Part shown: piece after piece, positions 1-64,000 of the stretch
Numbering within the stretch: the first letter of the stretch is position 1
Layout of the letters: every line of letters starts with the position of its first letter
Sequence record: NC_052653.1
DNA: 64,000 nt
Source: Escherichia phage vB_vPM_PD06
Strand: one strand, 5' to 3'
Notes under the pieces: model-generated
Database searches by the model: none
What the model was told of the DNA's origin: nothing
What the model saw: only the letters and a program-made list of their open reading frames with translations
Made by a program: the position numbers and the translations under genes

Positions 1-99
1 CAACAAATAGGATAACTATGGGGGCAATAGTATGAAAAACCATCTATTCAGATGTAAATAATTTTGCGCAATAATGGTAATATTTTTCTTGACAAGAAA

Positions 100-140
100 G
101 ATTTCTTTGTGTTCACATAGCGCCCCCTGGAAGGTGGCGC
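100..140 (+). repeat. Inverted-orientation copy of the conserved box+hairpin element
   Basis: TTCACATAG box at 112-120 followed by GCGCC...GGCGC hairpin 120-140; same motif as the elements between leftward genes but reading on the + strand. Confidence 0.3.
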
Positions 141-1011
141 ATTATGATCATCAGGGTAATTATTCACTATGTTTATTATTGGATAGCTTATATTATAGCC
201 AATGTTCCAAACATTAGCTAATAATAACGCACCGCAACAATGTAAGGGAATACAATATACCATGTATATTGTTGCGCTTGCAATTGTTGCAAGCTACATA
301 AGCACAGATAATAACTATCGGTGATGGTTATTATGTGGGGTGTGTAGTTGCGTTATTATTAGCCGCCTATGTGTCCGGCATAGGCTGCTAATGATACGCT
401 TGCGAATTATATTTCTTGTTATAATTATTGTATGAAATGATTATTTAGGTAATAGATAGTAAGGTAAAGATTAGATCATAAATAGATAGGATATTAATTA
501 TTTAGTAATGTTACTAACAATTTAATAGTTACTTTGTGCAACAATTCGATAGATTATAGTTATAGTTTTAAAGGTTAGATAGATTATATTTAGCTTGGTA
601 ATGATTTATATTAGTTATTGTTGTTTAATATAAGGTTATCAATGAGATAATAACAGTAAGTTATAAATAAAAGTGAGATAATTAGCTTTAATTTAGTTAG
701 ATAGCTTATTATTTTATATGTTAGATGGCCTTAAGTTAAGAATGATTATCATTATTACATTATTCAGTTTATTGCATAAATAATCAGCTATAAATCAGAA
801 TGATTATTATTTAAGAGGAAAGAGAAGAAAAAGGCTGTTTTTGCCAGATAGTTGCATGAAGAAATTAAAAATAAGCGGTCTAAAACACGCTGTAAGCGCC
901 TTATGATCTTCATGGTATGGTTATTCATCTGCTCCTTGATTAGCTCGATACCGCGATCTATTCACTTTTTCGGTGAACGTTTTTGATAGGTAAAAGATAT
1001 CATCTTTATTG

Positions 1012-1042
1012 AGGTAAAAAGAAAGGGCGCTTATTGCGCCCT
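1012..1042 (-). terminator. Intrinsic terminator ending the leftward early-like array
   Basis: Hairpin AGGGCGC-TTATT-GCGCCCT at 1024-1042 with A-run on + (U-run on - strand) just downstream of the stop at 1058; identical hairpin recurs at 7470-7488. Confidence 0.5.
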
Positions 1043-1057
1043 TGTGTGAAATGTTAT

Positions 1058-1441
1058 TTACTTATAAGCCGGATCGTTTGTTATATCAAGCCAATGAGCT
1101 AAATTAATTTTATTTTTTGCTTTCATTTTCTCGATCAAACGTTCGGCTAATGTTTCTGAACGAATATAAACATAATCGCTAAAATCTTGCCCGGTTTCCT
1201 CGTCGATCATCTCGCGATATTCAATTTTCCCGATAAACGCATGATTCAGCGCATAAGTTTTACCCGTGTACCAGTTGTGCAAATGAATCTCACATTTATA
1301 ATCGTCGCTATAACCTTCGGTTGTTCTAACTTCAACCAAGTCACCTTTGAACACGGATAAGCACCACATAGGATCACGATCTACAGCGCCATTAAAATCT
1401 TTACCGTTTACAGTAGCCGCCAGGTTGATGATATTGCTCAT
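1058..1441 (-). CDS. Hypothetical protein (127 aa)
   Basis: Six-frame ORF; last gene of compact leftward array. Confidence 0.6.
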   Translation of the reverse strand: MSNIINLAATVNGKDFNGAVDRDPMWCLSVFKGDLVEVRTTEGYSDDYKCEIHLHNWYTGKTYALNHAFIGKIEYREMIDEETGQDFSDYVYIRSETLAERLIEKMKAKNKINLAHWLDITNDPAYK

Positions 1442-1474
1442 GGAGATTCCTCGTTTACCGTTTAAAATTGCTTG

Positions 1475-1501
1475 CCCTACACGATAACTATAAATTAACA
1501 G
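1475..1501 (-). repeat. Box-only copy of conserved intergenic element (no hairpin)
   Basis: CCCTACACGATAACTATAAATTAACAG resembles the box CCCTATGTGATAAACTATACCAG of the element at 8907-8947. Confidence 0.3.
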
Positions 1502-1516
1502 AGGCTATAAAGCAAG

Positions 1517-1825
1517 TTATTTTTCATAGAATTTTTCTACTGTGATATTCTTCCCGGTGGGATTAGCTACTTTCAAAATTTTATCATGTACTGGACGCCC
1601 AAAAGAATAAGATCCGTATACAGTAAACCAATAATCACCGTCAGGCTGTACTATCACCGCTGCATAAGGTACGCCTTTTTCGTTATTGCTGACAGAATAG
1701 ATCACATTGCCGTTAATAGCCTCAGCGCGTTTAATTTGTTCGATCATGATATGATTCCTATATTGAGCGGGAAACCACTTCCCGCCTACGTGATAAATAA
1801 TAGTGTAAGCGTGATCCGGTGTCAA
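1517..1825 (-). CDS. Hypothetical protein (102 aa)
   Basis: Six-frame ORF in leftward array. Confidence 0.6.
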   Translation of the reverse strand: MTPDHAYTIIYHVGGKWFPAQYRNHIMIEQIKRAEAINGNVIYSVSNNEKGVPYAAVIVQPDGDYWFTVYGSYSFGRPVHDKILKVANPTGKNITVEKFYEK

Positions 1826-1961
1826 TAGGTAGAATTGTAAAGATTTGATAGTTTATACCTTTGATGTTTTGTCGTTTGATAGGTATTAGCTATCAATATA
1901 TAGCGGGGTCTTCCGGTGATTACCTCCCCCCGTCACCAGGTGCCGCCCGTTCAATAAGCAT

Positions 1962-1990
1962 AACAAAAAACAGGACAAAAACAAGCCCTG
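1962..1990 (-). terminator. Putative intrinsic terminator (weak stem)
   Basis: CAGGAC...GCCCTG stem at 1971-1990 followed on - strand by T-run (plus-strand AACAAAAAA). Confidence 0.3.
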
Positions 1991-2001
1991 TTTTGTAAAG
2001 A

Positions 2002-2205
2002 TTAGATGATCTGCATATCCTCCATGATAATTTCTAATTTCCAAACAAGATGATCTAAGCTCCCTGATAAAAATGATTCCGATACATAACCGCCATCGGA
2101 CACCGTAGCAAGGATCTCGCCATTTGCTTGCTCTTTGATTTGAACATCCAGGCGGTTAGCCTTTGCTTTATTCAGGACGGCGATCAGGCGGTTAGCTGTA
2201 GTCAT
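2002..2205 (-). CDS. Hypothetical protein (67 aa)
   Basis: Six-frame ORF; box+hairpin element immediately upstream. Confidence 0.5.
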   Translation of the reverse strand: MTTANRLIAVLNKAKANRLDVQIKEQANGEILATVSDGGYVSESFLSGSLDHLVWKLEIIMEDMQII

Positions 2206-2227
2206 GGTGTTTTCCTTCCAGTTGTGA

Positions 2228-2264
2228 GCGGCACCATTGCCGCCCTACGTGATACATCTTACAC
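2228..2264 (-). repeat. Conserved box+hairpin intergenic element
   Basis: Hairpin GCGGCA-CCAT-TGCCGC then box CCTACGTGATACATCTTACACT; on - strand reads TAAGATGTATCACGTAGGGCGGCA. Confidence 0.6.
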
Positions 2265-2289
2265 TATCCGATACATTGTGCAAGCTATT

Positions 2290-2481
2290 TTAGATCTCGT
2301 CACCTATATAATCAGATCTATTCTTTTCTGTCATACGCTTAAGCAATTTTTGCATATGGCTTATGGCTTGCAATGTATCTTCTTCCAGGCTTGAATCGAG
2401 ATAATCAGGATCATTCTTTACCTTGCTATGATTGTGATACCGCAACGCTGCTAATACCTTTCTAACTTGTTCTGCATTCAT
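2290..2481 (-). CDS. Hypothetical protein (63 aa)
   Basis: Six-frame ORF in leftward array. Confidence 0.5.
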   Translation of the reverse strand: MNAEQVRKVLAALRYHNHSKVKNDPDYLDSSLEEDTLQAISHMQKLLKRMTEKNRSDYIGDEI

Positions 2482-2630
2482 TTTTATTACTCCTTAAAAC
2501 CAGGTGCCAACCGTTTCCAATAGGTCACTGACTACCAGGACAACATTAATCAGCACATATTCAACCAGGAAGGGAATAAGCGCCAGCGTTGCTACTACGA
2601 TCCCCATTGTGATGATTACCTTTCTCATGG

Positions 2631-2915
2631 TTAGCGGTTTACCTGGGCTTTACCGTTTACGGTCATCGGTATGGCCTCAAGGTCTGGATCTTCCTTAAGG
2701 TCGCGTGCAAGCTCACCGCACCGGACACCCTCGAATCCGTAGTACTCTGTTGTGCCGTCCTGGAAAGTTTTAGCGGCAAGGCATAGGCGATAATTAACGC
2801 CGATCCGGTTTATTGCGTTGATATCGGTTAGCGTGATGGATTCTGGCAACTCATTAGCCAGTACAGGCGCGTTAATACCAACAACCAGGGCAACTACTGC
2901 GATCATCTTTTTCAT
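2631..2915 (-). CDS. Hypothetical secreted protein (94 aa)
   Basis: N-terminus MKKMIAVVALVVGINAPVLA looks like a signal peptide. Confidence 0.6.
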   Translation of the reverse strand: MKKMIAVVALVVGINAPVLANELPESITLTDINAINRIGVNYRLCLAAKTFQDGTTEYYGFEGVRCGELARDLKEDPDLEAIPMTVNGKAQVNR

Positions 2916-2944
2916 GCGTCTATCCTCTTCCTATTGCGTTTAAT

Positions 2945-2960
2945 GGGGCGTTACCGCCCC
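2945..2960 (-). repeat. GC-rich intergenic hairpin (element family, hairpin only)
   Basis: GGGGCG-TTAC-CGCCCC. Confidence 0.45.
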
Positions 2961-2969
2961 GCTTATGGT

Positions 2970-3206
2970 TTATTGATTGATGTTATGATGAAAGTTATTT
3001 TCTTCAATAGCTTTTAAAATAAAAGCCGTGATCGCTTTCGTATCTACTTGTTCGAACGTATCAGAATAAGCCCAATAATAATCATCCCCTACTTTCGGCG
3101 GGTAAACCTGGACAAGGAGATCGCCACCTGGTTGATCTATAAGCTCAACATGCAAGCCGGATGATTCAGCGGTTTTAACGGCGTTTAATACTGTTGCAAT
3201 ACTCAT
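2970..3206 (-). CDS. Hypothetical protein (78 aa)
   Basis: Six-frame ORF. Confidence 0.55.
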   Translation of the reverse strand: MSIATVLNAVKTAESSGLHVELIDQPGGDLLVQVYPPKVGDDYYWAYSDTFEQVDTKAITAFILKAIEENNFHHNINQ

Positions 3207-3226
3207 AATCTTTTCCTTTCTGATGT

Positions 3227-3242
3227 GGGGCGTTGCCGCCCC
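3227..3242 (-). repeat. GC-rich intergenic hairpin (element family, hairpin only)
   Basis: GGGGCG-TTGC-CGCCCC. Confidence 0.45.
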
Positions 3243-3250
3243 TTTGTTGA

Positions 3251-3550
3251 TTAGATCGCTGTTTCCAGTAGTTCGGCTAACGTCTTACCGCCTGATAGTT
3301 GGTCTAACGTTTGCTCTTCTGGCAAGAAATTAGCTGATATTAAACCGACTTGATTCCCTTTGTGCCAGTTAGCCTGGCGGATGATTCCATCCTTTAAAGA
3401 TTTTACCGCCATTGTGCAACCGTCGCCAAATGATTCATTTTTATGATCCATTACTTCATAAGCGCCCAGCTTGCTGCTGTTAGGCACCATTAACGCGAAT
3501 ACATCACCAACAACCAGTTTTTCTACGGTAACAATAGCGATAGTTTCCAT
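3251..3550 (-). CDS. Hypothetical protein (99 aa)
   Basis: Six-frame ORF. Confidence 0.6.
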   Translation of the reverse strand: METIAIVTVEKLVVGDVFALMVPNSSKLGAYEVMDHKNESFGDGCTMAVKSLKDGIIRQANWHKGNQVGLISANFLPEEQTLDQLSGGKTLAELLETAI

Positions 3551-3568
3551 TTTACTTTCCTCATTATC

Positions 3569-3607
3569 GGCGGCACCATTGCCGCCCTACGTGGTAAATA
3601 TTAGCAC
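3569..3607 (-). repeat. Conserved box+hairpin intergenic element
   Basis: GGCGGCA-CCA-TTGCCGCC then CTACGTGGTAAATATTAGCAC. Confidence 0.6.
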
Positions 3608-3631
3608 ACTGGCGATCTGTGTCAATACTTT

Positions 3632-4018
3632 TTATTCAATATAAATCAAATTATCTTCACCAATGTAAGCCGACACGTTCGGCATAAACTTAGCTGCATT
3701 GGTTAGGCGGTTCGCCGTGTTAGTGGTGTATATTTCAGGGCGATCCCAAAAGCCTACGCCGTGACCGTTACGGGTAAAATGTAAATCATTCCCGATCTGG
3801 TTGGCTGTTGCGCCGTCGCTCATTGCCTCAGAGATAGCGGCAAGATTAGCATTAATAAAGGCTGTTACATCCTGGGCGATCCGTTCGTCCGCGCTAGGAG
3901 AAAAATCATAATCGTCTAAGTTTTCAATAAAATTACCTTCATGATCCCTTGCTGATTCAGCAAAAATAAAGGCTTCTTTATAACCGTTGATGATTTCAAT
4001 AATCATTTCTGTTTTCAT
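3632..4018 (-). CDS. Hypothetical protein (about 128 aa; start uncertain, track ORF extends to 4105)
   Basis: Internal ATG at 4018 (MKTEMIIEI) preferred because the longer N-terminal extension overlaps a separate small ORF. Confidence 0.5.
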   Translation of the reverse strand: MKTEMIIEIINGYKEAFIFAESARDHEGNFIENLDDYDFSPSADERIAQDVTAFINANLAAISEAMSDGATANQIGNDLHFTRNGHGVGFWDRPEIYTTNTANRLTNAAKFMPNVSAYIGEDNLIYIE

Positions 4019-4067
4019 GCTGTACGCTCGACAATAATAATAGTTTGCGGGATCTCGTTTTCTACTA

Positions 4068-4229
4068 CTAACAAGGCTTTTTCTGTGTGATAGATATTTT
4101 AACACGTTGTAAAGTAGCGGTAAAATCTTTCATTTCATTATGCGCGGATTTAGTACAATGCCAGATCTCAGGTTTACCAATTTGCAAGCCGCGTAAAAAT
4201 TCCGTTTTACCTGTCTTATTCGTGATCAT
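4068..4229 (-). CDS. Small hypothetical protein (53 aa; not in ORF track)
   Basis: ATG at 4229 preceded by AAGGTG RBS; hand translation MITNKTGKTEFLRGLQ... has no internal stop. Confidence 0.3.
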   Translation of the reverse strand: MITNKTGKTEFLRGLQIGKPEIWHCTKSAHNEMKDFTATLQRVKISITQKKPC

Positions 4230-4239
4230 TTGTTTCACC

Positions 4240-4344
4240 TTAGCCGATACCGTGGGAAGATAGGATCATATTAGCCATAGTTGCAACCATTCCAACCGAT
4301 AATGCCATGCCAACTACTACAACCGTGAAAATTTTTTCTAACAT
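4240..4344 (-). CDS. Small hydrophobic peptide (34 aa)
   Basis: Track ORF 4240-4440 overlaps the element; internal ATG at 4344 has GAGGATGG RBS; MLEKIFTVVVVGMALSVGMVATMANMILSSHGIG is one predicted TM helix. Confidence 0.35.
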   Translation of the reverse strand: MLEKIFTVVVVGMALSVGMVATMANMILSSHGIG

Positions 4345-4362
4345 GATTCCATCCTCATTAAT

Positions 4363-4406
4363 GGGCGTTGCCTTATTGCCCCGCCCTATGTCGTACACTT
4401 TACCAG
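4363..4406 (-). repeat. Conserved box+hairpin intergenic element
   Basis: GGGCG...CGCCC hairpin then CTATGTCGTACACTTTACCAG. Confidence 0.55.
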
Positions 4407-4507
4407 ATCCGCGCCTGGTGTCAACAATTATTTTGTACATTCTGAGATTGTCAAGGTTTTTGATAAAACAACAGAATTGAGAGTTTTTCCCATCTTCTGA
4501 TCCTCTG

Positions 4508-4771
4508 TTAGCATACGATAGCGATCACGCCGCCACAAATAAAAGGTAAATCAAAACGGTCTAACTTGCAAGCTATTTTTAAACGAAAGGCAACATAAAA
4601 GAAAAGTTGCAAACAATCGATCATTGTGTTAGCTGTTGAAACGCTGCCAGCATTAAACACCACCACGCCCACGGCGTTAAACGTTGCGTTACTCACGAAA
4701 GCGAAAAGGCAAGCGATCACGGTGGCGATCATAATGTTGCGTTTTGTCAATCTGTAAATGATGTTTTTCAT
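4508..4771 (-). CDS. Hypothetical membrane protein (87 aa)
   Basis: Six-frame ORF; hydrophobic segments. Confidence 0.55.
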   Translation of the reverse strand: MKNIIYRLTKRNIMIATVIACLFAFVSNATFNAVGVVVFNAGSVSTANTMIDCLQLFFYVAFRLKIACKLDRFDLPFICGGVIAIVC

Positions 4772-4782
4772 TCTGTCATGTT

Positions 4783-4820
4783 GGCGGCATCATTGCCGCC
4801 CTACGAAATACATTCTACCC
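4783..4820 (-). repeat. Conserved box+hairpin intergenic element
   Basis: GGCGGCA-TCA-TTGCCGCC then CTACGAAATACATTCTACCC. Confidence 0.6.
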
Positions 4821-4840
4821 GATTTATAATTGTTGTCAAA

Positions 4841-5110
4841 CTATTTTTTCAAGCTCGACCAGTCAAAACACGGGGCGATCTCGTTAAAACTTGTGCCCTG
4901 TAAAGCACATAATTTTTTAGCAATAGCCGCCGTAACCTGGCGCTGTACGCGCGGATCTGCTACTGATTGGAGAAAGTAGGCGGTTTTATATGTGATCATG
5001 CTTTCGCCTGTTTCCTTGTTAACGTGATGCACTATTTTAGCCTTATCATCTTTTACCAGGGTGTAACCGGATTCGATGGCCTTGATTGCAACGTCCAATG
5101 ATATTTTCAT
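4841..5110 (-). CDS. Hypothetical protein (89 aa)
   Basis: Six-frame ORF. Confidence 0.6.
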   Translation of the reverse strand: MKISLDVAIKAIESGYTLVKDDKAKIVHHVNKETGESMITYKTAYFLQSVADPRVQRQVTAAIAKKLCALQGTSFNEIAPCFDWSSLKK

Positions 5111-5129
5111 GATTTACCTCTTTATTGAC

Positions 5130-5150
5130 GGCGGGGAATACTCCCCCGCC
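5130..5150 (-). repeat. GC-rich intergenic hairpin (element family)
   Basis: GGCGGGG-AATACT-CCCCCGCC. Confidence 0.45.
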
Positions 5151-5157
5151 TCATTAA

Positions 5158-5328
5158 TTATTCTTCATCGTCGCCGTTATAGTATTCAATGCCATTTTCA
5201 TCGGTTACGGTGATGTTAACACCACCGATAGTAACACGATCACGGGCAAATGTCATGGCTTCATTTAAATCTTCAGACCAAAAAATATTGTGACCTTTGC
5301 GCGATACGTAAAACATAGTCGGGATCAT
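5158..5328 (-). CDS. Small hypothetical protein (56 aa; not in ORF track)
   Basis: Hand translation MIPTMFYVSRKGHNIFW...NGDDEE with no internal stop; ATG at 5328 after AAAAGAGAAACAAATC; fills an otherwise empty gap. Confidence 0.4.
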   Translation of the reverse strand: MIPTMFYVSRKGHNIFWSEDLNEAMTFARDRVTIGGVNITVTDENGIEYYNGDDEE

Positions 5329-5351
5329 GATTTGTTTCTCTTTTGTTGTGA

Positions 5352-5393
5352 GCGGGAAACCATTTCCCGCCCTATGTGGTAAACTTTACTACG
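5352..5393 (-). repeat. Conserved box+hairpin intergenic element
   Basis: GCGGGAAA-CCA-TTTCCCGC then CCTATGTGGTAAACTTTACTAC. Confidence 0.65.
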
Positions 5394-5412
5394 TTGTTTG
5401 CGTGCTGTCAAA

Positions 5413-5697
5413 TTATTTTTTAATGTTTTGCCCTACAAAATTGATCACTTCCTTAAGCTGTCTCTCTGTCATGATCGTACCTGGTAACTCTTCTTTAATT
5501 TCTTCCGGTAAATAGATATTACCGCGCCAGGTTAACAAACAACCGTTTTGATCTTCGCAGATAGAATAAGAAAACATCCACTCGCAATCATTTTCAAGCT
5601 CCCAAAAACACAAAAAGTCTTCTTTCCCTAAGTTTTCAACGGTTAAACATAATCCGCGACGTGCTGCATAATTAGTTAGGCTTTTTGTGATTTTCAT
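5413..5697 (-). CDS. Hypothetical protein (94 aa)
   Basis: Six-frame ORF. Confidence 0.6.
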   Translation of the reverse strand: MKITKSLTNYAARRGLCLTVENLGKEDFLCFWELENDCEWMFSYSICEDQNGCLLTWRGNIYLPEEIKEELPGTIMTERQLKEVINFVGQNIKK

Positions 5698-5718
5698 GAT
5701 TTTTCTCTCTTCTGTTAG

Positions 5719-5761
5719 GCGGGGAAACCATTTCCCCGCTCTATGAGATACAATATATTAC
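5719..5761 (-). repeat. Conserved box+hairpin intergenic element
   Basis: GCGGGGAAA-CCA-TTTCCCCGC then TCTATGAGATACAATATATTAC. Confidence 0.65.
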
Positions 5762-5780
5762 TTATCAGGTGTGCTGTCAA

Positions 5781-6104
5781 TCAATAATCTTTAAGATTTT
5801 CTACATTTACAAAAGGGCGTTTATTTTCTAAGTTTTCGCCGTACCATTGCCCCATGTTGATTTCTGCGGTGCGCAACCAGGACATGCCGCGTTCTATCTT
5901 TTTGCTCGCAATGTCGATCCGGCTTTTGCATAGTGCTTTCGCTTGCAATGTAAAAACACTATTGCCCTGTAATGCTTCCAGGTCATCATGTGCAAGGCGG
6001 TATTCTTTAAAGCCTGATTCTATCATTTCAATCGCATCAAGGAAACGCGCACGATGATAGAAAAAATCAGAGTTATCCAAATAAACACCGATCACAGATT
6101 TCAT
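5781..6104 (-). CDS. Hypothetical protein (107 aa; start moved to internal ATG)
   Basis: ATG at 6104 (MKSVIGVYL) preceded by AAAAGGG RBS. Confidence 0.55.
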   Translation of the reverse strand: MKSVIGVYLDNSDFFYHRARFLDAIEMIESGFKEYRLAHDDLEALQGNSVFTLQAKALCKSRIDIASKKIERGMSWLRTAEINMGQWYGENLENKRPFVNVENLKDY

Positions 6105-6204
6105 AATTTTACCCTTTTGTTTGCGGCCTTTGCCGTTTTCAAGATATAGTTTAAAGCATAACAAAAAATTATCAAGCCTTTAAAGCGTACAACTATAAAA
6201 CCTA

Positions 6205-6324
6205 TTAAAACACAATGTATAATAACATGGCTATAGTAGCAATACAACATAAAACCATGCTTGTTTTCCTTCCTTCCTCATATGCTGGATTTATTACGCT
6301 ATACTGTACGGGAATAATTTTCAT
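6205..6324 (-). CDS. Small membrane peptide (39 aa; not in ORF track)
   Basis: ATG at 6324 after TTAAGGAAACAGC RBS; hydrophobic C-terminus CCIATIAMLLYIVF. Confidence 0.35.
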   Translation of the reverse strand: MKIIPVQYSVINPAYEEGRKTSMVLCCIATIAMLLYIVF

Positions 6325-6333
6325 GCTGTTTCC

Positions 6334-6429
6334 TTAATGTCTTAAAACGTGGTTTACAATAGAAACAAGCATACAGAAGAAAAAAGATCCTGTCAATAAG
6401 ATACCGAAAAATAAATGTAAATAGGGCAT
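6334..6429 (-). CDS. Small membrane peptide (31 aa; not in ORF track)
   Basis: ATG at 6429 after TTTAAGGAGTAAAACC RBS; MPYLHLFFGILLTGSFFFCMLVSIVNHVLRH. Confidence 0.35.
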   Translation of the reverse strand: MPYLHLFFGILLTGSFFFCMLVSIVNHVLRH

Positions 6430-6433
6430 GGTT

Positions 6434-6736
6434 TTACTCCTTAAAAAAATCATTGACAATTAAACTGATAACGCCCAGCACCAGATCACCAGGTAGCGCC
6501 GCGCTTTCGTTGTTGCTTGTTTGCACTTCCTCACTAGTACCCGCATGATAGATCGCATGGTAAGCAATAGTATAATAACCTTTCGTTATTTCTTTAAGAT
6601 TAATGATTAGCACGTTATTTGTTTCATCTTGAAACAATTTAGCGGTGATAGTATTGTTTTCTTTTACACTATCGACTTTTATTGATGGATCATTTACACC
6701 AGAAAAAAGAAAAAACGTTTTAGCTATGCCGTTCAT
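6434..6736 (-). CDS. Hypothetical protein (100 aa)
   Basis: Six-frame ORF. Confidence 0.6.
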   Translation of the reverse strand: MNGIAKTFFLFSGVNDPSIKVDSVKENNTITAKLFQDETNNVLIINLKEITKGYYTIAYHAIYHAGTSEEVQTSNNESAALPGDLVLGVISLIVNDFFKE

Positions 6737-6783
6737 GTAGTTCTCCTTTGTTGGGTGTATCTTATAACGTGCTTTCTATATTG

Positions 6784-7185
6784 TCAACCTTTTATCTCGG
6801 TACATTTTGCTAGGGTATACGTTGCAAGTGCTGACACTAGTTTTTCATTGCTACGATCTGCGGCGGTGCTGTGTACCTTTTGAATACTTTTTAGCCACGG
6901 CGTAAAATTTTGAGTCGTTAGCACACTGGTAATAATTTCACATGGTACATCTTCATTTAAGCCATTAACAATAGATTTATCTATTTTTGCCGTTAATTGT
7001 GTAACAGCACCATAAGCGATCATGTGTGAATCCTCCATGATTTCATCGGGGATCGCGTTATTAATGATCATGACGTTTTCCATTGCATCAACGGCGCTTA
7101 ATTCTGCTACTGTGGAGGATATCGCCGCGCTAGATGTTCCAACCATGCCAAAAGAGATTAAACCAGCGATCAATAATTTTTTCAT
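6784..7185 (-). CDS. Hypothetical secreted protein (133 aa)
   Basis: Start MKKLLIAGLISFGMVGTSSAA (signal-peptide-like) with GAGG RBS. Confidence 0.6.
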   Translation of the reverse strand: MKKLLIAGLISFGMVGTSSAAISSTVAELSAVDAMENVMIINNAIPDEIMEDSHMIAYGAVTQLTAKIDKSIVNGLNEDVPCEIITSVLTTQNFTPWLKSIQKVHSTAADRSNEKLVSALATYTLAKCTEIKG

Positions 7186-7193
7186 TTCTTGCC

Positions 7194-7376
7194 TCATATA
7201 TGTTTTATTGAGATTATATTGTCACTATATACAACGTTTTTCAACGTGTCAATAAAAATTTTATTGCCTTCAATCCCCAGGATCACGCCGCTAGTTATGA
7301 AACCATATTGATCACGATATCGGGCGCATAACCTTTGTCCCTGGGCTAGTGCCTTGCTTATTTCGTCTAATTTCAT
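7194..7376 (-). CDS. Hypothetical protein (60 aa)
   Basis: ATG after ACAGGAGC RBS. Confidence 0.55.
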   Translation of the reverse strand: MKLDEISKALAQGQRLCARYRDQYGFITSGVILGIEGNKIFIDTLKNVVYSDNIISIKHI

Positions 7377-7465
7377 TTTTAAAGCTCCTGTAAAGCTGTC
7401 TAACGTGGTTTATAGGCTTATCCTGGCGTTACCCTTGCCTATAAGCAACAAGCCTCTATATAAGC

Positions 7466-7494
7466 TAAAAGGGCGCTTATTGCGCCCTTTTTGT
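7466..7494 (-). terminator. Intrinsic terminator (bidirectional in form)
   Basis: AGGGCGC-TTATT-GCGCCCT hairpin 7470-7488 flanked by A-run and T-run; same hairpin sequence as at 1024-1042. Confidence 0.5.
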
Positions 7495-7631
7495 TATTCG
7501 TTCCAGTATCTTTTGCTGCTGCGATCTCTTTTTGTTTTGTTCCGCTTATCGCCTTTCTTGGTGATCTCTTCGTTCCAATCTTTACGCGCTTTATTGCGGT
7601 TGAATTTTTCGATCTGCTGTGATGCGTTCAT
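7494..7631 (-). CDS. Small basic protein (45 aa; not in ORF track)
   Basis: ATG at 7631 after GAGAGGAAAAAC RBS; MNASQQIEKFNRNKARKDWNEEITKKGDKRNKTKRDRSSKRYWNE. Confidence 0.4.
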   Translation of the reverse strand: MNASQQIEKFNRNKARKDWNEEITKKGDKRNKTKRDRSSKRYWNE

Positions 7632-7645
7632 GTTTTTCCTCTCGA

Positions 7646-8005
7646 TTACGCTACGTTATGATATTTTGCCAAAGTTACGATCATGCTTGCAATATATAAC
7701 CAATAATTTTCCCGCTCACGGGTAACGGTTGTTTCTTTGCTTGTTTCTTTTATGTACTTCCATTCAATTAATAATTGATCGATCTCGTTATAATTAAAAG
7801 CGATATTGATATCTGACGGTAAACCTTGTAACCAGCTTTTAACAGCTTGTACCATATTGTTATTATAACGATCACGATTAGATTGATACCAGTATTCAGA
7901 GTTAAAACGGCGCATCAGTTCGGTGATTTTTTCTTTTTCGGTTGTAGTACCATCAAAAGAAATAGCCGACAAAATGTAAGTTTTAATTGCTTTTACTGAT
8001 TTCAT
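7646..8005 (-). CDS. Hypothetical protein (119 aa)
   Basis: Six-frame ORF. Confidence 0.6.
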   Translation of the reverse strand: MKSVKAIKTYILSAISFDGTTTEKEKITELMRRFNSEYWYQSNRDRYNNNMVQAVKSWLQGLPSDINIAFNYNEIDQLLIEWKYIKETSKETTVTRERENYWLYIASMIVTLAKYHNVA

Positions 8006-8025
8006 AATCTTATCTCTTTATTGAT

Positions 8026-8046
8026 GGCGGGAAACCATTTCCCGCC
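8026..8046 (-). repeat. GC-rich intergenic hairpin (element family)
   Basis: GGCGGGAAA-CCA-TTTCCCGCC, same hairpin as at 5352 and 8907. Confidence 0.55.
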
Positions 8047-8091
8047 GTTGTTGTTACTTTACTTATAAATGATGCTACTGTCAAGCGGATA

Positions 8092-8262
8092 TTATTTATT
8101 TTTTAACGTTAATGTTCCCAGCTTATCAGCGTGACGCAGACCAGGAAAGATCCATTTTCCTGATTCATCTTTCACCGGGGCTTTAAGCGTAGCGCCCAGG
8201 TTGGCGGCGTTAACTTTACGTGCAACGTTGCGAGCGGCTTCACGGGTGGCGAAAGTGATCAT
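8092..8262 (-). CDS. Small hypothetical protein (56 aa; not in ORF track)
   Basis: Hand translation MITFATREAARNVARKVNAANLGATLKAPVKDESGKWIFPGLRHADKLGTLTLKNK; RBS AAGAGAAGAGGAAA. Confidence 0.4.
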   Translation of the reverse strand: MITFATREAARNVARKVNAANLGATLKAPVKDESGKWIFPGLRHADKLGTLTLKNK

Positions 8263-8285
8263 GATGTTTCCTCTTCTCTTTGTTA

Positions 8286-8307
8286 GGCGGTGGGCTATTC
8301 CACCGCC
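8286..8307 (-). repeat. GC-rich intergenic hairpin (element family)
   Basis: GGCGGTGG-GCTATT-CCACCGCC; compensatory changes keep the stem. Confidence 0.5.
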
Positions 8308-8352
8308 TTAATGAATATAGTTTACTTTATTTTACCAGGTTTGCAAGTAGTT

Positions 8353-8568
8353 TTATGAAATAATTGTCAAAGTAAAATCATAATCTTTTGACAATTTATA
8401 TTGCACCTTGTTACCGTATATGTCACCTTTACGTAAAGATCCACGGATACCGATAACATCCTTCACGTCTTTTAAATTTTTCACGCCTGTAATGTCTTTG
8501 TTGAAATACTCGTCATCTGAAAATAAAACTTGACTTGCATTTTTTAACAGTGTGCGGATATTAGCCAT
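8353..8568 (-). CDS. Hypothetical protein (71 aa; start moved to internal ATG)
   Basis: Track ORF start overlaps the element; ATG at 8568 (MANIRTLLKN) has GAGAGAG RBS. Confidence 0.5.
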   Translation of the reverse strand: MANIRTLLKNASQVLFSDDEYFNKDITGVKNLKDVKDVIGIRGSLRKGDIYGNKVQYKLSKDYDFTLTIIS

Positions 8569-8588
8569 TTTGATAATCTCTCTCACTA

Positions 8589-8629
8589 GGGGCGGCACTA
8601 TTGCCGCCCTATGCATTACATTTTACTGA
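8589..8629 (-). repeat. Conserved box+hairpin intergenic element
   Basis: GGCGGCA-CTAT-TGCCGCC then CTATGCATTACATTTTACTGA. Confidence 0.6.
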
Positions 8630-8655
8630 TTTTAGTTATCTTGTCAATATTATTT

Positions 8656-8883
8656 TTAGTTTAATTGATCCAGGCACAACAAGCGATCAACATTTAGATC
8701 GGTTAGGCTAATCGTTGGCACCTGGTAGGATTCGATGTACTCAACGCTCGACCATTGCCCGAAATTAGCGACCGCCCAGCTATTCAAGGAAGAGTGAAGA
8801 TCATCGCCTTTCTTCTCGGTGATAACTGCTACTACCTGGGAGATTCCAACCGTACCGGATACGCGAACAATAACGATAGCCAT
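8656..8883 (-). CDS. Hypothetical protein (75 aa)
   Basis: Six-frame ORF. Confidence 0.6.
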   Translation of the reverse strand: MAIVIVRVSGTVGISQVVAVITEKKGDDLHSSLNSWAVANFGQWSSVEYIESYQVPTISLTDLNVDRLLCLDQLN

Positions 8884-8906
8884 AATGATAACCTTTCTTT
8901 GATTTG

Positions 8907-8947
8907 GCGGGAAACCATTTCCCGCCCTATGTGATAAACTATACCAG
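8907..8947 (-). repeat. Conserved box+hairpin intergenic element
   Basis: GGCGGGAAA-CCA-TTTCCCGCC then CTATGTGATAAACTATACCAG. Confidence 0.65.
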
Positions 8948-8974
8948 ATTAAAAAACGTTGTCAACTGTTTTTA

Positions 8975-9214
8975 TTACATTCCTACCATAGCGGCACGGA
9001 TTGCAGTTTTACTATACTTGAAACCATCAGGTGTATGAGTGATTCCGTCCTGTTTTAATCTGTAGCACATTAGATCCGCCGCTTTATCTTTATTGCCACA
9101 CTCATTTATTAAACCTACAGCGTATAAGTATAACGATTCATCGTTATTAATCCAAAGGCTTACATTCCAATGAGTTTTGTTTTTGTGACCGTTGTACATT
9201 TTAGATTTAGCCAT
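8975..9214 (-). CDS. Hypothetical protein (79 aa; start moved to internal ATG)
   Basis: ATG at 9214 (MAKSKMYNGHK); longer track ORF overlaps the element. Confidence 0.5.
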   Translation of the reverse strand: MAKSKMYNGHKNKTHWNVSLWINNDESLYLYAVGLINECGNKDKAADLMCYRLKQDGITHTPDGFKYSKTAIRAAMVGM

Positions 9215-9237
9215 GATGTTAATCTCTTTTTCAGTGA

Positions 9238-9278
9238 GGCGGGAACTATTCCCGCTCTCTATGTAATACATTTTACGC
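9238..9278 (-). repeat. Conserved box+hairpin intergenic element
   Basis: GCGGGA-ACTA-TTCCCGC then TCTCTATGTAATACATTTTACGC. Confidence 0.6.
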
Positions 9279-9303
9279 TTTTTATTCGTGCTGTCAATGC
9301 TTT

Positions 9304-9669
9304 TTATAAATCTTTTTTACGTTTAACATCGCTTGCATGACTGTATACAGCGATCCCATTATCACGGCAAAAACGGGAAAGATACGCGCCGCGTGAAAAC
9401 TCTTTACCTTCCATATTAACAACCTTGCTAAACTCTTCCAGGGCAACGGTATCAAAATGATCACCATAACCATATTGAAACGGAACGTTAACGACTTCAA
9501 TCAGTTTACCGCCGATCTCAACGTCAACCATCAAAGAGAAATAAGTATTACCATACGACTTTTGAAACCAGCGACGGGCGCTAATATGTACCGCTTCAAT
9601 GCTGGATAGCTCAATTTTAGCAGTGTTAGCCAGGGTAGCATAAGCAGAAACATTGATATTTTTAGCCAT
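9304..9669 (-). CDS. Hypothetical protein (121 aa)
   Basis: Six-frame ORF with consensus sigma70 promoter upstream. Confidence 0.65.
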   Translation of the reverse strand: MAKNINVSAYATLANTAKIELSSIEAVHISARRWFQKSYGNTYFSLMVDVEIGGKLIEVVNVPFQYGYGDHFDTVALEEFSKVVNMEGKEFSRGAYLSRFCRDNGIAVYSHASDVKRKKDL

Positions 9670-9706
9670 GATTTTATTCCTTAGTAACGCTTTAATTTAT
9701 ATAAGC

Positions 9707-9734
9707 ATTATAGCTTACTGATTTCAGGTGTCAA
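9707..9734 (-). promoter_or_regulatory. Consensus sigma70-type promoter (leftward)
   Basis: On - strand: TTGACA (9734-9729), 16-bp spacer, TATAAT (9712-9707). Confidence 0.6.
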
Positions 9735-9756
9735 GTGATTTTTTATTTCACTTTAT

Positions 9757-9792
9757 GGGGCGTTGCCCCGTTCTATGTGGTATATATTACGG
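9757..9792 (-). repeat. Conserved box+hairpin intergenic element
   Basis: GGGGC-GTT-GCCCC then GTTCTATGTGGTATATATTACGG; lies upstream of the sigma70 promoter, i.e. at the 3' side of the preceding gene. Confidence 0.55.
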
Positions 9793-9815
9793 TGCTTGTT
9801 TGCATATGTCAAGCC

Positions 9816-10370
9816 TTACACAATGCAATTTTCATAATTTTTTAAGGCTTGTCTTTTTTCCTCTTCCGTCGGCATGTATGGCTGGATCTCTTCCTCTTCC
9901 AGGGTAGGCATGATTTCTTCCTCTTCCTCCTGGTCGCCCTGGTCTTCCTCTTGCGCTATGGTAACAAGTTTATTGATCTTCTCCTGGGCTTTAATTAGTT
10001 TTGCATCTAGCACCATTTTAGCGGTGTTGTATACAGTCCATGCCATGCGCTTTTCTGCGTATGCCTTATCTAGTGCGGCTAATTTAGCGGGATACTCTTC
10101 CAACACCTTAAAAGCCGGATCAATGCTGTACAAGGGATTATTTTTAGCGTCATCGCTTGGATCTGCGGCGCTTGCAATGTCAGCGTTACCATTCGCCAGC
10201 CATCCAGGGCGAACGGATCTCGTCCTGGTGTTGCCGTTGCTCTTTGCCGCTCGATTTCCTATCTGCTCCCCGCTATACCCTACCATGTGATCGATCATGT
10301 CATCTGGTATTATGCGCGGATCATTTGCGTCATGCTTTACCCAGGACTGGATCACATATTCACGCCCCAT
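9816..10370 (-). CDS. Hypothetical acidic protein (184 aa)
   Basis: Six-frame ORF; Glu-rich C-terminal region. Confidence 0.65.
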   Translation of the reverse strand: MGREYVIQSWVKHDANDPRIIPDDMIDHMVGYSGEQIGNRAAKSNGNTRTRSVRPGWLANGNADIASAADPSDDAKNNPLYSIDPAFKVLEEYPAKLAALDKAYAEKRMAWTVYNTAKMVLDAKLIKAQEKINKLVTIAQEEDQGDQEEEEEIMPTLEEEEIQPYMPTEEEKRQALKNYENCIV

Positions 10371-10371
10371 G

Positions 10372-10632
10372 TTAGTTCGCCTCTTCTGTTAGTAGTTTAC
10401 ATACCTTAAACATGCTTGCCGCGTCTTTTGACGGTAGCCAGCCTATCCGATACACTCCAGGATCTGGATTAGTTACATCAGTCAGTTGCGCGTTACGATG
10501 ATTAAAAATAGTGTAACCGCCGCCAGCACGGGGATAAACATTATCTTTAAACCTGATAGCGTATCTCGCCAGGTCGAACGTTGTAGCATGTTCAAAAGCG
10601 ATCACATTATCAAAAACTTTTAGAAAAAACAA
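10372..10632 (-). CDS. Hypothetical protein (86 aa; TTG start)
   Basis: TTG start at 10632 preceded by GGGGAGGATAATC RBS. Confidence 0.55.
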   Translation of the reverse strand: MFFLKVFDNVIAFEHATTFDLARYAIRFKDNVYPRAGGGYTIFNHRNAQLTDVTNPDPGVYRIGWLPSKDAASMFKVCKLLTEEAN

Positions 10633-10668
10633 GATTATCCTCCCCAGCGTTTAAAGCCCGTTGCACGG

Positions 10669-10782
10669 TTATTTTTTAACTCTCGTTTTAGTCTCTTGCA
10701 ACGGTTTACAAGTGCAAACCGTGCCGGAGTCGTAACAGTAGCGCCGTTTTTGGTGTGGATACTCATTACATATTGTTTCATA
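10669..10782 (-). CDS. Small basic peptide (37 aa; not in ORF track; weak)
   Basis: ATG at 10782; MKQYVMSIHTKNGATVTTPARFALVNRCKRLKREVKK; weak RBS. Confidence 0.2.
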   Translation of the reverse strand, partial: YETICNEYPHQKRRYCYDSGTVCTCKPLQETKTRVKK

Positions 10783-10790
10783 AAGTTTTA

Positions 10791-10835
10791 CCCTATGTAA
10801 GCGGGAACAATTCCCGCTTTAAGATAGCTTATCAG
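10791..10835 (-). repeat. Variant box+hairpin element (hairpin splits the box)
   Basis: CCCTATGTAA + GCGGGAACAATTCCCGC + TTTAAGATAGCTTATCAG. Confidence 0.45.
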
Positions 10836-10859
10836 GTTTTAGTGCAATGTCAACCGTTT

Positions 10860-11222
10860 TTATTCGTAAATTTTACCGCTTTCTACCCATACCATAACAC
10901 GGCGCATGTTATCCCATGCATCTTGTCGCAGATTTAAGGCATGCAATTCTTCCGTGGTGCTCATACCTGGAACGGGCTTGCTATATGTTACAAAGAGATC
11001 GCCAGCATATTCATAAGCCAGGGTAAGATCACATTGAATCATCTTTTTAATCATAGCATCAAGCATCATATTAGCGGCATGTTGATCACGTTTCAGCGGT
11101 AACGTTGCGATCTGTGTGCGATAGCTTTCGATCCGTGCATCCACTGCATCACGCGAAAGGTTTTTCACGTCATCGCGGAAAGATACCAGATTAAACATGA
11201 TAGTATTGATTTGCTTGCTCAT
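10860..11222 (-). CDS. Hypothetical protein (120 aa; start moved to internal ATG)
   Basis: ATG at 11222 (MSKQINTIMFN) with AAGGG RBS; longer track ORF overlaps the element. Confidence 0.55.
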   Translation of the reverse strand: MSKQINTIMFNLVSFRDDVKNLSRDAVDARIESYRTQIATLPLKRDQHAANMMLDAMIKKMIQCDLTLAYEYAGDLFVTYSKPVPGMSTTEELHALNLRQDAWDNMRRVMVWVESGKIYE

Positions 11223-11244
11223 TGCATTACCCTTTTTTTGTTTT

Positions 11245-11287
11245 GGCGGGGAAGTATTCCGCCGCCCTATGTGATACATCTTATCAG
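11245..11287 (-). repeat. Conserved box+hairpin intergenic element
   Basis: GGCGGGG...CCGCC hairpin then CTATGTGATACATCTTATCAG. Confidence 0.6.
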
Positions 11288-11325
11288 TTTAAAAAACGTT
11301 GTCAAGAATATTTTTAAAAATAATT

Positions 11326-11607
11326 TTAGCTGTATGATCCGCACCGCTCGCAATAGTGATCATCGTCGTCATCTGCCACCTGGCTGATAAAATGATCTAC
11401 CTTTGTTTTTAGGTTATTGTAATTGTTTTCTACTTCCTTTAGTCGTTCCTGGTAGTATTCCAGGGCTTCAATATACGCCGCCTCTTCTGTTTTTTCACGC
11501 ATAGCTAAATTCATGCCGCGCGTATCATCATACAGCCAAAAGCCATCGGTGCACTCACTCATTGAAAGAGTAGGGCTTAACTCTTTATGACTAATTACCT
11601 TGCTCAT
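11326..11607 (-). CDS. Hypothetical protein (93 aa)
   Basis: Six-frame ORF; C-terminal CERCGSYS. Confidence 0.6.
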   Translation of the reverse strand: MSKVISHKELSPTLSMSECTDGFWLYDDTRGMNLAMREKTEEAAYIEALEYYQERLKEVENNYNNLKTKVDHFISQVADDDDDHYCERCGSYS

Positions 11608-11617
11608 AGTGTGCGCC

Positions 11618-11722
11618 TTATAGAATGATTGAAATAATAACTGACACTACAATCCAAAAGGGAACGGCAAGAATGATAGCGTTAATCGTTCCAACCGTCA
11701 AGCTATTCTCTTTCTTGATCAT
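11618..11722 (-). CDS. Small hydrophobic leader peptide (34 aa; not in ORF track)
   Basis: MIKKENSLTVGTINAIILAVPFWIVVSVIISIIL; first ORF downstream of the leftward sigma70 promoter. Confidence 0.3.
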   Translation of the reverse strand: MIKKENSLTVGTINAIILAVPFWIVVSVIISIIL

Positions 11723-11850
11723 CGTTATCAACCTTTTATAAGTAATGTTATTGTGACGGTGGATTGTGGAGATCCTCACCTTTGCCCGTCTTGCATTGCA
11801 CCCGCCTATTGTTTATTGTCGTTGTGCCTTGCCCCCCCTCGACAAGATGA

Positions 11851-11879
11851 ATACTACGCTACCAGGTGAGGAACGTCAA
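11851..11879 (-). promoter_or_regulatory. Sigma70-type promoter driving the leftward array
   Basis: On - strand: TTGACG (11879-11874), 17-bp spacer, TAGTAT (11856-11851). Confidence 0.5.
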
Positions 11880-11989
11880 CCATTTTTTTAATCTTTTTTC
11901 ATTTCTTTTTTGCTTGCTATATATGAAGGAAACGGCTATCATCTTTCTACCGCGCCAACCAGGGCGCACAACAAAGAAAGGGCGATACC

Positions 11990-12256
11990 ATGACAAATAC
12001 TCCTTTACATCTCATGTACTCACTGGGCTGGCAAGGCGGCACGGTGCACCAGGTAGCAAGCGCAACGGGCTTAAAGGTTGAAACCGTTCTCAACCTGGGC
12101 GATCATAAGGTGGAAGAGATAGATCATTTTGATACGTTCGCAAATGGTTATCTATGGGCTTGCAGTGGCGGCGGGGAAAGCAAGATCCCACCAGGGGCGC
12201 GGGGCGACATGTATTTTTGGTTAGGTGTCCTATCCTGGCAAGAAAACAAAAAATAA
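11990..12256 (+). CDS. Possible small protein (88 aa), uncertain
   Basis: Six-frame ORF in the divergent control region; weak RBS; overlapping alternative frames. Confidence 0.2.
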   Translation: MTNTPLHLMYSLGWQGGTVHQVASATGLKVETVLNLGDHKVEEIDHFDTFANGYLWACSGGGESKIPPGARGDMYFWLGVLSWQENKK

Positions 12257-12258
12257 TC

Positions 12259-12287
12259 TTGACAAGCCCAGGGATCGGGCTTATACT
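12259..12287 (+). promoter_or_regulatory. Consensus sigma70-type promoter (rightward) with no obvious ORF downstream
   Basis: TTGACA (12259-12264), 17-bp spacer AGCCCAGGGATCGGGCT, TATACT (12282-12287). Confidence 0.55.
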
Positions 12288-12520
12288 GTTTTACATACAG
12301 AAGAGGAAACGCCACCCCCACGGCGTAAAGGCGGGGCTAACATACCAGGGGGGGCACTGGTTGGAAGGTTGATCGCCGGTAGCTCGTCTAAAATAAATTT
12401 GTAAAGAAATGTAAAGATAAAAATAATCGCTTGCTTTTGTTGTTGGTTATGCTATTCTTATTGTATGGCGAGGGGACACGGGAGCGCGAGACAAACACCG
12501 CCCCTGCGCGTTATTCTGTA

Positions 12521-12631
12521 AATGAGAAAAATTCTCATTTGCTAATGATTCTCATTCTCTTAGTGAGAATGCTTATCATTTACATAATTAAATGATAATG
12601 ATTCTCATTTACAAATGAGAATGATTATCAT
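12521..12631. repeat. Cluster of three palindromes sharing a GAGAAT/ATTCTC core
   Basis: AATGAGAA-aaa-TTCTCATT (12521-12539); CATTCTC-ttagt-GAGAATG (12553-12571); ATGATAATGATTCTCAT...ATGAGAATGATTATCAT (12592-12631). Confidence 0.6.
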
Positions 12632-12655
12632 ACGCATACCCATAAAAACACGAAA

Positions 12656-12857
12656 TTGAACTTTTCATTTTTGATTTTTCTACGGAAAAAGGCAAAAAAA
12701 CTTTAAATAAACTGGGGAATTTTTAAAAAATTGAAGTTTTCATTTTCAAAATCTGGATAGAAATACGTACAAAAACTTTAAATAATTTTGACCAAACTTG
12801 AACTTTTCATTTTCAAAATTTGTACCCAAAAATCTGTAAAAACTTTAAATAATTTTG
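12656..12857. repeat. Three tandem ~67-75 bp direct repeats
   Basis: Units start at 12656, 12731, 12798; each TTGAAC/G-TTTTCATTTTCAAAAT...AAAAACTTTAAATAATTTTG. Confidence 0.6.
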
Positions 12858-13071
12858 TACTTTTTATAAAAATGATTTTACTGTTCTGTTATAAGTAGTA
12901 GTTAAGAGATAGTATGTCTTTTAAAGATCAGATACCATAGTCCAACAAACAAATTAAATACTTTATTAACAGGGTGTAGAATACTACTTACTCTGGATAT
13001 ACTGTGCAGAGGGTGAATTTCCGTACATGAAACCCACACCCCTTTTTATAAAAATAAAAATTTTCAAAATA

Positions 13072-13623
13072 TCAGGAAATATCAGATTGTGCTTTTAGAT
13101 AAACAGCAAGGTCTGTATGCCATTTTCCTAAAAGATTTTGTCCTTTCCAACAATCCTTATTTTCCACGTCCCGATCCCACATCCCCATTTTGATACCATA
13201 AATAGAATCATAAGGGCTTGCCTCTACGAACTCCTTATCTGCGTAAGCGATAAGTTTATTTTTGAGATCTTCATTTTGTGTGTATTTAAGATACAAACCA
13301 CGCTTGACAATCTTCTCCCGTAAAGAAGTCCAAGTAGCTTCATCGTAATCTTTAACTAATCTGCCTAGTCGTTTATAATATGCTTGTTCTTTTTCTCCTG
13401 TATATCTTAGATCTCCGGTTAAAATAGAAGATGCAATACTGTAATCATAAAACAAACATGCTTTTCTCCACATCATATATTGTTCCACACAAGTAAATTC
13501 AACAGAACTTGTAATAGAATTATTATACTTGGGAGCTAAAGGTTCAATAAAAGATGATAGATACCAGTTGCTAAATTCATCTTTTGCCGAGAAGAAGAAC
13601 ACATACTTATCAGTAATCCGCAT
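13072..13623 (-). CDS. NADAR (YbiA/DUF1768-like) domain protein
   Basis: FFFSAKDEFSNWYLSSF...EQYMMWRKA and GLYLKYTQNEDLKNKLIAYADKEFVEASPYDSIYGIKMG align with E. coli YbiA as recalled. Confidence 0.7.
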   Translation of the reverse strand: MRITDKYVFFFSAKDEFSNWYLSSFIEPLAPKYNNSITSSVEFTCVEQYMMWRKACLFYDYSIASSILTGDLRYTGEKEQAYYKRLGRLVKDYDEATWTSLREKIVKRGLYLKYTQNEDLKNKLIAYADKEFVEASPYDSIYGIKMGMWDRDVENKDCWKGQNLLGKWHTDLAVYLKAQSDIS

Positions 13624-14817
13624 TTACATCTCCTTATTATATACTAATTTGCCACCATGTTGTGTAATAATTTCTTGAAGATTTTCCAAATCAGAAACAC
13701 TTACTGTTTCTGTATAACCGTCTTTCAACTCTCTTTCCGTTAAAATACCAGTTTTTAATTTTTTCTTTATAGCTCTTTCAGCAGCCTTACATTGTTTCAC
13801 TGTGCTAAAATCATATAAACAAATACGCTCCATAAAAAACATATTACAACTATTTTGACTATTTAATCGCCTATCACTATCTTTAGCTATACCAAACTTA
13901 AGAGCCACTATAATATCATTATCTTTAACAATATTAATATATAATTGCTGTTGATTATGACCAGCACACTGTGGACAACCTTGACCGAGGCTTAATAAGT
14001 TATTAGCCCTCCCTGTCTGTTCCCCATGCACAAGACAAAGATATTTAAACTTACCGTGACTTCTAGACGGTTTACCGATCCAACCTACCCAGACATACCC
14101 TTGCCCTTCTACTTCCTTTTTTACCCTATAGGTGATCTGGTCTTCTGTATACCGATAGTTCCCACAACGACACGGAATGCACCCTCGTTTAAGGTTATTT
14201 CCTTCAGAGTAAAATTTACCATCACAAACACCTGCTTGAACATATTCATCATGAGAGCAAACAGGACATTCAACCATCCAGATACTATGCCTGCATCCTT
14301 TACTCCGTGTTCCTGTGTTAGTGAAGATAGTGCCTTCCTTAAATTTCCCTGTAGAAAAGAAATCTGCAATATGTTGATCGTCGGACATTGTTAGTGCCTT
14401 CCTTGTATTCTCCCCCCTACATTGTGGACAACCTCGACCGCCTTTAAATTGATGAATTGCTGTACTTTGCCATCTATTCCCACAATGGCACAACAAATCA
14501 AGTTTTGTTTTATTCCCTTTCCATTCTCCAACGTACCCTAACACCTGATACCCCTTCTTCTGTGCTATCTCTTCCAAGATCGGCAATTCTGTTTCCCATG
14601 TTAACGGCTTCTTACCAGAACAGATAGGACAACTGTTACCGTGCTTGAAATTACTAATACTACAAGTCTTCCATTCATGTTCCTGCCTACAGCGTAGAAT
14701 CATTTTCGTATCACAACCTATAAACGGTTCAACATATCCTAGGATCTCAATCCCTTTATTATTCGCAATAGGTTGACACTCTTCTTTATATTGTTCCCAT
14801 GATTTTGGTGCTGCCAT
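13624..14817 (-). CDS. Multi-zinc-ribbon protein with C-terminal T5orf172-like domain
   Basis: Five CPxC knuckles (SCPICSG, GCPQCRG, ECPVCSH, GCIPCRCG, GCPQCAGH); C-terminal ALKFGIAKDSDRRL resembles T5orf172/GIY-YIG-like. Confidence 0.5.
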   Translation of the reverse strand: MAAPKSWEQYKEECQPIANNKGIEILGYVEPFIGCDTKMILRCRQEHEWKTCSISNFKHGNSCPICSGKKPLTWETELPILEEIAQKKGYQVLGYVGEWKGNKTKLDLLCHCGNRWQSTAIHQFKGGRGCPQCRGENTRKALTMSDDQHIADFFSTGKFKEGTIFTNTGTRSKGCRHSIWMVECPVCSHDEYVQAGVCDGKFYSEGNNLKRGCIPCRCGNYRYTEDQITYRVKKEVEGQGYVWVGWIGKPSRSHGKFKYLCLVHGEQTGRANNLLSLGQGCPQCAGHNQQQLYINIVKDNDIIVALKFGIAKDSDRRLNSQNSCNMFFMERICLYDFSTVKQCKAAERAIKKKLKTGILTERELKDGYTETVSVSDLENLQEIITQHGGKLVYNKEM

Positions 14818-14891
14818 CTACTACTCCTCTTATTAAATCTGGCATTAATGCAAGAAAACCCGCCGAAGCGGGTTTTTATTTGCTGGCTTAC

Positions 14892-16019
14892 TTAAAACAC
14901 ACTTGCCAAAGTTGCACCATTGGTGATAGTTGGTTCCAGAACAATACGGAAAGAATCTTCTGGATTATCACTAAACACAACGATTTTACCGCCTGTAATA
15001 AGATCTGCTTTCATTTTTGTCGCATTCAATGGAATTCGAGCATCTCCTTCATCATCAAAAACCACGTAAGAGCTATTAGCAAGGGCTTCTTTAGAGTCTG
15101 CATCACTTGGAGATGACAAGTACACGTCTAGTGTGCACGAACCACCTAAAAAGATTGCAGGTGTGAAGTTATGCCAACTAGATACCCAGCTAACTTTCTG
15201 AAGTTTCCCATTAATAACAACGCTGCTGATATCCCATTTGTTACCACCACCCAAAGAAACGCCCATCATAGAGATGCATTCTTTAAAGGACAAATCAGGG
15301 TAGAAATTAAGTTCTTCTACTATACCTTGGATCACATCAAAGGACAACTCTAAACTTACATCCCAAAGCCTTTGGAAATTATCAAAGTGTGCTTTGTTAT
15401 CCAGGTTTTTATCTAAATAGTCAATCATAGTTTCTAGTGAGATTTTATCATAATTAAAATTATAAAACACACGACTAGGACGATTTAAAAAGAATTCAGA
15501 GATAAAACCACTGTTTTTAGTCAGAATAAACAGTTTATTACCACTGCCAGTACCATCTAACAAAGTGAGAAGTGCTTCTTGATCTTGTTTCTTCTCATAT
15601 ACTTTATCAAACTCGTCAAAAATAATCACTGCTTTGTCGGTGATCTTGCTAATAAGTTCAATGAAATTAGCATCACTGTAGGCTTGAGTAACCATAATAG
15701 TTGGAATACCTTCTTCTACAAGGTCACGACTAATGAGCTTGGCTAACATAGTTTTACCACTGCCCTTAGTTCCTGTCAGAAGCAAACCTGTATTTTTACC
15801 TTGTGCACTCCGGCGATGGAATGTACGGATAACGTGATTTGCTCGTTTTTCTGTTTCACCATACAGAACATCCGGTACACCTGTTAGATTACCACGGCTT
15901 AAAAAATAATTGCCAAGGGGATCACGACTAACAGTATAGAATCCAGGTGGAAGATAATTAGATTCCACACCCATATCTTTATTTACACTTACAATATCAC
16001 CATAAATCGTGTATTTCAT
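14892..16019 (-). CDS. AAA-type ATPase, paralog A
   Basis: Walker A GTKGSGKT, Walker B IIFDEFDK, LLTLLDG; paralog of 31305-32465. Confidence 0.7.
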   Translation of the reverse strand: MKYTIYGDIVSVNKDMGVESNYLPPGFYTVSRDPLGNYFLSRGNLTGVPDVLYGETEKRANHVIRTFHRRSAQGKNTGLLLTGTKGSGKTMLAKLISRDLVEEGIPTIMVTQAYSDANFIELISKITDKAVIIFDEFDKVYEKKQDQEALLTLLDGTGSGNKLFILTKNSGFISEFFLNRPSRVFYNFNYDKISLETMIDYLDKNLDNKAHFDNFQRLWDVSLELSFDVIQGIVEELNFYPDLSFKECISMMGVSLGGGNKWDISSVVINGKLQKVSWVSSWHNFTPAIFLGGSCTLDVYLSSPSDADSKEALANSSYVVFDDEGDARIPLNATKMKADLITGGKIVVFSDNPEDSFRIVLEPTITNGATLASVF

Positions 16020-16030
16020 TTTAACCCCTT

Positions 16031-16468
16031 TTATTTTTGTTGAGATGAACGAATTAAATCAGCAGCAAATTCAATCAGATACACTTTTGGTGCAATAATG
16101 ATTTTTAGCCAATCAAAATTCGAAAAGAAAATAACAAATCCTAAAAAGAAAAAGAAAGCACAGACAACAAGACCAACAATAGGTAAAGCAGATACTTCAC
16201 CATAGCGATCTCGTGACCACAGGCATTCTTTATCTTTAATTGCTTTTACGAGGTTCCGCACAGCAATAAAAGTAATAAACATAAAGCAAATACTAAAAAG
16301 TTGCCATAAACCTGCGGATACTGCTTTCCACACTAGTAATTGATGGATTACTTCTGGAATTTGTTGTTTTCCAAACTCTACAACATCACTCATTGTTTGA
16401 ATAGTGACGTTAACCATATTCAGAAGTACATCCGTTGCTTTATCTGCAATTGCGTTTGTTTTACTCAT
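16031..16468 (-). CDS. Hypothetical membrane protein (145 aa)
   Basis: Two or three hydrophobic helices. Confidence 0.6.
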   Translation of the reverse strand: MSKTNAIADKATDVLLNMVNVTIQTMSDVVEFGKQQIPEVIHQLLVWKAVSAGLWQLFSICFMFITFIAVRNLVKAIKDKECLWSRDRYGEVSALPIVGLVVCAFFFFLGFVIFFSNFDWLKIIIAPKVYLIEFAADLIRSSQQK

Positions 16469-16482
16469 TCTTTATTCCTCAC

Positions 16483-16656
16483 TTACCTTTTAAGGAAACC
16501 AATCATAATGAAGAACCACATCCAGGCAGGAGAGATAATAAAGCCAAAGAAACCGCAAATAACCGCTTTCTTAATCTCTTCCAGACAACCCACCAGGAAA
16601 AGAACGAGTGAGACTACAATCCAGATAGCCATAAATACTGTAACAAAGAAACTCAT
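16483..16656 (-). CDS. Small membrane protein (57 aa; not in ORF track)
   Basis: ATG at 16656 after GGGAGAAAGG RBS; MSFFVTVFMAIWIVVSLVLFLVGCLEEIKKAVICGFFGFIISPAWMWFFIMIGFLKR. Confidence 0.45.
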   Translation of the reverse strand: MSFFVTVFMAIWIVVSLVLFLVGCLEEIKKAVICGFFGFIISPAWMWFFIMIGFLKR

Positions 16657-16676
16657 ACCTTTCTCCCGTCTGTATT

Positions 16677-16928
16677 TTAAAATTCAACCACTACTTTATC
16701 GAGGTGCTCTGCTTCAACTTGATCTAATGTTAACACCTCAACTAAACCCTTGTCAATACCTAATTTAATAACATCAACATATTGTCCAAACAGATCCTGG
16801 ATAGATATCTTGTGTTCGACAACAACAACCACTTCATTTCCTTTTGTGAATTCTCTCCATACACGTCCACATTTGAAAATAAAGTCTGCTTCATCTTCCG
16901 TTATCATTTTAGGTTTGATACTTAACAT
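16677..16928 (-). CDS. Hypothetical protein (83 aa)
   Basis: Six-frame ORF in leftward cassette. Confidence 0.55.
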   Translation of the reverse strand: MLSIKPKMITEDEADFIFKCGRVWREFTKGNEVVVVVEHKISIQDLFGQYVDVIKLGIDKGLVEVLTLDQVEAEHLDKVVVEF

Positions 16929-17266
16929 TACATACTCCCGTACTCTGGTTCAATATTATGCTTACGACAAATGGCATCCCAACGCTCATTACCAAAACTT
17001 CTTCCATGTAGTGCATCGTATGCGAAATGTTCTGCCAACCACATTACTACACCATCTGGTTCAGTGTCAAGCGGAATTCGAAACTCTCGATCATAACGCA
17101 TACGGAGAACAAACTCATTACCGTCTTCCAGCAGGTACATATGACTTTTAGCTCGTGATGCCAAATCGAAGAAAGGAGGTTCATCGTTCCAAACGTGACG
17201 CTCAACTTCAACACCATGATCAACTACCAAAGTGGCAATTACTTCTCTCATTTCTTTACTAAACAT
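16928..17266 (-). CDS. Hypothetical protein (112 aa)
   Basis: Six-frame ORF. Confidence 0.6.
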   Translation of the reverse strand: MFSKEMREVIATLVVDHGVEVERHVWNDEPPFFDLASRAKSHMYLLEDGNEFVLRMRYDREFRIPLDTEPDGVVMWLAEHFAYDALHGRSFGNERWDAICRKHNIEPEYGSM

Positions 17267-17267
17267 A

Positions 17268-17519
17268 TTAAAGTCCTCCTAATTTAATAGTCCACTCAAC
17301 ACCTGTTGGGTAACTTCCACGGCAAATCTTACCATCAGAATGCCAATTGATACTATCAGGAAAGGTGTGGTTGGCTATTTTTTCATGTGGAAGCCAAGCC
17401 GTAGGCTTCTCTCCGCCGTTGATCCACACAAAACCTGCATCTTCGAGAAGTTCAAGTGCAAATTCCATATCTTTTGCGTCGTATACCGTCATCTTTTGAC
17501 CTTTTTGAAACTGAATCAT
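17268..17519 (-). CDS. Hypothetical protein (83 aa)
   Basis: Six-frame ORF. Confidence 0.55.
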   Translation of the reverse strand: MIQFQKGQKMTVYDAKDMEFALELLEDAGFVWINGGEKPTAWLPHEKIANHTFPDSINWHSDGKICRGSYPTGVEWTIKLGGL

Positions 17520-17595
17520 ATCTTCCCCTTAATTAGACCGATAACTTCTTTACACAAGTATACTAAGAACATATAAGTGATTTTACCAGATATGT

Positions 17596-17949
17596 TTAGC
17601 TCCACAAATTATGGAAATACTTAGCAAACAAAATACGACCTTCTAAACGCTCTTGCCGTTGTTTTTCATTAACTTCTTCCGGTGGAGTTGAATCTTTAAA
17701 AGAGGACTCCATTTTTTCAAGAATTTCTAACCAGTGTTCTGCTGCTCGTTCTTCCATATAAGGTAGATAGTCACCTTTAGCGTGTGGGTACATCCGACGA
17801 AGTAACCCACTAGGAATTTTAACATTGTTTGTGGCTATCACTTTTGCACGATATGCAGAAAGTGCGTTGTAGATCAGTTTACTTAGTGTCACATCCAGAT
17901 CAAGAAGATCACTGTCTTCAAATTGAATTTCATCGTGTACAATTTTCAT
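17596..17949 (-). CDS. Hypothetical protein (117 aa)
   Basis: Six-frame ORF. Confidence 0.6.
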   Translation of the reverse strand: MKIVHDEIQFEDSDLLDLDVTLSKLIYNALSAYRAKVIATNNVKIPSGLLRRMYPHAKGDYLPYMEERAAEHWLEILEKMESSFKDSTPPEEVNEKQRQERLEGRILFAKYFHNLWS

Positions 17950-17960
17950 ATCACTCTCCT

Positions 17961-18251
17961 TTATAGTAAAACACGTTTTGCACTGCTTGGTGCATTGTCG
18001 AACATGTTTATCACTTTGTCAAGTTTGTGTATTAACTCGTTCGTAATGTTCCACTCTTTGTATGATCTCCATTGTTTCTTATTCTCACCTACCTGGTGTA
18101 AAACTTTGATTGGTGCATTCAAACGTACATTGCGTTCTTTGTCCTCTTCAAAAGAGGCTAACCATTTTTCGTTATGCCCATGAACAGCAATAATAATGCC
18201 AAAACCATCAAAAGTTTCTGTAATATTCTTAGTTGCTAGTGTGATGTTCAT
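17961..18251 (-). CDS. Hypothetical protein (96 aa)
   Basis: Six-frame ORF; first gene of leftward cassette. Confidence 0.6.
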   Translation of the reverse strand: MNITLATKNITETFDGFGIIIAVHGHNEKWLASFEEDKERNVRLNAPIKVLHQVGENKKQWRSYKEWNITNELIHKLDKVINMFDNAPSSAKRVLL

Positions 18252-18310
18252 ATCTAACCTCTTTTGTTACGATACACACAGAGTACCAGAAACTAATTTC
18301 AAATCAAGTA

Positions 18311-18339
18311 TTGACATACATTTTTATTTTGTTAAGATT
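18311..18339 (+). promoter_or_regulatory. Sigma70-type promoter for the rightward block
   Basis: TTGACA (18311-18316), 16-17 bp spacer, TAAGAT. Confidence 0.45.
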
Positions 18340-18369
18340 AGCGCATACCAAATGAAAGGAGAAAAACAA

Positions 18370-18549
18370 ATGCAAAACATCGAACTAACTTCTATCGAAG
18401 CTAAAGAAGCAATGAAGGAAGATAGACGTGTTGAACATAGCCGTTTTTGCGGTGGTGAGTGGTTTGAGATGGAATTCAGATCGGAAGTTTGGCAAGGGAG
18501 TGATGGGGCTGTAATCAAAAAGGAAAGAAGAAATGATCTACAAAAATAA
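18370..18549 (+). CDS. Hypothetical protein (59 aa)
   Basis: ATG after AAAGGAGAAAAACAA; C-terminal part of track ORF 18196-18549. Confidence 0.5.
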   Translation: MQNIELTSIEAKEAMKEDRRVEHSRFCGGEWFEMEFRSEVWQGSDGAVIKKERRNDLQK

Positions 18550-18685
18550 GTTCACTGGCTGTCTGCGTAAATTTATTGACAAAAAAGGGTATGTTTCTGT
18601 TGACAATGGTGTTACGTGGGTGCAAAATGGCACTTCAGAACAACTGATCAAGGCTTTACCTTACTACGAGGAGTTTACAAAATGA
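18533..18685 (+). CDS. Small hypothetical protein (50 aa; not in ORF track)
   Basis: ATG after AAAGGAAAGAAGAA; stop overlaps next start. Confidence 0.4.
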   Translation: MIYKNKFTGCLRKFIDKKGYVSVDNGVTWVQNGTSEQLIKALPYYEEFTK

Positions 18686-18882
18686 CAGGATGGGTAAAAG
18701 TAGAAGATCCATACGATATCCCACTAGGTGAGTATGTGGTGGTAATGGAAGATGGTGGAAAAGGGTATTGTGAAGTGCATAAAAGTATGTCTGGTAAGAT
18801 TATTGTGGTGAACCATCATTTTCACTTTGATTACCCTCCTATTGTGGCATATATGCCTTTACCTAAATATGAAGGGGATTAA
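18682..18882 (+). CDS. Hypothetical protein (66 aa)
   Basis: ATG (MTGWVKV) after GAGGAG RBS. Confidence 0.55.
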   Translation: MTGWVKVEDPYDIPLGEYVVVMEDGGKGYCEVHKSMSGKIIVVNHHFHFDYPPIVAYMPLPKYEGD

Positions 18883-19029
18883 ATGTTATTCTTTAGACTT
18901 AATATTGCTTTTTGTTTGTTTGCAAACATTGCATTCTGGGTATTGGGTAGTGTAAAATTAGGCTACTTCTTTATTGTACTACAAGCTATTTGTTTAGCTG
19001 GTCAAATAATCACTAAGGGGCGAGTATGA
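18883..19029 (+). CDS. Small membrane peptide (48 aa; not in ORF track)
   Basis: ATG after GAAGGGGATTAA; hydrophobic; stop overlaps next ATG. Confidence 0.4.
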   Translation: MLFFRLNIAFCLFANIAFWVLGSVKLGYFFIVLQAICLAGQIITKGRV

Positions 19030-19454
19030 CGCAACAAATCCAAGACAAATTTAATGAACTCTATCCAGCAAGCGAAAGCGGCACTCATAACGTGCGTAAA
19101 TCGCTCTATAACGTCTTTAAAGCAGGATGGGAGGCTTGCCTTCAGGCTCAAGAAGAACCAGCGTCAGGGACGCGTAACGGCTTTTATATCCCGATTGTTG
19201 AAAGTGAGGAAGGATGGGGTAGCAAACATGATGGTTATATGGTAGGATTCACCATAGAAGATCTTGAAGAACGCCGTAAAGTCTTTGAGGCAGCTAATAC
19301 AGAAAAGTATGGCTACTATTATGAACGACCTGTTCGTTACATTCCTGTTGTGCTTAGTCCTAAAGCTGTTGAAACAATGTCTGCAACAGAAAAAGAAAGG
19401 ACTCGCCATTGTGTATGGTTTGATGATATTGACGATTTTCGATTTGGAGAATAA
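19026..19454 (+). CDS. Hypothetical protein (142 aa)
   Basis: Six-frame ORF. Confidence 0.65.
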   Translation: MTQQIQDKFNELYPASESGTHNVRKSLYNVFKAGWEACLQAQEEPASGTRNGFYIPIVESEEGWGSKHDGYMVGFTIEDLEERRKVFEAANTEKYGYYYERPVRYIPVVLSPKAVETMSATEKERTRHCVWFDDIDDFRFGE

Positions 19455-19457
19455 ATT

Positions 19458-19730
19458 ATGAAAAATAAACACCCTTACTATGAATTATTGTATGTACTGC
19501 GCCGTTTGCGTAACAGACAGATTGAAGATTTCCGTCACTTCAAGCGTGATCGGGTGAATCGTCAATGGATGGATCATCGTTTCTTCTCTCTAACTGTACG
19601 TAAGTTCCGTGAAGAGATTAAGAAGACAGACCAGGTAATTGCAGGTGTTAAACGTGCAATCTCTATGTCAAAAATCACAGGTGTAAATCATATGTACGAC
19701 TTCAAAACAGATTCTGTTGTACCTATGTAA
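19458..19730 (+). CDS. Hypothetical protein (90 aa)
   Basis: Six-frame ORF. Confidence 0.6.
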   Translation: MKNKHPYYELLYVLRRLRNRQIEDFRHFKRDRVNRQWMDHRFFSLTVRKFREEIKKTDQVIAGVKRAISMSKITGVNHMYDFKTDSVVPM

Positions 19731-19894
19731 AAGTATTTTGTAAAGTTTTGTGGAGAGTATTGACTTTTTCAGAAAAACATGCTACCCTAAACCTGAAAGG
19801 TGACGAGCGAAGCGAGTTAGTATTCTCTATAGATATTGTTCCTGTCACTCATGGAGGGGCAGGAACAGAGTATATTACTGTATAGGAGAATACT

Positions 19895-20161
19895 ATGGAT
19901 GTTACTACACTAAGGTTTATACTTCTCTTCTTACTTATAGTTATAGGATTAATTGTTATACCCTATCTATATGTCTACATGTTATCTCGTAAGTATGGTT
20001 ATGATCGTATACCATTTTACTATTTAATACCTGTCTTAATTATCTATCTATTTCTCTTTTGTAGATATTGCCCTGAATTAGTCCCTGAACACTGGAAGTT
20101 AGAACCTGTTGAAGTTTACCATTGTGAATGGAAGACAGAATACAGATCTAACAGTAATTAG
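19895..20161 (+). CDS. Hypothetical membrane protein (88 aa)
   Basis: Two hydrophobic helices. Confidence 0.6.
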   Translation: MDVTTLRFILLFLLIVIGLIVIPYLYVYMLSRKYGYDRIPFYYLIPVLIIYLFLFCRYCPELVPEHWKLEPVEVYHCEWKTEYRSNSN

Positions 20162-20164
20162 TTA

Positions 20165-20193
20165 TTGACTCTATCTACTAAATAATCTAGACT
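20165..20193 (+). promoter_or_regulatory. Sigma70-type promoter
   Basis: TTGACT, 17-bp spacer, TAGACT. Confidence 0.45.
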
Positions 20194-20221
20194 CTATGTA
20201 AAATTTACTAAGGAGACTACT

Positions 20222-20386
20222 ATGCAAAACATTTCTATCACTAAAACAAAAAGATCTGTACCTAAACTTACTCACTCTACATATCCTGTTATCATCCGTA
20301 AAGGAAAAGAATGGATTAAAGATGATCATGGTGGTTATGTAGAAGTGTCAAAGCTGAAAGAAGCAGAAGTTAACTTTGTACGCTAA
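20222..20386 (+). CDS. Small hypothetical protein (54 aa; not in ORF track)
   Basis: ATG after AAGGAGAC RBS; hand-translated without internal stop. Confidence 0.45.
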   Translation: MQNISITKTKRSVPKLTHSTYPVIIRKGKEWIKDDHGGYVEVSKLKEAEVNFVR

Positions 20387-20396
20387 GGAGTAGATT

Positions 20397-20669
20397 ATGA
20401 CCGAAGAATTTAAGCAATGGTTTGATAAAACCTTCCCACCACATATGTGGCCTAACGAAGAAGAACGTCAAGAGATGATGATCTACACTTGGCTTGCCTG
20501 GCGGGATGGTATCCGTAGCAAAGAAGCCCAGGAAGAGGAACCTATTGCCTACATCTTTAAACATCCAGCAGGTAAGTTGTTTTGGGCTTTAACAGATGAA
20601 AGTAATAAAGATCACGATGATGTTAATTCCTGTGTATACCAAGAGCAATGTAAAGGATCAATCAGATGA
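20397..20669 (+). CDS. Hypothetical protein (90 aa)
   Basis: AAGGAG RBS. Confidence 0.65.
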   Translation: MTEEFKQWFDKTFPPHMWPNEEERQEMMIYTWLAWRDGIRSKEAQEEEPIAYIFKHPAGKLFWALTDESNKDHDDVNSCVYQEQCKGSIR

Positions 20670-21148
20670 CAATGTACAGCATATGGGGTAGAATGGGCGA
20701 AGACCATGATTACTATTGCTTGAAAAGTAATGTTGAACAGGCAGATGTTGATAAAATTATAAAGCACTACCTAAAAACATGGCGTGAAGTGGAGTTTAGA
20801 GAGTTCGCTATCCTCCATAGTCAAGAAGGAGAAAAGGAGATAGACATGAGTACACTAACTAAAGCAGTACAAACGCATAAGGAGTATGAGGAAGCAGTTA
20901 AAGATGAAGTGAACCCTACTTCACTGACGTTCGAAAACCTCACCCCTTTGTTTTGGTCATATGATGGTAATGAAATTTTTACACATGATACACCAGAGGC
21001 TGTTAAAAATTGGGAAGGCTGTTGTAATTCCTATGAGGTGTTATATGTTGTAGAAGAAGATGATACGTACATTATGTTCCGCATAGATAACGGTTGTGGT
21101 GATCAGTGGGATATTGTTCTTTCTAAACATTTGCAATTGGGTGGTTAA
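20666..21148 (+). CDS. Hypothetical protein (160 aa)
   Basis: ATGA start-stop overlap with upstream gene. Confidence 0.65.
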   Translation: MTMYSIWGRMGEDHDYYCLKSNVEQADVDKIIKHYLKTWREVEFREFAILHSQEGEKEIDMSTLTKAVQTHKEYEEAVKDEVNPTSLTFENLTPLFWSYDGNEIFTHDTPEAVKNWEGCCNSYEVLYVVEEDDTYIMFRIDNGCGDQWDIVLSKHLQLGG

Positions 21149-21149
21149 A

Positions 21150-21512
21150 ATGCTAAAGTACCTGATGATCACTTGGTTATGTTTACTTTCATTTGCGGGG
21201 CATGCAACAGAAGGTTTTAAACTTGGTGCTGACGGTACTAAATTCTTTACATATTGGGGTGGGAAAGCCTTATACCAAGAAGAAAAGAATAGCATAGAAT
21301 GTACGGTTAGTAAGAAGATTAAATCAGTAGATCAATATGGGGATGCCTATACTGGTGTAGGTTTTAACTGTGGAAAAGATTTATTTCTATTTGTTAAGAA
21401 GTATTTAGATGTTAACCTTGTATTGCTTATTGTTGTAGATCCTGCTAAGTTTGAAGAGCGTAAAGCATATCGTGCAGATATGTTCCTAGAATATGATGAT
21501 AAGGAGAAATAA
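21150..21512 (+). CDS. Hypothetical secreted protein (120 aa)
   Basis: Start MLKYLMITWLCLLSFAGHA is signal-peptide-like. Confidence 0.6.
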   Translation: MLKYLMITWLCLLSFAGHATEGFKLGADGTKFFTYWGGKALYQEEKNSIECTVSKKIKSVDQYGDAYTGVGFNCGKDLFLFVKKYLDVNLVLLIVVDPAKFEERKAYRADMFLEYDDKEK

Positions 21513-21863
21513 ATGCTTGATGTAACTATTAATGGTGTTAAATATATTCCTTATGTAGAGAAAAGCAATCCTGATGCCCTGGATGTTATGTTTGAGGATT
21601 CAGATCTTGGTACTGTCACTGTACGGGAATATTTCCGACAACTACTCTCTACGTTATGGAGAGAAGAAGAGTGTTTTAATGGTAAACGTCCATTTGGTAA
21701 TTCATGCTGGCAATTTGACATGATCCGTGCCTTAATTGAGGCAGGGTATATTGAAGGTACAGTTGTGTACGATGAAGATGGATATCCAGAAGAAACTGAT
21801 TACGACAGTAAAGAAGCTAATAAATTTATACAGGGCTTGATTGCACAGATGTGTTTGGGTTAA
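21513..21863 (+). CDS. Hypothetical protein (116 aa)
   Basis: AAGGAG RBS. Confidence 0.65.
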   Translation: MLDVTINGVKYIPYVEKSNPDALDVMFEDSDLGTVTVREYFRQLLSTLWREEECFNGKRPFGNSCWQFDMIRALIEAGYIEGTVVYDEDGYPEETDYDSKEANKFIQGLIAQMCLG

Positions 21864-21864
21864 T

Positions 21865-22251
21865 ATGAAAGTATTAAATTTCTACCATTTAGGTAAAGTA
21901 ATACCTGAAGGTGCAGTGTACATTGGCAGAGCTATGCCTCATATGGGGTTAAAAGCCTCAAAGTTTGCAAATCCTTTTAAGTTAAAGGATGATGAACCAC
22001 GAGGATCAACTATACAAAGATATAAAGAGTGGTTGTGGGAACAAATTCGTTGTGGTAAAATCACTCTTGAGGATTTGTTAGAATTAGAAGGGAAAGACTT
22101 AGTTTGCTTCTGCTCACCTCAACCTTGTCATGGTGATGTATTGGTAGCAGCGGTTGCTTGGGCTAGAACAGAGTGGGATAAAAGGCATCCTACTTACACA
22201 GATGATTATTGGATTTGGGAGGATATTTATGAAGACTACACAAGAAATTAA
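21865..22251 (+). CDS. Hypothetical protein, DUF4326-like (128 aa)
   Basis: GAVYIGR...KFANPF pattern. Confidence 0.5.
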   Translation: MKVLNFYHLGKVIPEGAVYIGRAMPHMGLKASKFANPFKLKDDEPRGSTIQRYKEWLWEQIRCGKITLEDLLELEGKDLVCFCSPQPCHGDVLVAAVAWARTEWDKRHPTYTDDYWIWEDIYEDYTRN

Positions 22252-22594
22252 CGTATTTGATCTGTCAGGTTTAGATATGGAAAAAGCAACCCTGTATCAT
22301 CACGATAAAGATAACATTACGTACATCTACATCGGAGCAGATAAATATAACATTCCTGAAAACTCCCTGGCAGTAATGAAGGAAGGGGATATGCCTTTGC
22401 AAGAGAAGATGCTTGGTTTTTCCTTTCGTCAAGATGTTAAGATGGACGGTGTTATTGCTGTCTTCCAGGTAGACGAGTTTTATATGGTTACTTTTGTCAC
22501 ACCAAATTTCACCAATATCAATGGGGAAGAGGCAGCAAACGATGTTATTGTTCTAACGTTGGGTAATGCCTTAAAAGATTTAGAAAACGTTTAA
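22229..22594 (+). CDS. Hypothetical protein (121 aa)
   Basis: ATG at 22229 overlapping upstream gene end. Confidence 0.55.
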   Translation: MKTTQEINVFDLSGLDMEKATLYHHDKDNITYIYIGADKYNIPENSLAVMKEGDMPLQEKMLGFSFRQDVKMDGVIAVFQVDEFYMVTFVTPNFTNINGEEAANDVIVLTLGNALKDLENV

Positions 22595-22615
22595 CAAACC
22601 AATAAGGAAAATATA

Positions 22616-23131
22616 ATGTTTTTTGATGCTCAATCTCCACTTGTTGACTCTGTAAGCAGGGCGGTAATATATCCAGACTTTGATGAAAGAGAAATATGGC
22701 TTAAGGAACACCACTATGATCCAGAAAATGTCAACTGGTGTAATCTGGATGTTGGTAAGTATCCGCGAGATAAGGGCATCTTGAAATATTATGCTTGCTA
22801 TACGGTGGATAACATCTATGAATACTACGTGTTTCGTAGTTTGATTATCCATCTAAATAAATTGGGTGCTCTAACAGGGGATTCTCAATTCACTCTAGGC
22901 CACTATAAACCATTTAAGAAAGGTGGAGAGCACTTTCCAAGCAATTGGATTATACAAACATTAAAAGATAATTCTCGTGCTAGTGATGTTATCCCGGACA
23001 AAAAAGAAAAGTGGACATGGCATGAGCAAATGGAGTATATTATACAACATATGCCACAACGTGTATTGTACGATGAAAAGTTGGTCAACCGTTGTGCCGA
23101 GTTAATACAAATTGTTAAGGGGTTTTACTAG
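22616..23131 (+). CDS. Hypothetical protein (171 aa)
   Basis: AAGGAA RBS. Confidence 0.65.
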   Translation: MFFDAQSPLVDSVSRAVIYPDFDEREIWLKEHHYDPENVNWCNLDVGKYPRDKGILKYYACYTVDNIYEYYVFRSLIIHLNKLGALTGDSQFTLGHYKPFKKGGEHFPSNWIIQTLKDNSRASDVIPDKKEKWTWHEQMEYIIQHMPQRVLYDEKLVNRCAELIQIVKGFY

Positions 23132-23139
23132 GGGGAAAT

Positions 23140-23616
23140 ATGTCTAAACGTTTTGGTCGTAATCAAAAAAGAAAGTTAAGTGCTCAACTAGCAGCTTTGC
23201 AAAAAGAGGTTAACACTTTACAAAAAAGTGTTTGTGAACTTAAGGAACAAAACCAACTTGAAAAAGAGTGTATTCAGCTTACACAGGAAGTTATTGGGGA
23301 GTATTTCCCTTCACTAATTCCTAAGAAGGTGGCTCTTAGGGAAAATCTACCTTTTACCTTATCCTTGATGCAAACAAGGGATAGATTCCAAACTGAAACT
23401 GATGATTTGATGTTTGCAATGCATCAATTACGTGGTTTAGAATATACAGCACAAGTGGATAAACTTCGCAACATGTTATATGTGCGGGTAGAAACACCTA
23501 AAGGTGAAACAGTAGCGTTTAATTATAATTTCCAACAGCTACCTGATCATATTATTGAACAAATTTTAAAACGAGATTTTGTTCCTATGCTTGTTAAACA
23601 AATTAAGAGAGGTTGA
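23140..23616 (+). CDS. Hypothetical coiled-coil protein (158 aa)
   Basis: Six-frame ORF. Confidence 0.65.
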   Translation: MSKRFGRNQKRKLSAQLAALQKEVNTLQKSVCELKEQNQLEKECIQLTQEVIGEYFPSLIPKKVALRENLPFTLSLMQTRDRFQTETDDLMFAMHQLRGLEYTAQVDKLRNMLYVRVETPKGETVAFNYNFQQLPDHIIEQILKRDFVPMLVKQIKRG

Positions 23617-23617
23617 A

Positions 23618-26392
23618 ATGGCTAAGAAAGAGTTGAGTTTTACTCCAACAGAAGAGCAAACAGCTATTAAGGAGGCTTTTCCAGATCATCGGTTTTTAAC
23701 TATCCAAGCTAAATCTGGATCAGGAAAAACGTCAACACTTTATTTGCTGGCTAACAGTACAGAAGATCGCATTCTTTACTTAGCTTTCAATAAAAGCATG
23801 GCAGAAGAAGCACGGCGTAAGATGCCACCAAATGTAGAATGCCGTACATTGCATTCCATTTGCTATCAATTCCTGGATCATCGTTTACGTGCAAAACTGT
23901 CCCGACCAGAAGGACAGTATGTTAACGTTGCAGGTACAGGTAGTGAGATAGCAAAGAAATTTAAGATTAATAATCTTATTGATAAACGAGGGAAAACACT
24001 TTTAACTCGTGCTATGATTGGTTTAATGATCAAGCAAACCGTAGGTAAGTTTGAATTTTCGGATGATCCTTTTATCAGCCGTAAACATTTTCCTAGTGTA
24101 CATCTTGCAGATATTAAAAGAAAAGGTATTAACGAACACAAACTAATTACAGAAGTAGTTAAGTATGCAAAACAATTGTGGCGAGAGCGCATTGATCCTA
24201 ACACAGATACTTTGATGACGCATGACACCTATGTAAAATTGTTTGAATTGTCTGGTGCTGATCTTGGTTATGACATTATTTTTGGGGATGAATTCCAGGA
24301 TGTTAACCCTGCATTCTTGTCTATTCTGCGGAATGCTAAATCTGCCAAACAAATTGTGGTAGTTGGTGATGAATTCCAATGTGTATCAGAAAACACGGTA
24401 CTTAATACCGAAAATGGTCAGGTTACAATGAAAGACCTGCAAATCGGTGATAAGGTAGAGTCTTATTCTAACGGTAAAGTTACATTTAGAAAAGTAACAA
24501 ATAAGACTTTATCTACACGTACAAAAGGTAGGAATATTATTACTGCTAAAGGTAAGACTTTAGATATGACACATAACCATCGTATTTGGGCTTCACCTTA
24601 TGTTCTGAAAGATGATCAGATGGTGGTATACCTAATGTGGAGAAAAGATTTAGGTTTCCGAGTAGGGATCACTAACAAATTCGATGATAAAGAAGGTTTT
24701 TCTAAACTGGGGCAACGTACACGTTCTGAAAAAGCACAGAAGTTGTGGGTGTTGGATATTGTTGAAAACCGTGAAGCTGCTATGGAAAAAGAAATGGCAT
24801 ACAGTTTACAATATGGCATTCCTACTTGTGTATTTGAAGCAAGTTCACGCGGTATTAATCAAGAAAGGATCAACAATATCTTTGAACAATTCGGACAAAA
24901 TGGTTTTAAACTTTTAGAGGATAAAGACTATCATTTTGCTTATCCACATTGGCACAGCATCAATTGTGCAGTAGATGCAAGAAAAATGTTAACAGTGACT
25001 TTGCGAGCACAAGGTTGTAAAGGAACACAAGTTAGCTTTGAGTGGACAGAAAGTGAAATGCCAATCTATGCCTCACTCATTGAAGCAGGTGTAAGCGTAA
25101 GTGTTGCTAAATTGGAAGGTCGTTACCGTGTACGTAAATATTTCAATTCTTATCGTGAAGCATTGAGTTTTGCACAAAAGATCCTTGAAATAGTTCCGTT
25201 TGCATCTTTAAAAGAATGCATGTCCTCTGTGAACACTGCCAAATATAATTTAATTCCGGCAGCGGGTTTGTTTAAAGGCATGTCTGTGTTAGTAAAAGAT
25301 GGTGATACTGTAACGGCAGAAGAGATTGTGGACATTGTAGATAGTGAGGGTATCTATTATGATATTGAAGTAGAAGATACTGCTAACTTTTTTGGCAATG
25401 AAATTCTTAGCCACAACTGCATTTATCAATTTAGAGGTAGCTCTAATATGATGATTGAAACAGCTAAGTATGGGGCAGAGCTTCCATTAACTGCTTGCTT
25501 CCGTTTTGGCCCCAAAGTGGCAAACATTGCAAATATGATTTTAAGTGATAAAGAACCTTTGCGTCATCCTTTGGTTGGTAAAGGCTTTGATACTGTAGTA
25601 GGTAGCTACAAATCAGATGTTGTAGACTATACAAAACCTTACACTATCATCTTTCGCAAGAATTTAACCTTGCTTATGGAGGCAATGGATCGTATTGCAG
25701 ATGGGGAAGAAATTATTATTAACGTAGATACCAGGGATTTTATCTCTATGGTGGATAGTGTTAATGCCCTTCGGAGAGGAGATATTGAGAAAGTAAAACA
25801 TGAAACTGTATTACCTTACGCAGACTGGAATGAATTTGTTGAATGTGCAGAGGCTGATCCAGATGCTAAACGCTTGTTAAACATTGTAGTTTCTGGTAAG
25901 GCAAATACTATAGCACATACACTTAGAACGCATAGAAATTCTCCTACAGCAAAAGTCACACTGACTACAGCACATAAGTCTAAAGGTTTGGAGTGGGATC
26001 AGGTTATTGTTGCTAATGATTTTCCTTCCAACTATGATAAAAAGACTGGTGAATGGGTAGGACTAGAAGAGGCAGAGCGAAACCTACTGTATGTAGCGCA
26101 CACCCGTTGTGTTAAATGCTTACAATGGAATACAACCGTACAGGAGATTATAGATATCAACCGTGTTGCAACAGAGAAAGTACCCACAAGCCCTACTTTA
26201 CCGATCAATGGTATTAAACTTGGTGTATTTGGCGCTGGCACATCTCGAAAAACTGTAGAAAAATTTGTTGCAGATTCTTTTGATGGTAACTATAATCATG
26301 CACAAGCATATGAGAGTTGGCTAGAGGAAGGTGAAGGTGATTTCTTAGGTGAAATAAATCTTTTACCAGACATAAATAAACTGGTAAACTAA
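23618..26392 (+). CDS. SF1 UvrD/Rep-like DNA helicase, intein-containing precursor
   Basis: Walker A AKSGSGKT; DEFQD; motif III split (VVGDEFQ / CIYQFRGSS); motif V TTAHKSKGLEWD; motif VI LLYVAHTRC. Confidence 0.8.
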   Translation: MAKKELSFTPTEEQTAIKEAFPDHRFLTIQAKSGSGKTSTLYLLANSTEDRILYLAFNKSMAEEARRKMPPNVECRTLHSICYQFLDHRLRAKLSRPEGQYVNVAGTGSEIAKKFKINNLIDKRGKTLLTRAMIGLMIKQTVGKFEFSDDPFISRKHFPSVHLADIKRKGINEHKLITEVVKYAKQLWRERIDPNTDTLMTHDTYVKLFELSGADLGYDIIFGDEFQDVNPAFLSILRNAKSAKQIVVVGDEFQCVSENTVLNTENGQVTMKDLQIGDKVESYSNGKVTFRKVTNKTLSTRTKGRNIITAKGKTLDMTHNHRIWASPYVLKDDQMVVYLMWRKDLGFRVGITNKFDDKEGFSKLGQRTRSEKAQKLWVLDIVENREAAMEKEMAYSLQYGIPTCVFEASSRGINQERINNIFEQFGQNGFKLLEDKDYHFAYPHWHSINCAVDARKMLTVTLRAQGCKGTQVSFEWTESEMPIYASLIEAGVSVSVAKLEGRYRVRKYFNSYREALSFAQKILEIVPFASLKECMSSVNTAKYNLIPAAGLFKGMSVLVKDGDTVTAEEIVDIVDSEGIYYDIEVEDTANFFGNEILSHNCIYQFRGSSNMMIETAKYGAELPLTACFRFGPKVANIANMILSDKEPLRHPLVGKGFDTVVGSYKSDVVDYTKPYTIIFRKNLTLLMEAMDRIADGEEIIINVDTRDFISMVDSVNALRRGDIEKVKHETVLPYADWNEFVECAEADPDAKRLLNIVVSGKANTIAHTLRTHRNSPTAKVTLTTAHKSKGLEWDQVIVANDFPSNYDKKTGEWVGLEEAERNLLYVAHTRCVKCLQWNTTVQEIIDINRVATEKVPTSPTLPINGIKLGVFGAGTSRKTVEKFVADSFDGNYNHAQAYESWLEEGEGDFLGEINLLPDINKLVN
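24380..25417 (+). mobile_element. Intein (346 aa) in helicase motif III
   Basis: Starts Cys after DEFQ with N-terminal splicing blocks (CVSENTVLNTENG..., TxxH in DMTHNH); ends SHN followed by Cys of CIYQFRGSS. Confidence 0.7.
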
Positions 26393-26402
26393 GGGGGTTA
26401 AA

Positions 26403-26654
26403 GTGGCAGGGTATCATTTGAAGGAGATTAGCAAAGAGGAATATGGTTCTGTTGCTAAGATTCAAGAAGAGCTTTATGAACTTCAAGATGCTATTGATCA
26501 AGATTGCAAGCTGATGCAACTTATTGAGTTATCAGATATTGTAGGCGCTGTTGAAGGTGTTCTTGAACAGCATTTTCCTGAGATGACGCTTCAAGATTTG
26601 ATCACTATGTCAAACATTACTAAACGTGCATTCCGCAGCGGAGGTCGATCATGA
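26403..26654 (+). CDS. MazG-like NTP pyrophosphohydrolase (small)
   Basis: GTG start after AAGGGGG; helical EExxE/D pattern. Confidence 0.45.
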   Translation: MAGYHLKEISKEEYGSVAKIQEELYELQDAIDQDCKLMQLIELSDIVGAVEGVLEQHFPEMTLQDLITMSNITKRAFRSGGRS

Positions 26655-27223
26655 ATGTTGCAGTAATAGCTCAAGCTATTGATTACTATGGTCGGTTTGC
26701 ACAAATGTTGGAAGTTCCATATCTCGTGGATGCTGATATACTGGCGTACACACTACCAGAAAATAAAGAGGATCGCCCGTTAGGGCATCCTAACGGTAAA
26801 TACTATGTAGCTAGTGCAGAACAATCTTTCCTGCAAATGGAGAAGGATGGTTTTGAATTTGCAGCAGGTAATCCATATATGGCACTAACGCCATGTTACC
26901 GTACAGAAGAAAATTTAGATGATACCCATTTTAATATTTTCTTGAAATTGGAGTTGATTGAGTTCTACCCTGATGCTACAATTGAAGAGTATGCTAACGC
27001 TATGCGTTGTTTCTTCTCTACTTATTATGGAGTTAAAACATATTTAGTACCCACTAATATTGGGGTTGACGTAGAGGATGAATATGGTTTAGAATTAGGT
27101 TCATTCGGTATGAGGGAGTCTCCAAAAGGTCATCCTTATATCTATGCAACAGGTATTGCAGAGCCTAGGGCTTCACTGGCAATAAACCGTGTTGTAAATA
27201 ACATTCAAAGCATTAGCAAATAA
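26651..27223 (+). CDS. Hypothetical protein (190 aa)
   Basis: Six-frame ORF. Confidence 0.6.
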   Translation: MNVAVIAQAIDYYGRFAQMLEVPYLVDADILAYTLPENKEDRPLGHPNGKYYVASAEQSFLQMEKDGFEFAAGNPYMALTPCYRTEENLDDTHFNIFLKLELIEFYPDATIEEYANAMRCFFSTYYGVKTYLVPTNIGVDVEDEYGLELGSFGMRESPKGHPYIYATGIAEPRASLAINRVVNNIQSISK

Positions 27224-27235
27224 GAGGAGAATAGA

Positions 27236-27670
27236 ATGTCTATTGTGACACAAATGAAAGCAGATCGTATCTTAGCACGCACAACCGATAAAGGTGCTTT
27301 TGCTTTGTTAACTAATATTATTGGTGAGTTTGACCTTGCTCGTACTCAAAAGGCAAATCTAAACAAATCAGAAGACGATATTATGATTAACATTGTTAAG
27401 ATTGGTATTGCACACGCTAAAGAGGAACTAGACTCGCTTAAGAAAGTTAATGCCTCCATTAGCAAATGTGAGCGAGCTATGCGTGATATCACCACTCTGG
27501 AAAAATATTTACCAGAAATGCTATCTGAAGATGATCTTCGCGCTATTGCTGAAGAATTTGCCTTGACAGGCAAGAAAATGCCAGATATGATGAAACACCT
27601 TAAAGCAGAGTATCCGAATCAATATGATGGAAAACTTGCTTCTACCATTGCAAAAGAAATTTTAAACTAA
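27236..27670 (+). CDS. GatB/YqeY-domain protein
   Basis: LEKYLPEMLSEDDLRAIAEE...DGKLASTIAKEIL resembles YqeY. Confidence 0.5.
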   Translation: MSIVTQMKADRILARTTDKGAFALLTNIIGEFDLARTQKANLNKSEDDIMINIVKIGIAHAKEELDSLKKVNASISKCERAMRDITTLEKYLPEMLSEDDLRAIAEEFALTGKKMPDMMKHLKAEYPNQYDGKLASTIAKEILN

Positions 27671-27687
27671 TTTAGAAGGAGAACATA

Positions 27688-28638
27688 ATGATTGCATTTT
27701 ACGCTAATAAACTGGAAGTTAAAAAAGCAGCAGAAGAGATGGGTATCCTGCATATTCTTAACGAAGCAATTCACAAGAGTTTTGGCTACACAACTGAAGC
27801 AGAAATCAATGATCTGATTCACAGTGTTAATGATTTGTTCTTCTACCCTAACTTTCTACAGCAGTTAGATGGTTGTGGATTTGAATATATGGAACTTCAT
27901 CCTGAATATACATTTATGGAAGTAACACCTGAAAATTTTCTGGAGATTATTCGTACTGAATATCTTGCTAAAGAGGATAAAGAAAAAGATATGGCTGAAA
28001 AAGTACAACTGACTGTGCATAATACGTGTTTCGTGGATACTGATGCCACGGAAGAAGATATTAGTTATCTGCTTTCCGTTTGTAATCCTCGTTGTCCACA
28101 ACCACATTGGAAAAATGCAGATCATTATCTAATGTATTCAAATGAAGAAAACATTACTTTCTTCGATGAAAACAGTGGTATTAATGGTGCACATAAGAAT
28201 TCTCCATATCGGAAAGATCGGTTTGTAGTTGATGTAAAAACATTTACTAAACTGTTTGAGGAGTATTATTCAAAAGATGAAAGTAAAACTGAATCTTCAC
28301 CAAAACCACGTTTTCGCCGACCGCGTAAACCTGTACCTACTCGTTCTGTAAGTTATGTTCGTATCATTTACACTACACAGCAGGTATATACTCTTAAGAA
28401 CGTAAGTGTTCTTACTGTACAAGAAGATGCAATTAATATTGTGCGCAATAATGTTATTACAGAGGGTATTGAGGAAAAGATTATGTCTGTTATCGATCCT
28501 AAACTTGTTATGGCAATCATTATTAATGAACCAAAAGGTGTAACAACATTGTTCCGAAATATTCATGGTACTTGGGAAACTCAAGTTGACGGTTTGACTT
28601 CTGATGGTTGTACACGTATTACCAAAAACCTTGACTAA
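27688..28638 (+). CDS. Hypothetical protein (316 aa)
   Basis: GAAGGAG RBS. Confidence 0.65.
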   Translation: MIAFYANKLEVKKAAEEMGILHILNEAIHKSFGYTTEAEINDLIHSVNDLFFYPNFLQQLDGCGFEYMELHPEYTFMEVTPENFLEIIRTEYLAKEDKEKDMAEKVQLTVHNTCFVDTDATEEDISYLLSVCNPRCPQPHWKNADHYLMYSNEENITFFDENSGINGAHKNSPYRKDRFVVDVKTFTKLFEEYYSKDESKTESSPKPRFRRPRKPVPTRSVSYVRIIYTTQQVYTLKNVSVLTVQEDAINIVRNNVITEGIEEKIMSVIDPKLVMAIIINEPKGVTTLFRNIHGTWETQVDGLTSDGCTRITKNLD

Positions 28639-28686
28639 GATCAAGGACAATCTTACGAAAAAGATTTAAAATAAAGATCCACCCTA

Positions 28687-28716
28687 AAGCCAGCTTAATG
28701 CTGGCTTTTATTTTCC
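28687..28716 (+). terminator. Intrinsic terminator
   Basis: AAGCCAGC-TTAAT-GCTGGCTT then TTATTTTCC. Confidence 0.55.
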
Positions 28717-28727
28717 ACGGAGGATTA

Positions 28728-29585
28728 ATGACCCAAAAACTATATGAGGATGTAATCGGATTCCTCGAACAAACATCCGAAGAATTTACTCGTGAAAATG
28801 CAAACAAACCTGCAATGATTGTTAATACTCACCGAGACTTACTAGCAGGTATCCTAAGCAAGCACATGGCAATGACCCATATTTTACCGGAAGATCTGGC
28901 AGAATGGCATAAAAGCGGGTATGGTCACATTCACGATTTAGATTATTTACTCTCACCTCTAACTAACTGTTGCCTGGTAAATTACCAAGATATGCTTGAG
29001 AACGGTTTCCGTATTGGTAATGCACATATTGAAAAACCAAAATCTATCGGTGTAGCAACTACTGTCCTAACTCAAATTATTCAAGCAGTGGCTTCTAGCC
29101 AATATGGTGGACAAACTTGTGCACATATTGATACTGGGCTTAGTCAATACGTTAAAGCAAGTTTTAATAAAATCTATGCTGATGTTGGTGATTATGATAT
29201 TGCTATGCGTATGGTAGATAAACAGGTGTACGATGCAATGCAAACTTTAATCTACCAGGTGAACACCCTAATGAGTGTAAATGGTCAGTCACCTTTTATA
29301 ACAATTAGTTTAGGTTTGGATACCTCTGCTTTTGGTAGAATGATCACTAAAAACTACCTAATGGTGCACAAACAAGGTTTAGGGAAAGATAGGGTAACTC
29401 CTGTATTTCCTAAAGTTATCTTCTTCTTGGAAGATGGTGTTAACATGAAAGCTGGCGATCCAAACTATGATTTGAAGCAACTGGCAATGGAGTGTTGTGC
29501 TGAACGCATTTATCCTGATTTTATCTCTGTACCTTTAAACAAAGAAGTTACAGGATCTTCAGATGGTCGCGTCACAAGCATGGGT
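28728..29585 (+). CDS. nrdD: Anaerobic ribonucleoside-triphosphate reductase, exon 1
   Basis: ATG at 28728 after GGAGGA RBS; class III RNR N-terminal half; exon ends ...VTSMG at U29585. Confidence 0.8.
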
Positions 29586-29875
29586 AAACTATAACTGCTC
29601 ATGTAAAATCTGCCTAAACGGGGGAACTCTCAACGAGACAATCCCGTGCTAAACGTAACAGAACTCCCAACACAGAAGAAGGGTTATGATTATGAGTTCT
29701 GTTACGAAATGCCTAACGACTAGCTGTGATGAATGTAGCAGCGTAGGGTGTAAGCCTATGACACCCCAAATGGTAGACATGCTTTAAGCATGAAGATATA
29801 GTCTGATCTGCATGGTGACATGCAGCAGCACGTAATGGTGCGAGAGTGGCCTTGCGAACCACTTTGAACATAATG
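29586..29875 (+). mobile_element. Group I self-splicing intron (290 nt, no ORF) in nrdD
   Basis: P1 exon CAUGGGU pairs with internal guide GCUCAUG (29597-29603) with U-G at splice site; P7 GACUA (29718-29722) / UAGUC (29799-29803); S-like AAGATATAGTC; P9 hairpin CTGCATG-GTGA-CATGCAG (29808-29825); terminal G at 29875. Confidence 0.75.
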
Positions 29876-30817
29876 TGTAGAAGTTTCTTGTCATACTATG
29901 CAACAGAGCAAGGTGAAAAATATGATGGTCGTTTCAACTTAGGCGTAGTTTCTTTAAACTTACCTATCATTGCAGCGGAGTCCCGTGAAAAGGGCATCTT
30001 ATTTACTGAACTGTTGGAACAACATATGGAGATGGCGTATAAGGCACATATGCTACGTGTTAACCGTATTAGACATACCAAAGCATCTCAAAACCCTACA
30101 TTGTTTATGGAAGGGGCTTTAGCTCGACTAGAAGCTAATGAAGAGATTGGTAAACTATTTGAAGGTGGTTATGCCTCTATTAGTATCGGTTATGTAGGTT
30201 TAGCAGAAGCTATGGAGATTTTATACCCAAATAACACCAATCCAAAAGCAATGGGTAAAAACATCCTTCAATATATGAAGGATATCTGTTGCACATTTAA
30301 AGAACGTTCTGGTTTAGCTTTTAGTTTGTATGGAACACCAGCAGAATCCTTGTGCTATAAATTTGCCAAAGCGTTAAATGATCGCTACCCTGGTTCTATT
30401 GATCGTGACTACTTGACAAACTCTTTCCATCAACCTGTATGGATGCACACTACCCCGTTCCAAAAATGGGATTATGAGGAAGGTTTTGCACAAATTAGTA
30501 ATGGTGGGAACATAGGTTATGTAGAAACACCGAACCTTAAAAATAACTTGCAAGCACTGGAAACTCTTGTAGATTATGCCTACAATAAAATTCCTTATTT
30601 TGGCGTGAACCAACCTGTAGATCAGTGTTTCAAATGTGGTTTTCATGGTGAATTTAAAGCAACGGCTAAAGGCTTCGAGTGTCCAAGTTGCGGTAATCAT
30701 GAAGAAGAATCCATATCTGTGATCAGAAGAGTGTCAGGATACCTTTCTGCCCCTAACTCTCGCCCTTATAACAAAGGTAAAATGCAAGAGGTACTAGAAA
30801 GGGAGAAACATTTTTGA
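29876..30817 (+). CDS. nrdD: Anaerobic ribonucleoside-triphosphate reductase, exon 2
   Basis: Frame resumes at CRSFLS...DGRFNLGVVSLNLP; C-terminal CxxC zinc site (CFKCGF...CPSCG). Confidence 0.8.
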   Translation, partial: CRSFLSYYATEQGEKYDGRFNLGVVSLNLPIIAAESREKGILFTELLEQHMEMAYKAHMLRVNRIRHTKASQNPTLFMEGALARLEANEEIGKLFEGGYASISIGYVGLAEAMEILYPNNTNPKAMGKNILQYMKDICCTFKERSGLAFSLYGTPAESLCYKFAKALNDRYPGSIDRDYLTNSFHQPVWMHTTPFQKWDYEEGFAQISNGGNIGYVETPNLKNNLQALETLVDYAYNKIPYFGVNQPVDQCFKCGFHGEFKATAKGFECPSCGNHEEESISVIRRVSGYLSAPNSRPYNKGKMQEVLEREKHF

Positions 30818-31284
30818 ATTACGCCGGATATGAACCTGTTGACATGCTCAACGGTGACGGTGTAAGATGCTCTTTGTGGGTGAGCGGTTGTAGCCACGGT
30901 TGCCGTGGCTGCTTTAACCAGAAAGCCTGGTCGTATAATTACGGACAAGAGTTCACTGCTGAAACATTAGATCTTATCTTGGAAGATTTATCTCGACCTT
31001 TCATTAAAGGATTAACAGTTTTAGGTGGTGAACCTCTTGACAAAGAGAACATTGACACTGTAGAGTATGTTCTTGAGAAGGTAAGAGATTGTTTTGGAAA
31101 CAAAAAAGATATTGTCTTATATACAGGATATCTTTTTGAAGAAATTCCAGAGAAAATTAAAAAACTGGTTGACATAGTGATAGATGGTAAGTATGATATG
31201 AATCAACCAACAACGAAACGTTATAGAGGTTCAGATAATCAACGAATGTGGGTTAAGAAAGACAACATTTGGGAATCTGACTAA
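30814..31284 (+). CDS. nrdG: Anaerobic RNR activating protein (radical SAM)
   Basis: NYAGYEPVDMLNGDGVRCSLWVSGCSHGCRGCFNQKAW; TTG start overlapping nrdD stop. Confidence 0.8.
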   Translation: MNYAGYEPVDMLNGDGVRCSLWVSGCSHGCRGCFNQKAWSYNYGQEFTAETLDLILEDLSRPFIKGLTVLGGEPLDKENIDTVEYVLEKVRDCFGNKKDIVLYTGYLFEEIPEKIKKLVDIVIDGKYDMNQPTTKRYRGSDNQRMWVKKDNIWESD

Positions 31285-31304
31285 ATTAAATAGAGGAGAA
31301 AACT

Positions 31305-32465
31305 ATGTTTACAGTATTCGGCAATCAAATCTTCCTGCGTCAGAAGTCTGGTACAGATATTGAAGAAATTCCAGCAGGAACTTTTGGTGTAGGTGTTACT
31401 CAAAGTGGCGAGTTCTTCTTGTATCCTAAAAACGATATGGAAGTCCCTTCAGTAACATACGGTGATACTGATGATAAATCAGAACGTATTATCAAGACGT
31501 TCCTTAGCCGCAAAGGTAAAAACACAGGTGTTCTCCTTGAGGGTACGAAAGGTAGTGGTAAAACTTTGCAAGCTAAAATGTTGTCTTCTGCTCTTCGTGA
31601 AATGGGTATTCCTACTATTTCTATCGGTAGTGCTTTTAATGGTGAAGGCTTTATCAACTTTATGTCTAAAATCACACAACCTGTGATGATTATGATCGAT
31701 GAATTTGATAAACTGTATGCTGAAAAAGATGCACAAGATGGTTTGCTTACCCTGCTGGATGGTGTTGGTGGTTATGACAAGCTGTTTGTATTGACTAAAA
31801 ATGATGGTTATGTATCAGAATTTTTGCGTAATCGTCCTAGCCGTATTTTCTACAGTTTTAGCTATAAGAAACTACCTAAAGCTACTATGGATGATTATCT
31901 GGCTAAAAATCTGGAGAACAAAGCCTTCTTGCCAGATTTTGAAACGCTTTATAATCTTTCTGTGGACTTGAACTTTGATATTGTTCAGTCATTAGTAGAA
32001 GAACTTAACCGTTATCCTAATGACAAATTCTCTGATGCACTTGCATTAATGGGTATCAGTATTACTGAACACGGCTATGCTGCAAAAGAAGTTAAACTTC
32101 TGAAAGTTAACGGTGTAGATCGTACAGCAGATGTTTCGTCAGATACCGATATTGACGGTATGACAGCACAAGGTTTGTTTAGCGGTAATCGTTATGTTGT
32201 AGCTGTAGATCATAAGTCAGGAGAAGAGCATCTTCCTGAAATGGAAGGGATTGTTACCGTAGAAGATAAAGATGAAGAAGGTGACTACTACTGGGGTGTA
32301 GACCGTATCTTGCTAACGTATGATGAAAAACACATTCGTACAATGGGTGGTGACGGTTATCACTTTATGTTCACCGATGATAAAGGTAACAACATTGAAG
32401 TTGTTATTAAAAACAAAGAACGTAAAAACTACACAGAGTATGTGTTTGGTGGTCGTTCTTACTAA
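31305..32465 (+). CDS. AAA-type ATPase, paralog B
   Basis: Walker A GTKGSGKT, Walker B IMIDEFDK, LLTLLDG; paralog of 14892-16019. Confidence 0.7.
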   Translation: MFTVFGNQIFLRQKSGTDIEEIPAGTFGVGVTQSGEFFLYPKNDMEVPSVTYGDTDDKSERIIKTFLSRKGKNTGVLLEGTKGSGKTLQAKMLSSALREMGIPTISIGSAFNGEGFINFMSKITQPVMIMIDEFDKLYAEKDAQDGLLTLLDGVGGYDKLFVLTKNDGYVSEFLRNRPSRIFYSFSYKKLPKATMDDYLAKNLENKAFLPDFETLYNLSVDLNFDIVQSLVEELNRYPNDKFSDALALMGISITEHGYAAKEVKLLKVNGVDRTADVSSDTDIDGMTAQGLFSGNRYVVAVDHKSGEEHLPEMEGIVTVEDKDEEGDYYWGVDRILLTYDEKHIRTMGGDGYHFMFTDDKGNNIEVVIKNKERKNYTEYVFGGRSY

Positions 32466-32471
32466 GTGATA

Positions 32472-32497
32472 AAAGGAGGCGAAAGCCTCCTTTATTT
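32472..32497 (+). terminator. Intrinsic terminator (GNRA loop)
   Basis: GGAGGC-GAAA-GCCTCC then TTTATTT. Confidence 0.6.
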
Positions 32498-32511
32498 ATA
32501 TGGAGGGTATT

Positions 32512-32703
32512 ATGGATCATTATTTTGTTTTTAAAGATAAAGTTGATACAGCAGGTGGTCACGTTGCTAAAAATGATCGTGACATTAAAGAAGTATTAGG
32601 AGATCTGATTAACATTTTAGAACAAAAAGAGTTGCTTTTAGATAAGGATATTGCTAGACTTCTTGGTGTGGGGACAAGTGATATACAAAGATTACCATTC
32701 TAA
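32512..32703 (+). CDS. Hypothetical protein (63 aa)
   Basis: Second in-frame ATG with GGAGGG RBS. Confidence 0.5.
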   Translation: MDHYFVFKDKVDTAGGHVAKNDRDIKEVLGDLINILEQKELLLDKDIARLLGVGTSDIQRLPF

Positions 32704-32714
32704 AGGGGAAGAAA

Positions 32715-32870
32715 ATGCTTACAGATGATGAATATAAAGCTATCCAGGAAAAACTAACGGAGCTTGAAACTCTTGCTGCAAATCTTAAAGATCAATCACA
32801 TGCTGGAAAGTTACTACGTCAAGAGATTAATAAAATTAAGCAGATGATATTCTTTTGGACGGAGGATTAA
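32715..32870 (+). CDS. Small hypothetical protein (51 aa; not in ORF track)
   Basis: ATG after AAAGGGGAAGAAA; MLTDDEYKAIQEKLTELETLAANLKDQ... Confidence 0.4.
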   Translation: MLTDDEYKAIQEKLTELETLAANLKDQSHAGKLLRQEINKIKQMIFFWTED

Positions 32871-32872
32871 AA

Positions 32873-33529
32873 ATGACTGTTAAGCATATTTCTTTTGATG
32901 TATGGAATACTCTTATTACTGCTAATCCTTTGTATGCAGAAGAACGCAACAAGGTTATTGCCGAGTATACCTCTTGTTCTGAGGCAGAAGCAGCTACCGT
33001 ATATAAAGAGGTAAAAACTCTCCTGGATTTAAAAGCAGAAAAAGGCGTTTGTGGAACGTCTAGGAATGCTTGGGAAACACTTTCTACTCGTTTGAACATT
33101 GATCTTGATAAGGTGGATGGATTAAAAAGAGACTGTTTAGCAATGTTTATAAAACATCCTCCAATATTGAACCCTGAGCTTTGCAAGAAGTTGGAAGAGC
33201 TAAGTTCAACCTATTCTTTGAGTATTAAGAGCAATACTAATTTTGTACCAGGTAGTTTCTTAGCTGTATATTCTGGCTTAACAAAATTACCATTTGACTT
33301 TATGCATTTTTCTGATGAGTTTTGCTTGTGTAAACCAGATCCTAGGTTTTTTAAACTCTCTTTTGATGAAATGGTAACGTTTGATCTCGCACCAGAGGAG
33401 ATTTTACACGTTGGAGATAGTTTGATCTATGATGGAAAAGCTGTTGACATAGGGATGAAGTTCTGTCATATTATTAATCCAGAAGATTTGTTGGCTAAAC
33501 TTAAAAAAGAGGAACTTATTAATGCGTAA
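32873..33529 (+). CDS. HAD-superfamily hydrolase (haloacid-dehalogenase-like)
   Basis: Motif I FDVWNTL (DxYxT-type variant); motif IV VGDSLIYDG. Confidence 0.55.
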   Translation: MTVKHISFDVWNTLITANPLYAEERNKVIAEYTSCSEAEAATVYKEVKTLLDLKAEKGVCGTSRNAWETLSTRLNIDLDKVDGLKRDCLAMFIKHPPILNPELCKKLEELSSTYSLSIKSNTNFVPGSFLAVYSGLTKLPFDFMHFSDEFCLCKPDPRFFKLSFDEMVTFDLAPEEILHVGDSLIYDGKAVDIGMKFCHIINPEDLLAKLKKEELINA

Positions 33530-34379
33530 TCAAATTCAACATTTTGCTAATACTTTTACTAACCTGAAGGAAGCAAAATTTAACATTGCAGATTATTCCA
33601 AACTAAAGTTTGGTAGTAACCAGGCAGCAAAAAGAATGGGACGCATTCTGGCTGAAAGTTTCTTTTCTAAATATGAAGAACGACTAGTAAATGAAAGTTT
33701 TGTTGTTATTCCATCTCCATACAACTATGTGAAAAATGCAGCTACAGTGTTATCTGAACATTTTGTAGATCACCTCAACTACCTAATCTCTATCAAAGGA
33801 GGTAAAGCAGTAGAGTGGGATATCGTTCATCGTAAAGTGAGTTATATCAATGATTATGGATTTCTTAGCAAAGAAGATCGTAAGGCTTTGATCGATGGTG
33901 ACACTTTCTCTATCAATCGTGATTTCTGGGGTAATAAAACTCTGATTTTCATTGATGATGTTAATATTACAGGAACACACGAAGAAAAACTTATTGAAAT
34001 TTTAGACAAAGAAGGTGTTGAAAACGATACGTTTTTCCTGTACTTTGCAAAGTATGAAGGTACAGAAGCCAACACCGAAGCTGCGCTTAACTTCAACTAT
34101 ATCAATAACTTGGCAGCTTTTATTAAAATGATTAAGCAAGAAACTGATGCTAAATGTTTGGTTCGTCCTATTAAGTATCTAATGAGTCAAAGCGAAGTTG
34201 ATTTTAAAATTGCACTTTCACAACTTCCTTTGTATTATGTAGAACAACTGTTCTTTGGTTGCCTTGCAGAAGGTTACAATAATATTGAAAAATACAAAGA
34301 GAACTTTGATTTCCTGCGTCAATTTTTTGAAAGCAACATTATCAACAAATCTAATGTTAAAGGGGATTATTATGTCTAA
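33522..34379 (+). CDS. Phosphoribosyltransferase-like protein
   Basis: PRTase signature TLIFIDDVNITGTHEE. Confidence 0.55.
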   Translation: MRNQIQHFANTFTNLKEAKFNIADYSKLKFGSNQAAKRMGRILAESFFSKYEERLVNESFVVIPSPYNYVKNAATVLSEHFVDHLNYLISIKGGKAVEWDIVHRKVSYINDYGFLSKEDRKALIDGDTFSINRDFWGNKTLIFIDDVNITGTHEEKLIEILDKEGVENDTFFLYFAKYEGTEANTEAALNFNYINNLAAFIKMIKQETDAKCLVRPIKYLMSQSEVDFKIALSQLPLYYVEQLFFGCLAEGYNNIEKYKENFDFLRQFFESNIINKSNVKGDYYV

Positions 34380-35088
34380 TAAAGTGACGACTTTCGGAGA
34401 TCCTATCACCAATATTACAGAAAAAGATTTTGGGCGTGTAGCAACAGATAAAGATGGTGTCTTAAGAATTCGTGTACAAGGCATTACAGCACAGGATGAA
34501 TATGCTGTGTATGTTTCAGGTCTTAATTATATTGATGATCGCATTACACAAAACTTTGCACTGATCGGTGGTGTAGAGAAAATGTACTGGGAAGATGAAA
34601 TTGTAACAAGTTATCCAGCAGGTATCATTGAGGTACACGGTGATCTTTTAGCAGCAGCCGAGAGAGGCGATATAGACGCTATAGCACACTGCTGTAACTG
34701 TTTTTGCACTATGGGTAGTGGTATTGCACCAAAAATTAAAAGCAAGTGGCCTGGTGCGTTTAAAGCAGATTGTGCCACTAAGCGTGGTGATTATAAAAAA
34801 TTAGGTACGTTTACTAAGTATACAGAAAACAATTTGACAATTTATAATTTATATGGACAATATGGTTATAGTCGTCGTGAGGAAGGTAAGCGTGACCTGA
34901 ATTATGAAGCTATCTACAATGCGTTAGATAGTATGGGAGACGATGTTGTATCTTCAGGCGGTAAAATTGTAGGTTTACCAATGCTTGGTTGTGGTTTGGC
35001 TGGAGGTTCTTGGAATATTGTAAAACTTATGATCGAAGAAACTCTAGTGAACAAAGGTTTAAATGTAATTGTTTACAAACTGAAATAA
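34372..35088 (+). CDS. Macro-domain (ADP-ribose binding/processing) protein
   Basis: GDIDAIAHCCNCFCTMGSGIA aligns with macro consensus DAIVNAANxxLxxGGGV. Confidence 0.55.
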   Translation: MSNKVTTFGDPITNITEKDFGRVATDKDGVLRIRVQGITAQDEYAVYVSGLNYIDDRITQNFALIGGVEKMYWEDEIVTSYPAGIIEVHGDLLAAAERGDIDAIAHCCNCFCTMGSGIAPKIKSKWPGAFKADCATKRGDYKKLGTFTKYTENNLTIYNLYGQYGYSRREEGKRDLNYEAIYNALDSMGDDVVSSGGKIVGLPMLGCGLAGGSWNIVKLMIEETLVNKGLNVIVYKLK

Positions 35089-35097
35089 GGAGAAAGT

Positions 35098-35304
35098 ATG
35101 GCAGGTGTTTTAGCAGTATTAGGTTGTTTTATTGTTGTATTCTTGATTGTGTTAATCCCTAGTTGGCTACTGCTTTTAGCATACAACTATATGATTGACA
35201 TTATCGGTTTAGACTGGCATCATGTTCCTGTAACGTTTTGGAGTGTAGTCTGTGTGACGTTCATTCTTGCGGTACTTCGTGGTATCTTTCAATCTAACAA
35301 ATAA
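35098..35304 (+). CDS. Small membrane protein (68 aa)
   Basis: AAGGAG RBS; two hydrophobic helices. Confidence 0.6.
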   Translation: MAGVLAVLGCFIVVFLIVLIPSWLLLLAYNYMIDIIGLDWHHVPVTFWSVVCVTFILAVLRGIFQSNK

Positions 35305-35318
35305 GAGAGGATCTTTAT

Positions 35319-35567
35319 ATGCGTAAAGTAAATGTTGAAGTGCTTGAAAAATTTAAAAACACTCGTGATTGTACTATTGGTAAGGTTTATGAGGCTATTC
35401 TCCTTGAAGATGGAGATATTGTTCCTGCCCCGTATCACGCCTTTAATGGTCAGGTTAGCAAAGTGGAAGGTGGTCTTGCTGTTTGCTTTATTGATGATGT
35501 AGGTGATGCTGTAGCTTTCCCTATCATTAACAAAGAAGATAAACTTAAAATTACAGAACTGAACTAG
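35319..35567 (+). CDS. Hypothetical protein (82 aa)
   Basis: Six-frame ORF. Confidence 0.6.
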   Translation: MRKVNVEVLEKFKNTRDCTIGKVYEAILLEDGDIVPAPYHAFNGQVSKVEGGLAVCFIDDVGDAVAFPIINKEDKLKITELN

Positions 35568-35644
35568 TTGACTTTCTTTAAAAACAGTTTATAGTATACG
35601 ACATATAGCGGAGGATTGTCCTCCGCATTAAAGAGGAGAAAAGA

Positions 35645-36622
35645 ATGCAACTGGGTTTCCCAATTATTGATGTGGTTGTTTTAGTGGGTATTTTAGTCTT
35701 GTCGATTTGTATTGATTTCTTCGGACACAGAGAAAACAAAGAAATCTCATTTAAATCTGCAATTGGCTGGTCAATTTTCTGGATTGGGGTATCATTAGCC
35801 TACTATGGTTTTGTATACTTCCAACACGGTGCTGATTTCGCGAGCTTGTTCTTGAGTGGGTATGTGTTGGAGAAATCTCTTTCTGTAGATAACTTAGTAG
35901 TATTTGTGGCAGTATTCGCAAGTTTTGGTATTAAAAGCACACACTTGCAACACAAGATTCTACTTTGGGGTATTGCAGGTGCGATTGTCTTCCGAGGTGT
36001 GTTTGTAGCAGTAGGCACTTACTTGTTGAGTTTGGGCTGGTATGTTAATATCTTCTTCGGTGCTGTCATCCTTTTCTGTGCAGCTAAAATGGTATTCGCT
36101 GGAGATAATGACGCAGAAGTTGATTACTCTAAACACTGGGCTACTCGCATTGTTCGTAAGCTGTTCCCTGTATCTGATCAGATGGATGGTGAGAAGTTCT
36201 TCACAATCAAAAATGGTGTTCGTGTAGCAACTCCTGCATTGGTTTGTGTGTTTGTAATGGAAATGGTTGACGTAATCTTTGCAGTAGACTCTGTTCCAGC
36301 AGTAATTGCAGTGACACAAGAACCTCTGCTTGTATTTTCTTCAATGCTGTGTGCAATTTTAGGTCTACGTGCTCTGTTCTTTGTCCTTAGTGTTGCACTG
36401 AAATATTTGGTTCATCTGGAGAAAGCAGTTATCGTAGTCCTGGTATTTGTGGGTGTAAAACTGATGTATCACCCGTTTGCAGAAACTCTGCACGCAAAAG
36501 TGAGTTTCCTGCCAGCACACATTGATCCGACGATCAGTATGTATATTGTGTTAGGTACTCTGGGGCTGGGTGTTATTGCAAGTTTAATCTTCCCTGAAAA
36601 AGAAGACCAGGCTGTTGCTTAA
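35645..36622 (+). CDS. TerC-family integral membrane protein
   Basis: Duplicated TerC motifs EKSLSVDNLVVF and VDVIFAVDSVPAVIAV; multiple TM helices. Confidence 0.75.
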   Translation: MQLGFPIIDVVVLVGILVLSICIDFFGHRENKEISFKSAIGWSIFWIGVSLAYYGFVYFQHGADFASLFLSGYVLEKSLSVDNLVVFVAVFASFGIKSTHLQHKILLWGIAGAIVFRGVFVAVGTYLLSLGWYVNIFFGAVILFCAAKMVFAGDNDAEVDYSKHWATRIVRKLFPVSDQMDGEKFFTIKNGVRVATPALVCVFVMEMVDVIFAVDSVPAVIAVTQEPLLVFSSMLCAILGLRALFFVLSVALKYLVHLEKAVIVVLVFVGVKLMYHPFAETLHAKVSFLPAHIDPTISMYIVLGTLGLGVIASLIFPEKEDQAVA

Positions 36623-36628
36623 TTCATT

Positions 36629-36650
36629 AAGCCCCTTCGGGGGCTTTGTT
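36629..36650 (+). terminator. Intrinsic terminator (UUCG loop)
   Basis: AAGCCCC-TTCG-GGGGCTT then TGTT. Confidence 0.55.
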
Positions 36651-36661
36651 GAGGTGATCTG

Positions 36662-36868
36662 ATGGTGGTTTTACGTGTTCTTTGGATTCTGTTTGAAAAT
36701 ATTTGTTTTGCTTTAGGGTTATTTTGTTTGATTTTTATCTTGACAACATACATTGATAACCATACAATTACTATCAACAGGAACGGAGAACAGATGTATT
36801 GTTTCTCTAGGGATTTTAAAAATTGTGTCGAGACTTTAAATGAGAGGGTTACAAATGAAAAACATTAA
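36662..36868 (+). CDS. Small membrane protein (68 aa)
   Basis: GAGGTG RBS; hydrophobic N-terminus. Confidence 0.5.
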   Translation: MVVLRVLWILFENICFALGLFCLIFILTTYIDNHTITINRNGEQMYCFSRDFKNCVETLNERVTNEKH

Positions 36869-37445
36869 ATCTTTTATTGTTGCAGTTGTTTTAGGTAGTG
36901 CATTGCTGGTAGGTTGTGATGATTCTGAAAATGTACAAAACCAACGTTACCAACAAACACCAAATCAGATGGTAGATGAACAATATGTAAATCAACCTGC
37001 ACCTCAAGTTGTTCAAGCAGCACCTGCACAACCTTCAACAGTTGTTGTGCAAGGAGGCGGTAGTGGTTCTTCTGGTGTAGGTGAATTTGCTACAGGTATG
37101 CTTCTTGGTCATATGTTGAGTGGTAATAGTGGCGGTGGTGGTTATAGAGATGGCGGTAGCAATACAACAATTATTAATAACAACGCTGCTCCTACAACTA
37201 ACAGTAAATCATATACAACACAAAAGCATAGTTTTTATGATAAACAAGGGAATACATATACAACAACTAAACAAAACACAATTAAGCAGCAAAGTGTACA
37301 AACGTATTCACGCCCATCAACAACAAAAGTGAATAGTGATTACTCTGCTCGTAAGTCTTACTCAAGCCCTATTAGCTCTTATAGTAAGTCTTCGAAAAGT
37401 TATTCTTCGTCGAAACGTAGTTTTAGTAGCTCACGTCGTCGTTAA
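36855..37445 (+). CDS. Lipoprotein, Gly/Ser-rich (196 aa)
   Basis: MKNIKSFIVAVVLGSALLVGC with lipobox LVGC. Confidence 0.6.
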   Translation: MKNIKSFIVAVVLGSALLVGCDDSENVQNQRYQQTPNQMVDEQYVNQPAPQVVQAAPAQPSTVVVQGGGSGSSGVGEFATGMLLGHMLSGNSGGGGYRDGGSNTTIINNNAAPTTNSKSYTTQKHSFYDKQGNTYTTTKQNTIKQQSVQTYSRPSTTKVNSDYSARKSYSSPISSYSKSSKSYSSSKRSFSSSRRR

Positions 37446-37480
37446 TAATTTAATACAGATTAAATAAGAAGGAGAAACAG

Positions 37481-38332
37481 ATGAAACTAGAAGTTGGTAA
37501 AGTGTATCGCCTGGAAGGTTGGATCTTTAATCAAGAAATTCTTGAGAAGAATAAAGATGGTTTTGAGTTTGTTGGTACTACCAAAGAAAGTATGCACGAT
37601 GACGAATACTGTAAATTCGTTGGTAAAAATACAGGTCAAGAACAATTTTGCTTTAAAAGCGCAATCGGTGATTATGCTTCTGTAATGCCAACGCCAGAAA
37701 AAACTTCGAAACAATATACTGTCTTTGGTGTAAAACTTGAAGAGCTTGTAGAACACCCACGTTTTGAAGAGTTTAAGGTTGCTGCAATGTGCAAGCATTC
37801 TGAAATTAAGATACATAATTTGTTTGATTTAGAAGATCGGTTTGATATCTTTATGTATGATCGCAGGGGAAAGCATTTTGATGCAACGACTTCAAAATTT
37901 GCTGCAACAGAGGATATTAAAATCCTTGATGTTGATACCTTTCTTGAGAGTGTATCGTTTGTATTCATTCCTAAATACAAAAAACGTAGTGATCATAAAC
38001 GTGTGAAAGGAACTCCTCGTAAAAAACGTACTGTAAACAAAGCAACTTTGCACTTCACTTCTGGTGATAAATATACTCTCAAAGGGTTTGAAAGTGTTTT
38101 GTATGATGCGGGAACGGGTAATATCAAGTTTATCATTAAGGCAACCTACAAAGGTACGGTATTGCACGAAGAGGCTGTTACACTACCTGTATTCGATATC
38201 TCTCGTGTTGAGGTACGGGGTGTTAAAGAGTCCTTCGATCTGGATTTCTTAACCACTAATGCTACTGGTTATGTTAACCTGGAAGCAGATGGAGCATTTA
38301 TTACTACAAATTATTTAGATATGTTTGTTTAA
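37481..38332 (+). CDS. Hypothetical protein (283 aa)
   Basis: AAGGAG RBS. Confidence 0.65.
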   Translation: MKLEVGKVYRLEGWIFNQEILEKNKDGFEFVGTTKESMHDDEYCKFVGKNTGQEQFCFKSAIGDYASVMPTPEKTSKQYTVFGVKLEELVEHPRFEEFKVAAMCKHSEIKIHNLFDLEDRFDIFMYDRRGKHFDATTSKFAATEDIKILDVDTFLESVSFVFIPKYKKRSDHKRVKGTPRKKRTVNKATLHFTSGDKYTLKGFESVLYDAGTGNIKFIIKATYKGTVLHEEAVTLPVFDISRVEVRGVKESFDLDFLTTNATGYVNLEADGAFITTNYLDMFV

Positions 38333-38400
38333 TACTTAATTTGTGTTATGATGGTGGTACAGAGGTATCACCATCTACTAAAGAATATGGAGGAAATTGA

Positions 38401-39504
38401 ATGTCCAGTCCTTTTATCAGTGCCGTAAAAAGCAAACCGTCTGAAACGAGTGTATTCACGGCAACAACAGAAAAAAGTAAGTCTTTGTTTGCTCCAAGTG
38501 CTATGGATGCAAGCCCTGTATATGCCCCTGCTGTTGCACGACCTGTACAAATGCTGCCTCCAATGTCTCGTGAAGAGATTGAACAGGTTGGTGCTGATGC
38601 AGGACTTACTCTTCGTAACCTTAATGCGGAAGTGCTTAAACACCAGCGTTCATCTCAGGGAGATGAAATGAGTGAGCGTTTAACCGCACTTATTAAGCAA
38701 GCAAAGCAACTTGATCCTAATTCTATTAAACAATCTAAAGGTTTAGGTAAGCTAGTTAAGAAAGTATTAGGTATGAAAGAAGATTTGTTTGGAGAATTTG
38801 ACACCATCAATAATCGTATTGAAGGTTTGGTAAAGACACTCCAAACAGACTTGAAAAAAGAAGAAGATTCTTTACGATATCTGCAACGTTTAGAAGAGGC
38901 TATTGCAAAATATGCTCTTAGCTTAAACAGGGATATAGAGCTTCTAACAGCTACTTATGAAAAAGAAGAAGTTCACCTTAATACACTACCTGAAAATGAA
39001 GTAGAAGAGCGTCAACGTACTCGTGATACTATGGATCTGCTTGAAATTCGTATTGCAGACCTGAAAGCCTTGCGTTTACTGTGTGTTCAGATGGGGCCAC
39101 GTGTACAAAGTATGCAGAAAGTATCTGCAAGTTTGATGCGATCAGCCCGTAATATTGTGAATAATGTTATTCCTGCTTACTCTGCAAACTTTTCTATGTA
39201 TATTGAAAGTCTACGCCAGAAGAAAGCAGCCGATACACAGAACAATGTACTGAATGAATTTAATGCTGCTATTGCAATGGGTAGTGATCTGGCTGCACAA
39301 AACCAAATTGAAGCTACACAACTTGCTAATCGTCAAGTATTGGATATTGAGACATTACGTCGCGATCAAGAAAACTTAGTTAAAATGTTGGAAGAAACTA
39401 ATCGGATCAACACTGAAGCCCGTGCTGCTCGTATTGATTACATTCAAGAAGTGCAATCTCTTGAAGATGGTATGATTCAAACTGTTAAACGTGGTCTACT
39501 TTAA
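38401..39504 (+). CDS. TelA-like (toxic anion resistance family) coiled-coil protein
   Basis: About 367 aa, extended coiled-coil, size and pattern resemble TelA/KlaA; GGAGG RBS. Confidence 0.45.
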   Translation: MSSPFISAVKSKPSETSVFTATTEKSKSLFAPSAMDASPVYAPAVARPVQMLPPMSREEIEQVGADAGLTLRNLNAEVLKHQRSSQGDEMSERLTALIKQAKQLDPNSIKQSKGLGKLVKKVLGMKEDLFGEFDTINNRIEGLVKTLQTDLKKEEDSLRYLQRLEEAIAKYALSLNRDIELLTATYEKEEVHLNTLPENEVEERQRTRDTMDLLEIRIADLKALRLLCVQMGPRVQSMQKVSASLMRSARNIVNNVIPAYSANFSMYIESLRQKKAADTQNNVLNEFNAAIAMGSDLAAQNQIEATQLANRQVLDIETLRRDQENLVKMLEETNRINTEARAARIDYIQEVQSLEDGMIQTVKRGLL

Positions 39505-39517
39505 GGAGAAATATATT

Positions 39518-39724
39518 ATGAATATTAAAATTTACAAACTGTCTGGTTCTATGATCGCTGTCCAGTACGACAATGAAGATCGTTATGTTCTCCTCCAGGA
39601 TGCTTGGTTAGATGATCCTAATGTATTTACTGTCCTGCGAGAACTACGTTCTGTCTATACCTATTCTTCTAAAGATGGTTTTGATAGTTCAACGATGGAT
39701 TTGGTAAAAGAGGAGAATGTGTAA
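39518..39724 (+). CDS. Hypothetical protein (68 aa)
   Basis: AAGGAG RBS. Confidence 0.55.
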   Translation: MNIKIYKLSGSMIAVQYDNEDRYVLLQDAWLDDPNVFTVLRELRSVYTYSSKDGFDSSTMDLVKEENV

Positions 39725-39927
39725 TGAATAAAGATATTCACTTAACTCGTGAAGAATTACAAACCATTATGGAAGATGCTTTCATTGATGGTTGGAAACA
39801 ATGTCAAGAGTCAAATTGGTATGATGCCGAAAACTTTTTGTATTATCATATGACTGCACCTGTAGACGAGCCAACACATTCTGAAACAACTTTGGCCTTA
39901 ATTGATCTTAAGGCTGGTGTATTTTAG
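39724..39927 (+). CDS. Hypothetical protein (67 aa)
   Basis: Start overlaps upstream stop. Confidence 0.55.
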   Translation: MNKDIHLTREELQTIMEDAFIDGWKQCQESNWYDAENFLYYHMTAPVDEPTHSETTLALIDLKAGVF

Positions 39928-40011
39928 TTGTAACTATCTCTTTAAACGAGTTACAAAAGATCACCAGAGAGGCTTTCTATTTAGGCTGGAGGGCAGGTAA
40001 AGGAGAAGACA

Positions 40012-40281
40012 GTGCTTAAATTTAATATCAAAGACGATAAATCAGATGAACCTAAATGTTTTGGAGAACTTGACGCAGGTGATACATTCGTATATTATGT
40101 TGCGTATCAAGATTCTGGTTTAGATACGTTCAGAAACTTAGTGTTTATTAAAGTTAATACAAACCAAGCAATGTGTCTGAACGGTTCACAAAGAGGTCAA
40201 CTTAGCTGTATTTCATATGATACAGAAATGGTAGAAGTGGATTTAGAAGTTACTAACATTACACTCAGAAAGGAGAAATAA
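40012..40281 (+). CDS. Hypothetical protein (89 aa; GTG start)
   Basis: GTG after AAAGGAGAAGACA. Confidence 0.55.
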   Translation: MLKFNIKDDKSDEPKCFGELDAGDTFVYYVAYQDSGLDTFRNLVFIKVNTNQAMCLNGSQRGQLSCISYDTEMVEVDLEVTNITLRKEK

Positions 40282-40282
40282 T

Positions 40283-41077
40283 ATGTCCAATAAAATCAGT
40301 CTTAAAAAACGTCAAGAAACTCTTACTGTATCTCTGCGTAAGAAAAAGATTAACGATGTTGTTCTTCGTGTCGGTAGCGCCTTAGATATTTCGGGTAGTA
40401 TGTGTGAGCTGTATCGTGATGGCACTGTTAGTGATTTTGTAGGTAAACTGCTGCCGTTTGGTATGAAGTTTGATGACAATGCACAGATTGACATGTGGGC
40501 TTTCAATAGTTCTTCTTTTGAACTGCCTCCTGCAACGGCTGATGTGTATGATGATTATGTCGGCTCTTGCATGTCTAATGTTTGCATCAACGGTGGTACT
40601 GCTTATGCTCCAGTAATGCAAGAGATCTATGATACATACTTCGGTAGTGTACCTATGAAAAATATTACACGCGAAGTCGTTGAGTATGAAGAAGTCCCGG
40701 CTAAGGGTTTCCTTGCTAAACTAACTGGTAAAAAAGAACTTGTAGAAGTAACACGTACTATTGTAGAACAGGTTGTAGATACTGATGCACAAGTTGATCG
40801 TACTCCTGCAATGATTTTCTTCCAAACTGACGGGGAAAACATGGATACTTCAGCAGTACGTAGCTTACTGAACAAACACCGCAATACGCCTGTTTACTGG
40901 TTTATGGTTGGTGTAGGTAATGCAAACTTTAAATTCCTGAAAGACTTGGCAAAAGAGTACGATAATGTTGATTTTATCGGTATTGCAGATTTGTCCTTGT
41001 CTGATGAAGAACTTTACGATAAACTGTTATCCGAAGAGTTTGGTGAGTGGGTTAAAAAATTCGGAGCAAAAGCGTAA
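40283..41077 (+). CDS. vWA-domain protein (TerY-like) with TerD-like N-terminal strand
   Basis: MIDAS DISGSM, GGTAY, FFQTDGEN; N-terminus ISLKKRQETLTVSLRK. Confidence 0.6.
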   Translation: MSNKISLKKRQETLTVSLRKKKINDVVLRVGSALDISGSMCELYRDGTVSDFVGKLLPFGMKFDDNAQIDMWAFNSSSFELPPATADVYDDYVGSCMSNVCINGGTAYAPVMQEIYDTYFGSVPMKNITREVVEYEEVPAKGFLAKLTGKKELVEVTRTIVEQVVDTDAQVDRTPAMIFFQTDGENMDTSAVRSLLNKHRNTPVYWFMVGVGNANFKFLKDLAKEYDNVDFIGIADLSLSDEELYDKLLSEEFGEWVKKFGAKA

Positions 41078-41084
41078 AAAACGC

Positions 41085-41112
41085 TTGACTTTGTAGAAAA
41101 GATTAGTAAAAT
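41085..41112 (+). promoter_or_regulatory. Sigma70-type promoter
   Basis: TTGACT, 16-bp spacer, TAAAAT. Confidence 0.5.
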
Positions 41113-41149
41113 AGACAACGTAAATTAACAACAAAGGAGATAATAAATT

Positions 41150-41746
41150 ATGACTCAGAAAATTTCCCTGAAAAAAGGTTCTAGCGAAAAAGTTTCTCTG
41201 AAAAAGATCGCACCAGCACTGAAACGCATTCGTCTGGAATTCTCTTGGAAATCTAACGAAAAACTGGATCTGGATGTTAGTGCTCTGATTTGCCGACACA
41301 ATGCATCTGGTCTGCCGGAACTGTTGTCTCCTCGTCACCTGGTGTGCTACGCGCAGAAATTTGATCCTGAACGTTCTACTTTTGCAGGTGAAGATGTTCG
41401 TGATGGTGTAGGACAGATGGAGCAGATTGATGTTACACTGGATAATATCTCTGCTGAAGCACAGGAAATTGCATTCGTAATTACTATTGATGACGAAACG
41501 GGTAAGAAACGCCTTGGTCACGCTACCGAAGGTTTCCTTAAAATCTTCGATGATGAACGTAATGTTGAACTGCTGGACTTTGACTTCTTGGCTCCAGAAC
41601 TTGCAGGTAACACCATTTGCCACGTTGCCTCCCTGGTGCGAGAAGATAGCGAATGGAAACTGAAAGCGTATGGTGTAGGTAAAGCTGGGCTTGACATTTA
41701 CGATGTAGTTAAAGCGTTTGGCGCTGGCGACGATTGGTTCGAGTAA
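41150..41746 (+). CDS. TerD-domain protein
   Basis: MTQKISLKKGSSEKVSLKK...DLDVSAL...FVITIDD...WKLKAYGVG matches TerD layout; own promoter and terminator. Confidence 0.75.
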   Translation: MTQKISLKKGSSEKVSLKKIAPALKRIRLEFSWKSNEKLDLDVSALICRHNASGLPELLSPRHLVCYAQKFDPERSTFAGEDVRDGVGQMEQIDVTLDNISAEAQEIAFVITIDDETGKKRLGHATEGFLKIFDDERNVELLDFDFLAPELAGNTICHVASLVREDSEWKLKAYGVGKAGLDIYDVVKAFGAGDDWFE

Positions 41747-41767
41747 TACGTCAAGTAATAAATCATA

Positions 41768-41790
41768 GCGCCCTTCGGGGCGCATATTTT
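41768..41790 (+). terminator. Intrinsic terminator (UUCG loop)
   Basis: GCGCCC-TTCG-GGGCGC then ATATTTT. Confidence 0.6.
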
Positions 41791-41810
41791 AAATAAAAGA
41801 GGAGAAAACA

Positions 41811-42413
41811 ATGGGTATTACTTTAGAAGGTCAAAAACTTATTCGTAGCGGCAATTTTCTTGTAGATATTGACAACAATGAAGATTATGCTTTAGAAGTT
41901 AGTGATGTGCTGTTTGATGCTTTGCAGTCTGGTTTCAATTTTGAAGTTTATGAAGTAATCCGTGGAACTAAACTCAGAGAAACCCTTGGATCATCTAGTG
42001 ATGTTTATCCGGCAATCTGGCAATATTTCGGGTTGATGGAGGGTAAGACATATCTTACTGATAGTTATTCTGAAGATGTTGTTTATCTTGATATGGAAGA
42101 GTTTCGTCGTCTGTTCAAAAGTGAAGAAAATGAAGAAGAGGGTGAACTTTTTGAAGGAATTACTCTCGAAGGTAATGTTGAAATTGTGTACAAAGCAGGA
42201 AAAACATTCCACCTACGCGAAAACGGTAAAGCAAAAGTTGATTTTGTAAACAAGACAGTGACAACTGAACATAATTATCTTAAAGATGGTCAACCAGCTT
42301 TTGAGCGTGTAAAAATTAAATTTAAAGTGTTGTCTGCACTAGTTACGGATCAAGAACGTATTGATTTTGTAGAAGATGGTGTAGTAACTCATACAAAGGT
42401 TTACAATATCTAA
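41811..42413 (+). CDS. Hypothetical protein (200 aa), possibly Ter-module associated
   Basis: GAGGAG RBS; adjacent to TerD gene. Confidence 0.6.
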   Translation: MGITLEGQKLIRSGNFLVDIDNNEDYALEVSDVLFDALQSGFNFEVYEVIRGTKLRETLGSSSDVYPAIWQYFGLMEGKTYLTDSYSEDVVYLDMEEFRRLFKSEENEEEGELFEGITLEGNVEIVYKAGKTFHLRENGKAKVDFVNKTVTTEHNYLKDGQPAFERVKIKFKVLSALVTDQERIDFVEDGVVTHTKVYNI

Positions 42414-42423
42414 CAGAGTGTAA

Positions 42424-42442
42424 GAGGGGGATAATCCCCCTC
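42424..42442 (+). other. GC hairpin without U-tract
   Basis: GAGGGGG-ATAAT-CCCCCTC. Confidence 0.3.
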
Positions 42443-42505
42443 CACTTGCAAAATAGCCTCTTCTGTGTTACAATAAAAGTTCGTTTAACAAAATAGGAGG
42501 CAAGT

Positions 42506-43015
42506 TTGTCAATAAAAACCTTTGTCGCAATTGCGTTACTATCCTTAACTGCTTTTACATTTACACCTGTTGTGGCGCAAGCCGAAGCTGCAAACGTAAA
42601 AACTGCTAAAGTAGTTCACAAGTGTACAAAGCGTGATAGTAAAGAAAATCTATTAGCTTGTGCAATCTATGCAGAAAGTCGTAATCAAGGAAAGCGCGGT
42701 ATGTCTGCTGTTGGTAATGTAGTATTGAATAGGGCTAGAGATTCATATTTCCCTGATACTATAAAAGAAGTTTTGTTTCAGAAAGGACAATTCTCTTACA
42801 CGAAGACATTCAACGTTATGGAACACGATAAGTGGAAGGAAGCTAAGGCTATAGCAGAACGTCTACTTTATCTCGATAACCATTTTCCAGAACTACGAAT
42901 TGCATTAGATATTACAAAAGGAGCATTATACTTTAAAAAATCTACAATAAGAGCACACTGGGAAAAAGATATGGTTCTAGTGTACCGCTACAAAGAACAT
43001 CAATTCTATCGCTAA
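42506..43015 (+). CDS. Secreted cell-wall hydrolase (SleB-like); candidate endolysin
   Basis: TTG start after AGGAGG; signal peptide; LACAIYAESRNQGKRGMSAVGNVVLNRA...QKGQFS. Confidence 0.55.
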   Translation: MSIKTFVAIALLSLTAFTFTPVVAQAEAANVKTAKVVHKCTKRDSKENLLACAIYAESRNQGKRGMSAVGNVVLNRARDSYFPDTIKEVLFQKGQFSYTKTFNVMEHDKWKEAKAIAERLLYLDNHFPELRIALDITKGALYFKKSTIRAHWEKDMVLVYRYKEHQFYR

Positions 43016-43025
43016 GGAGATATAG

Positions 43026-43304
43026 ATGAAAGATGGCGTTATCGTTGCAAGTTATCTTGTTATTGGTCTTACAGAAGAGGATGTACATTACATTAGGAAA
43101 CATTTAGAACAGTTTGCAATGATGTTCATCGAAGACGAAGACAATGTGGATGTTTATTCAATTGAAATGATCAATGATAACGTCTATCCTTGTATAGCTT
43201 TACGAGTCGATGAAGATGTTTGGGAACGTTTTTCACGTAGTCACGATAATGTTGAATGTTCTATGGTTATGTCACAAAACAACATACTGGGAGTGTTACA
43301 CTGA
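43026..43304 (+). CDS. Hypothetical protein (92 aa)
   Basis: AAGGAG RBS. Confidence 0.6.
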   Translation: MKDGVIVASYLVIGLTEEDVHYIRKHLEQFAMMFIEDEDNVDVYSIEMINDNVYPCIALRVDEDVWERFSRSHDNVECSMVMSQNNILGVLH

Positions 43305-43534
43305 TGGCTGATGTTATTGAAGTTAACTTTAAAACAAAAAAGAAAGTTGATAAGTATACAATCTTAAAAAATATTTGCGTTGTGTGCTTCAATTCTGTAA
43401 TATATGACTCACGTAAGGGCGAAGATGAAAATGAACCTTACATCCAGATTTCTAAAGGTAAAGGGCAGTGTATCTGCAAAAACTGTGCTGTAGCAATTAA
43501 GGAGGTTGTAGATGAAAACCATTGGGATCAATGA
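43304..43534 (+). CDS. Small zinc-binding protein (76 aa)
   Basis: ATG overlapping upstream stop; CVVCFNS...CICKNC. Confidence 0.5.
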   Translation: MADVIEVNFKTKKKVDKYTILKNICVVCFNSVIYDSRKGEDENEPYIQISKGKGQCICKNCAVAIKEVVDENHWDQ

Positions 43535-43706
43535 TACTGGTGAAGTTGTAAAATCTTGGGATGATCTTAGTGGTATCCCTACAGATAAACTGATTAAACT
43601 GCGTGATGTTTGTCGTGATCATCTTAATGAAACATATAAAGAGTATATGGAAGCACGAGATCACAGTTTAGCTATCCAAATGGAACTCGCAAAACGTAAT
43701 CAATAG
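43512..43706 (+). CDS. Hypothetical protein (64 aa)
   Basis: GGAGG RBS. Confidence 0.55.
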   Translation: MKTIGINDTGEVVKSWDDLSGIPTDKLIKLRDVCRDHLNETYKEYMEARDHSLAIQMELAKRNQ

Positions 43707-43763
43707 GTAAAACCATTTGGACTTTTTAGTCTAAAAATGCTAAAGTAATAATACGGAGGGAGT

Positions 43764-44327
43764 ATGATATTTCACATAACTCCCTATCTTTCTGGAGATA
43801 TTGGAAAAGGTATCAATGACACAATAAGTGTCTTACCAGAAGATAGTTGGATTTGCCTAAGAGACATTGATACAATGTTTCTTCTTCCAGAACAACCTGC
43901 TTGGTTGGAATCAATAGTCCGTTCAAATCCTGATTTTGATGTTCTTGGTGCATCTTGTAATAGATTGGGATCAACATATCAATTATTTAATAATGAAAGA
44001 AGTGAAGATCCAAATATATTACACCACATTGAGATTGCAAAAAGAGCACATCTAGAATGGGGAAACTCAATAGAGGAAGTACCTACAGATGCTATCTTAG
44101 CAGGATTCTTTCTTCTCTTTCGTAAGAGTCTGTGGAATGAAATCCCTTTTGAGGAAAGATCAATACAGTTTGATATAATTTTCTCTAAAGCATTACACGC
44201 TAACAATAAAAGGCTAGGTTTACTACGTGGGTTATATTTATTTCACACATACCGTTTAGGTAATGATGATCCTAGAAAAGCTGTTTCACACCTTTTACAT
44301 TGTCAAGACATGAATAAAATTATTTAA
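43764..44327 (+). CDS. Hypothetical protein, possibly glycosyltransferase-like (187 aa)
   Basis: GGAGGGAG RBS; first gene of GT cluster. Confidence 0.4.
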   Translation: MIFHITPYLSGDIGKGINDTISVLPEDSWICLRDIDTMFLLPEQPAWLESIVRSNPDFDVLGASCNRLGSTYQLFNNERSEDPNILHHIEIAKRAHLEWGNSIEEVPTDAILAGFFLLFRKSLWNEIPFEERSIQFDIIFSKALHANNKRLGLLRGLYLFHTYRLGNDDPRKAVSHLLHCQDMNKII

Positions 44328-44336
44328 GGAGTTATT

Positions 44337-45023
44337 TTGGAAAATACAAAAATTGGTGTTGGTGTTATTACTGTAGGTAAGCGTCCTCTTAAAGATTATC
44401 TTGTGACTGATCCTAATGCTACTTTTGTTGTGCAGTATGATCGGGAACGAAAAGGTGTTGCATATGCCCGTAATGAACTGATGAAAAAGTTTTATGATGA
44501 AGGGTATGATTACTGGTTTATTTTTGATGATGATTGCTATCCGGTTGTGCCAGGTTGGGAAACATATTTTGTAAAACAGGCTAAGGAAAATGGTTGGGAT
44601 TTCTTTGGTATGCCTGAATATTTTAAAGATAAAGTAAAAGGTATTGAGGGTGAAGTGGTTATTTGGGAACTAGGTATGTGTCAGTTTGGTATGTATTCCC
44701 GTGCAGTTATTGAGAAAGCTGGCTATTTCCGCTCATACACCCACGGTTATGGATATGAAGATGCAGAGTGGATTCAGCGCGTTCCACTGGCAGGTTTGAA
44801 CCGAGGTATTCAGGGCGTACCATGTCCTATTCGAATTATGGCGTTTATCCATCCTGACGATGTGTTTGGAGATAATCCTTTACCTTTTGCGAATCTGTCA
44901 AAAGAAGAGAAAGAACAGGGGATTGGTGTAAACTGGGAACAATATAAACAATCACTGGAGGATCTTCGCAATGGTAAAACTTTTATCTCTTATGAGGAGG
45001 CTCAAAAATATGGTAAGTGCTAA
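44337..45023 (+). CDS. Glycosyltransferase, GT-A fold (GT2-like)
   Basis: TTG start after AAGGAG; GVAYARNELMK and FIFDDDCYP. Confidence 0.55.
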   Translation: MENTKIGVGVITVGKRPLKDYLVTDPNATFVVQYDRERKGVAYARNELMKKFYDEGYDYWFIFDDDCYPVVPGWETYFVKQAKENGWDFFGMPEYFKDKVKGIEGEVVIWELGMCQFGMYSRAVIEKAGYFRSYTHGYGYEDAEWIQRVPLAGLNRGIQGVPCPIRIMAFIHPDDVFGDNPLPFANLSKEEKEQGIGVNWEQYKQSLEDLRNGKTFISYEEAQKYGKC

Positions 45024-45984
45024 TACTCCTGTACTTAAGTGTGATAATAAGTTAGGCAGTGGTTGTGATTACCATCGTATTGTAATGCCGTTTGCGGGAA
45101 ATACGTTCAAACCTAAGAAAGACGTTTTAGTTTTTAATAGAGTGTACTCTCGTGGATCAGACGAGGTTAAACGCCTGAAGGCACAAGGTGTTAAGATTAT
45201 TGTTGACTTAGATGACTTTTATTCACTTAATCCTGAACATTATATGGCTGGCGTATTTACTAATCACTCAAAGACTATTGTAGAGATGGTTAAGTTAGCA
45301 GATGTTGTTACAGTAACAACAGAATACCTGGCTTACAAAATTCGTCATTTAAACCGTAATGTTGTCGTTATTAGAAACGCACTACCTTACGACGAAGGTC
45401 AATTTACTTTGACAAAAGACCGTTATTCTGACACGCCTATTATTTGGGCTGGAGGAGCAAGCCATGAACCTGATTTATCTCTTGTAGCTAATACATTTGA
45501 TGATACACTATTGACAATTGCAGGGTATGAAGTGTATCCTTCTGCACCTGTTGGAAATAATAGTCAGTATCTAACTACTGCGGAGTGGGTTAAAATAAAA
45601 CGTAAAATTCCAAATGCACAGTATAAACCAGCTATTAAAAATTTAGGTGAGTATATGTCTGTGTATGACGGTCACAGTATTGCAATTGCTCCTCTGGTAG
45701 ATAATGACTTCAACAACTGTAAAAGCAATTTGAAGATTTTGGAAGCAGGTGCAAAGGGTCTTCCTATTATCTGTTCTCCTGTGCTGCCGTACTTCAATCC
45801 GGTAGATGCAAAGGCTGTTATTTATGCAGACTCTAAAGCATCTTGGCATTATGAAGTTGTCAAGCTAATGAGGAACCCTAGATACACAGAAGATCGTGGT
45901 ATGATGCTTGCAGAACACGTTCGTCTTAATTATAATCTTGCAGATGCCAATGAACTGCGTCGTCAAGTTATTGAAAGTCTTTAA
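45010..45984 (+). CDS. Glycosyltransferase, GT-B fold, paralog 1
   Basis: C-terminal NLKILEAGAKGLPIICSP; GAGGAGG RBS. Confidence 0.5.
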   Translation: MVSANTPVLKCDNKLGSGCDYHRIVMPFAGNTFKPKKDVLVFNRVYSRGSDEVKRLKAQGVKIIVDLDDFYSLNPEHYMAGVFTNHSKTIVEMVKLADVVTVTTEYLAYKIRHLNRNVVVIRNALPYDEGQFTLTKDRYSDTPIIWAGGASHEPDLSLVANTFDDTLLTIAGYEVYPSAPVGNNSQYLTTAEWVKIKRKIPNAQYKPAIKNLGEYMSVYDGHSIAIAPLVDNDFNNCKSNLKILEAGAKGLPIICSPVLPYFNPVDAKAVIYADSKASWHYEVVKLMRNPRYTEDRGMMLAEHVRLNYNLADANELRRQVIESL

Positions 45985-45995
45985 CAAGGAGCCAT

Positions 45996-46940
45996 ATGCC
46001 TAATATTATTCTTGACACACGTGGACATGAGAGGTATAGTGTATGTGATTTTCATAGAATCATTTTGCCATATAAACGCAAACTGACCATTAATCCTAAG
46101 CATAATATTTTTGTGTTCAATGGAGTACCAACTCGTGGAAAGCCAGGTTTCCTGGCTCTTAAACAACTTGGGTTTAAATTGGTAATGGATCTGGATGATT
46201 CTTTAATTATTCCTGAAGGGCATATGCTTGAAGGATTATTTGAAAATCAAATCCGAGATGACCTAAAATGGTTCCTTGAAAGAAGCGATCTTGTAACTAC
46301 AACAACTCCAGCATTAAAGGTTGAATTAAGCCAATACAATGATAATGTACATATTGTGCCTAACGGACTACCTTTTGATGAAGGACAGTTTGTTCTTACG
46401 AAAGATCGTTATTCTAAAAGTCCACTGGTTTGGGCGGGAAGTGAAACACATAAACATGATTTAGCAATTCTCCCTGCTTTTGGTAAAGAGTTAACTTTAT
46501 GTGGATTTCGTAGAGATCACGAAGAGTTAAGTAGTGCTCAATGGTTGCAAATTAAAGAAGAGATTCAACCAGATTGTGTTTATGAAGGTATTCGTCCTTA
46601 TGAGTGTTATATGGAAGCATACGATGGTCATCAAATCTCCATAGCTCCATTAGTAAATAATCATTTTAATAATGCCAAAAGTAATTTAAAAATTCTTGAA
46701 GCTGGTGCTAAAGGTTTGCCACTCGTTTGTTCACCAAGAGAGAACTATTATACTGAAGAGTTTAAAGATCTAATCTTCTTTGCTGATTCAGTTAAAGAGT
46801 GGAAAGATATTGTAGAATACTTAATCGAATCTCCTGATGTTTGTATTGAGAAAGGATTGGCTCTTGCTAAGTATGTAAGAGATAACTACAATATTGATGA
46901 TTTAAATGAAACCCGCAGACTGCTTATCGAGGATTTATAA
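45996..46940 (+). CDS. Glycosyltransferase, GT-B fold, paralog 2
   Basis: Tandem paralog; NLKILEAGAKGLPLVCSP. Confidence 0.5.
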   Translation: MPNIILDTRGHERYSVCDFHRIILPYKRKLTINPKHNIFVFNGVPTRGKPGFLALKQLGFKLVMDLDDSLIIPEGHMLEGLFENQIRDDLKWFLERSDLVTTTTPALKVELSQYNDNVHIVPNGLPFDEGQFVLTKDRYSKSPLVWAGSETHKHDLAILPAFGKELTLCGFRRDHEELSSAQWLQIKEEIQPDCVYEGIRPYECYMEAYDGHQISIAPLVNNHFNNAKSNLKILEAGAKGLPLVCSPRENYYTEEFKDLIFFADSVKEWKDIVEYLIESPDVCIEKGLALAKYVRDNYNIDDLNETRRLLIEDL

Positions 46941-47209
46941 TGAACACTTTTGATTTTGAGTATAAACAAGATAATAAAGAACCTATTATTGTTGAAGTAG
47001 ATTACTATTATGAAGAACCTAATCCTTTCTCACGAGAAAGTGATTGGGATTATTATGGTGGCCTTATTGTTGATGGTATTAGGTTCTATTCTGGTACAAA
47101 AGAACTTTTTGATATAGATATTTCCCCATCGGAAATTGTTTACCAATTTAAGAAACATATGGAAGATTTGGAAATGCAATATATTATGGAGACAAACGAA
47201 TCATTTTAG
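46940..47209 (+). CDS. Hypothetical protein (89 aa)
   Basis: ATG overlapping upstream stop. Confidence 0.55.
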   Translation: MNTFDFEYKQDNKEPIIVEVDYYYEEPNPFSRESDWDYYGGLIVDGIRFYSGTKELFDIDISPSEIVYQFKKHMEDLEMQYIMETNESF

Positions 47210-47221
47210 TAGGAGAATCAT

Positions 47222-48994
47222 GTGTCTTATGTTGTAAATAAATATGGGTATAACATTGACCTAAGTCAAGAAGGACATACTGGGTGTCCTCGTTGTATGA
47301 AAGGAGGGCGTGATCGATCACAAAACAATTTGATGGTATACGGCTTAGATGCCGATGAAGACCATCGAGGCGCACATTGTTTTTCTTGTGGCTTTACTAT
47401 CCCTGATCAAAAATGGTTAAATGCACACGGCGAAGAAATTGAAGAGGAGGATATCTTGGGTAGTGAGTTTAATCCAGAAGTACATGATAAACTAAAAGCC
47501 AGCACTGGAACTAATCCAAAAGGTTATCGCGGTATTCGTGAAGATATCTCTAAACCTTTCGGTGTACGCTATATGTACGATGAAGCTACTGGCGAAGTAA
47601 TTTCAACACTATACCCTACAACTAAAGATTACAATATTGCTGGGTATAAACAACGTATTGATCCAAAAGATTTTTCGCATCCTATCGGTGAAACAGGAAA
47701 GGATTGTGATCTCTTTGGGGAGTTTAAATATCGTAACCACAGCGGTACTATTCTAATCGTTGGTGGTGAACACGATATGCTGGCTGCAACACAGATGCTA
47801 AAAGATTATAACAAGGGCGGTAAATATCCTGTTCCTGCTGTAGTATCTGGTACTTGTGGCGAAACATCTCTGCATAAGCAGCTTCAACATCGTTATAAAT
47901 TCTTAGATCAATTTAAAAAGATTGTTCTGTGTATGGATAATGATGAAGCTGGACGTGCAGCAGTTGAGAAATGTGTTAAAATCTTACCACGTAATAAAGT
48001 TTACGTGATGGAACTAACAGATGTTAAAGATCCTAACCAGGCACTAGTAGAAGGAAAAATTGATCACTTTCTTGATCGCTTTTTCAAAGCTAAACTGTAC
48101 ACACCTGCTGGTGTTTATGCTTCTAACGTACTGTATGAAGCAGCCTTGGAATGTCTGGAAGCTAAAATGATTACTCTTCCTCCATTCATGCGTGTTGCTT
48201 CTAATATGTTAGGTGGAGGCTTGGTAGAAGAAGAAATTACTGTTATACTTGCAAAAACAAGTATTGGTAAGACACTGTTGGTTAACGAGATTACGAAACA
48301 CATTATTCTTGCACACCCAGAACATACTCTTGGTATTTTATCTTTGGAGGCAACGTATAAGAAGTATTCTCGTAACTTACTGTCTTCATTCTTGCACATC
48401 CCTCTTCACCGTAAAACAAAAGAAGAGAAGGAAAAGATTTTAAAAGATAATGAAGAAAAGATTCGTGATTTTTACGAACGAGAAGATGGAACACCACGTT
48501 TCTATGTTTGTGATGATCGTGGAGCTAACGTAGATGTGATTAAAGAGAAGGTTCTGGAAATGATTATTTATTTCGGAGTAACCATTCTTGTTATCGACCC
48601 TTATTCTGATTTGCTTTCTGGTATGGACGTGTCACAACAAGAGGAACTTGCGACGTGGCTCAAACGCATTATGAAAGAGTACGCAATTACCATTGTTGTA
48701 ATTTCACACGTTAAAAAGTCTTCTAACAATAGTAATGAACATATTGTAGAAGATGATGCAATGGGTAGTAGCTTCCTTGCTAAAGGTGCTGGTATCACAA
48801 TTGCGCTGGAGCGTGATAAACAAGCTGAAGATCCTATGGAACGTAACCGCACATATTGCTACATTCTAAAGAACCGTGAGTTCTCAGAGACTGGTGCAGC
48901 AGGTAGTTTCTTCTATGAGATTAAAACAGCTACACTTCACGATTACGATCAATACACAAGTAACCCAGAGAATATTCCTGATGGTTCTTATTAA
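47222..48994 (+). CDS. Bifunctional primase-helicase (T7 gp4-like)
   Basis: Zinc ribbon CPRCMKGG...CFSCGF; helicase Walker A ILAKTSIGKT; GTG start after TAGGAGAA. Confidence 0.75.
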   Translation: MSYVVNKYGYNIDLSQEGHTGCPRCMKGGRDRSQNNLMVYGLDADEDHRGAHCFSCGFTIPDQKWLNAHGEEIEEEDILGSEFNPEVHDKLKASTGTNPKGYRGIREDISKPFGVRYMYDEATGEVISTLYPTTKDYNIAGYKQRIDPKDFSHPIGETGKDCDLFGEFKYRNHSGTILIVGGEHDMLAATQMLKDYNKGGKYPVPAVVSGTCGETSLHKQLQHRYKFLDQFKKIVLCMDNDEAGRAAVEKCVKILPRNKVYVMELTDVKDPNQALVEGKIDHFLDRFFKAKLYTPAGVYASNVLYEAALECLEAKMITLPPFMRVASNMLGGGLVEEEITVILAKTSIGKTLLVNEITKHIILAHPEHTLGILSLEATYKKYSRNLLSSFLHIPLHRKTKEEKEKILKDNEEKIRDFYEREDGTPRFYVCDDRGANVDVIKEKVLEMIIYFGVTILVIDPYSDLLSGMDVSQQEELATWLKRIMKEYAITIVVISHVKKSSNNSNEHIVEDDAMGSSFLAKGAGITIALERDKQAEDPMERNRTYCYILKNREFSETGAAGSFFYEIKTATLHDYDQYTSNPENIPDGSY

Positions 48995-49004
48995 GGAGAG
49001 AAAT

Positions 49005-49400
49005 ATGAAAGACAACGAAAATATCCTCTATGGGGTATCCCCTTCTGCGTTAGGGTATGATTATACGAAAACTGTTGCTAAGTTTAAATTTCAAGATGGA
49101 TCGGAGTTAGAACCATATGGTTATGCTTATGGTGAACATTTGTGGTTTGAGGATGGTTGCCTATACCTTCTCATTCAAACTACCAGTGGTTTTGTGGGAG
49201 AGCTTGTAGATCGTATGCTGAAAAATGTTAGTGATAAAGTTGTTCTTGATATCGCTAGTAAGGATGAAAACATTAATAACATTGTTTCCACTTTTAGTGG
49301 CTTAACAGGGACAGTTAAAATTGACCGTGTAGGCTTGAGAAATACCAATGGTGTCCCTAATTGCCTTATTAAAGTACAATTAAGTGCTGACAATAAATAA
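49005..49400 (+). CDS. Hypothetical protein (131 aa)
   Basis: ATG after AAGGAGAG; track ORF begins upstream inside primase gene. Confidence 0.6.
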   Translation: MKDNENILYGVSPSALGYDYTKTVAKFKFQDGSELEPYGYAYGEHLWFEDGCLYLLIQTTSGFVGELVDRMLKNVSDKVVLDIASKDENINNIVSTFSGLTGTVKIDRVGLRNTNGVPNCLIKVQLSADNK

Positions 49401-49404
49401 CAAG

Positions 49405-49425
49405 AAGGGGCGAAAGCCCCTTTAC
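49405..49425 (+). terminator. Intrinsic terminator (GNRA loop)
   Basis: GGGGC-GAAA-GCCCC then TTTAC. Confidence 0.55.
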
Positions 49426-49490
49426 AAAACAATTAATTTATGGTACAGTATTAACAAATTAAGACTTTAGAAATATTTTAAGGAGGGAGA

Positions 49491-52400
49491 ATGGGAGCTT
49501 TTACTTTCGACATTGAAAGTAACAACTTGCTTAATGACGAAAGTGTAGATTACTTGGCAAGTCCATATCGTTTAAAAGATAGTTTTGCAATGCACTGTAT
49601 TGTGTGCGAAAGTCATGATACTGGAGAGATTATTGCTTTCCATGATGGTGATAAATATCTTTTCGATGGTCGTCCGTATATTGAGACTGACGGAAAGTAT
49701 GAATACCGACTGGAGGAATATGAGCATTTAGAATATACCCATTTCCCTCTTAAAGATTTTCCTGATTTTGTAAATGGAACAGGTAAATTTAAAGGTAATT
49801 CAAACTATAAAATTACCAAAGTAGTTGGACACAACATCATTAACTTCGACTTACTGGCAATTAAATTATTTTTTAAACTCAACTACAGTATTAAGTACAA
49901 TACTTGGGGTAATAGTAACATTGAAATTTGTGATACTATGATCTTAAGTAAGACACTAAACCCTGATCGCTTCGGTGGTCATAGTCTGGCAGAGTTATCT
50001 AAGAAAGCTGGAGGGGATGTTAAAATTGATTTTAGAAAAAACATTCCTGAAACTGAAAGATTTAGAACATTTGCAGCAGATATGCTGTATTACTGTATTT
50101 ACGATAACAAAGCTAACACCGCAGTGTTCCGTTATTTGATGGAAGAGTGGGGTGATTATAACAAGTGGTCTGAACCATTTAACTTAGAACAACGTGTAGC
50201 TGATATTATTACACGTCAAGAGCACCGTGGCTTTGCTTTCAATATGAAACAAGCAGAAGATAATATTCGTGATCTGGATGCTCGAATGGAAGCATGTCGT
50301 TTAGAGGCAGAACCTGTGCTACCTCCTAAACCTGCTACTAAAGGTTATTTGAAATCATTCATTCCACCTAAACTACAGTTTAAAAAGAATGGTGAGCCTT
50401 CAAGTAACATGATAAAGTTTGCAGAGAAACATTCTGGTGAACTTGTACAAAAAGAAGATGGTTGGTGGTTATTTGCATTAGGTAAAGAGTTTAAACTACC
50501 TATTCCAGCAGAAGAACCTATTTGTGATCCTACAGTACCTGCTACTTTAGACGACACTACACATATTAAAAATTGGTTAGTTGGTTTAGGTTGGAGTCCA
50601 TCTGAATATAAAGATAAAGATATCACTCTTAAATCTGGCACTAAGATTAAGAAAGATGAAGCACAAATGGAGAAAGCTATTCGTGACTATGTTGATCAAA
50701 CATTAGCATCTAACTTCTGCCAGGATAGATGTGATCATCTGGAGTGCACACCAGAAACTTTGGAATGGAAACTAAGAGATCGTATTGCTAAAGCTAAAGG
50801 TCGTGGTGTTAAAGTGCTTACTAACCCTTCCTTTACAAAAGGGCAAGAGAAGGATATTTGTCCTAACTTGGAAGCACTGGGTGAAAAGTTCCCTTATGCT
50901 ACGCAGATTGTGCAGTATCTTACGTATAAACATCGTAGAAACTCTATTCTAGGTGGTGGTGCTGATTGGGAAGAGGATGAAGAGGATTACGATAAAGGTT
51001 ATCTGGCGGCAGTAAGAGCTGATGGTCGTATACCAACTCCTGCTGCAACGTGTGATGCAGCTACGTCTCGTATGAAACATAGGTTAGTAGCAAATATCCC
51101 ACGTGTAACATCTCTGTACGGATATGAAATGCGTAACTTATTTGGTGTAGAAGTTCCAAAATACTTCCAAATTGGTTATGACTTTGATTCTCTTGAGGCA
51201 AAAATAGAATCACACTACTGTGTACCTATGGATGCACAAGCACTAACCCGTAAAGGTTGGGTTGGTTATCACGATCTACAAGAAGGGGATGAAATCTTAG
51301 GATATAACCCAGAAACAGGACTTAAAGAATGGACTAAAGTAAAAGGTAAGGTCTTCTATAAAAATAGTAAGACGTTTGAGATTAAAGGAAAATCCCATAC
51401 TTATCGTGCAACAGCAGATCACCGTTGGTATGTTAATACTCGTAGTACAGGGAATACTTATGTGCCTAAAGTCAGAACAACTGCCGAGCTTTGCACAGGA
51501 GATAACATTATTTGTAATGCTCCATTTAACATGGAACAAGATCAAGTAAATAGTTTAACTTCTGTTCAACAAGGTAAATGGGATGTTCCGTGGGTAGAAC
51601 GTGTAGTTAATATGTCTCATGCCGAGCGTGTGGCTTTCTTGGAAGGTTTTTTGATTGCGGATGGTTACTGGCACAAACATAAACAAAAACCTGTTTGGCG
51701 CTGGGCGCAGAACCCAGGAGAACTTTTTGAAGCAGCCTTAACTGCCTCATACCTGGTTCATGGGGGTAATATTTCTGTAGCCTTCAATACGAAAGACCAG
51801 AAAGTAAAAGTGGCAACGTTGGCTAACCGCTCTCACATCCCTGTTCAAAGTCTGACTATTGAAGAATGGGGTGTAGAAGATGTTTGGTGTCCACAAACAG
51901 AACTCGGTACATGGGTTATGCGTCAGAAAGACTGCATCACGATTACAGGGAATTGTTGGCGGTACGAGCAGGAACCACACGAATATTGTAATGCTCTATT
52001 GTTGGAAAAACCTAATGATGTTCATACAATGATGGCTCGACGTATTTCTGACACTATTGGTCGTAAGTTTGAACGAAGCCCTGCTAAATCTGTTAAGTAT
52101 GGTATTACTTATGGTGCTCAAGCTGCAAAAGTAGCAAAAACTATAGGTAGTGATATGTATACAGGACAGCTTGTATACGATGCTTTCTGGGAAGCTGCAA
52201 AACCTCTTGCGCTTCTTAAAGAACGTCTGCATGACTTTTGGGTTAAAACAGGTAAGAAATACATTCTTGGTATTGATGGTAGGAAAGTACCTACACGATC
52301 TGCACACGCAATACTTAACTCTCTGTTCCAGAGTGGTGGTGTTATTTGTGCAAAAAGAGCAATGGTTATCTACGATGATCTTATCGAAGAAGAAGGATTA

Positions 52401-52805
52401 GCTGTTGACTTTTTTGTTGATGACTGGAAAAATAAGTCATTCGTTCAACAAATGATTGCATATCACGATGAAGCACAGCTTGAAGTAACTCGTGATCTGG
52501 TGCATTTTAAATGGTTCTCTAAAGAATCTTTAGGTTGGACTCAAGTTGATGATCCAGAAGAACAAAAGAAAATTGATAAAGAATGTTTGGATAAAGTTAA
52601 TGCCTGGAAAGAAGAGGAAGAGAAACGTACTGGCAAGATTTGGGCTAACGTACATGAATCTCCGAAAGGTGGTTGGTTTACAGCCTACAGTCGTGCTGGA
52701 GAATTAGCATCTATCGCTGTTAATAAAGCTGGTGAGTATTACAATCTTAATGTACCTCTAACTGCTGGTTACGATGTTGGTAGTTCATGGTCAACTTGTC
52801 ACTGA
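49491..52805 (+). CDS. Family A DNA polymerase, intein-containing precursor
   Basis: Exo I TFDIES; motif A GYDFDSLEAKIESHY; motif B RSPAKSVKYGITYGAQ; motif C IAYHDEAQ. Confidence 0.85.
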   Translation: MGAFTFDIESNNLLNDESVDYLASPYRLKDSFAMHCIVCESHDTGEIIAFHDGDKYLFDGRPYIETDGKYEYRLEEYEHLEYTHFPLKDFPDFVNGTGKFKGNSNYKITKVVGHNIINFDLLAIKLFFKLNYSIKYNTWGNSNIEICDTMILSKTLNPDRFGGHSLAELSKKAGGDVKIDFRKNIPETERFRTFAADMLYYCIYDNKANTAVFRYLMEEWGDYNKWSEPFNLEQRVADIITRQEHRGFAFNMKQAEDNIRDLDARMEACRLEAEPVLPPKPATKGYLKSFIPPKLQFKKNGEPSSNMIKFAEKHSGELVQKEDGWWLFALGKEFKLPIPAEEPICDPTVPATLDDTTHIKNWLVGLGWSPSEYKDKDITLKSGTKIKKDEAQMEKAIRDYVDQTLASNFCQDRCDHLECTPETLEWKLRDRIAKAKGRGVKVLTNPSFTKGQEKDICPNLEALGEKFPYATQIVQYLTYKHRRNSILGGGADWEEDEEDYDKGYLAAVRADGRIPTPAATCDAATSRMKHRLVANIPRVTSLYGYEMRNLFGVEVPKYFQIGYDFDSLEAKIESHYCVPMDAQALTRKGWVGYHDLQEGDEILGYNPETGLKEWTKVKGKVFYKNSKTFEIKGKSHTYRATADHRWYVNTRSTGNTYVPKVRTTAELCTGDNIICNAPFNMEQDQVNSLTSVQQGKWDVPWVERVVNMSHAERVAFLEGFLIADGYWHKHKQKPVWRWAQNPGELFEAALTASYLVHGGNISVAFNTKDQKVKVATLANRSHIPVQSLTIEEWGVEDVWCPQTELGTWVMRQKDCITITGNCWRYEQEPHEYCNALLLEKPNDVHTMMARRISDTIGRKFERSPAKSVKYGITYGAQAAKVAKTIGSDMYTGQLVYDAFWEAAKPLALLKERLHDFWVKTGKKYILGIDGRKVPTRSAHAILNSLFQSGGVICAKRAMVIYDDLIEEEGLAVDFFVDDWKNKSFVQQMIAYHDEAQLEVTRDLVHFKWFSKESLGWTQVDDPEEQKKIDKECLDKVNAWKEEEEKRTGKIWANVHESPKGGWFTAYSRAGELASIAVNKAGEYYNLNVPLTAGYDVGSSWSTCH
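51219..51953 (+). mobile_element. Intein (about 245 aa) with LAGLIDADG-like motif, after Pol motif A
   Basis: Begins CVPMDAQALTRKGW; TxxH block TADH; LEGFLIADGYW; ends ITITGN + Cys (non-canonical GN; C-terminal boundary approximate). Confidence 0.65.
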
Positions 52806-52832
52806 CATCTCTTTGATTTTAAAGGAGTTTTT

Positions 52833-53429
52833 ATGCTTACCGTGTATGGTGAAGGTATTAATGATTTGGAAGGCGAGAGTACACTACCTGGTAGTAAGAA
52901 ACTAACGCCGCATTATATGAAATGGATGGCTATGTTGGGGAGGTGTTACTCCCCTTGTCAACAAGAACGTGATCCTTGTTATAAGGGGGTGACGGTTTGT
53001 GAAGAATGGAAGTTGTTCTCCAATTTCTATTCCTGGTTGCAAACTTGGGATAACTGGGAAAACTTAGAACTTGATAAAGATATTATAGGAGGGAGAGTTT
53101 ACTCTCCCGATACCTGTCTTTTAGTAACAGGAGATCTTAATAAGTTCTTAGCTTATAGAGTAAGTAAAAGATCTCATGGGACTATGGTAGGCTGTAGTTA
53201 CGAGAAAGATCGTAAAAAGTATAAAGCCAACATAAAAGTAGGCAGTCGCATGAAAACGCTGGGACGTTTTAATACTGAAATTGAAGCGCATCTTTGCTGG
53301 TTGAAAGCTAAGGCAGAGCAGCTTACAAAATTCTTTGAAACTGAAGATGAAAGAGTTGTTCCACATCTTAAAGCACTATGTAATGAAATGCTTGAGCATG
53401 TAGAACAACATAAAGAGTGGACACGATAG
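52833..53429 (+). CDS. AP2-like DNA-binding protein, possible homing-endonuclease relative
   Basis: KYKANIKVGSRMKTLGRFNTEIEAHLCWLKA resembles AP2 domain; no catalytic motif identified. Confidence 0.4.
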   Translation: MLTVYGEGINDLEGESTLPGSKKLTPHYMKWMAMLGRCYSPCQQERDPCYKGVTVCEEWKLFSNFYSWLQTWDNWENLELDKDIIGGRVYSPDTCLLVTGDLNKFLAYRVSKRSHGTMVGCSYEKDRKKYKANIKVGSRMKTLGRFNTEIEAHLCWLKAKAEQLTKFFETEDERVVPHLKALCNEMLEHVEQHKEWTR

Positions 53430-53437
53430 GAGAAAAT

Positions 53438-54031
53438 ATGAATATTGAAGATCAAAAAGTACGAGCTTTAGAAGTATTACGTATGTGCCAACTGGTAGAT
53501 CCGTTTGCAATTGTAGCTGGCGGCGCTGTACGCGACTGGCGATTAGAAACACCTGCGCAAGATATTGACATTTACTTGCGTATGCCTAACCACAATACAA
53601 CCGTACTGGTAGAGAAATTTTTGATGTTGGGTGTTGGTGCACGTAATGTTAAACAACTTACTAAGCAAACAGAACACACTTATGCCGAACTACCACATTT
53701 GAAATGGGTATTTGAAGCATACTATAAAGATCTTAAGTTTAACTTTATGATCATGGAAGAAGGTGTACGCAGTGAAATCGTATGGAACTTTGACGTAGCT
53801 ATTTGCCTGTGTTACTGGGATGGTCTAAATTATGTATATCATCCAGATTTTGAATTTGCATTGAAAACTAATATTTGCACTATTAATCACCGATACACAG
53901 GTAAAGAAGCACACGTCCGTAAAATGGCAGAACGTTTCCCTATGTTCCGCTTTGTAAAAGACGTTTTCATTCCCAAAGAACCAGAAGTACGTACACTGGA
54001 TTCGTTTAACAACGAAGAATTTAAGATTTAA
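53438..54031 (+). CDS. Small nucleotidyltransferase (poly(A) polymerase/CCA-adding head-domain-like)
   Basis: GGAVRD...DIDIY motif. Confidence 0.5.
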   Translation: MNIEDQKVRALEVLRMCQLVDPFAIVAGGAVRDWRLETPAQDIDIYLRMPNHNTTVLVEKFLMLGVGARNVKQLTKQTEHTYAELPHLKWVFEAYYKDLKFNFMIMEEGVRSEIVWNFDVAICLCYWDGLNYVYHPDFEFALKTNICTINHRYTGKEAHVRKMAERFPMFRFVKDVFIPKEPEVRTLDSFNNEEFKI

Positions 54032-54034
54032 GTG

Positions 54035-54064
54035 TTGACAAACCTTACAATTATGTGTTATTAT
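54035..54064 (+). promoter_or_regulatory. Sigma70-type promoter with extended -10
   Basis: TTGACA, 18-bp spacer, TGtTATTAT. Confidence 0.55.
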
Positions 54065-54074
54065 GAGGACTTGA

Positions 54075-54473
54075 ATGACAGACAATCGTTCTAAAATCTT
54101 AGTCGAGACGTTCTACAGTAGAGAAACTAATCGTCTTGAACTAACTAAAAAAGATGTTGAACCTCAAGATAATACCTTTTTTATTCAAATACTATGTCTC
54201 TTTGGTGGATACAACCGTTTAACAGTGCGGGTAGAAGACAAAGAGATATCTGAAACCACTATCACAAAACGTGAACTAATGCTACTACAGGACACAATAC
54301 GAGATGTTTTGGACAATCCTGGAAAAGCAAAAGTAATTAACCTTGGTGGAGAAAAGATACAAATTCTCCATTTTGAAAGTGGTGAAATAGGATTTGGTAT
54401 TGGTCTTGGTAAATACCTGTTGGAAGAAACTGACGCTACTCTTTTACGAGAGTTTTGTGTTAAAGTAATGTAA
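54075..54473 (+). CDS. Hypothetical protein (132 aa)
   Basis: Six-frame ORF downstream of promoter. Confidence 0.6.
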   Translation: MTDNRSKILVETFYSRETNRLELTKKDVEPQDNTFFIQILCLFGGYNRLTVRVEDKEISETTITKRELMLLQDTIRDVLDNPGKAKVINLGGEKIQILHFESGEIGFGIGLGKYLLEETDATLLREFCVKVM

Positions 54474-54489
54474 TTATAGAGGAGAATTT

Positions 54490-55437
54490 ATGCCAGTAAT
54501 TAATTCTGAAATCGACCGTCGTACTAAAAAAGAAGCATTCTGGGCTGAAGGTATTGTCGAATATGTCAAACTAGATAAGTTTGATGAAATGAAAGTCTCT
54601 TATATTAAGGTTGCAGGTCAACCAGATAAGAAAATTGAATCAACTCACAAAGCATCTCTGCTTATTAAAGAGAAAGGTGCTGGTGCTGATGATAAAGGTG
54701 TTTGGGTTAGCCTAGGTGAAGTTAAACTGCACCCAGAACATGAAAACCTGCAAGTTAAAGATGGTGATAAGTGGGTTACTATCGAAAAAGGTGTAGAATT
54801 AACTATGGATGTTAAACCTTCCGAATGGAATGGCAAAACATACTACAATTCCTCTAAAGGTAAAATCACTATTCTTTCAACAGAAGGTGTTCAGCAAGCA
54901 CAATCCTCTTCAAAAGGTGGAAATAAGCCATCTAATAATGACGGTAGCAAGCCTAACTACAAAAAACGTGATACCGTAGGGATTGAAACAGGACACGCTG
55001 TAAACGGCGCTCTGGAGCTTCTACGTGCTGGTGTGAAAGGTGATGCTTTCGACTTGGCTGGTGTGGTACAATCTGCAACTGTTACTCTGAAAGCTGAAAT
55101 TGCTAAAGATCGTGGCGTTGATGTGACTGATTATGATCTTGGTGCTTCAGTTGGACACGCAATTCTTAACGCTTGTCGTGATCATACAGGTAAAACTGTA
55201 ACGGCAGAAGAGATTATTGAAGCTGCTCGTGAAGTTCTTGCTTTGTCTGATAAAGTAGCTGCTGCTATCCGTGGAATGTCTACTCCAGTACAAGAAGTTA
55301 AGAAAGAAACTAAAAAAGTAGAGAAGAAAGAGCCAGCACCGAAAGAACCAGAACCTGTTGTTCAAGATTTCGATGATGATATCCCATTTGCTCCTATTGG
55401 TTTGCAATATGGTCGAAACTTCCTGCACTGTTTCTAA
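54490..55437 (+). CDS. SSB-like protein with acidic DFDDDIPF motif
   Basis: DFDDDIPF near C-terminus, followed by 15 more residues ending in Phe; N-terminal region not clearly a canonical OB fold. Confidence 0.4.
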   Translation: MPVINSEIDRRTKKEAFWAEGIVEYVKLDKFDEMKVSYIKVAGQPDKKIESTHKASLLIKEKGAGADDKGVWVSLGEVKLHPEHENLQVKDGDKWVTIEKGVELTMDVKPSEWNGKTYYNSSKGKITILSTEGVQQAQSSSKGGNKPSNNDGSKPNYKKRDTVGIETGHAVNGALELLRAGVKGDAFDLAGVVQSATVTLKAEIAKDRGVDVTDYDLGASVGHAILNACRDHTGKTVTAEEIIEAAREVLALSDKVAAAIRGMSTPVQEVKKETKKVEKKEPAPKEPEPVVQDFDDDIPFAPIGLQYGRNFLHCF

Positions 55438-55460
55438 TAGTTAAATATTGTGTGAATATA

Positions 55461-55485
55461 AGGAGCCTAACGGCTCCTTTTCTTT
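55461..55485 (+). terminator. Intrinsic terminator
   Basis: AGGAGCC-TAAC-GGCTCCT then TTTCTTTG. Confidence 0.6.
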
Positions 55486-55497
55486 GAAGGAGATATA

Positions 55498-56229
55498 ATG
55501 AGCGAATTTGTAAACAACACTGCATTAAACTACCTGCAAACCCTCGAAAGCAATAGTGTAGATTTGATTCTTACTGACCCACCATATGCTATTTCTCGTG
55601 ACACAAATTTTCAATCTGGAGAGCCTACTGGAAAAGATACGGATAGATTCCGTGTATCTTACAACTTTGGTGACTGGGACGTTGTAGATATTCCTTACTT
55701 TAAAGAAGTATTCAAAGAAGCCTATAGGGTGCTTAGAAAAGGTGGTACTTGCATAGTTTGGTATGATATCTGGAAGATCCAGGAGCTACGTGAAATCCTT
55801 GAACCGCTTGGTTTTCGTATGTTCCGTACTATTGAATGGATTAAAACAAACCCTGTACCCATCAACAGTGGTGTTAACTACCTTAGTAACGCTAAAGAGA
55901 TGGCTATTGTTTGTGTTAAAGGTTCGAAGCCAACCTTCAATGCTTCCTACCATAAGGGTGTGTTTGAGTATCCTATCTATCAAGGAGCAGATCGTTTTCA
56001 TCCGACACAAAAACACTTGACTTTGTTTTGTGACCTTATTAATATACATACCAACGAAGGAGATGTAGTCTTAGACTTCTTCTCTGGAAGTGCAACAACA
56101 CAAGTTGCGGCACTTTTAACAGGTAGAGAATACTTAGGCTGTGAAGCCGATGTAAATATTTTTAAGCAAGCGGAGGAACGACTAAATGAGTACACTGAAC
56201 AGCAAAATCACCCTGAAAGCACTGATTAA
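55498..56229 (+). CDS. DNA N6-adenine (or N4-cytosine) methyltransferase
   Basis: LILTDPPYAIS (DPPY) and FFSGSATT. Confidence 0.7.
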   Translation: MSEFVNNTALNYLQTLESNSVDLILTDPPYAISRDTNFQSGEPTGKDTDRFRVSYNFGDWDVVDIPYFKEVFKEAYRVLRKGGTCIVWYDIWKIQELREILEPLGFRMFRTIEWIKTNPVPINSGVNYLSNAKEMAIVCVKGSKPTFNASYHKGVFEYPIYQGADRFHPTQKHLTLFCDLINIHTNEGDVVLDFFSGSATTQVAALLTGREYLGCEADVNIFKQAEERLNEYTEQQNHPESTD

Positions 56230-56617
56230 CAACGGTATGAATTTGGACTCTGGTCTGTCTCCAAAGATTTCTATGGCACGACTGGAACAAGTTACTGGTC
56301 TTCGTCAAGTAAGTAATGGCGGTAAGATTATTCGTGATGACGCTGTACCTTTTAATAAATTTCAGATTGAACGTCACTACGATCCTGTAACTGCAAGTCT
56401 TACTGGTGTAACTTTCTCAGGTTATCGTACTGCTGGATACCAACGTAAGGTTGTAGCTGAACGTATTAAGAGTCGCAAACAGAAAATTGCAACATTGAAG
56501 AAACTGGTAGAGAAAGATGTTTCAGAACTTCTTAACTTGTATGAAACTCTTGAAACAAAAGGTGAAAATCATAAACTCTTCTCTAAAGAAGATGTGAGCG
56601 TAATTTTCACTGATTAA
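56186..56617 (+). CDS. Hypothetical protein (143 aa)
   Basis: ATG after GGAGGAACG; 44-nt out-of-frame overlap with MTase 3' end. Confidence 0.55.
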   Translation: MSTLNSKITLKALINNGMNLDSGLSPKISMARLEQVTGLRQVSNGGKIIRDDAVPFNKFQIERHYDPVTASLTGVTFSGYRTAGYQRKVVAERIKSRKQKIATLKKLVEKDVSELLNLYETLETKGENHKLFSKEDVSVIFTD

Positions 56618-56620
56618 GAT

Positions 56621-56655
56621 AAAAGAAAAGGAGCCAATAGGCTCCTTTTTGTTTA
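56621..56655. terminator. Bidirectional terminator between convergent units
   Basis: A-run, GGAGCC-AATA-GGCTCC, T-run. Confidence 0.6.
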
Positions 56656-58539
56656 TGTAACATTGACTGTAAATCTGACAAGAGGTGATAACACGTCATT
56701 ATCAGCATCATAATGTGCAACATCAAACACTGCTGTACCTGCTGCAAACCCGTATTGTTCAACCTGATCTGCATAAGTAAATGTGTAAGTGTTAGTATCA
56801 AGAGTTTGTTCTGTAAGAATTGCTGCTGTGAGGACGTTTACATTTCGGAAGTAATGTTTGGTATATCCTGCTGGTTCCCAAGAAATAATTGCATCTTGGT
56901 TAGCTTGTCTTACAGCGGCTCCTCCTGTTGGAACAGCCATATCAACCCAAACAGGTGACGTTGATGTTAGGTCTGTACCGTCTGCTGCTGATTTAGCAAG
57001 TTTTGTAGCTGCTGTCTGGTATATAGAAGAAATATAATGGATACGACCATCAATACCTTCTTCATAAACATAACCACTGTAGCGTTCAGCACCATCCACC
57101 CAAGAACCAATGATAACATCGTCACGTGCTGTAGAGATGGTTCTTTGTACATTTCTGTATTTCTGCCAATCCACACCATTAACTTCTACACCATATAGAT
57201 AAGAACGTCCTAGGATCTGCCAAACAATTTTTGCTTGAGAAGCAGGAACTATTGTACGCATCTTATCAAAGATAGCTATCGTAGCATCATGGTAACGTGT
57301 AGTGTTACTGTATCTACCTGCAACAGTCGAAGATGCTGATACAGCATCATTTTCACCTTGTCCCCAAATAATTGCTTTAACCTTACTTGCATAAGGTGTG
57401 ACTTTAGTGATAAAGTTAGTTAAGCATGGCCCGTCTGCTGTGTTATCCAGATCATACCAGTAGTTGTCTGGTGTACCTGTTCCGGCTTTATCATCTGCAT
57501 ATTTATCTGCTGCTGACGATCCAGAAGCTGCATTTAACGGAAGAACTTCAGCATTTGCTAAACCACGTTGCGTAGCATATGCATTACGGGTTGTTGTGCT
57601 ACTCATTGCTGCTTTATTTGCACCAGATAATTCTGTAAAGTGTGCATTTACGTTATCTTGTCCAGCAAAGACAATAACTTCTTTAATGAATGAATCATCT
57701 GTAGCTATTGAGTTATTAAAGATAACGGCTGCTGCTTTGGTGCTCTTAACGCTAATTTTAAGGTATGTTGGAGCAAACCCATAAAGAGGAATAGAGTCAG
57801 AGATATCAAAGTAGGCGTAAGTATTCGTGGTTGTTGTAGTCCACTGGACACTGTTATTACTTAAATCTAATACTTCTACAGTATAAGTATCACCATCTAG
57901 CGGATCAGCTACATCCCAAGCAACACGAATGTCTCCATAGCTGTTTGCCACGGCTGTTACATTAGAAATAACAGGAACAGCATTAACACCTAAATAAGAA
58001 CTATCAGAGGCCACCACTGTTCCTTGATAAGTTGCAGTGCAACCTATACGGCAACTGCCATCTTTAAGAGCAGTTATTAATCCTGTAGGACTTACAGTAG
58101 CTACTTCTGGATCTGTTGTGGTGTACGTAATTACCATATCTGGAAGGTCTTTAGCACCTTCTGGACTGATTGTAGCAACCAATTGTTGAGTAGTTCCTGC
58201 ATCCATAGCAGACAGACTTTCAGTGTACACACTTAATTCTGAAGCATAGCCACCAGATTGATCAGTTAAGACAGCACCTAAATTATTTTTAGCTGTCATT
58301 ATTGCATCAAAACCGCCTTCAGCAACAAACTCCATCATACCGTTATTATCTATAACCATTTTGGTATTATCTGAAGATGAAAAAGCTATATCAAATAACG
58401 CACCATCTTCTGGTGAAACTGTGTATGTCAGTTGCTTTTTACTACCAACTATTGCAATACCAATAGAGGAAGTGGTTATAGATGTAGCTGTTACTACTGA
58501 AGCTGATGTTGTTGACATAAATAAAGGAATAGGATACAT
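56653..58539 (-). CDS. Tail fiber/tailspike protein with Ig-like and SGNH/SASA esterase-like domains
   Basis: Big_2-like repeats; GQDN and WGQGEND resemble sialate O-acetylesterase motifs. Confidence 0.55.
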   Translation of the reverse strand: MYPIPLFMSTTSASVVTATSITTSSIGIAIVGSKKQLTYTVSPEDGALFDIAFSSSDNTKMVIDNNGMMEFVAEGGFDAIMTAKNNLGAVLTDQSGGYASELSVYTESLSAMDAGTTQQLVATISPEGAKDLPDMVITYTTTDPEVATVSPTGLITALKDGSCRIGCTATYQGTVVASDSSYLGVNAVPVISNVTAVANSYGDIRVAWDVADPLDGDTYTVEVLDLSNNSVQWTTTTTNTYAYFDISDSIPLYGFAPTYLKISVKSTKAAAVIFNNSIATDDSFIKEVIVFAGQDNVNAHFTELSGANKAAMSSTTTRNAYATQRGLANAEVLPLNAASGSSAADKYADDKAGTGTPDNYWYDLDNTADGPCLTNFITKVTPYASKVKAIIWGQGENDAVSASSTVAGRYSNTTRYHDATIAIFDKMRTIVPASQAKIVWQILGRSYLYGVEVNGVDWQKYRNVQRTISTARDDVIIGSWVDGAERYSGYVYEEGIDGRIHYISSIYQTAATKLAKSAADGTDLTSTSPVWVDMAVPTGGAAVRQANQDAIISWEPAGYTKHYFRNVNVLTAAILTEQTLDTNTYTFTYADQVEQYGFAAGTAVFDVAHYDADNDVLSPLVRFTVNVT

Positions 58540-58555
58540 TTAATCTCCTTAAATA

Positions 58556-58578
58556 ATAAGCCCCCGAAGGGGCTTTGA
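58556..58578 (-). terminator. Intrinsic terminator (leftward)
   Basis: GCCCC-CGAA-GGGGC followed on - strand by TTATTATTT. Confidence 0.45.
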
Positions 58579-60549
58579 TTATGTGCGTTTAGCAACAATA
58601 GCATCCACGTAATCGCCAACACCACAATATGTTAGTTGTAGTATTGTTACTCCGTTAGGATCTGTATTAATATCACTGGAACCAATTACTTTGTAAGATG
58701 GATCTAAAGTAACAGTACGACCTCCAGTGGCATCTTGGATAAGATAAACTATTGCAGAGAATGGTTTAGGTTTTGTACTATCTTCGACACCAGGCCATGC
58801 TTTTATAGTAGCGTTACCAGTAAGATTCAACACATTCATGTTATGTGTTCCTGGAGGTGTCCAGTCCCCTGTAACAGAATTGTTGGTATATGCTGTAACC
58901 TCTATAAAATTAGTTGTTACTTTTGTTGGAACTATATCTTGACCATCTACAGAATTAGTGAGTTCTTCCCATGCCCCATCTTTACGAGCATAAGTCTTAC
59001 CATCACTAGGTGCATCTGTGATACTAGGTAGTGTACCTTGAGAAGTCCAGACAGTTGCAGATGTTTTTAAGAACACCTCGCCAGTGGAGATATTAAAGGC
59101 ATAATCACCTTGTTTACCATCACTAGAGATTGGATCTGTTGTTTTAACAATCCAAGTTGCACCGTCTGTACCGTTAGTACCAGCGTCACCTTTCTCACCT
59201 TTTTCACCCTTATCACCTTTCAAACTACCCATATCTACATATTCAGCAGTTTGAGTTTGTTCATTATAGGTGTAAATGTAAAGATGACCTGTATCTTCCG
59301 TCAGATAAGCATCACCGTAATTGGCTGTAGGAGGAAGCGCACTTGCAGACGCAACGTGTCCTTTTGCAGTGATTGGAGTACCAGCTAAACGACCAACATT
59401 TGTCCACTCTGTGGCTCCTTGCAACCAGACCCAAAGTTCATTATTGATCAGATAACCATCACCCTCTTCTCCAGTTTGTGGTAGTTCAGAAGTGTTAGTC
59501 AGAATGTCAATAATGGTCAACCCTGCACCAGTTGGCCCCGTCAAGCCTTGTATACCCTGTGCACCTTGATCACCCTTGTCTCCCTTATCACCTTTTTCTC
59601 CTTTCAGAGAGGCAATATATTCGTCAATAGTACCAACGTTACCAGCATTTAACCAGACTTGATAAGCTGAATCACCAGTGTTACCCTTATCACCTTTGTC
59701 GCCTTTATCTCCTTTTGGCCCCACTATAGCACCCATATTGATCCATTCTACACCGTTTGACACGTATAGATATGTACCAACACTCCATGCTTGAGATGTG
59801 TTTCCATGAGATGCAGAAGGAAGATCTGAAACGGAATTAGCTGCGCCTTGGTAATCAAAACCATTAGCATTATTACCTGGCACACCTTGTGGCCCCTCTG
59901 GGCCAGGCTCCCCTTTATCACCTTTAATTGAAGCAAGATAATCTAGTTCTGTACCTTCATTTCCTGCTGCAAGCCATACTTCATAAGCAGATTTACCTTC
60001 TGGCCCCTGTGAGTTTACTTTTCTCCAAGCAGTACCATCCCAAGCATACATATTCTCGCCTACAATCCATGCATCCCCTGCATTGTTTCCACTTGTAGGT
60101 AATTGGTTGGTATTAGATAGTGTCCCTAATAGCTTTAATGGAGCACCTGGATCACCTTTTAAAGAAGCCAACCACTGTGTCTCAGTACCTTGGAAACCAT
60201 TGTCTACGGCAATCTGGTAAGCTGATTTACCAGCTTCTGGGATGGATTCTCTAAGATCTTCAATTTCAGCTTCAATAGCATCTAATTCTGATTCTATTTG
60301 AGCAATGTCATCTGCATTACCCACATTTTTCCAAGCTGTATCTGAAATCCCTCCAGTAGATGTAGGAGTAGAGTTAGCAGGTACAACTTTAGGTAGAGAA
60401 CCTTTCCACTGATAGTAGTTACCGTCAGCTTCAAAGAGCAATGCTTCACGAGCATCTCTTAAGGTAAAACCACTTGCAAAACTTCTACGCTTTCTATAGC
60501 GAGACTCTACCATGTCTGCAATGGCACTATTTGGACGTGTTAAAATCAC
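58579..60549 (-). CDS. Tail fiber protein with collagen-like Gly-X-Y repeats
   Basis: GDKGEPGPEGPQGVPG, GPKGDKGDKGDKGNTG, KGEKGDKGDKGDQGAQGIQGLTGPTG, GDKGEKGEKGDAGTNGTDG. Confidence 0.7.
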   Translation of the reverse strand: MILTRPNSAIADMVESRYRKRRSFASGFTLRDAREALLFEADGNYYQWKGSLPKVVPANSTPTSTGGISDTAWKNVGNADDIAQIESELDAIEAEIEDLRESIPEAGKSAYQIAVDNGFQGTETQWLASLKGDPGAPLKLLGTLSNTNQLPTSGNNAGDAWIVGENMYAWDGTAWRKVNSQGPEGKSAYEVWLAAGNEGTELDYLASIKGDKGEPGPEGPQGVPGNNANGFDYQGAANSVSDLPSASHGNTSQAWSVGTYLYVSNGVEWINMGAIVGPKGDKGDKGDKGNTGDSAYQVWLNAGNVGTIDEYIASLKGEKGDKGDKGDQGAQGIQGLTGPTGAGLTIIDILTNTSELPQTGEEGDGYLINNELWVWLQGATEWTNVGRLAGTPITAKGHVASASALPPTANYGDAYLTEDTGHLYIYTYNEQTQTAEYVDMGSLKGDKGEKGEKGDAGTNGTDGATWIVKTTDPISSDGKQGDYAFNISTGEVFLKTSATVWTSQGTLPSITDAPSDGKTYARKDGAWEELTNSVDGQDIVPTKVTTNFIEVTAYTNNSVTGDWTPPGTHNMNVLNLTGNATIKAWPGVEDSTKPKPFSAIVYLIQDATGGRTVTLDPSYKVIGSSDINTDPNGVTILQLTYCGVGDYVDAIVAKRT

Positions 60550-60560
60550 TTTACTACTCC

Positions 60561-60592
60561 TTTTATAAAGGGGCGAAAGCCCCTTTTAATTA
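60561..60592. terminator. Terminator hairpin (GNRA loop)
   Basis: GGGGC-GAAA-GCCCC flanked by A/T runs. Confidence 0.5.
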
Positions 60593-63004
60593 AGCATTAT
60601 TGACAGTAACAAAAGTAACAGGGTTCAGAGCTTTAATTTGTGTATTCTCTGCTGTAGGTGTTACAATTGGATCTGCAATATCTATTGTGTACAAACTATT
60701 TGTCACATATGTAGCACGTGCTATAGTTGTCACAAGATCGCCGCCATTTGCACCTGCACCTGGAATAACAATCTTAGTACCTGCTGCTTTAGCGTAGCCA
60801 TTACTAGCCCAGTTTAAAGCATTAGACTGTAGATAGGTTTGACCTGTAACAGTTGCTTTTATTTTCTCATTATCACTAAAGAAAGCACCACCTGCTGTAA
60901 CAACGTGTTTTTTACCGCTTGCACAATGAATAACTGTTCCAGTAGGGAAGTCACGCCCACCTGGGAATTCATCATAATCTGTAAAATATTGTTCAGAAAT
61001 AGTGGTTAAGACTGGCCCACGATGACCTGTACCATCAACAGCAGTTGGAACACCAAAGTTATTTCCAACCTGATCGCAACGATCCGTGTAGATTTTAGCA
61101 AAAGAAACTGTTGTTTCATCTCCGCTAAGTGCTGTACATCCTACCCACTTCATATAAGTGAATTGGCTGCGAGTATAGAAACCGCCACCACTTCCTTCTC
61201 CGCTCCCGTGTTGACCAATAAAGTCAATACTACGGCAACGAATATTATTAAAAGTAGAGCTAGATGGTAGCCCACGCCATTTAAAATCATTACAATTGAT
61301 GTTACTAACAATTGTAGAGTTTTCCCAGGCGTCTGATCCAGCCGTTGCAATCTCAATCGAAGATTCTGGAATATCCAAATTCTTAATTGTAAAGTTAATT
61401 GGTGGCCCCGCATATCTTCCACCGTTAACACCCCAGTCAATAAAGACCATGCGTGTTGAAACAGACGGATCATTAAGCAGATAACCAGTTAAACCATCAA
61501 CTTCAAAGTCTTGGCATCCGTATAATGCAACACCACAAGTAGTTAAACCTGTACCTGTTGAAACTGCTGTGTTAGGATAAACTTCGTTATCACGTATTGT
61601 GAAGTTTTTACCCATTTCAACGTGTAGACATTGACGGCAATTGTAAACTCTATTTCCAACGATACTGAAGTTACGTACATATTGTGAATCAGGAGCATCA
61701 ACACCATATGGGCCACTACCTGCTACACCAATACCAATACCCCAGTTTGCACCTTGTCCAGAAGCATCTACGTTAGCAATGTGGTTATTCTCGATGATCA
61801 AACCTTCAGTGTAGTGTCTTTGAACTACGTTAAGTTCAATAGCATCACCTTTAATATCGTGAATATAGTTGTTAGAGTAACGCCCATAGGTCATTACTTC
61901 TCCAGTACCTTGTTGCAGGATCGCATATTTACAACCATACATTTCGTTGTAACTGAAGTCCAACGTACCTTCACTTGTCATTGCTTGCATTAAAAATGCT
62001 GCTGTAGATGTTGCGTTGGAGAAGATATTACGATAGAATCGGCAATCACCACCTAACATCTTAACATAACATTTTTCAAAGCGAACGTTTTCAATCCAAC
62101 AGGACACAGTAGAAATCATTGTTCCACCGTTACCAGTGAATGTACCACCATACCAACGAATACCAGACATAGCAATTGAGCTTGTGAATCTATAATTCTT
62201 ATCTGCACGTACTTGAATGTTATTCGTGTTAGCGAAAGTAATGGTTTTTAGAATTGCTTGAGTATCATCGGTAACTCCATCACCAATTGCACCAAACTGC
62301 TCAGGCGTTACAAAGTATTGAGCTTGTAACAGGTTGCCTCCAGATGGAAGACCAACCATTGCTGCACCAGTGGTAGATGACAAAAGGTTTTTCTCTACGT
62401 AAGAAGTAGAGGCTGTTGTTTTACCAATAAAAGCAAACAATTTGTTAGGTAGACCAGTAGACGGATCTAAACCTAATGGTTCTGCCAGAATAATTTTACT
62501 ATCTTTGATAGTAAATGCTTCACCTTGAATCTGAATTACACCGTTAATGGTGACAATAGCATTATCAAAGATATAAGGAGGACTGATTTCTGTTTCATAT
62601 CCTGTAGCACCTTTAAAATACCAAGGATACACATCTGAAGCTAACTGTTCAGTTTTAAGAGCGTACAGAGTCCAGTTACTGTCCCCTACAGGTGTGCCCC
62701 GCATAGGTACAGGGTTCGCAGTAGTGGCAGATGGGGCATAATAGTACCCACTCAAGATACCGTTTTCAAAATAACGTAACTGGTTAAATACAGTTTCAGT
62801 TGATCCTGCTGACCAAGCAACAGGACTCTTAAAGAAGAAGTTATCAACAAGTGCTTTACGCAGTGTAGGTATTAAACCTGTTTCGGTTTCTACAGTTGCT
62901 GTAGCATCCCCATTAATAACATCATGCATCTGGTTAGACGAGAATATAACCAGATCAACACCTTGTTCTAGTGTCGTAGCAGGATATGTTGGAAAATTCG
63001 CCAT
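60590..63004 (-). CDS. Large tail fiber/tailspike protein (804 aa), beta-helix-like
   Basis: Gly/Asn/Thr-rich repetitive beta-strand composition typical of receptor-binding proteins. Confidence 0.5.
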   Translation of the reverse strand: MANFPTYPATTLEQGVDLVIFSSNQMHDVINGDATATVETETGLIPTLRKALVDNFFFKSPVAWSAGSTETVFNQLRYFENGILSGYYYAPSATTANPVPMRGTPVGDSNWTLYALKTEQLASDVYPWYFKGATGYETEISPPYIFDNAIVTINGVIQIQGEAFTIKDSKIILAEPLGLDPSTGLPNKLFAFIGKTTASTSYVEKNLLSSTTGAAMVGLPSGGNLLQAQYFVTPEQFGAIGDGVTDDTQAILKTITFANTNNIQVRADKNYRFTSSIAMSGIRWYGGTFTGNGGTMISTVSCWIENVRFEKCYVKMLGGDCRFYRNIFSNATSTAAFLMQAMTSEGTLDFSYNEMYGCKYAILQQGTGEVMTYGRYSNNYIHDIKGDAIELNVVQRHYTEGLIIENNHIANVDASGQGANWGIGIGVAGSGPYGVDAPDSQYVRNFSIVGNRVYNCRQCLHVEMGKNFTIRDNEVYPNTAVSTGTGLTTCGVALYGCQDFEVDGLTGYLLNDPSVSTRMVFIDWGVNGGRYAGPPINFTIKNLDIPESSIEIATAGSDAWENSTIVSNINCNDFKWRGLPSSSTFNNIRCRSIDFIGQHGSGEGSGGGFYTRSQFTYMKWVGCTALSGDETTVSFAKIYTDRCDQVGNNFGVPTAVDGTGHRGPVLTTISEQYFTDYDEFPGGRDFPTGTVIHCASGKKHVVTAGGAFFSDNEKIKATVTGQTYLQSNALNWASNGYAKAAGTKIVIPGAGANGGDLVTTIARATYVTNSLYTIDIADPIVTPTAENTQIKALNPVTFVTVNNA

Positions 63005-63345
63005 TAATTTTTGTCCTTACTTTGTGTGCGCTTTGTAATCTCCTCTAGCATTAATTGAACAGGAGCATTTTTTAAATCCATTATTTTTTCAATCTTCTGT
63101 TCTAAGGCAGTATTATTTGCCATTAATGTAGAGTTGATCTGGTTAAGCATTTGAGCAAGTTCTGCTTTGGTAGCATAAGTGGATTCAACAAACACCAACT
63201 TCTTTTCTAGTTCACGGTATTTCTCTTCCATTTTGTCCAAATCACTTGCCATATCATCTATCTTCTGTTTGAAGACCACCCAGATTACACCAATAAGAGG
63301 GATAATCGCCTCTTTAGCGATATCCCATACTTCTGTTAGCTCCAT
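63004..63345 (-). CDS. Hypothetical coiled-coil protein (113 aa)
   Basis: N-terminal hydrophobic segment then coiled coil. Confidence 0.5.
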   Translation of the reverse strand: MELTEVWDIAKEAIIPLIGVIWVVFKQKIDDMASDLDKMEEKYRELEKKLVFVESTYATKAELAQMLNQINSTLMANNTALEQKIEKIMDLKNAPVQLMLEEITKRTQSKDKN

Positions 63346-63354
63346 ACATTACCC

Positions 63355-63906
63355 CTATTTCTTAGGTCTTGTAGGCCAAGTTATATTAGGTGCATCTTCA
63401 ACGTTAATTTGAATCAGTGTTGCACGATATAGTTTAACTTTTCCTAACCAATCTTTTTGTTCTTGAGATAAACCTTGTAATTCCTCTAAATCTTGAATCG
63501 CAGACACTTGATTCGTAGCCCAAGTTAACTCCTTTTCTAACTTAAGAGTAGCATCTTCAATAGCAAGACTATTGTGAGGAACAAATTTACCTTCAACATA
63601 TTGCCAAGAGCCAATATTACTTTCATCTTCTATTTTATCTGGTGCATTATATGTAACTAAAATAGATTGTCCGGCAGGGAAATAGGTAGTAACATCTTTA
63701 GTAGCACCACGTACAATATTATTATCATCTAAGGTAATGAAATAAGCGTCGGGATATTCAGCCATCAAAGTTTTTTGAAGTTGATACCAATCATTACCAT
63801 CCTTGTCTTGCAAAAAACCACCGCCAACAGAAAGATAAAGAATGTTCTCCTCTGTTAATTCCGGTTCGTACAATTCAAAACCTGTAAAAATAACATCTTT
63901 TTTCAT
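63355..63906 (-). CDS. Putative tail fiber assembly/chaperone protein
   Basis: AAGGAGAG RBS; C-terminal region resembles Tfa-like chaperones. Confidence 0.45.
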   Translation of the reverse strand: MKKDVIFTGFELYEPELTEENILYLSVGGGFLQDKDGNDWYQLQKTLMAEYPDAYFITLDDNNIVRGATKDVTTYFPAGQSILVTYNAPDKIEDESNIGSWQYVEGKFVPHNSLAIEDATLKLEKELTWATNQVSAIQDLEELQGLSQEQKDWLGKVKLYRATLIQINVEDAPNITWPTRPKK

Positions 63907-63915
63907 AGACTCTCC

Positions 63916-64000
63916 TTATGAAACGTTGGTTACTGTTATCCAGCTACCATTAATATAATATTGTAGCGGGGCTGACCAATACCAAGCACCACGAAGTTCT
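63916..64000 (-). CDS. C-terminal fragment of a leftward gene truncated by the window edge
   Basis: Open frame from window end to TAA at 63918-63916 (...YYINGSWITVTNVS*). Confidence 0.4.
   Translation of the reverse strand, partial: ELRGAWYWSAPLQYYINGSWITVTNVS

Follow-up and report, generated by a model that had tools for sequence, protein, structure and literature searches.

Two paralogous stand-alone AAA+ ATPases in a phi92-like coliphage, the second carried as an extra single-gene cassette

AAA+ ATPases of the kind treated here are collected in the phage protein family PHROG 2376, whose examples include Phi92_gp190 and the ATPases of Salmonella phage 7-11, Pectobacterium phage CBB and Enterococcus phage phiEF24C. 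In the literature searched, no functional study of any member of this family was found. Phage genomes also hold single-gene cassettes with their own promoter and terminator, which are known as morons; the classical descriptions concern temperate phages, in which morons are frequently expressed while the phage is a prophage. Within the AAA+ superfamily, the classic clade (clade 3) is marked by a second arginine finger, the lack of a sensor 2 and an aromatic pore loop 1 (PMC7973254).

The window analysed here, that is, the whole stretch of 64,000 nucleotides of Escherichia phage vB_vPM_PD06 (NC_052653.1), comes from a phi92-like coliphage of the genus Justusliebigvirus within the Stephanstirmvirinae, as judged by megablast. 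It encodes two ATPases, referred to as A and B in the following. Both ORFs lie on opposite strands, exactly where a preliminary description of this DNA had placed them, and the neighbouring membrane protein reported for A was recovered as well:

14892..16019, minus strand: ATPase A, ORF of 375 aa
16031..16468, minus strand: two-TM protein gene upstream of A, with two strongly hydrophobic segments
31305..32465, plus strand: ATPase B, ORF of 386 aa

The genes are located on either side of a divergent transcription point near window position 18,000. A is part of a leftward block of small genes, and its two-TM neighbour is not conserved in Phapecoctavirus or in the other phages examined. B belongs to the rightward block and follows a helicase, tRNA-related genes, nrdD and nrdG; its start lies 20 nt past nrdG, in agreement with the earlier statement that it comes directly after this gene. 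Both genes are already known, as dozens of public phi92-like genomes carry and annotate the pair. By megablast, dozens of deposited genomes, among them arall, PHB05, ECGD1 and EmilieFrey, match the A region at 94-99% and the B region at 98-99% identity. At an identity of at least 95%, both genes are found in more than 50 deposited genomes, where they are annotated "ATPase"; the labels "putative ATPase or Zn metalloprotease", "hypothetical protein" and "FtsH-like protease" are also in use. The paralogy of A and B is old and unremarkable for a phage of 146 kb.

A BLASTP alignment of the two proteins covered residues 1-256 of both, with 119 identities in 254 positions (47%), 70% positives and an E-value of 1e-81, which bears out the earlier estimate by eye that the ATPase regions are about half identical. 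The preliminary description had considered that the similarity might be confined to the Walker motifs, which would make A and B unrelated P-loop proteins. An alignment of 254 residues clearly speaks against this, and together with the common PHROG 2376 match and the AlphaFold2 models, both presented below, it identifies A and B as true paralogues over their whole length, although the last ~120 residues gave no pairwise match in BLASTP. Of the motifs listed previously, GTKGSGKT, RPSR, LLTLLDG and TKNxGxxSEFxxNRPSRxFY were found in both proteins. The Walker B motif given as (I/M)IDEFDK fits B (MIMIDE), but A really reads VIIFDEFDK, and the block SxxxDxxxxIVxELN is matched approximately only, by LSFDVIQGIVEELN in A and LNFDIVQSLVEELN in B.

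Both proteins matched the profile of PHROG 2376, which carries the annotation "ATPase", almost from end to end. For A, residues 1-367 aligned with profile positions 1-357 of 363 (E 7.8e-108), and for B, residues 1-376 aligned with positions 2-359 (E 3.4e-104). The threshold of the Pfam family AAA (PF00004) was also passed by both, with 38.9 bits for A and 29.4 bits for B. At E <= 1e-30, a search of 1.84 billion representatives with the family profile retrieved 3,334 clusters (50% identity), almost all of which are 350-400 aa long and match the profile end to end, and full-length structure matches were found in diverse phages in BFVD. By tblastn against the phage collection, the family was present in 358 phage records. 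The carriers are mainly large virulent phages of Gram-negative and Gram-positive hosts and include Herelleviridae of Bacillus, Enterococcus and Lactobacillus, 949-like phages of Lactococcus, Salmonella 7-11-like, Proteus and Aeromonas phages, and RaK2/CBB-like jumbo phages. In bacterial assemblies, the family occurs mostly on MAG contigs and in prophage-like or ICE-like regions of Lachnospiraceae and their relatives.

The genomic surroundings of the family were compared in two sets. In phages 7-11, CBB, BCU4 and LW81, the gene stands solitary among small early-type genes, and in the neighbourhoods of these four distant phages it is sometimes found beside tRNA genes. When all ORFs around 80 bacterial and MAG loci were clustered, no family-wide conserved neighbour emerged; what recurred was limited to antisense shadow ORFs and a PcfJ-like gene that is confined to Lachnospiraceae elements. 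NCBIfam and PADLOC contained nothing near curated cutoffs for A or B, and the top match among the anti-phage defence models of PADLOC, mad8, was not significant (E 9e-4, 16.9 bits).

Monomer models were predicted with AlphaFold2 from a 113-sequence alignment and reached a pLDDT of 90.9 for A and 89.0 for B. The order of secondary-structure elements matches between the two models, and both are composed of four parts, namely a small beta domain at the N-terminus (~1-45), the AAA+ alpha/beta core, a lid of four helices and, towards the C-terminus, a beta-rich domain (~260-365). Transferred to the window, the predicted parts are as follows:

15870-16019, minus strand: N-terminal beta domain of A
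15444-15857, minus strand: AAA+ alpha/beta core of A
15258-15443, minus strand: helical lid of A
14922-15248, minus strand: C-terminal beta domain of A
14895-14921, minus strand: flexible tail of A, ending ...ASVF
31305-31451, plus strand: N-terminal beta domain of B
31458-31871, plus strand: AAA+ core of B
31872-32057, plus strand: lid of B
32067-32429, plus strand: C-terminal beta domain of B
32430-32462, plus strand: tail of B, ...YVFGGRSY

The catalytic residues are intact in both proteins. Following the Walker A motif GTKGSGKT, the Walker B motif reads VIIFDE in A and MIMIDE in B, sensor 1 is N169 in A and N166 in B, and the two arginines of the RPSR motif correspond to R180/R183 in A and R177/R180 in B. 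In the 113 family sequences, K89, D135, E136, N169, R180 and R183 (A numbering) are invariant. The column of pore loop 1, Y114 in A and F111 in B, holds F, W or Y in 84% of the sequences, and the position two residues further is Gly in 72%, with Asp in A and Gly in B. The lid contains no invariant arginine in the family alignment; the single frequent one (80%) is replaced by Phe in A. Judged from these residues, A and B carry the signature of the classic (clade 3), protein-remodelling AAA+ proteins.

One element deviates from this pattern. The connection between beta2 and alpha2 is predicted to be a coil of ~6 residues (A 111-116, B 108-113) without an extra helix, and since a short helix is missing from the models at this point, pore loop 1 would be atypical for the classic clade. 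An alignment with p97 could be read as a deletion of pore loop 1, but the conserved aromatic in the column statistics rules this out. In sequence searches of the PDB, A and B showed weak matches of the AAA module only (p97 D2, fidgetin, spastin). The influenza NS1 effector domain was matched by residues 201-291 of A (E 8e-4), a stretch that crosses from one predicted domain into the next, and the match was regarded as accidental.

With regard to the C-terminal domains, which had been described as divergent between A and B, the region is indeed the most divergent part of the proteins, but by profile comparison both carry the same domain and not two different ones. Profiles of the C-terminal ~120 residues gave probabilities of 92% for A against the C-group, a third subgroup comprising sequences P0024-29, of 95.6% for B against the C-group and of 93.6% for A against B+C, while A against B alone reached 15.6%. 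In the family-wide alignment, the region displays a common strand pattern around a variable acidic insertion. The profiles thus indicate one homologous domain that is the same in A and B, if much diverged. The core is far better conserved: its mean pairwise identity is 76% among A orthologues, 91% among B orthologues and 52% family-wide, compared with 44%, 61% and 18% for the C-terminal domain. A profile of the domain found nothing significant in the PDB, where a DARPin was the top match (E 0.009). Beyond the domain, the tail has a pLDDT below 50 in both models. Among 248 family proteins, the final residue is hydrophobic in 83% and Phe in 40%, the penultimate residue is Ala in 40%, and the B group ends in a ...Y-A/V-F motif followed by an extension of 2-6 residues. 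Speculatively, such a sequence pattern would be compatible with a docking tail.

Within the phage collection, ~57-61 of the 358 records had the family at two places, all of them Justusliebigvirus, including Klebsiella phage FKP3. Members of Phapecoctavirus and of the phiWec181 group have one copy, which is the orthologue of A with 64-67% identity and lies in the syntenic position; A is the copy that is syntenic across Stephanstirmvirinae. In Phapecoctavirus nieznany, the gene order is nrdD, nrdG, a small ORF, HAD, PRTase, phosphatase, TerC, TelA and vWA; B is absent, and nothing is found between nrdG and the small ORF. This small ORF is the orthologue of the window ORF 32500-32703, which is the next after B, and from the adjacency and the orthology it follows that the difference between the genera at this site is exactly B plus its downstream hairpin. 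At this site B has the behaviour of a separate insertion or deletion: an extra single-gene cassette that Justusliebigvirus has and Phapecoctavirus lacks.

The following signals were located around the two genes:

14859..14872, minus strand: terminator-like hairpin CCCGC-UUCG-GCGGG followed by UUUUCUU, 20 nt past the stop codon of A
31169..31197, plus strand: sigma-70-like promoter match TTGACA-17-TATGAT (11/12) from a consensus scan, inside the 3' end of nrdG
32472..32493, plus strand: terminator-like hairpin with a 9-bp stem and a GAAA loop followed by a U-rich tract, 7 nt past the stop codon of B

The hairpin after B was found by the scan and has a predicted energy of -16.7 kcal/mol (z = -5.1); it sets B apart from the HAD, PRTase and Ter genes as well as from the small ORF. 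Klebsiella phage FKP3 has no nrdD/nrdG at this location, yet B sits in the same place with the same hairpin, whose stem has changed in a compensatory manner from GGAGGC/GCCUCC to GGGGC/GCCCC. The promoter-like site lies ~108 nt upstream of the start codon of B and is possibly a promoter of its own for this gene, but as such sites are no commoner in the region than in shuffled sequence, the match is to be taken as a lead and not as evidence. Based on the terminator-like hairpin, the promoter-like consensus match and the synteny, B looks like a self-contained unit. The hairpin after A was identified by inspecting the sequence between the genes (-13.8 kcal/mol, z = -4.4 relative to shuffled sequences) and was missing from the consensus terminator scan.

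As for the origin of B, the preliminary description had proposed an intragenomic duplication, and the tree lends this moderate support. In a neighbour-joining tree of family sequences with 200 bootstraps, each of the four groups A, B, C and jumbo-phage was recovered with 100%. The grouping of B+C received 79-88%, the clade of A+B+C and P0030 received 64-68%, and the clade that adds the jumbo-phage group received 77-80%. While the A+B+C(+P0030) clade speaks for a duplication, B is equally close to the jumbo-phage homologues, with a core identity of 47% both to A and to the jumbo-phage proteins. An old duplication in this phage lineage would be the simplest reading of these sequences, and an acquisition of B from a related phage is possible.

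Taken together, we consider A and B to be ancient paralogues of a stand-alone phage AAA+ family, with B as an extra cassette, that would act as ring-forming remodellers with a specificity set by the C-terminal domain, and we assign this reading a probability of about 0.6. The function best inferred from the sequences and models is that of a ring-forming protein remodeller. Each protein would assemble into a ring, which would use ATP hydrolysis to remodel or unfold protein substrates in the non-structural phase of infection. The N-terminal domain and the core, both conserved, would form the common machinery, and the fast-evolving C-terminal domain, possibly along with the C-terminal tail, would set the specificity for target or partner. 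If the C-terminal domains do so, A and B would act on different targets, which would explain why two copies are kept. The fast evolution of the C-terminal region could, however, mean relaxed constraint instead of specificity.

A more far-reaching version, which we regard as unlikely, views PHROG 2376 as a major class of phage machines for host takeover or counter-defence, that is, as classic-clade remodellers that dismantle host complexes or feed a host peptidase. Here, A and B would be structurally nearest to Bcs1 and the CBASS regulator Trip13, with targets chosen by the fast-evolving C-terminal beta domain and docking left to the conserved, flexible "...A-F" tail at the C-terminus. If this were true, the two Justusliebigvirus copies would cover two targets or build a mixed A/B ring.

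Two further identities are doubtful to a similar degree. First, A and B could be AAA+ factors of DNA replication, be they helicase loaders, initiators or clamp loaders. Homologues are indeed named "putative DNA replication protein" or "DnaC" in some GenBank and JGI records, B lies in a block of nucleotide-metabolism and helicase genes, and there are weak sub-threshold matches to Hda (E 4e-7), to the DnaC-like PRK08116 and to clamp-loader and DnaC-like PHROG families. Measured against the curated cutoffs, however, these scores are far too low, with 29.8 vs 194.8 bits for Hda, 27.5 vs 189 for PRK08116 and 19.9 vs 200 for IstB. The two-arginine RPxR motif and the lack of a conserved sensor-2 arginine denote the classic clade and not clades 1 and 2, the conserved pore-loop aromatic speaks against a replication-factor type as well, and neither the four distant phages nor the 80 loci showed a conserved linkage to a helicase, polymerase or clamp gene. 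Second, A and B could be Bcs1-like translocases that act at the membrane in virion assembly, a role that has been proposed for "BCS1 orthologs" of jumbo phages, named in the text without accession (PMC7824862). Against this, both proteins lack a match to the BCS1_N family and any hydrophobic segment, their 19-residue Kyte-Doolittle mean peaking at 1.0. The membrane-protein neighbour of A is unconserved even in Phapecoctavirus, and the genes reside in regions of small non-structural genes and not in morphogenesis modules.

A partnership with the vWA and Ter proteins was suggested by the preliminary description, which had noted a vWA protein in the window, placed B at the head of a Ter-like module and pointed to AAA-vWA pairing as a known theme. 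The vWA gene does exist and is part of a real Ter-like module, which fits the phage Ter systems described previously (PMC7824862):

32855-33529: HAD, Ter-like module
33522-34379: PRTase_3, Ter-like module
34372-35088: Macro, Ter-like module
35645-36622: TerC, Ter-like module
38401-39504: TelA, Ter-like module
40283-41077: vWA-TerF-like, Ter-like module
41150-41746: TerD, Ter-like module

On this basis, A and B would form a chaperone pair of the MoxR-vWA kind with the vWA/Ter proteins, with B heading the module. MoxR-vWA pairs are known in some phages (PMC7824862), B is located between nrdG and the HAD/PRTase/TerC/TelA/vWA-TerF/TerD genes, and A has a marginal match to AAA_5 (22.4 bits vs a cutoff of 22). 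The comparison with relatives, however, renders this very improbable. Phapecoctavirus has the nrdDG and the Ter/vWA regions whole and in the same order, with the vWA protein at 66.5% identity, but lacks B, and in Justusliebigvirus the hairpin and its U-rich tract part B from the module, so that its position at the head could not be upheld. Phages of Caulobacter, Brevundimonas, Rhizobium and Pseudomonas have the vWA gene too, and these names were not among the commonest for the ATPase family when the most frequent names were compared, and the ATPase family in turn occurs in hundreds of phages from groups that are not among the vWA matches. Neither a vWA gene nor any other neighbour is conserved across the 80 family loci. 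The MoxR clade (clade 7) is marked by an H2 insert, a pre-sensor-1 hairpin and a pre-sensor-2 helical insert (PMC7973254). As the H2, pre-sensor-1 and pre-sensor-2 inserts are absent from the models of A and B, these are not of the MoxR type, and with a vWA protein of the TerF type that Phapecoctavirus keeps without B, the proposed pairing falls as well.

Finally, many GenBank records treat these proteins as Zn metalloproteases of the FtsH kind. This idea can practically be dismissed, because both A and B lack an HExxH motif, any transmembrane or hydrophobic segment and a match to Peptidase_M41, their C-terminal domain is beta-rich and without a sequence relative in the PDB, and the label "FtsH-like protease" is thus unsupported.

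Some consequences for annotation can be drawn. What is of interest here, namely the great size of a phage family whose catalytic residues are intact, is a property of that family and no discovery of this window. A single biochemical or genetic study of PHROG 2376 would annotate thousands of phage genes, and Justusliebigvirus with two copies and Phapecoctavirus with one constitute a natural pair for such a comparison. Records that call these genes "FtsH-like protease / Zn metalloprotease" or "DNA replication protein" carry unsupported labels that are in need of correction, and B is to be left out when the genes of the phage Ter module are listed.

In comparison with the known systems, the resemblance to FtsH is limited to the AAA module and is otherwise refuted at the level of domains. 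With MoxR-vWA pairs, the phage shares an AAA+ ATPase and a vWA protein in one genome, but the vWA protein here is TerF-type, is encoded 8 kb away and is kept in relatives without B. Against Bcs1, Trip13/Pch2, NVL/Rix7, NSF-D2, YjoB, Vps4 and spastin, only the AAA module aligns, over ~200-240 residues with 14-20% identity; the beta2-alpha2 segment of A and B is shorter than in the classic-clade remodellers and has no extra helix, and no counterpart of the N- and C-terminal beta domains was detected in them. B resembles morons in being a single gene with a promoter-like site and a conserved terminator hairpin that is present or absent as a unit between syntenic genes, and differs from them in that it belongs to a virulent myophage and is paralogous to a resident phage gene. 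To PHROG 2376, A and B show no difference in kind: they have the same four-domain build of ~350-400 aa, and the typical setting of the gene is a solitary one among small non-structural genes.

The C-terminal tails of the two AAA+ ATPases, A and its paralogue B, and the gene that lies 3' of A are located in the window as follows:

14895-14921, minus strand: C-terminal tail of A
32430-32462, plus strand: C-terminal tail of B
13624-14817, minus strand: gene 3' of A, coding for a 397-aa protein with repeated CxxC zinc-ribbon-like modules

In the family formed by these ATPases and their homologues (PHROG 2376), the tail is a low-confidence region, as judged from the predicted models of A and B. Among 248 family members, the final residue is hydrophobic in 83% and Phe in 40%, and it is usually directly preceded by Ala. 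Proteins of the B group retain the motif Y-x-x-Y-A/V-F, with 2-6 further residues beyond it. The tail may be a docking motif. Weak matches of A to the influenza NS1 effector domain were obtained repeatedly in phmmer searches of the PDB (residues 201-291, window approximately 15147-15419; E 8e-4 to 5e-3). As the matched part extends, in the model, from the helical lid into the first portion of the beta domain, this likeness is probably due to chance.

Among the neighbors of A, the CxxC gene alone is conserved in both Justusliebigvirus and Phapecoctavirus, with a longer form of 487 aa following the A orthologue in Phapecoctavirus. RefSeq relatives label its product 'endonuclease'. Family members are also found in Pseudoflavonifractor capillosus ATCC 29799 and about 12 Lachnospiraceae loci, in surroundings that look like a prophage or conjugative-element region. 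Genes nearby include those for a PcfJ-like protein, a sigma-70-like factor, and a DNA methylase, and, approximately 3 kb upstream, one for a CobT-type vWA protein. This association is confined to the Firmicutes subgroup and does not hold across the family.

Several GenBank records named as Campylobacter jejuni phages (MG065645 and similar; 'Campylobacter phage A145' and others) share approximately 98% identity with these E. coli phages over the two ATPase genes and the gene for the vWA protein, and their host labels are probably wrong.

Two further features lie on the plus strand:

28698-29594 and 29846-30817, plus strand: the two pieces of nrdD
29540-29825, plus strand: group I intron in nrdD (Rfam RF00028)
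32855-41746, plus strand: Ter-like module with HAD hydrolase, PRTase_3 (ComF-like), Macro domain protein, TerC, TelA, vWA-TerF-like protein, and TerD

The Rfam match covers the whole model (70.4 bits, E 1e-17), indicating that nrdD is interrupted by a group I intron in the window, whereas the close relatives PHB05 and EmilieFrey carry an unbroken nrdD of 1.8 kb. In Phapecoctavirus nieznany, a 510-bp ORF lies between two nrdD parts.

The Ter-like module is fairly complete, and it is present in Phapecoctavirus with the same gene order. Its layout matches the 'signal synthesis + sensor + membrane' type of Ter system that PMC7824862 reports from certain jumbo phages.

Follow-up and report, generated by a model that had tools for sequence, protein, structure and literature searches.

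What is the 346-residue insert that splits motif III of a helicase in Escherichia phage vB_vPM_PD06, and what allows such an element to spread? We analysed a stretch of 64,000 nucleotides from this phage (sequence record NC_052653.1), referred to here as the window, in which the gene and its main parts are the following.

23618..26392, plus strand: gene for an intein-containing UvrD/Rep-like helicase precursor, 924 aa plus stop, delimited by its ORF, ATG, Shine-Dalgarno sequence, Pfam and PHROG matches and GenBank
23618..24379, plus strand: N-extein (aa 1-254), with Walker A (GSGKT) at aa 34, motif II (DEFQD) at aa 224 and VVGDEFQ, the first half of motif III
24380..25417, plus strand: intein, 346 aa, about 39.3 kDa, running from CVSENT to EILSHN, delimited by splice residues, profiles and the GenBank mat_peptide of phages JohannJBalmer and PaulScherrer
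25418..26392, plus strand: C-extein, opening with Cys+1 and CIYQFRGSS, the second half of motif III, with the UvrD_C motifs further 3'

An earlier note on this DNA described the host as a UvrD-like helicase ORF of 937 aa. The family holds, as the host protein exceeds the Pfam cut-offs of UvrD-helicase (45.6 bits), UvrD_C (42.2 bits) and AAA_19 and matches phrog_1967 'DNA helicase' in the PHROG scan (E 9e-163). The figure of 937 aa is the length of the maximal ORF, which opens at TTG 23579, and not that of the likely protein. The likely start of the precursor is ATG 23618, which is favoured because an AGAGAGG Shine-Dalgarno sequence precedes it and the TGA of the upstream gene ends one base before it. 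The same ATG is the GenBank start of JohannJBalmer bas62_0080, and TTG 23579 was dropped as a start codon for these reasons. With this start the precursor has 924 aa, the intein occupies aa 255-600 and the spliced helicase would have 578 aa. The two exteins together thus equal in length the intein-less alleles (for example that of phage alia), to which they are 98% identical. Motif III is essential in SF1 helicases; excision of the insert restores it (VVGDEFQ-C-IYQFRG) in a protein that also carries Walker A, motif II and UvrD_C, as expected of a UvrD/Rep-like SF1 host.

The boundaries of the insert proved to be exactly where the earlier note had put them: the last nucleotide of VVGDEFQ is 24379, the first of CIYQFRGSS is 25418, and intein-less alleles read GDE(Y/F)Q-S-IYQFRGS through the site uninterrupted. 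The residues that it had named for splicing were also found. The insert begins with the nucleophile Cys1 (TGT 24380-24382), has an N-terminal TxxH block, T64-H-N-H67 (block B, nt 24569-24580), and ends in H345-N346 (nt 25412-25417), directly followed by Cys+1 (TGC 25418-25420). These residues lie in two lobes of a Hint domain.

24380..24604, plus strand: Hint N-terminal lobe (intein aa 1-75), with Cys1 and block B; NCBIfam intein_Nterm and Pfam Hint/Hint_2 match aa 1-73
25235..25417, plus strand: Hint C-terminal lobe (intein aa 286-346), with blocks F/G and H345-N346; NCBIfam intein_Cterm over its cut-off

The intein HMM scan that the earlier note had proposed as a check gave 20-23.3 bits for intein_Cterm (cut-off 15.6), 34.2 bits for Pfam Intein_splicing, slightly below its cut-off of 35.8, and 20.6-21.7 bits for intein_Nterm, below its cut-off of 24.5. 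Among PDB sequences the C-terminal lobe matched the gp41-1 and DnaX mini-inteins. Two AF2 models, both built on an 8-sequence alignment, predict a Hint fold, with pLDDT values of 92-97 for the N-terminal and 91-95 for the C-terminal lobe. Judged by its sequence, then, the insert is a genuine class 1 intein, placed in frame in motif III of a UvrD-like helicase, and its putative protein splicing can be assumed with high confidence.

What lies between the two lobes is less ordinary. The central part of the intein comprises about 210 residues in three segments.

24605..24850, plus strand: central subdomain A (intein aa 76-157), beta-beta-alpha-beta-alpha, candidate GIY-YIG-like nuclease core
24851..24979, plus strand: two-helix segment and linker (intein aa 158-200), with a conserved GxNQxRxxxIFxxFGxNG
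24980..25234, plus strand: central subdomain B (intein aa 201-285), a small alpha/beta domain

The earlier note had recognised neither LAGLIDADG nor HNH motifs here and had suggested a divergent homing domain or one of another family. This was borne out, in that the central module defines a distinct conserved family. It shows neither LAGLIDADG motifs with their alpha-beta-beta-alpha-beta-beta-alpha core nor the beta-beta-alpha-metal finger with the H-N-H residues. Some actinophage inteins carry an endonuclease gene nested in another frame or antisense, and this arrangement was discarded as well, the ORFs overlapping the intein being just 61-77 aa long. No usable family for the central domain emerged when the window sequence and 24 relatives were searched against Pfam, NCBIfam and PHROGs, and a profile of the module had no match among PDB sequences at E <= 10. 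A word-index search had found 2 relatives and a profile search 6; the full family came only from an exhaustive HMM search, which yielded 298 clusters (50% identity) at E <= 1e-30 and 1612 cluster representatives at E<1e-3. The 298 clusters nearly always sit at the motif III site, nearly all of 107 full-length family representatives end in ...HN followed by [S/C]IYxFRG, and the host is a UvrD-like helicase in all seven members tested. The central residues are under purifying selection, with dN/dS of 0.05-0.23 (0.06 or less for subdomain A in close pairs) and identical residues kept across relatives of 25-45% identity. In subdomain A the family-conserved residues are Y84 (24629), R94 (24659), G96, R113 (24716), E117 (24728), W123 and E138 (24791). 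The two-helix segment, which also occurs in the inteins of the SPO1 and S. suis phages, may be a helical element that binds DNA. Subdomain B, which is like SUI1/eIF1 or the C-terminal domain of MotA, varies and recombines more than any other part of the intein and would be its DNA-recognition module.

Does subdomain A belong to the GIY-YIG fold? The remote homology search of the central region that the earlier note had suggested brought out an endonuclease-like topology and no significant match. Subdomain A has the order beta-beta-alpha-beta-alpha in the AF2 models, and at least 9 of the top 40 Foldseek matches in BFVD were GIY-YIG proteins, although with weak fold scores. Y84 does not vary among 25 diverse relatives and falls, like the GIY tyrosine, in predicted beta1; hhalign places its strand on the GIY strand of I-TevI, at most one residue off Y6. 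The beta2 motif is (F/Y)93-R94-V-G96, in which the Gly is conserved and an Arg stands at the position of the YIG Tyr, a compatible but non-canonical arrangement for which Lys73 of Hpy188I, at the same position, is a precedent for a basic residue (PMC3045582). E138 is nearly invariant in helix 2 and falls on the column of the catalytic, metal-binding Glu in the enriched hhalign run. R113, also nearly invariant, stands at the start of helix 1, and the residue four positions on is the invariant E117, whereas known GIY-YIG enzymes have a His or Tyr four residues after the catalytic Arg. In hhalign, beta1, beta2 and the Glu helix are in register with GIY-YIG, at P values of 0.003-0.014 and probabilities of 3-11%; the best of 30 shuffles reached P 0.017, and enriching the GIY-YIG profile with 120 database homologues lowered the probability from 11% to 5%. 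PF01541 does not match the window sequence and matches one of 25 relatives (E 0.002). Subdomain A thus resembles I-TevI, I-BmoI, SLX1 and Hpy188I in topology, the beta1 Tyr, the beta2 xVG, the helix 1 Arg and the helix 2 Glu, and differs from them in the Glu after the Arg, in having no NUMOD or zinc-finger DNA-binding tail and in the weak similarity scores. We give its membership of the GIY-YIG fold an even chance.

The distribution of the intein bears on its mobility. Among helicases of the Justusliebigvirus type it is present in about 33 records and absent from 20, and no frameshift or stop interrupts any of about 35 intein copies. Two phages outside this group have, by sequence comparison, acquired the same intein. 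That of Phapecoctavirus DIJ07P2 is 95-99% identical in nucleotides to the window copy, and its helicase gene matches tuntematon at 99% until 3 nt short of the site, follows the window for the first 273 nt beyond it and then returns to the tuntematon type. With donor sequence covering at most 3 nt upstream and 273 nt downstream (donor type to about 25690), this is a one-sided co-conversion tract. In Klebsiella phage KP2025 the helicase is only 70-80% identical (70-86% for the exteins) and the intein, the subdomain B segment apart, 93-100% identical, with the transfer boundaries at the intein ends. The flanks of the window copy also differ from the intein-less alleles of the genus.

24346..24379, plus strand: upstream flank, 10 mismatches in 34 nt against intein-less alleles of the same genus
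25418..25468, plus strand: downstream flank, 16 mismatches in 51 nt against intein-less alleles, including the Ser to Cys change at +1

We read the upstream flank as a probable co-conversion footprint of the original invasion. Sporadic presence and absence, discordance between intein and exteins and co-conversion of flanks, the marks of a homing intein, are all seen here, and the intein is probably still mobile; that it encodes its own homing we regard as reasonably likely. Such co-conversion-like tracts could in principle also arise by the usual recombination between phages, with no site-specific cut involved. Base composition gives no signal of foreign origin, GC being 0.36-0.38 in the intein and flanks alike.

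Three relatives of the intein are free-standing (P0004, P0005 and P0007) and keep the Hint domain and the central module. They no longer have Cys1, the His of block B or the final Asn and have retained the central residues: block B, kept as (T/S)xNH in the spliced relatives, reads NQ in the free-standing, non-splicing ones. All three lie directly 3' of uninterrupted helicase genes. For these free-standing relatives, as distinct from the window copy, the HO endonuclease of yeast offers a comparison, being likewise free-standing, intein-derived and without its splice residues (PMC3384342); unlike HO, they are of a different endonuclease type, are phage-borne and adjoin the helicase gene.

Taken together, we consider it likely that this is a class 1 intein in the helicase of a phi92-like phage (Justusliebigvirus) that splices and homes by means of its central module, a candidate GIY-YIG-like nuclease. 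The 924-aa precursor would be translated with a broken motif III, presumably leaving the helicase inactive. Splicing by the Hint domain would then proceed by an N-S acyl shift at Cys1, transfer of the thioester to Cys+1, cyclisation of Asn346 assisted by His345 and a final S-N shift, and would release the 578-aa helicase and a free 39-kDa intein. In a mixed infection the free intein would act as a homing endonuclease and cut intein-less helicase alleles in the region of motif III, subdomain A being the nuclease and subdomain B, beyond the helical pair, recognising the DNA; recombinational repair would copy the intein and some flank into the cut allele. More tentatively, and with rather less than even confidence, we propose that a divergent GIY-YIG nuclease forms the central module, in frame within an intein. 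It would represent a large family specialised on motif III in helicases of the UvrD type, which would continue to home from one coliphage genus to another and would have repeatedly yielded free-standing endonuclease genes beside helicase genes with a non-splicing +1 Ala.

Other explanations can be set against this one. The intein may be active and mobile while its central module has a nuclease fold unrelated to GIY-YIG and represents a new nuclease family; the beta-beta-alpha-beta-alpha topology is a common one, so that the likeness would be coincidental, and we think this unlikely, though a serious candidate. More doubtful is the proposal that the central module is no nuclease at all and serves in DNA binding or in a structural role (in folding, in splicing or as a tether to the helicase), the intein spreading passively by recombination or with the help of another phage endonuclease. 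No nuclease model matches the module, subdomain B is like the nucleic-acid-binding eIF1/SUI1 and the MotA C-terminal domain, and recombination among phages is frequent, all of which would suit this proposal. Against it, R94, R113, E117 and E138 are invariant at 25-45% identity, also in free-standing copies that are unable to splice; in DIJ07P2 the transfer boundaries are no more than 3 nt from the site, and in KP2025 they coincide with the ends of the intein; and the free-standing copies adjoin the gene that they would target, as is also seen with homing endonuclease genes in phages.

Two further explanations concern splicing itself. If the element had been domesticated, conditional splicing, governed by the redox state of Cys1 and Cys+1 or by DNA binding of the module, would time the activation of the helicase and mobility would be secondary. 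The precursor should indeed be inactive, since the broken motif is an essential one, and both nucleophiles are cysteines; moreover, the clustering of inteins in ATPase motifs has been taken as functional (Novikova et al. 2016, PMC4760082). However, the intein is missing from at least one third of phages that are otherwise 98% identical and is therefore dispensable, the patterns of transfer and co-conversion are those of a selfish element, and no sequence feature points specifically to regulation, so that we hold such a switch to be improbable. The insert might also be a non-splicing or decaying Hint insertion, tolerated in the helicase or inactivating it, as the two intein HMM scores a little below their curated cut-offs could suggest. 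Every canonical splice residue is intact, however, the Hint lobes have dN/dS of 0.04-0.18 (against KP2025), the exteins are 98% conserved with intein-less alleles, and the intein copies are free of frameshifts and stops even though the insert breaks an essential motif, all of which makes decay very improbable indeed.

The intein itself is an ordinary one, and the interest of the element rests on the endonuclease type of its homing module. To our knowledge, intein endonucleases have so far been of the LAGLIDADG or HNH type, with a few out-of-frame or split arrangements in addition. An in-frame GIY-YIG-like nuclease in a contiguous intein, if confirmed, would be a third in-frame type, and would back the idea that inteins have repeatedly captured free-standing phage endonucleases. 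The system is also tractable, as a public collection holds 98%-identical E. coli K-12 phages with (Bas62/63) and without (Bas61) the intein. These phage pairs, the natural transfers with mapped tracts and the free-standing derivatives beside the target make the transition from intein to free-standing endonuclease directly testable. The compact 39-kDa module could be of interest for protein engineering or work on site-specific nucleases.

Among known systems, the canonical LAGLIDADG inteins (PI-SceI, PI-PfuI, PI-PkoII and TliVMA) have the LAGLIDADG module that the window intein lacks. Closer is the UvrD-type helicase intein of SPO1 gp34.33 and CampHawk, inserted at the same motif III site (LVGDDDQ, then the intein from C to THN, then SMYSFRGA; PMC3868849). 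It has the Hint lobes, subdomain A and the helical segment in common with ours, at 30% identity over intein aa 54-193, but is 275-285 aa long, has no counterpart of the ~85-residue subdomain B, is followed by Ser rather than Cys at +1 and belongs to Bacillus phages of another family. According to the literature, a GIY-YIG domain in frame within an intein is not known (PMC1564403, PMC2677866). The fractured genes of Dassa et al. 2009, in which a free-standing GIY-YIG or Vsr-like endonuclease gene lies between the halves of a split intein, likewise pair an intein with a non-LAGLIDADG endonuclease in phage replication genes, and their authors propose a route by which inteins could gain such endonuclease domains; the window intein differs in being contiguous, with the module in frame and no separate endonuclease ORF.

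Inteins in near-identical phages are already annotated in public records, in which the homing module is undescribed. The same element is present in the BASEL phages JohannJBalmer (Bas62, MZ501084, bas62_0080) and PaulScherrer (Bas63), whose gene has identical boundaries and shares 97.6-98.5% of its nucleotides with that of the window. GenBank labels it 'intein-containing UvrD / Rep family helicase precursor' with a mat_peptide 'intein', which is one codon longer than the window intein and takes in Cys+1; the record of phage ZYD reads 'intein-containing UvrD'. Neither those GenBank records nor the BASEL paper (PMC8594841) give the endonuclease type, evidence of mobility or the family context, and our literature search found no paper on the endonuclease type of this intein. 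A 2024 paper stated that no inteins were reported in coliphages (PMC11162368), a statement that the GenBank intein annotations contradict.

The gene interrupted by the insert was annotated as follows (coordinates on the window unless stated otherwise):

23579..26392, + strand: maximal helicase ORF, TTG-started frame, 937 aa
24380-25417, + strand: intein, 1038 nt, 346 aa from CVSENT to EILSHN, from the translation
Intein aa 76-285, + strand: central module of about 210 residues between the Hint lobes, from sequence and models

The ORF had been described in the earlier note as a 937-aa UvrD-like helicase. The helicase assignment stood, with Pfam UvrD-helicase, UvrD_C and AAA_19 above their cut-offs, a match to phrog_1967 'DNA helicase' (E 9e-163), and a Walker A (GSGKT) and a motif II (DEFQD) in place, the interrupted motif being motif III; the host protein thus reads as a UvrD/Rep-like SF1 helicase. 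The length needed revision. The 937 aa correspond to the maximal TTG frame, and the gene almost certainly starts at ATG 23618, since this codon follows AGAGAGG, lies 1 base past the upstream stop and also begins the gene in the GenBank record of JohannJBalmer (Bas62). From this ATG the precursor has 924 aa, the intein occupies aa 255-600 and the exteins sum to 578 aa. The gene is 99.6% identical to that of vB_EcoM_AMO3598 and 97.4% to that of phi92, and the window comes from a phi92-like myovirus (Justusliebigvirus).

Coordinates and translation agreed with the reported split of motif III, VVGDEFQ ending at nt 24379 and CIYQFRGSS beginning at nt 25418, and each of the splice residues previously listed was found (Cys1, T64-H-N-H67, H345-N346 and a +1 Cys, TGC). 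In the intein HMM scan that the earlier note had proposed, Pfam Hint (30.3 bits, cut-off 29.7) and NCBIfam intein_Cterm passed their cut-offs, while intein_Nterm and Pfam Intein_splicing fell slightly short, the latter spanning the insert end to end (E 3e-8; 34.2 bits, cut-off 35.8). An AlphaFold2 model built from eight relatives was confident (pLDDT 87, pTM 0.85). With the insert removed, 578 aa remain. The helicases of alia, ESCO9, Nernie, Paula and JLBYU50, which have no insert, are just as long and share 98% identity with the exteins. Taken together, the HMM matches, the model and the excision length indicate that the insert has all the sequence-defined features of a class 1 intein.

This reading is correct but not new, since the GenBank entries of JohannJBalmer and PaulScherrer (Bas63) already describe an 'intein-containing UvrD / Rep family helicase precursor' with a mat_peptide 'intein' whose boundaries are ours plus one codon, and the helicase of phage ZYD is likewise annotated as intein-containing. 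Of inteins, the BASEL paper says only that they were precisely identified (PMC8594841), and UvrD is among the known intein hosts (PMC4760082). A related intein occupies the same motif III site in SPO1 gp34.33 and in CampHawk (LVGDDDQ↓C...THN↓SMYSFRGA; arrows mark splice junctions). According to a 2024 paper, inteins had not been reported from coliphages (PMC11162368), which both the BASEL GenBank annotations and the window contradict.

The element also shows clear footprints of recent homing. About 33 records carry it in helicases at least 95% identical, and 20 have an uninterrupted junction. The copy in Phapecoctavirus DIJ07P2 has 95-99% nucleotide identity to that of the window, and it sits in a helicase gene that is 99% identical to that of the intein-less Phapecoctavirus tuntematon until 3 nt short of the insertion site. 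Downstream of the intein, DIJ07P2 is 98-100% identical to the window over 273 nt (25418 to about 25690), a tract over which tuntematon identity is only 64-73%, and beyond it the gene is of the tuntematon type again. The pattern is one-sided co-conversion, which is the classic footprint left by homing that starts from a break. Klebsiella phage KP2025 represents a second transfer, besides that into another genus seen in DIJ07P2: its exteins have just 70-80% nucleotide identity to the window, with synonymous sites saturated, and its intein is 93-100% identical outside a mosaic segment in subdomain B. Within the genus, the window differs from intein-less alia most densely at the flanks: 10 mismatches fall in 34 nt upstream (24346-24379) and 16 in 51 nt downstream (25418-25468), the +1 Ser to Cys change among them, and elsewhere there is about one per 60 nt. 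We count this putative footprint as further evidence of a mobile element.

The earlier note had suggested that the homing domain may be divergent or of another family. A distinct, conserved module was indeed found, matching no family in Pfam, NCBIfam or PHROG and no PDB sequence. It is not decaying: its overall dN/dS was 0.05-0.23, that of subdomain A (intein aa 76-157) did not exceed 0.06 in close comparisons, and relatives with 25-45% identity keep the set Y84, G92, R94, G96, R113, E117, W123, E138, S142, P148 and P189. When 1.84 billion cluster representatives were searched exhaustively with an HMM, 1612 matched at E<1e-3, 298 of them at E<1e-30. Nearly all of the 107 full-length matches end in ...(S/T)HN↓(S/C)IYxFRG, and the hosts were UvrD-like helicases in 7/7 tested. 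The family is large and dedicated to this single site.

The models divide the module into subdomain A, a helical pair (161-181) and a small alpha/beta subdomain B (205-282). In subdomain A, strands 81-88 and 92-98, helix 111-116, strand 121-128 and helix 131-145 follow the order of the GIY-YIG fold, with conserved residues at its catalytic places: Y84 in beta1, R94-V-G96 in beta2, R113 at the start of helix 1 and E138 in helix 2. Arg94 at the place of the YIG tyrosine is plausible because Lys takes this place in Hpy188I, which is a proven GIY-YIG enzyme (PMC3045582). Support from structure and profile tests was consistent but weak: at least 9 GIY-YIG proteins in the Foldseek top 40 against viral models (E 0.03-0.12), a PF01541 match in 1/25 relatives (E 0.002), and hhalign alignments to Pfam-validated GIY-YIG sequences in the expected register (P 0.003-0.014, probability 3-11%; best P of 30 column shuffles 0.017). 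GIY-YIG enzymes have His or Tyr where the intein has E117. Given these scores and this residue, we keep a GIY-YIG-like module as the leading hypothesis, with an even chance of being right, and make no claim of membership. GIY-YIG domains inside inteins were not known to two older papers (PMC1564403, PMC2677866), and the variants in a 2025 survey (in-frame HNH, antisense LAGLIDADG or Vsr-like, out-of-frame EndoVII-like) include no contiguous in-frame GIY-YIG-like architecture. The putative endonuclease module is a widespread and undescribed family, possibly derived from GIY-YIG enzymes.

Since subdomain B is the most variable part, is absent in the SPO1 intein and resembles eIF1/SUI1 and the C-terminal DNA-binding domain of T4 MotA, a role in DNA recognition would fit. 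In KP2025 (comparison sequence L007) the segment matching window 24998-25240 is 48-88% identical (dN 0.23, dS 0.86), which suggests that this putative recognition domain was swapped by recombination between intein variants.

About 10 representatives of the family are free-standing, with ORFs of 300-400 aa that keep the central residues; they are without Cys1 and the terminal Asn, and Gln replaces the block B His. Three, which retain both Hint and central modules, were located on metagenome contigs:

L005 5001-6002: free-standing ORF P0005
L011 4001-4918: free-standing ORF P0007
L012 3340-4392: free-standing ORF P0004

In all three cases the gene directly upstream is an uninterrupted UvrD-like helicase gene (483-499 aa), with gaps of 46, -4 and 11 nt, and motif III of the adjoining helicase has in each case Ala at +1, a residue unable to support splicing. 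Free-standing homing endonuclease genes of phages have this layout, which speaks for a benefit of the module to the element even in the absence of splicing.

In the proposed mechanism, translation would yield an inactive helicase precursor, from which class 1 splicing would restore motif III, with Cys replacing the usual Ser, and free a 39-kDa protein. In a mixed infection this protein would cleave intein-less alleles close to motif III, after which repair would copy in the intein. In DIJ07P2 the 3' tract is strongly one-sided, suggesting that the cut lies on the downstream side of the insertion site, which would suit a GIY-YIG-type enzyme cleaving at a distance.

The window has these further features, the last two of which came up in a scan for more inteins:

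51219-51953, + strand: second intein, 245 aa, inside a family-A DNA polymerase ORF (49491..52805, 1104 aa)
13624-14817, - strand: ORF with four CapR-homology domain repeats (E 1e-38)
38401-39504, + strand: TelA-like (toxic anion resistance) ORF (E 5e-34)

The polymerase insert (KIESHY↓CVPMDAQ...CITITGN↓CWRYEQ) had no Hint match in the HMM scan and ends in Gly-Asn, not His-Asn. It contains a LAGLIDADG-like stretch, ERVAFLEGFLIADGYW, with weak HMM support (LAGLIDADG_3, E 0.084), and the JohannJBalmer polymerase, at 859 aa, is exactly 245 aa shorter. Elsewhere, the helicase of Klebsiella phage KP13-16 (L008 740-4336, 1198 aa) carries two inteins, one of another type directly after Walker A GTGK, ending in THN↓T, with a possible LAGLIDADG motif in the stretch GDGYL, and the other a copy of the motif III intein at 60% identity. 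Finally, Streptococcus suis prophage phiJH1301-2 (L010 1125-3236) carries the same Hint plus subdomain A module in an intein of a ParB-type N6-adenine methyltransferase (WQHEP↓C...THN↓CLYGWKQ), whose CLYGWK flank resembles helicase SIYGWRG, a hint that similar flanks may have allowed a switch of target.

Follow-up and report, generated by a model that had tools for sequence, protein, structure and literature searches.

The gene nrdD, which codes for a class III ribonucleotide reductase (RNR), is found in two pieces in Escherichia phage vB_vPM_PD06 (NC_052653.1), and the question raised by this locus is what the nucleotides between the two pieces are, whether they can be removed from the message and where they came from. 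The stretch of DNA analysed, called here the window, comprises 64,000 nucleotides of this phage, a myovirus of E. coli that resembles phi92 (Stephanstirmvirinae, Justusliebigvirus); over positions 28600-30900 the window shows 99.1% identity to vB_EcoM_AMO3598 and 98% to phi92. A first-pass annotation had proposed that nrdD is interrupted by a compact ORF-less group I intron. This proposal is backed by the score of a covariance model, by covariation in the structure, by intron-less alleles of the same gene and by protein identity. These four lines of evidence are independent, and they support both the intron and its junction. [quoted passage not shown]

The two nrdD pieces and their predicted product

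The two nrdD ORFs lie where they had been annotated, separated by 290 nt (Table 1); both are in frame, and the gap between them is non-coding. Joining position 29585 to 29876 gives a NrdD of 599 aa, with the exon junction …AGCATGGGT/TGTAGAAGT… (here and below, a slash within an exon sequence or peptide marks the join). The junction proposed earlier, ...VTSMG/CRSFLS..., which was said to restore a continuous class III RNR, is the one found in nature: intron-less alleles (JohannJBalmer, muut and many more in the genus) read …AGCATGGGT/TGCCGTAGTTTC…, equal to the predicted exon-exon join, and are joined exactly at GGT/TGC. The same alleles fix the 3′ boundary of the intron at the G of position 29875. 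The predicted spliced protein is letter-for-letter that of the uninterrupted genes of EC_OE_11 and BME3 (100% identity), and it equals AMM43526.1, the joined CDS that the authors of ECGD1 drew across an identical 290-nt intron. In a scan of IMG/VR, the junction peptide was found at two loci only, and neither of them has the intron.

Alignment with other NrdD proteins had been suggested as a check, and it came out free of gaps at the junction: the spliced protein aligns end-to-end with T4 NrdD (PDB 1H78; residues 5-604, E = 2e-164), taking in the segment MGCRSF, whose Cys corresponds to T4 position 290. Counted on this alignment, the intron site lies between Gly289 and Cys290 in T4 numbering. 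We take Cys290 of T4 NrdD to be the active-site cysteine on the finger loop. In Pfam, the spliced protein matches NRDD (PF13597, 3e-166) and the glycyl-radical domain (PF01228, 1e-25). The locus thus has what is expected of a class III NrdD: both domains in full length (NRDD and glycyl-radical), the Cys of the active site and, next to the gene, that of the NrdG activase.

It might be argued that the intron does not splice, and that NrdD is made as two polypeptides that assemble (compare the split NrdA of Aeromonas phage Aeh1) or that the gene is a dead pseudogene, either of which we consider most improbable. The physical ORF of exon 1 does extend two codons into the gap, ending at UAA 29592-29594; the last three intron bases form an in-frame AUG immediately before exon 2, in a frame open from GTG 29846; and two separate CDSs are annotated in many GenBank records. 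However, the AUG at 29873 has no Shine-Dalgarno sequence 5′ of the start, the break falls within the finger loop of the active site, the next residue being the Cys aligned with T4 Cys290, and the protein encoded by the exons is 100% identical to that of intact alleles, while all the ribozyme helices described below are intact and covarying. A stop codon shortly inside the intron is typical of phage introns. Here, the in-frame UAA would halt translating ribosomes immediately ahead of the guide.

An assembly or sequencing artefact, a frameshift or an insertion of another kind (intein, group II intron or IS) has a practically negligible probability, the bare fact of a split gene being all that speaks for it. 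The 290-nt sequence recurs in three independent GenBank genomes, with close variants in more than 15 others; an intein is at odds with a non-coding gap; and, among insertion types, the match is to the group I model only. No other Rfam family was found in the 64 kb, even at E <= 0.05, and no tRNA genes were found in the 64-kb window. The G+C content is 44% in the intron vs 38% in the exons and in the whole window.

The intron is already known at the level of annotation. The records of phi92 (gp192A; NC_023693 / FR775895) and ECGD1 (gp200A; KU522583) carry joined nrdD CDSs, labelled as a "spliced variant". In both phages the genus, the site and the junction are the same as here; ECGD1 has the identical 290-nt allele, whereas the intron of phi92 is 279 nt long, resulting from an independent deletion of 490 nt. 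A published biochemical test of this intron was not found in the accessible literature, nor was a dedicated description of the nrdD-Cys290 intron family in the searchable literature.

Two neighbouring genes deserve a comment of their own. An ORF of 316 aa just 5′ of nrdD (27688-28638, +) bears the name "ribonucleotide reductase" in the records of phi92 and SD2; it has no Pfam match at E <= 0.01, and the name looks like an annotation carry-over. Farther upstream, a UvrD-like helicase gene (ORF 23579-26392, +) appears to contain an intein of 346 aa at window positions 24380-25417. The candidate begins with Cys, ends with HN and is followed by a +1 Cys, and it splits helicase motifs (host motif VVVGDEFQ/C…, insert end …ILSHN/CIYQFRG), with Pfam scores slightly under threshold (Intein_splicing 33.2 vs 35.8, Hint 28.5 vs 29.7). 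If it is an intein, the locus has another selfish element 3.3 kb upstream of nrdD.

Fold of the putative ribozyme and kinship with the T4 nrdD intron

The comparison with the Rfam group I covariance model, also suggested beforehand as a check, was favourable: the intron matches RF00028 (Intron_gpI) with 70.4 bits, the gathering cut-off being 50, and E = 8e-16. The 5′ boundary implied by the Rfam alignment, which starts at 29540 and places its first hairpins in exon 1, was dismissed, as the intron-less alleles fix the intron at 29586-29875. The helices assigned are collected in Table 1.

Table 1. Features of the nrdD locus and of the predicted intron, in window coordinates
Feature	Position	Strand	Remarks
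nrdD exon 1	28728..29585	+	286 codons; GGAGG Shine-Dalgarno 28719-28723; aligns to T4 NrdD residues 5-289
Predicted group I intron, 290 nt	29586..29875	+	Rfam RF00028; T4 sunY-like (P7.1/P7.2, P9.1/P9.2, without P2); without endonuclease ORF
P1	29579..29603	+	exon CAUGGGU (29579-29585) with internal guide GCUCAUG (29597-29603); 7 bp; U.G at 5′ splice site; in-frame UAA 29592-29594
Candidate P10 guide CUAUA	29589..29593	+	may pair with exon-2 UGUAG (29876-29880); putative register
P3, 5′ strand	29609-29614	+	from pair counts in homologs
P4	29618-29623 / 29642-29647	+	from pair counts in homologs
P5	29628-29631 / 29635-29638	+	from pair counts in homologs
P6	29648-29649 / 29711-29712	+	region 29648..29712
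P6a, 13 bp	29654-29666 / 29694-29706	+	27-nt loop holding the deletion scar
Endonuclease 5′ UTR / RBS remnant GAAGAAGGG	29675..29683	+	deletion junction between 29683 and 29684
Endonuclease ORF 3′ remnant …YDYEFCYEMPND and stop	29684..29723	+	last 12 codons, 40 nt; stop UAG 29721-29723
P7 pseudoknot	GACUA 29718-29722 / UAGUC 29799-29803	+	encloses P7.1, P7.2, P3 3′ strand, P8 and J8/7
P7.1	29723-29727 / 29738-29742	+	inside P7 pseudoknot
P7.2	29746-29751 / 29761-29766	+	inside P7 pseudoknot
P3, 3′ strand	29772-29777	+	inside P7 pseudoknot
P8	29778-29782 / 29788-29792	+	inside P7 pseudoknot
Conserved element AAGAUAUAGUC	29793-29803	+	seen in the sequence
P9, GUGA loop	29808-29825	+	3′ domain (29808..29875)
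P9.1	29828-29831 / 29838-29841	+	3′ domain
P9.2	29845-29849 / 29859-29863	+	3′ domain
Omega-G (terminal guanosine)	29875	+	3′ splice site
nrdD exon 2	29876..30817	+	313 codons and stop; first codon is the Cys aligning with T4 NrdD Cys290; holds Gly-radical domain
nrdG (radical-SAM activase)	30814..31284	+	Fer4_12 1e-41, Radical_SAM; overlaps nrdD stop codon

The individual elements that the first-pass annotation had named are all there: the P1 of seven pairs with the terminal U of exon 1 opposite G, the two P7 strands, the S-like element, the P9 hairpin with its GNRA loop, and the terminal G, whose position agrees with the intron-less alleles. The conserved group I core, P3-P4-P5-P6 and P7-P8 with a P3/P7 pseudoknot, also forms with all its helices.

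For comparative analysis, homologous introns were extracted from nine phages (phi92, cardinal, SD2, phiWec187, nepoznato, YP-6, TH18, JSE and T4), and the window was aligned with seven of them using MAFFT, giving an alignment of eight sequences. This alignment misplaces P6a of TH18 and T4 and the P9.1/P9.2 region of T4; helices were also scored sequence by sequence, and the P6a cells of TH18 and T4 were entered as gaps in the pair count. Its T4 row carries a wrong 3′ exon, which makes the P10 cells of that row meaningless. On this alignment RNAalifold independently recovered P1, P3, P4, P5, P7.1, P7.2, P8, P9 and P9.2, to which P6/P6a, the P7 pseudoknot, P9.1 and P10 were added as the full structure for the pair count. 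Standard pairs occupy 97.0% of the cells of the full structure, vs 29-46% when partners are slid by 1-3 columns, and 23 of the 80 pairs are double-changed, vs 0-4 in the slid versions; none of 500 shuffles matched any of five pairing measures. Folded singly, the intron of the window forms the same helices, with a minimum free energy of -94.2 kcal/mol (z = -3.7). Two alternatives offered by RNAalifold, a hairpin AGAU…GUCU in place of P7 and a pairing of 29827-29836 with the 3′ splice region in place of P9.1, were dropped in favour of the covarying canonical helices.

The changes themselves are instructive. P1 is paired in 100% of its cells in the eight sequences; a C:G pair of the window becomes G:C in JSE, where a codon change in the exon is matched in the guide, and variants with U.G or A-U occur in T4 and nepoznato. 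P6a of JSE has three double compensatory changes, from CGUAACAG/CUGUUACG to CAUAGCGG/CCGCUAUG. In TH18, a U-A pair of P7 is replaced by C-G (GACUA/UAGUC to GACCA/UGGUC), and P8 exists in four different versions among the homologs. These compensatory changes show that the RNA fold is under selection.

The architecture is that of the T4 nrdD (sunY) intron, with P7.1/P7.2 and P9.1/P9.2 present and covarying and only five bases between P1 and P3. We presume that the sunY type corresponds to subgroup IA2. The two introns have a homologous ribozyme, an identical guide GCUCAUG, the same set of helices and the same host gene; BLAST gives about 80% identity over about 60% of the length, and the aligned core is about 70% identical. 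They differ in location, since the T4 intron lies about 100 codons upstream (…AYE/YEVNTL…) and T4 is uninterrupted at MG/CRS. They also differ in the ORF: that of T4 is the GIY-YIG enzyme I-TevII in the P9.1 region, not an HNH ORF in P6a, and P6a of T4 is short. The T4 intron is 1033 nt long, with its 3′ splice site at …CAUUG/AUGAAG according to the T4 protein alignment. The 5′ exon of T4 ends in UAUGAGU vs CAUGGGU in the window, and these similar ends would fit an ectopic insertion guided by P1 pairing, possibly by reverse splicing.

By analogy with known group I introns, splicing would proceed as follows. Before splicing, P1 would form in the pre-mRNA between the internal guide and the 3′-terminal 7 nt of exon 1, placing a U.G pair at the cleavage site. 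The P3-P9.2 core would then fold, and a guanosine bound in P7 would attack the 5′ splice site. Finally, the terminal G at 29875 would dock, a short P10 would hold exon 2, and the ligation of the exons would give the 599-aa NrdD.

The P10 step involves the start of exon 2. This start reads TGT AGA AGT TTC in 8/8 intron-bearing E. coli-phage alleles and in 0/8 intron-less ones, in which TGC or TGT is followed by CGT or AGG. The synonymous recoding linked to the intron, from TGC CGT to TGT AGA, would serve P10, immunity to the endonuclease, or both. Vibrio phage F102 has retained UGCC in the exon, and its intron carries GGCA immediately 5′ of the guide, which looks like P10 covariation in a register different from that of the window. 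Among the E. coli-phage introns there is no clean covariation in P10; JSE is mismatched at one position, and the pairing could take either of two registers. The association would be explained just as well by immunity of the endonuclease site or by hitch-hiking alone.

The deleted endonuclease gene

The intron of the window contains no ORF of at least 60 aa. The earlier statement that it has no homing-endonuclease ORF stands, as the only ORF is one of 33 aa (29686-29787), which was rejected as spurious, having no Pfam match and being out of frame with the endonuclease remnant. Whether the intron is a minimal ancestral form or a remnant left after endonuclease loss had been left undecided. Of these two origins the second has stood, and the first has not: the sequence indicates that the intron is a remnant, formed by a 479-nt deletion that kept the ribosome-binding site (RBS) and 12 codons of the endonuclease gene.

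The evidence comes from longer alleles. Those of SD2, phiWec187 and nepoznato have an insert of 479 nt between matching flanks, encoding an ORF of 169 aa, and the intron of the window is that of SD2 minus its positions 99-577. Of the lost 479 nt, 9 come from the leader and 470 from the ORF, which spans 510 nt. The flanks are identical to the long allele at 98/98 positions on the left and 190/192 on the right, with no microhomology at the junction, and from this near-identity we infer that the deletion was recent. The two substitutions break no pairs, and the 13-bp P6a is whole after the deletion. The ORF remnant overlaps the 3′ strand of P6a, P6, J6/7 and the 5′ strand of P7; the tail of the ORF survives because it is also a P6a/P6/P7 strand of the ribozyme.

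Phage phi92 went through a different deletion, of 490 nt, with CTG microhomology at the ends. It keeps GGTACTG of the leader, which is missing from the window, and lacks the P6a bases TTATGATTATGAGTTCTG, which are kept in the window. The long form contains everything that either short form has; no other form can have given rise to both, and the deletions in the window and in phi92 are therefore independent. The allele of cardinal, of 280 nt (also in OZ035770 / OZ035799), is of the phi92 deletion type, with one G added and another replaced by A. The replacement produces a C.A mismatch in the 3′ strand of the shortened P6a, and this allele suggests that the peripheral stem is drifting after the loss of the ORF.

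The opposite order of events, in which the 290-nt intron would be an ancestral minimal form never invaded and the long alleles would have arisen by later insertion of the endonuclease, is in our view very unlikely. It is true that ORF-less relatives with no trace of an endonuclease exist, such as the 252-nt intron of TH18, with a short P6a as in T4, and that the T4 endonuclease, I-TevII, sits elsewhere, in P9.1; these two facts imply that the ribozyme core and the ORFs have separate histories. Yet the window keeps the RBS of the ORF and its last 12 codons and stop, in the ORF frame, and phi92 keeps a different subset, so that the long form alone can be the common source; the near-identical flanks likewise speak for a recent event. 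Moreover, diverged homologs of the HNH ORF occur in JSE (about 51% aa identity) and in Vibrio phage F102 and end at the same P7 position, which implies that the association of ORF and intron is much older than the deletion in the window. The notion of an ancestral minimal form may apply elsewhere in the family, to TH18, and not to the window.

As for the enzyme that was lost, the ORF of the long alleles (169-173 aa) is of the HNH type, lies in the P6a loop and ends in …EMPND and a stop within P7. It matches I-HmuI (PDB 1U3E) over its full length at 9e-9 and the HNH family phrog_59 at 8e-34, and in Pfam the ORFs of the relatives score slightly under the curated cut-offs for HNH_3 and I-HmuI_NUMOD. 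By its sequence similarity, the lost ORF is identified as that of an I-HmuI-like HNH homing endonuclease. The introns of I-HmuI and I-HmuII (in the DNA polymerase gene of Bacillus phages SPO1 and SP82) resemble the present case in the type of enzyme, but differ in host gene, phage group and ribozyme lineage. I-HmuI and I-HmuII act as nickases, and the homing they drive is accompanied by co-conversion of exon sequence (PMC2988022). Another parallel is the intron of T4 nrdB, also a group I intron in a phage RNR gene with an HNH gene crippled by deletion (truncated, inactive I-TevIII), although the gene and the intron sequence are different and the ORF relic is larger. In that intron, splicing was retained after the endonuclease gene was damaged by deletion (PMC2988022).

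An additional observation concerns the control of the endonuclease. In the HEG-positive alleles and in phi92, the RBS GGGGGU can pair, by eye, with ACUCCC at the top of P6a (about 78-83 and 96-101 of the SD2 intron); the window keeps the 5′ half at 29663-29668. Such pairing could sequester the RBS and thereby control translation of the endonuclease, as is reported for T4 intron and mob ORFs.

Allele states, spread among phages and meaning

Presence and absence were counted in 52 Justusliebigvirus records covering at least 80% of the locus. The intron is present in 21, and the rest appear intron-less (about 31/52). Among the former, 5 records (SD2, arall, VEcB and phiWec187) have an intron of 769-770 nt with the 169-aa ORF, AMO3598, ECGD1 and pEC-M2929-1AR.1 have the 290-nt type of the window, and 13 records have the phi92 type of 279/280 nt, which makes 16 HEG-less records vs 5 HEG-positive ones in this genus.

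The same MG/CRS site is occupied in other phages: in Phapecoctavirus (nepoznato), in Vequintavirus (YP-6, TH18), in the T4-related Krischvirus JSE and in Vibrio phage F102. The HEG-positive introns (SD2, arall, VEcB, phiWec187, nepoznato, YP-6, JSE and F102) share with the window both the site before the Cys codon and the ribozyme. Those of E. coli phages are 77-99% identical to it in the core. All of them still encode the endonuclease that the window has lost. Exon 1 of nepoznato is like that of phAPEC8, a member of its own genus, but the first 30 nt of its exon 2 agree with Justusliebigvirus and not with phAPEC8, and this part of exon 2 is best read from the sequence as a 3′-biased co-conversion tract. 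[quoted passage not shown] Because the endonuclease is lost, the intron of the window can no longer home alone and would be passively inherited; it could be mobilised only if a co-infecting HEG-positive relative supplied the enzyme.

Two peculiarities of the database records were met in this survey. Exon 2 of the F102 nrdD is annotated as two CDSs, broken at 2786-2791 by a stop codon between …SYHVNTET and MSPFQKIDIE… amid a conserved NrdD segment. An error in sequencing, recoding or decay of the gene could account for this. Besides, about 12 "Campylobacter phage" records with C. jejuni as host (MG065639, MG065645, MG065656, MG065689, MG065662 and others) are 97% identical to the E. coli phage locus or to rV5-like phages, and their host labels are probably wrong or reflect contamination.

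Taken together, these alleles can be arranged as a life-cycle series of a homing endonuclease at one site, apparently not described before. A sunY-type ribozyme would have been relocated to the codon aligned with T4 Cys290, possibly by reverse splicing; it would then have gained an I-HmuI-like HNH gene in P6a and spread over at least five phage lineages with 3′-biased co-conversion, and repeated independent deletions of the HEG would have followed, exon 2 being recoded for P10, for immunity or for both. We put this series forward tentatively and give it a chance a little short of even.

For annotation, the consequence is that nrdD should be given as one joined CDS, join(28728..29585, 29876..30817), in place of two fragments or of a pseudogene. 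In many sister records the gene is still split, or its pieces are called hypothetical. Nothing categorically new is involved, as phage RNR genes are a classic home of group I introns and the decay of the endonuclease is an expected stage of the homing cycle. A review of 2010 saw at that time no convincing evidence of such elements crossing phage clusters (PMC2993671). What that review lacked is documented here, namely one intron/HEG unit moving between unrelated phage subfamilies. Moreover, one genus offers four allele states (empty, HEG-positive and two independent HEG deletions), all of them in culturable E. coli phages. We think that this makes it a convenient system for measuring homing and co-conversion, the cost of losing the intron and the mobilisation of ORF-less introns in trans.
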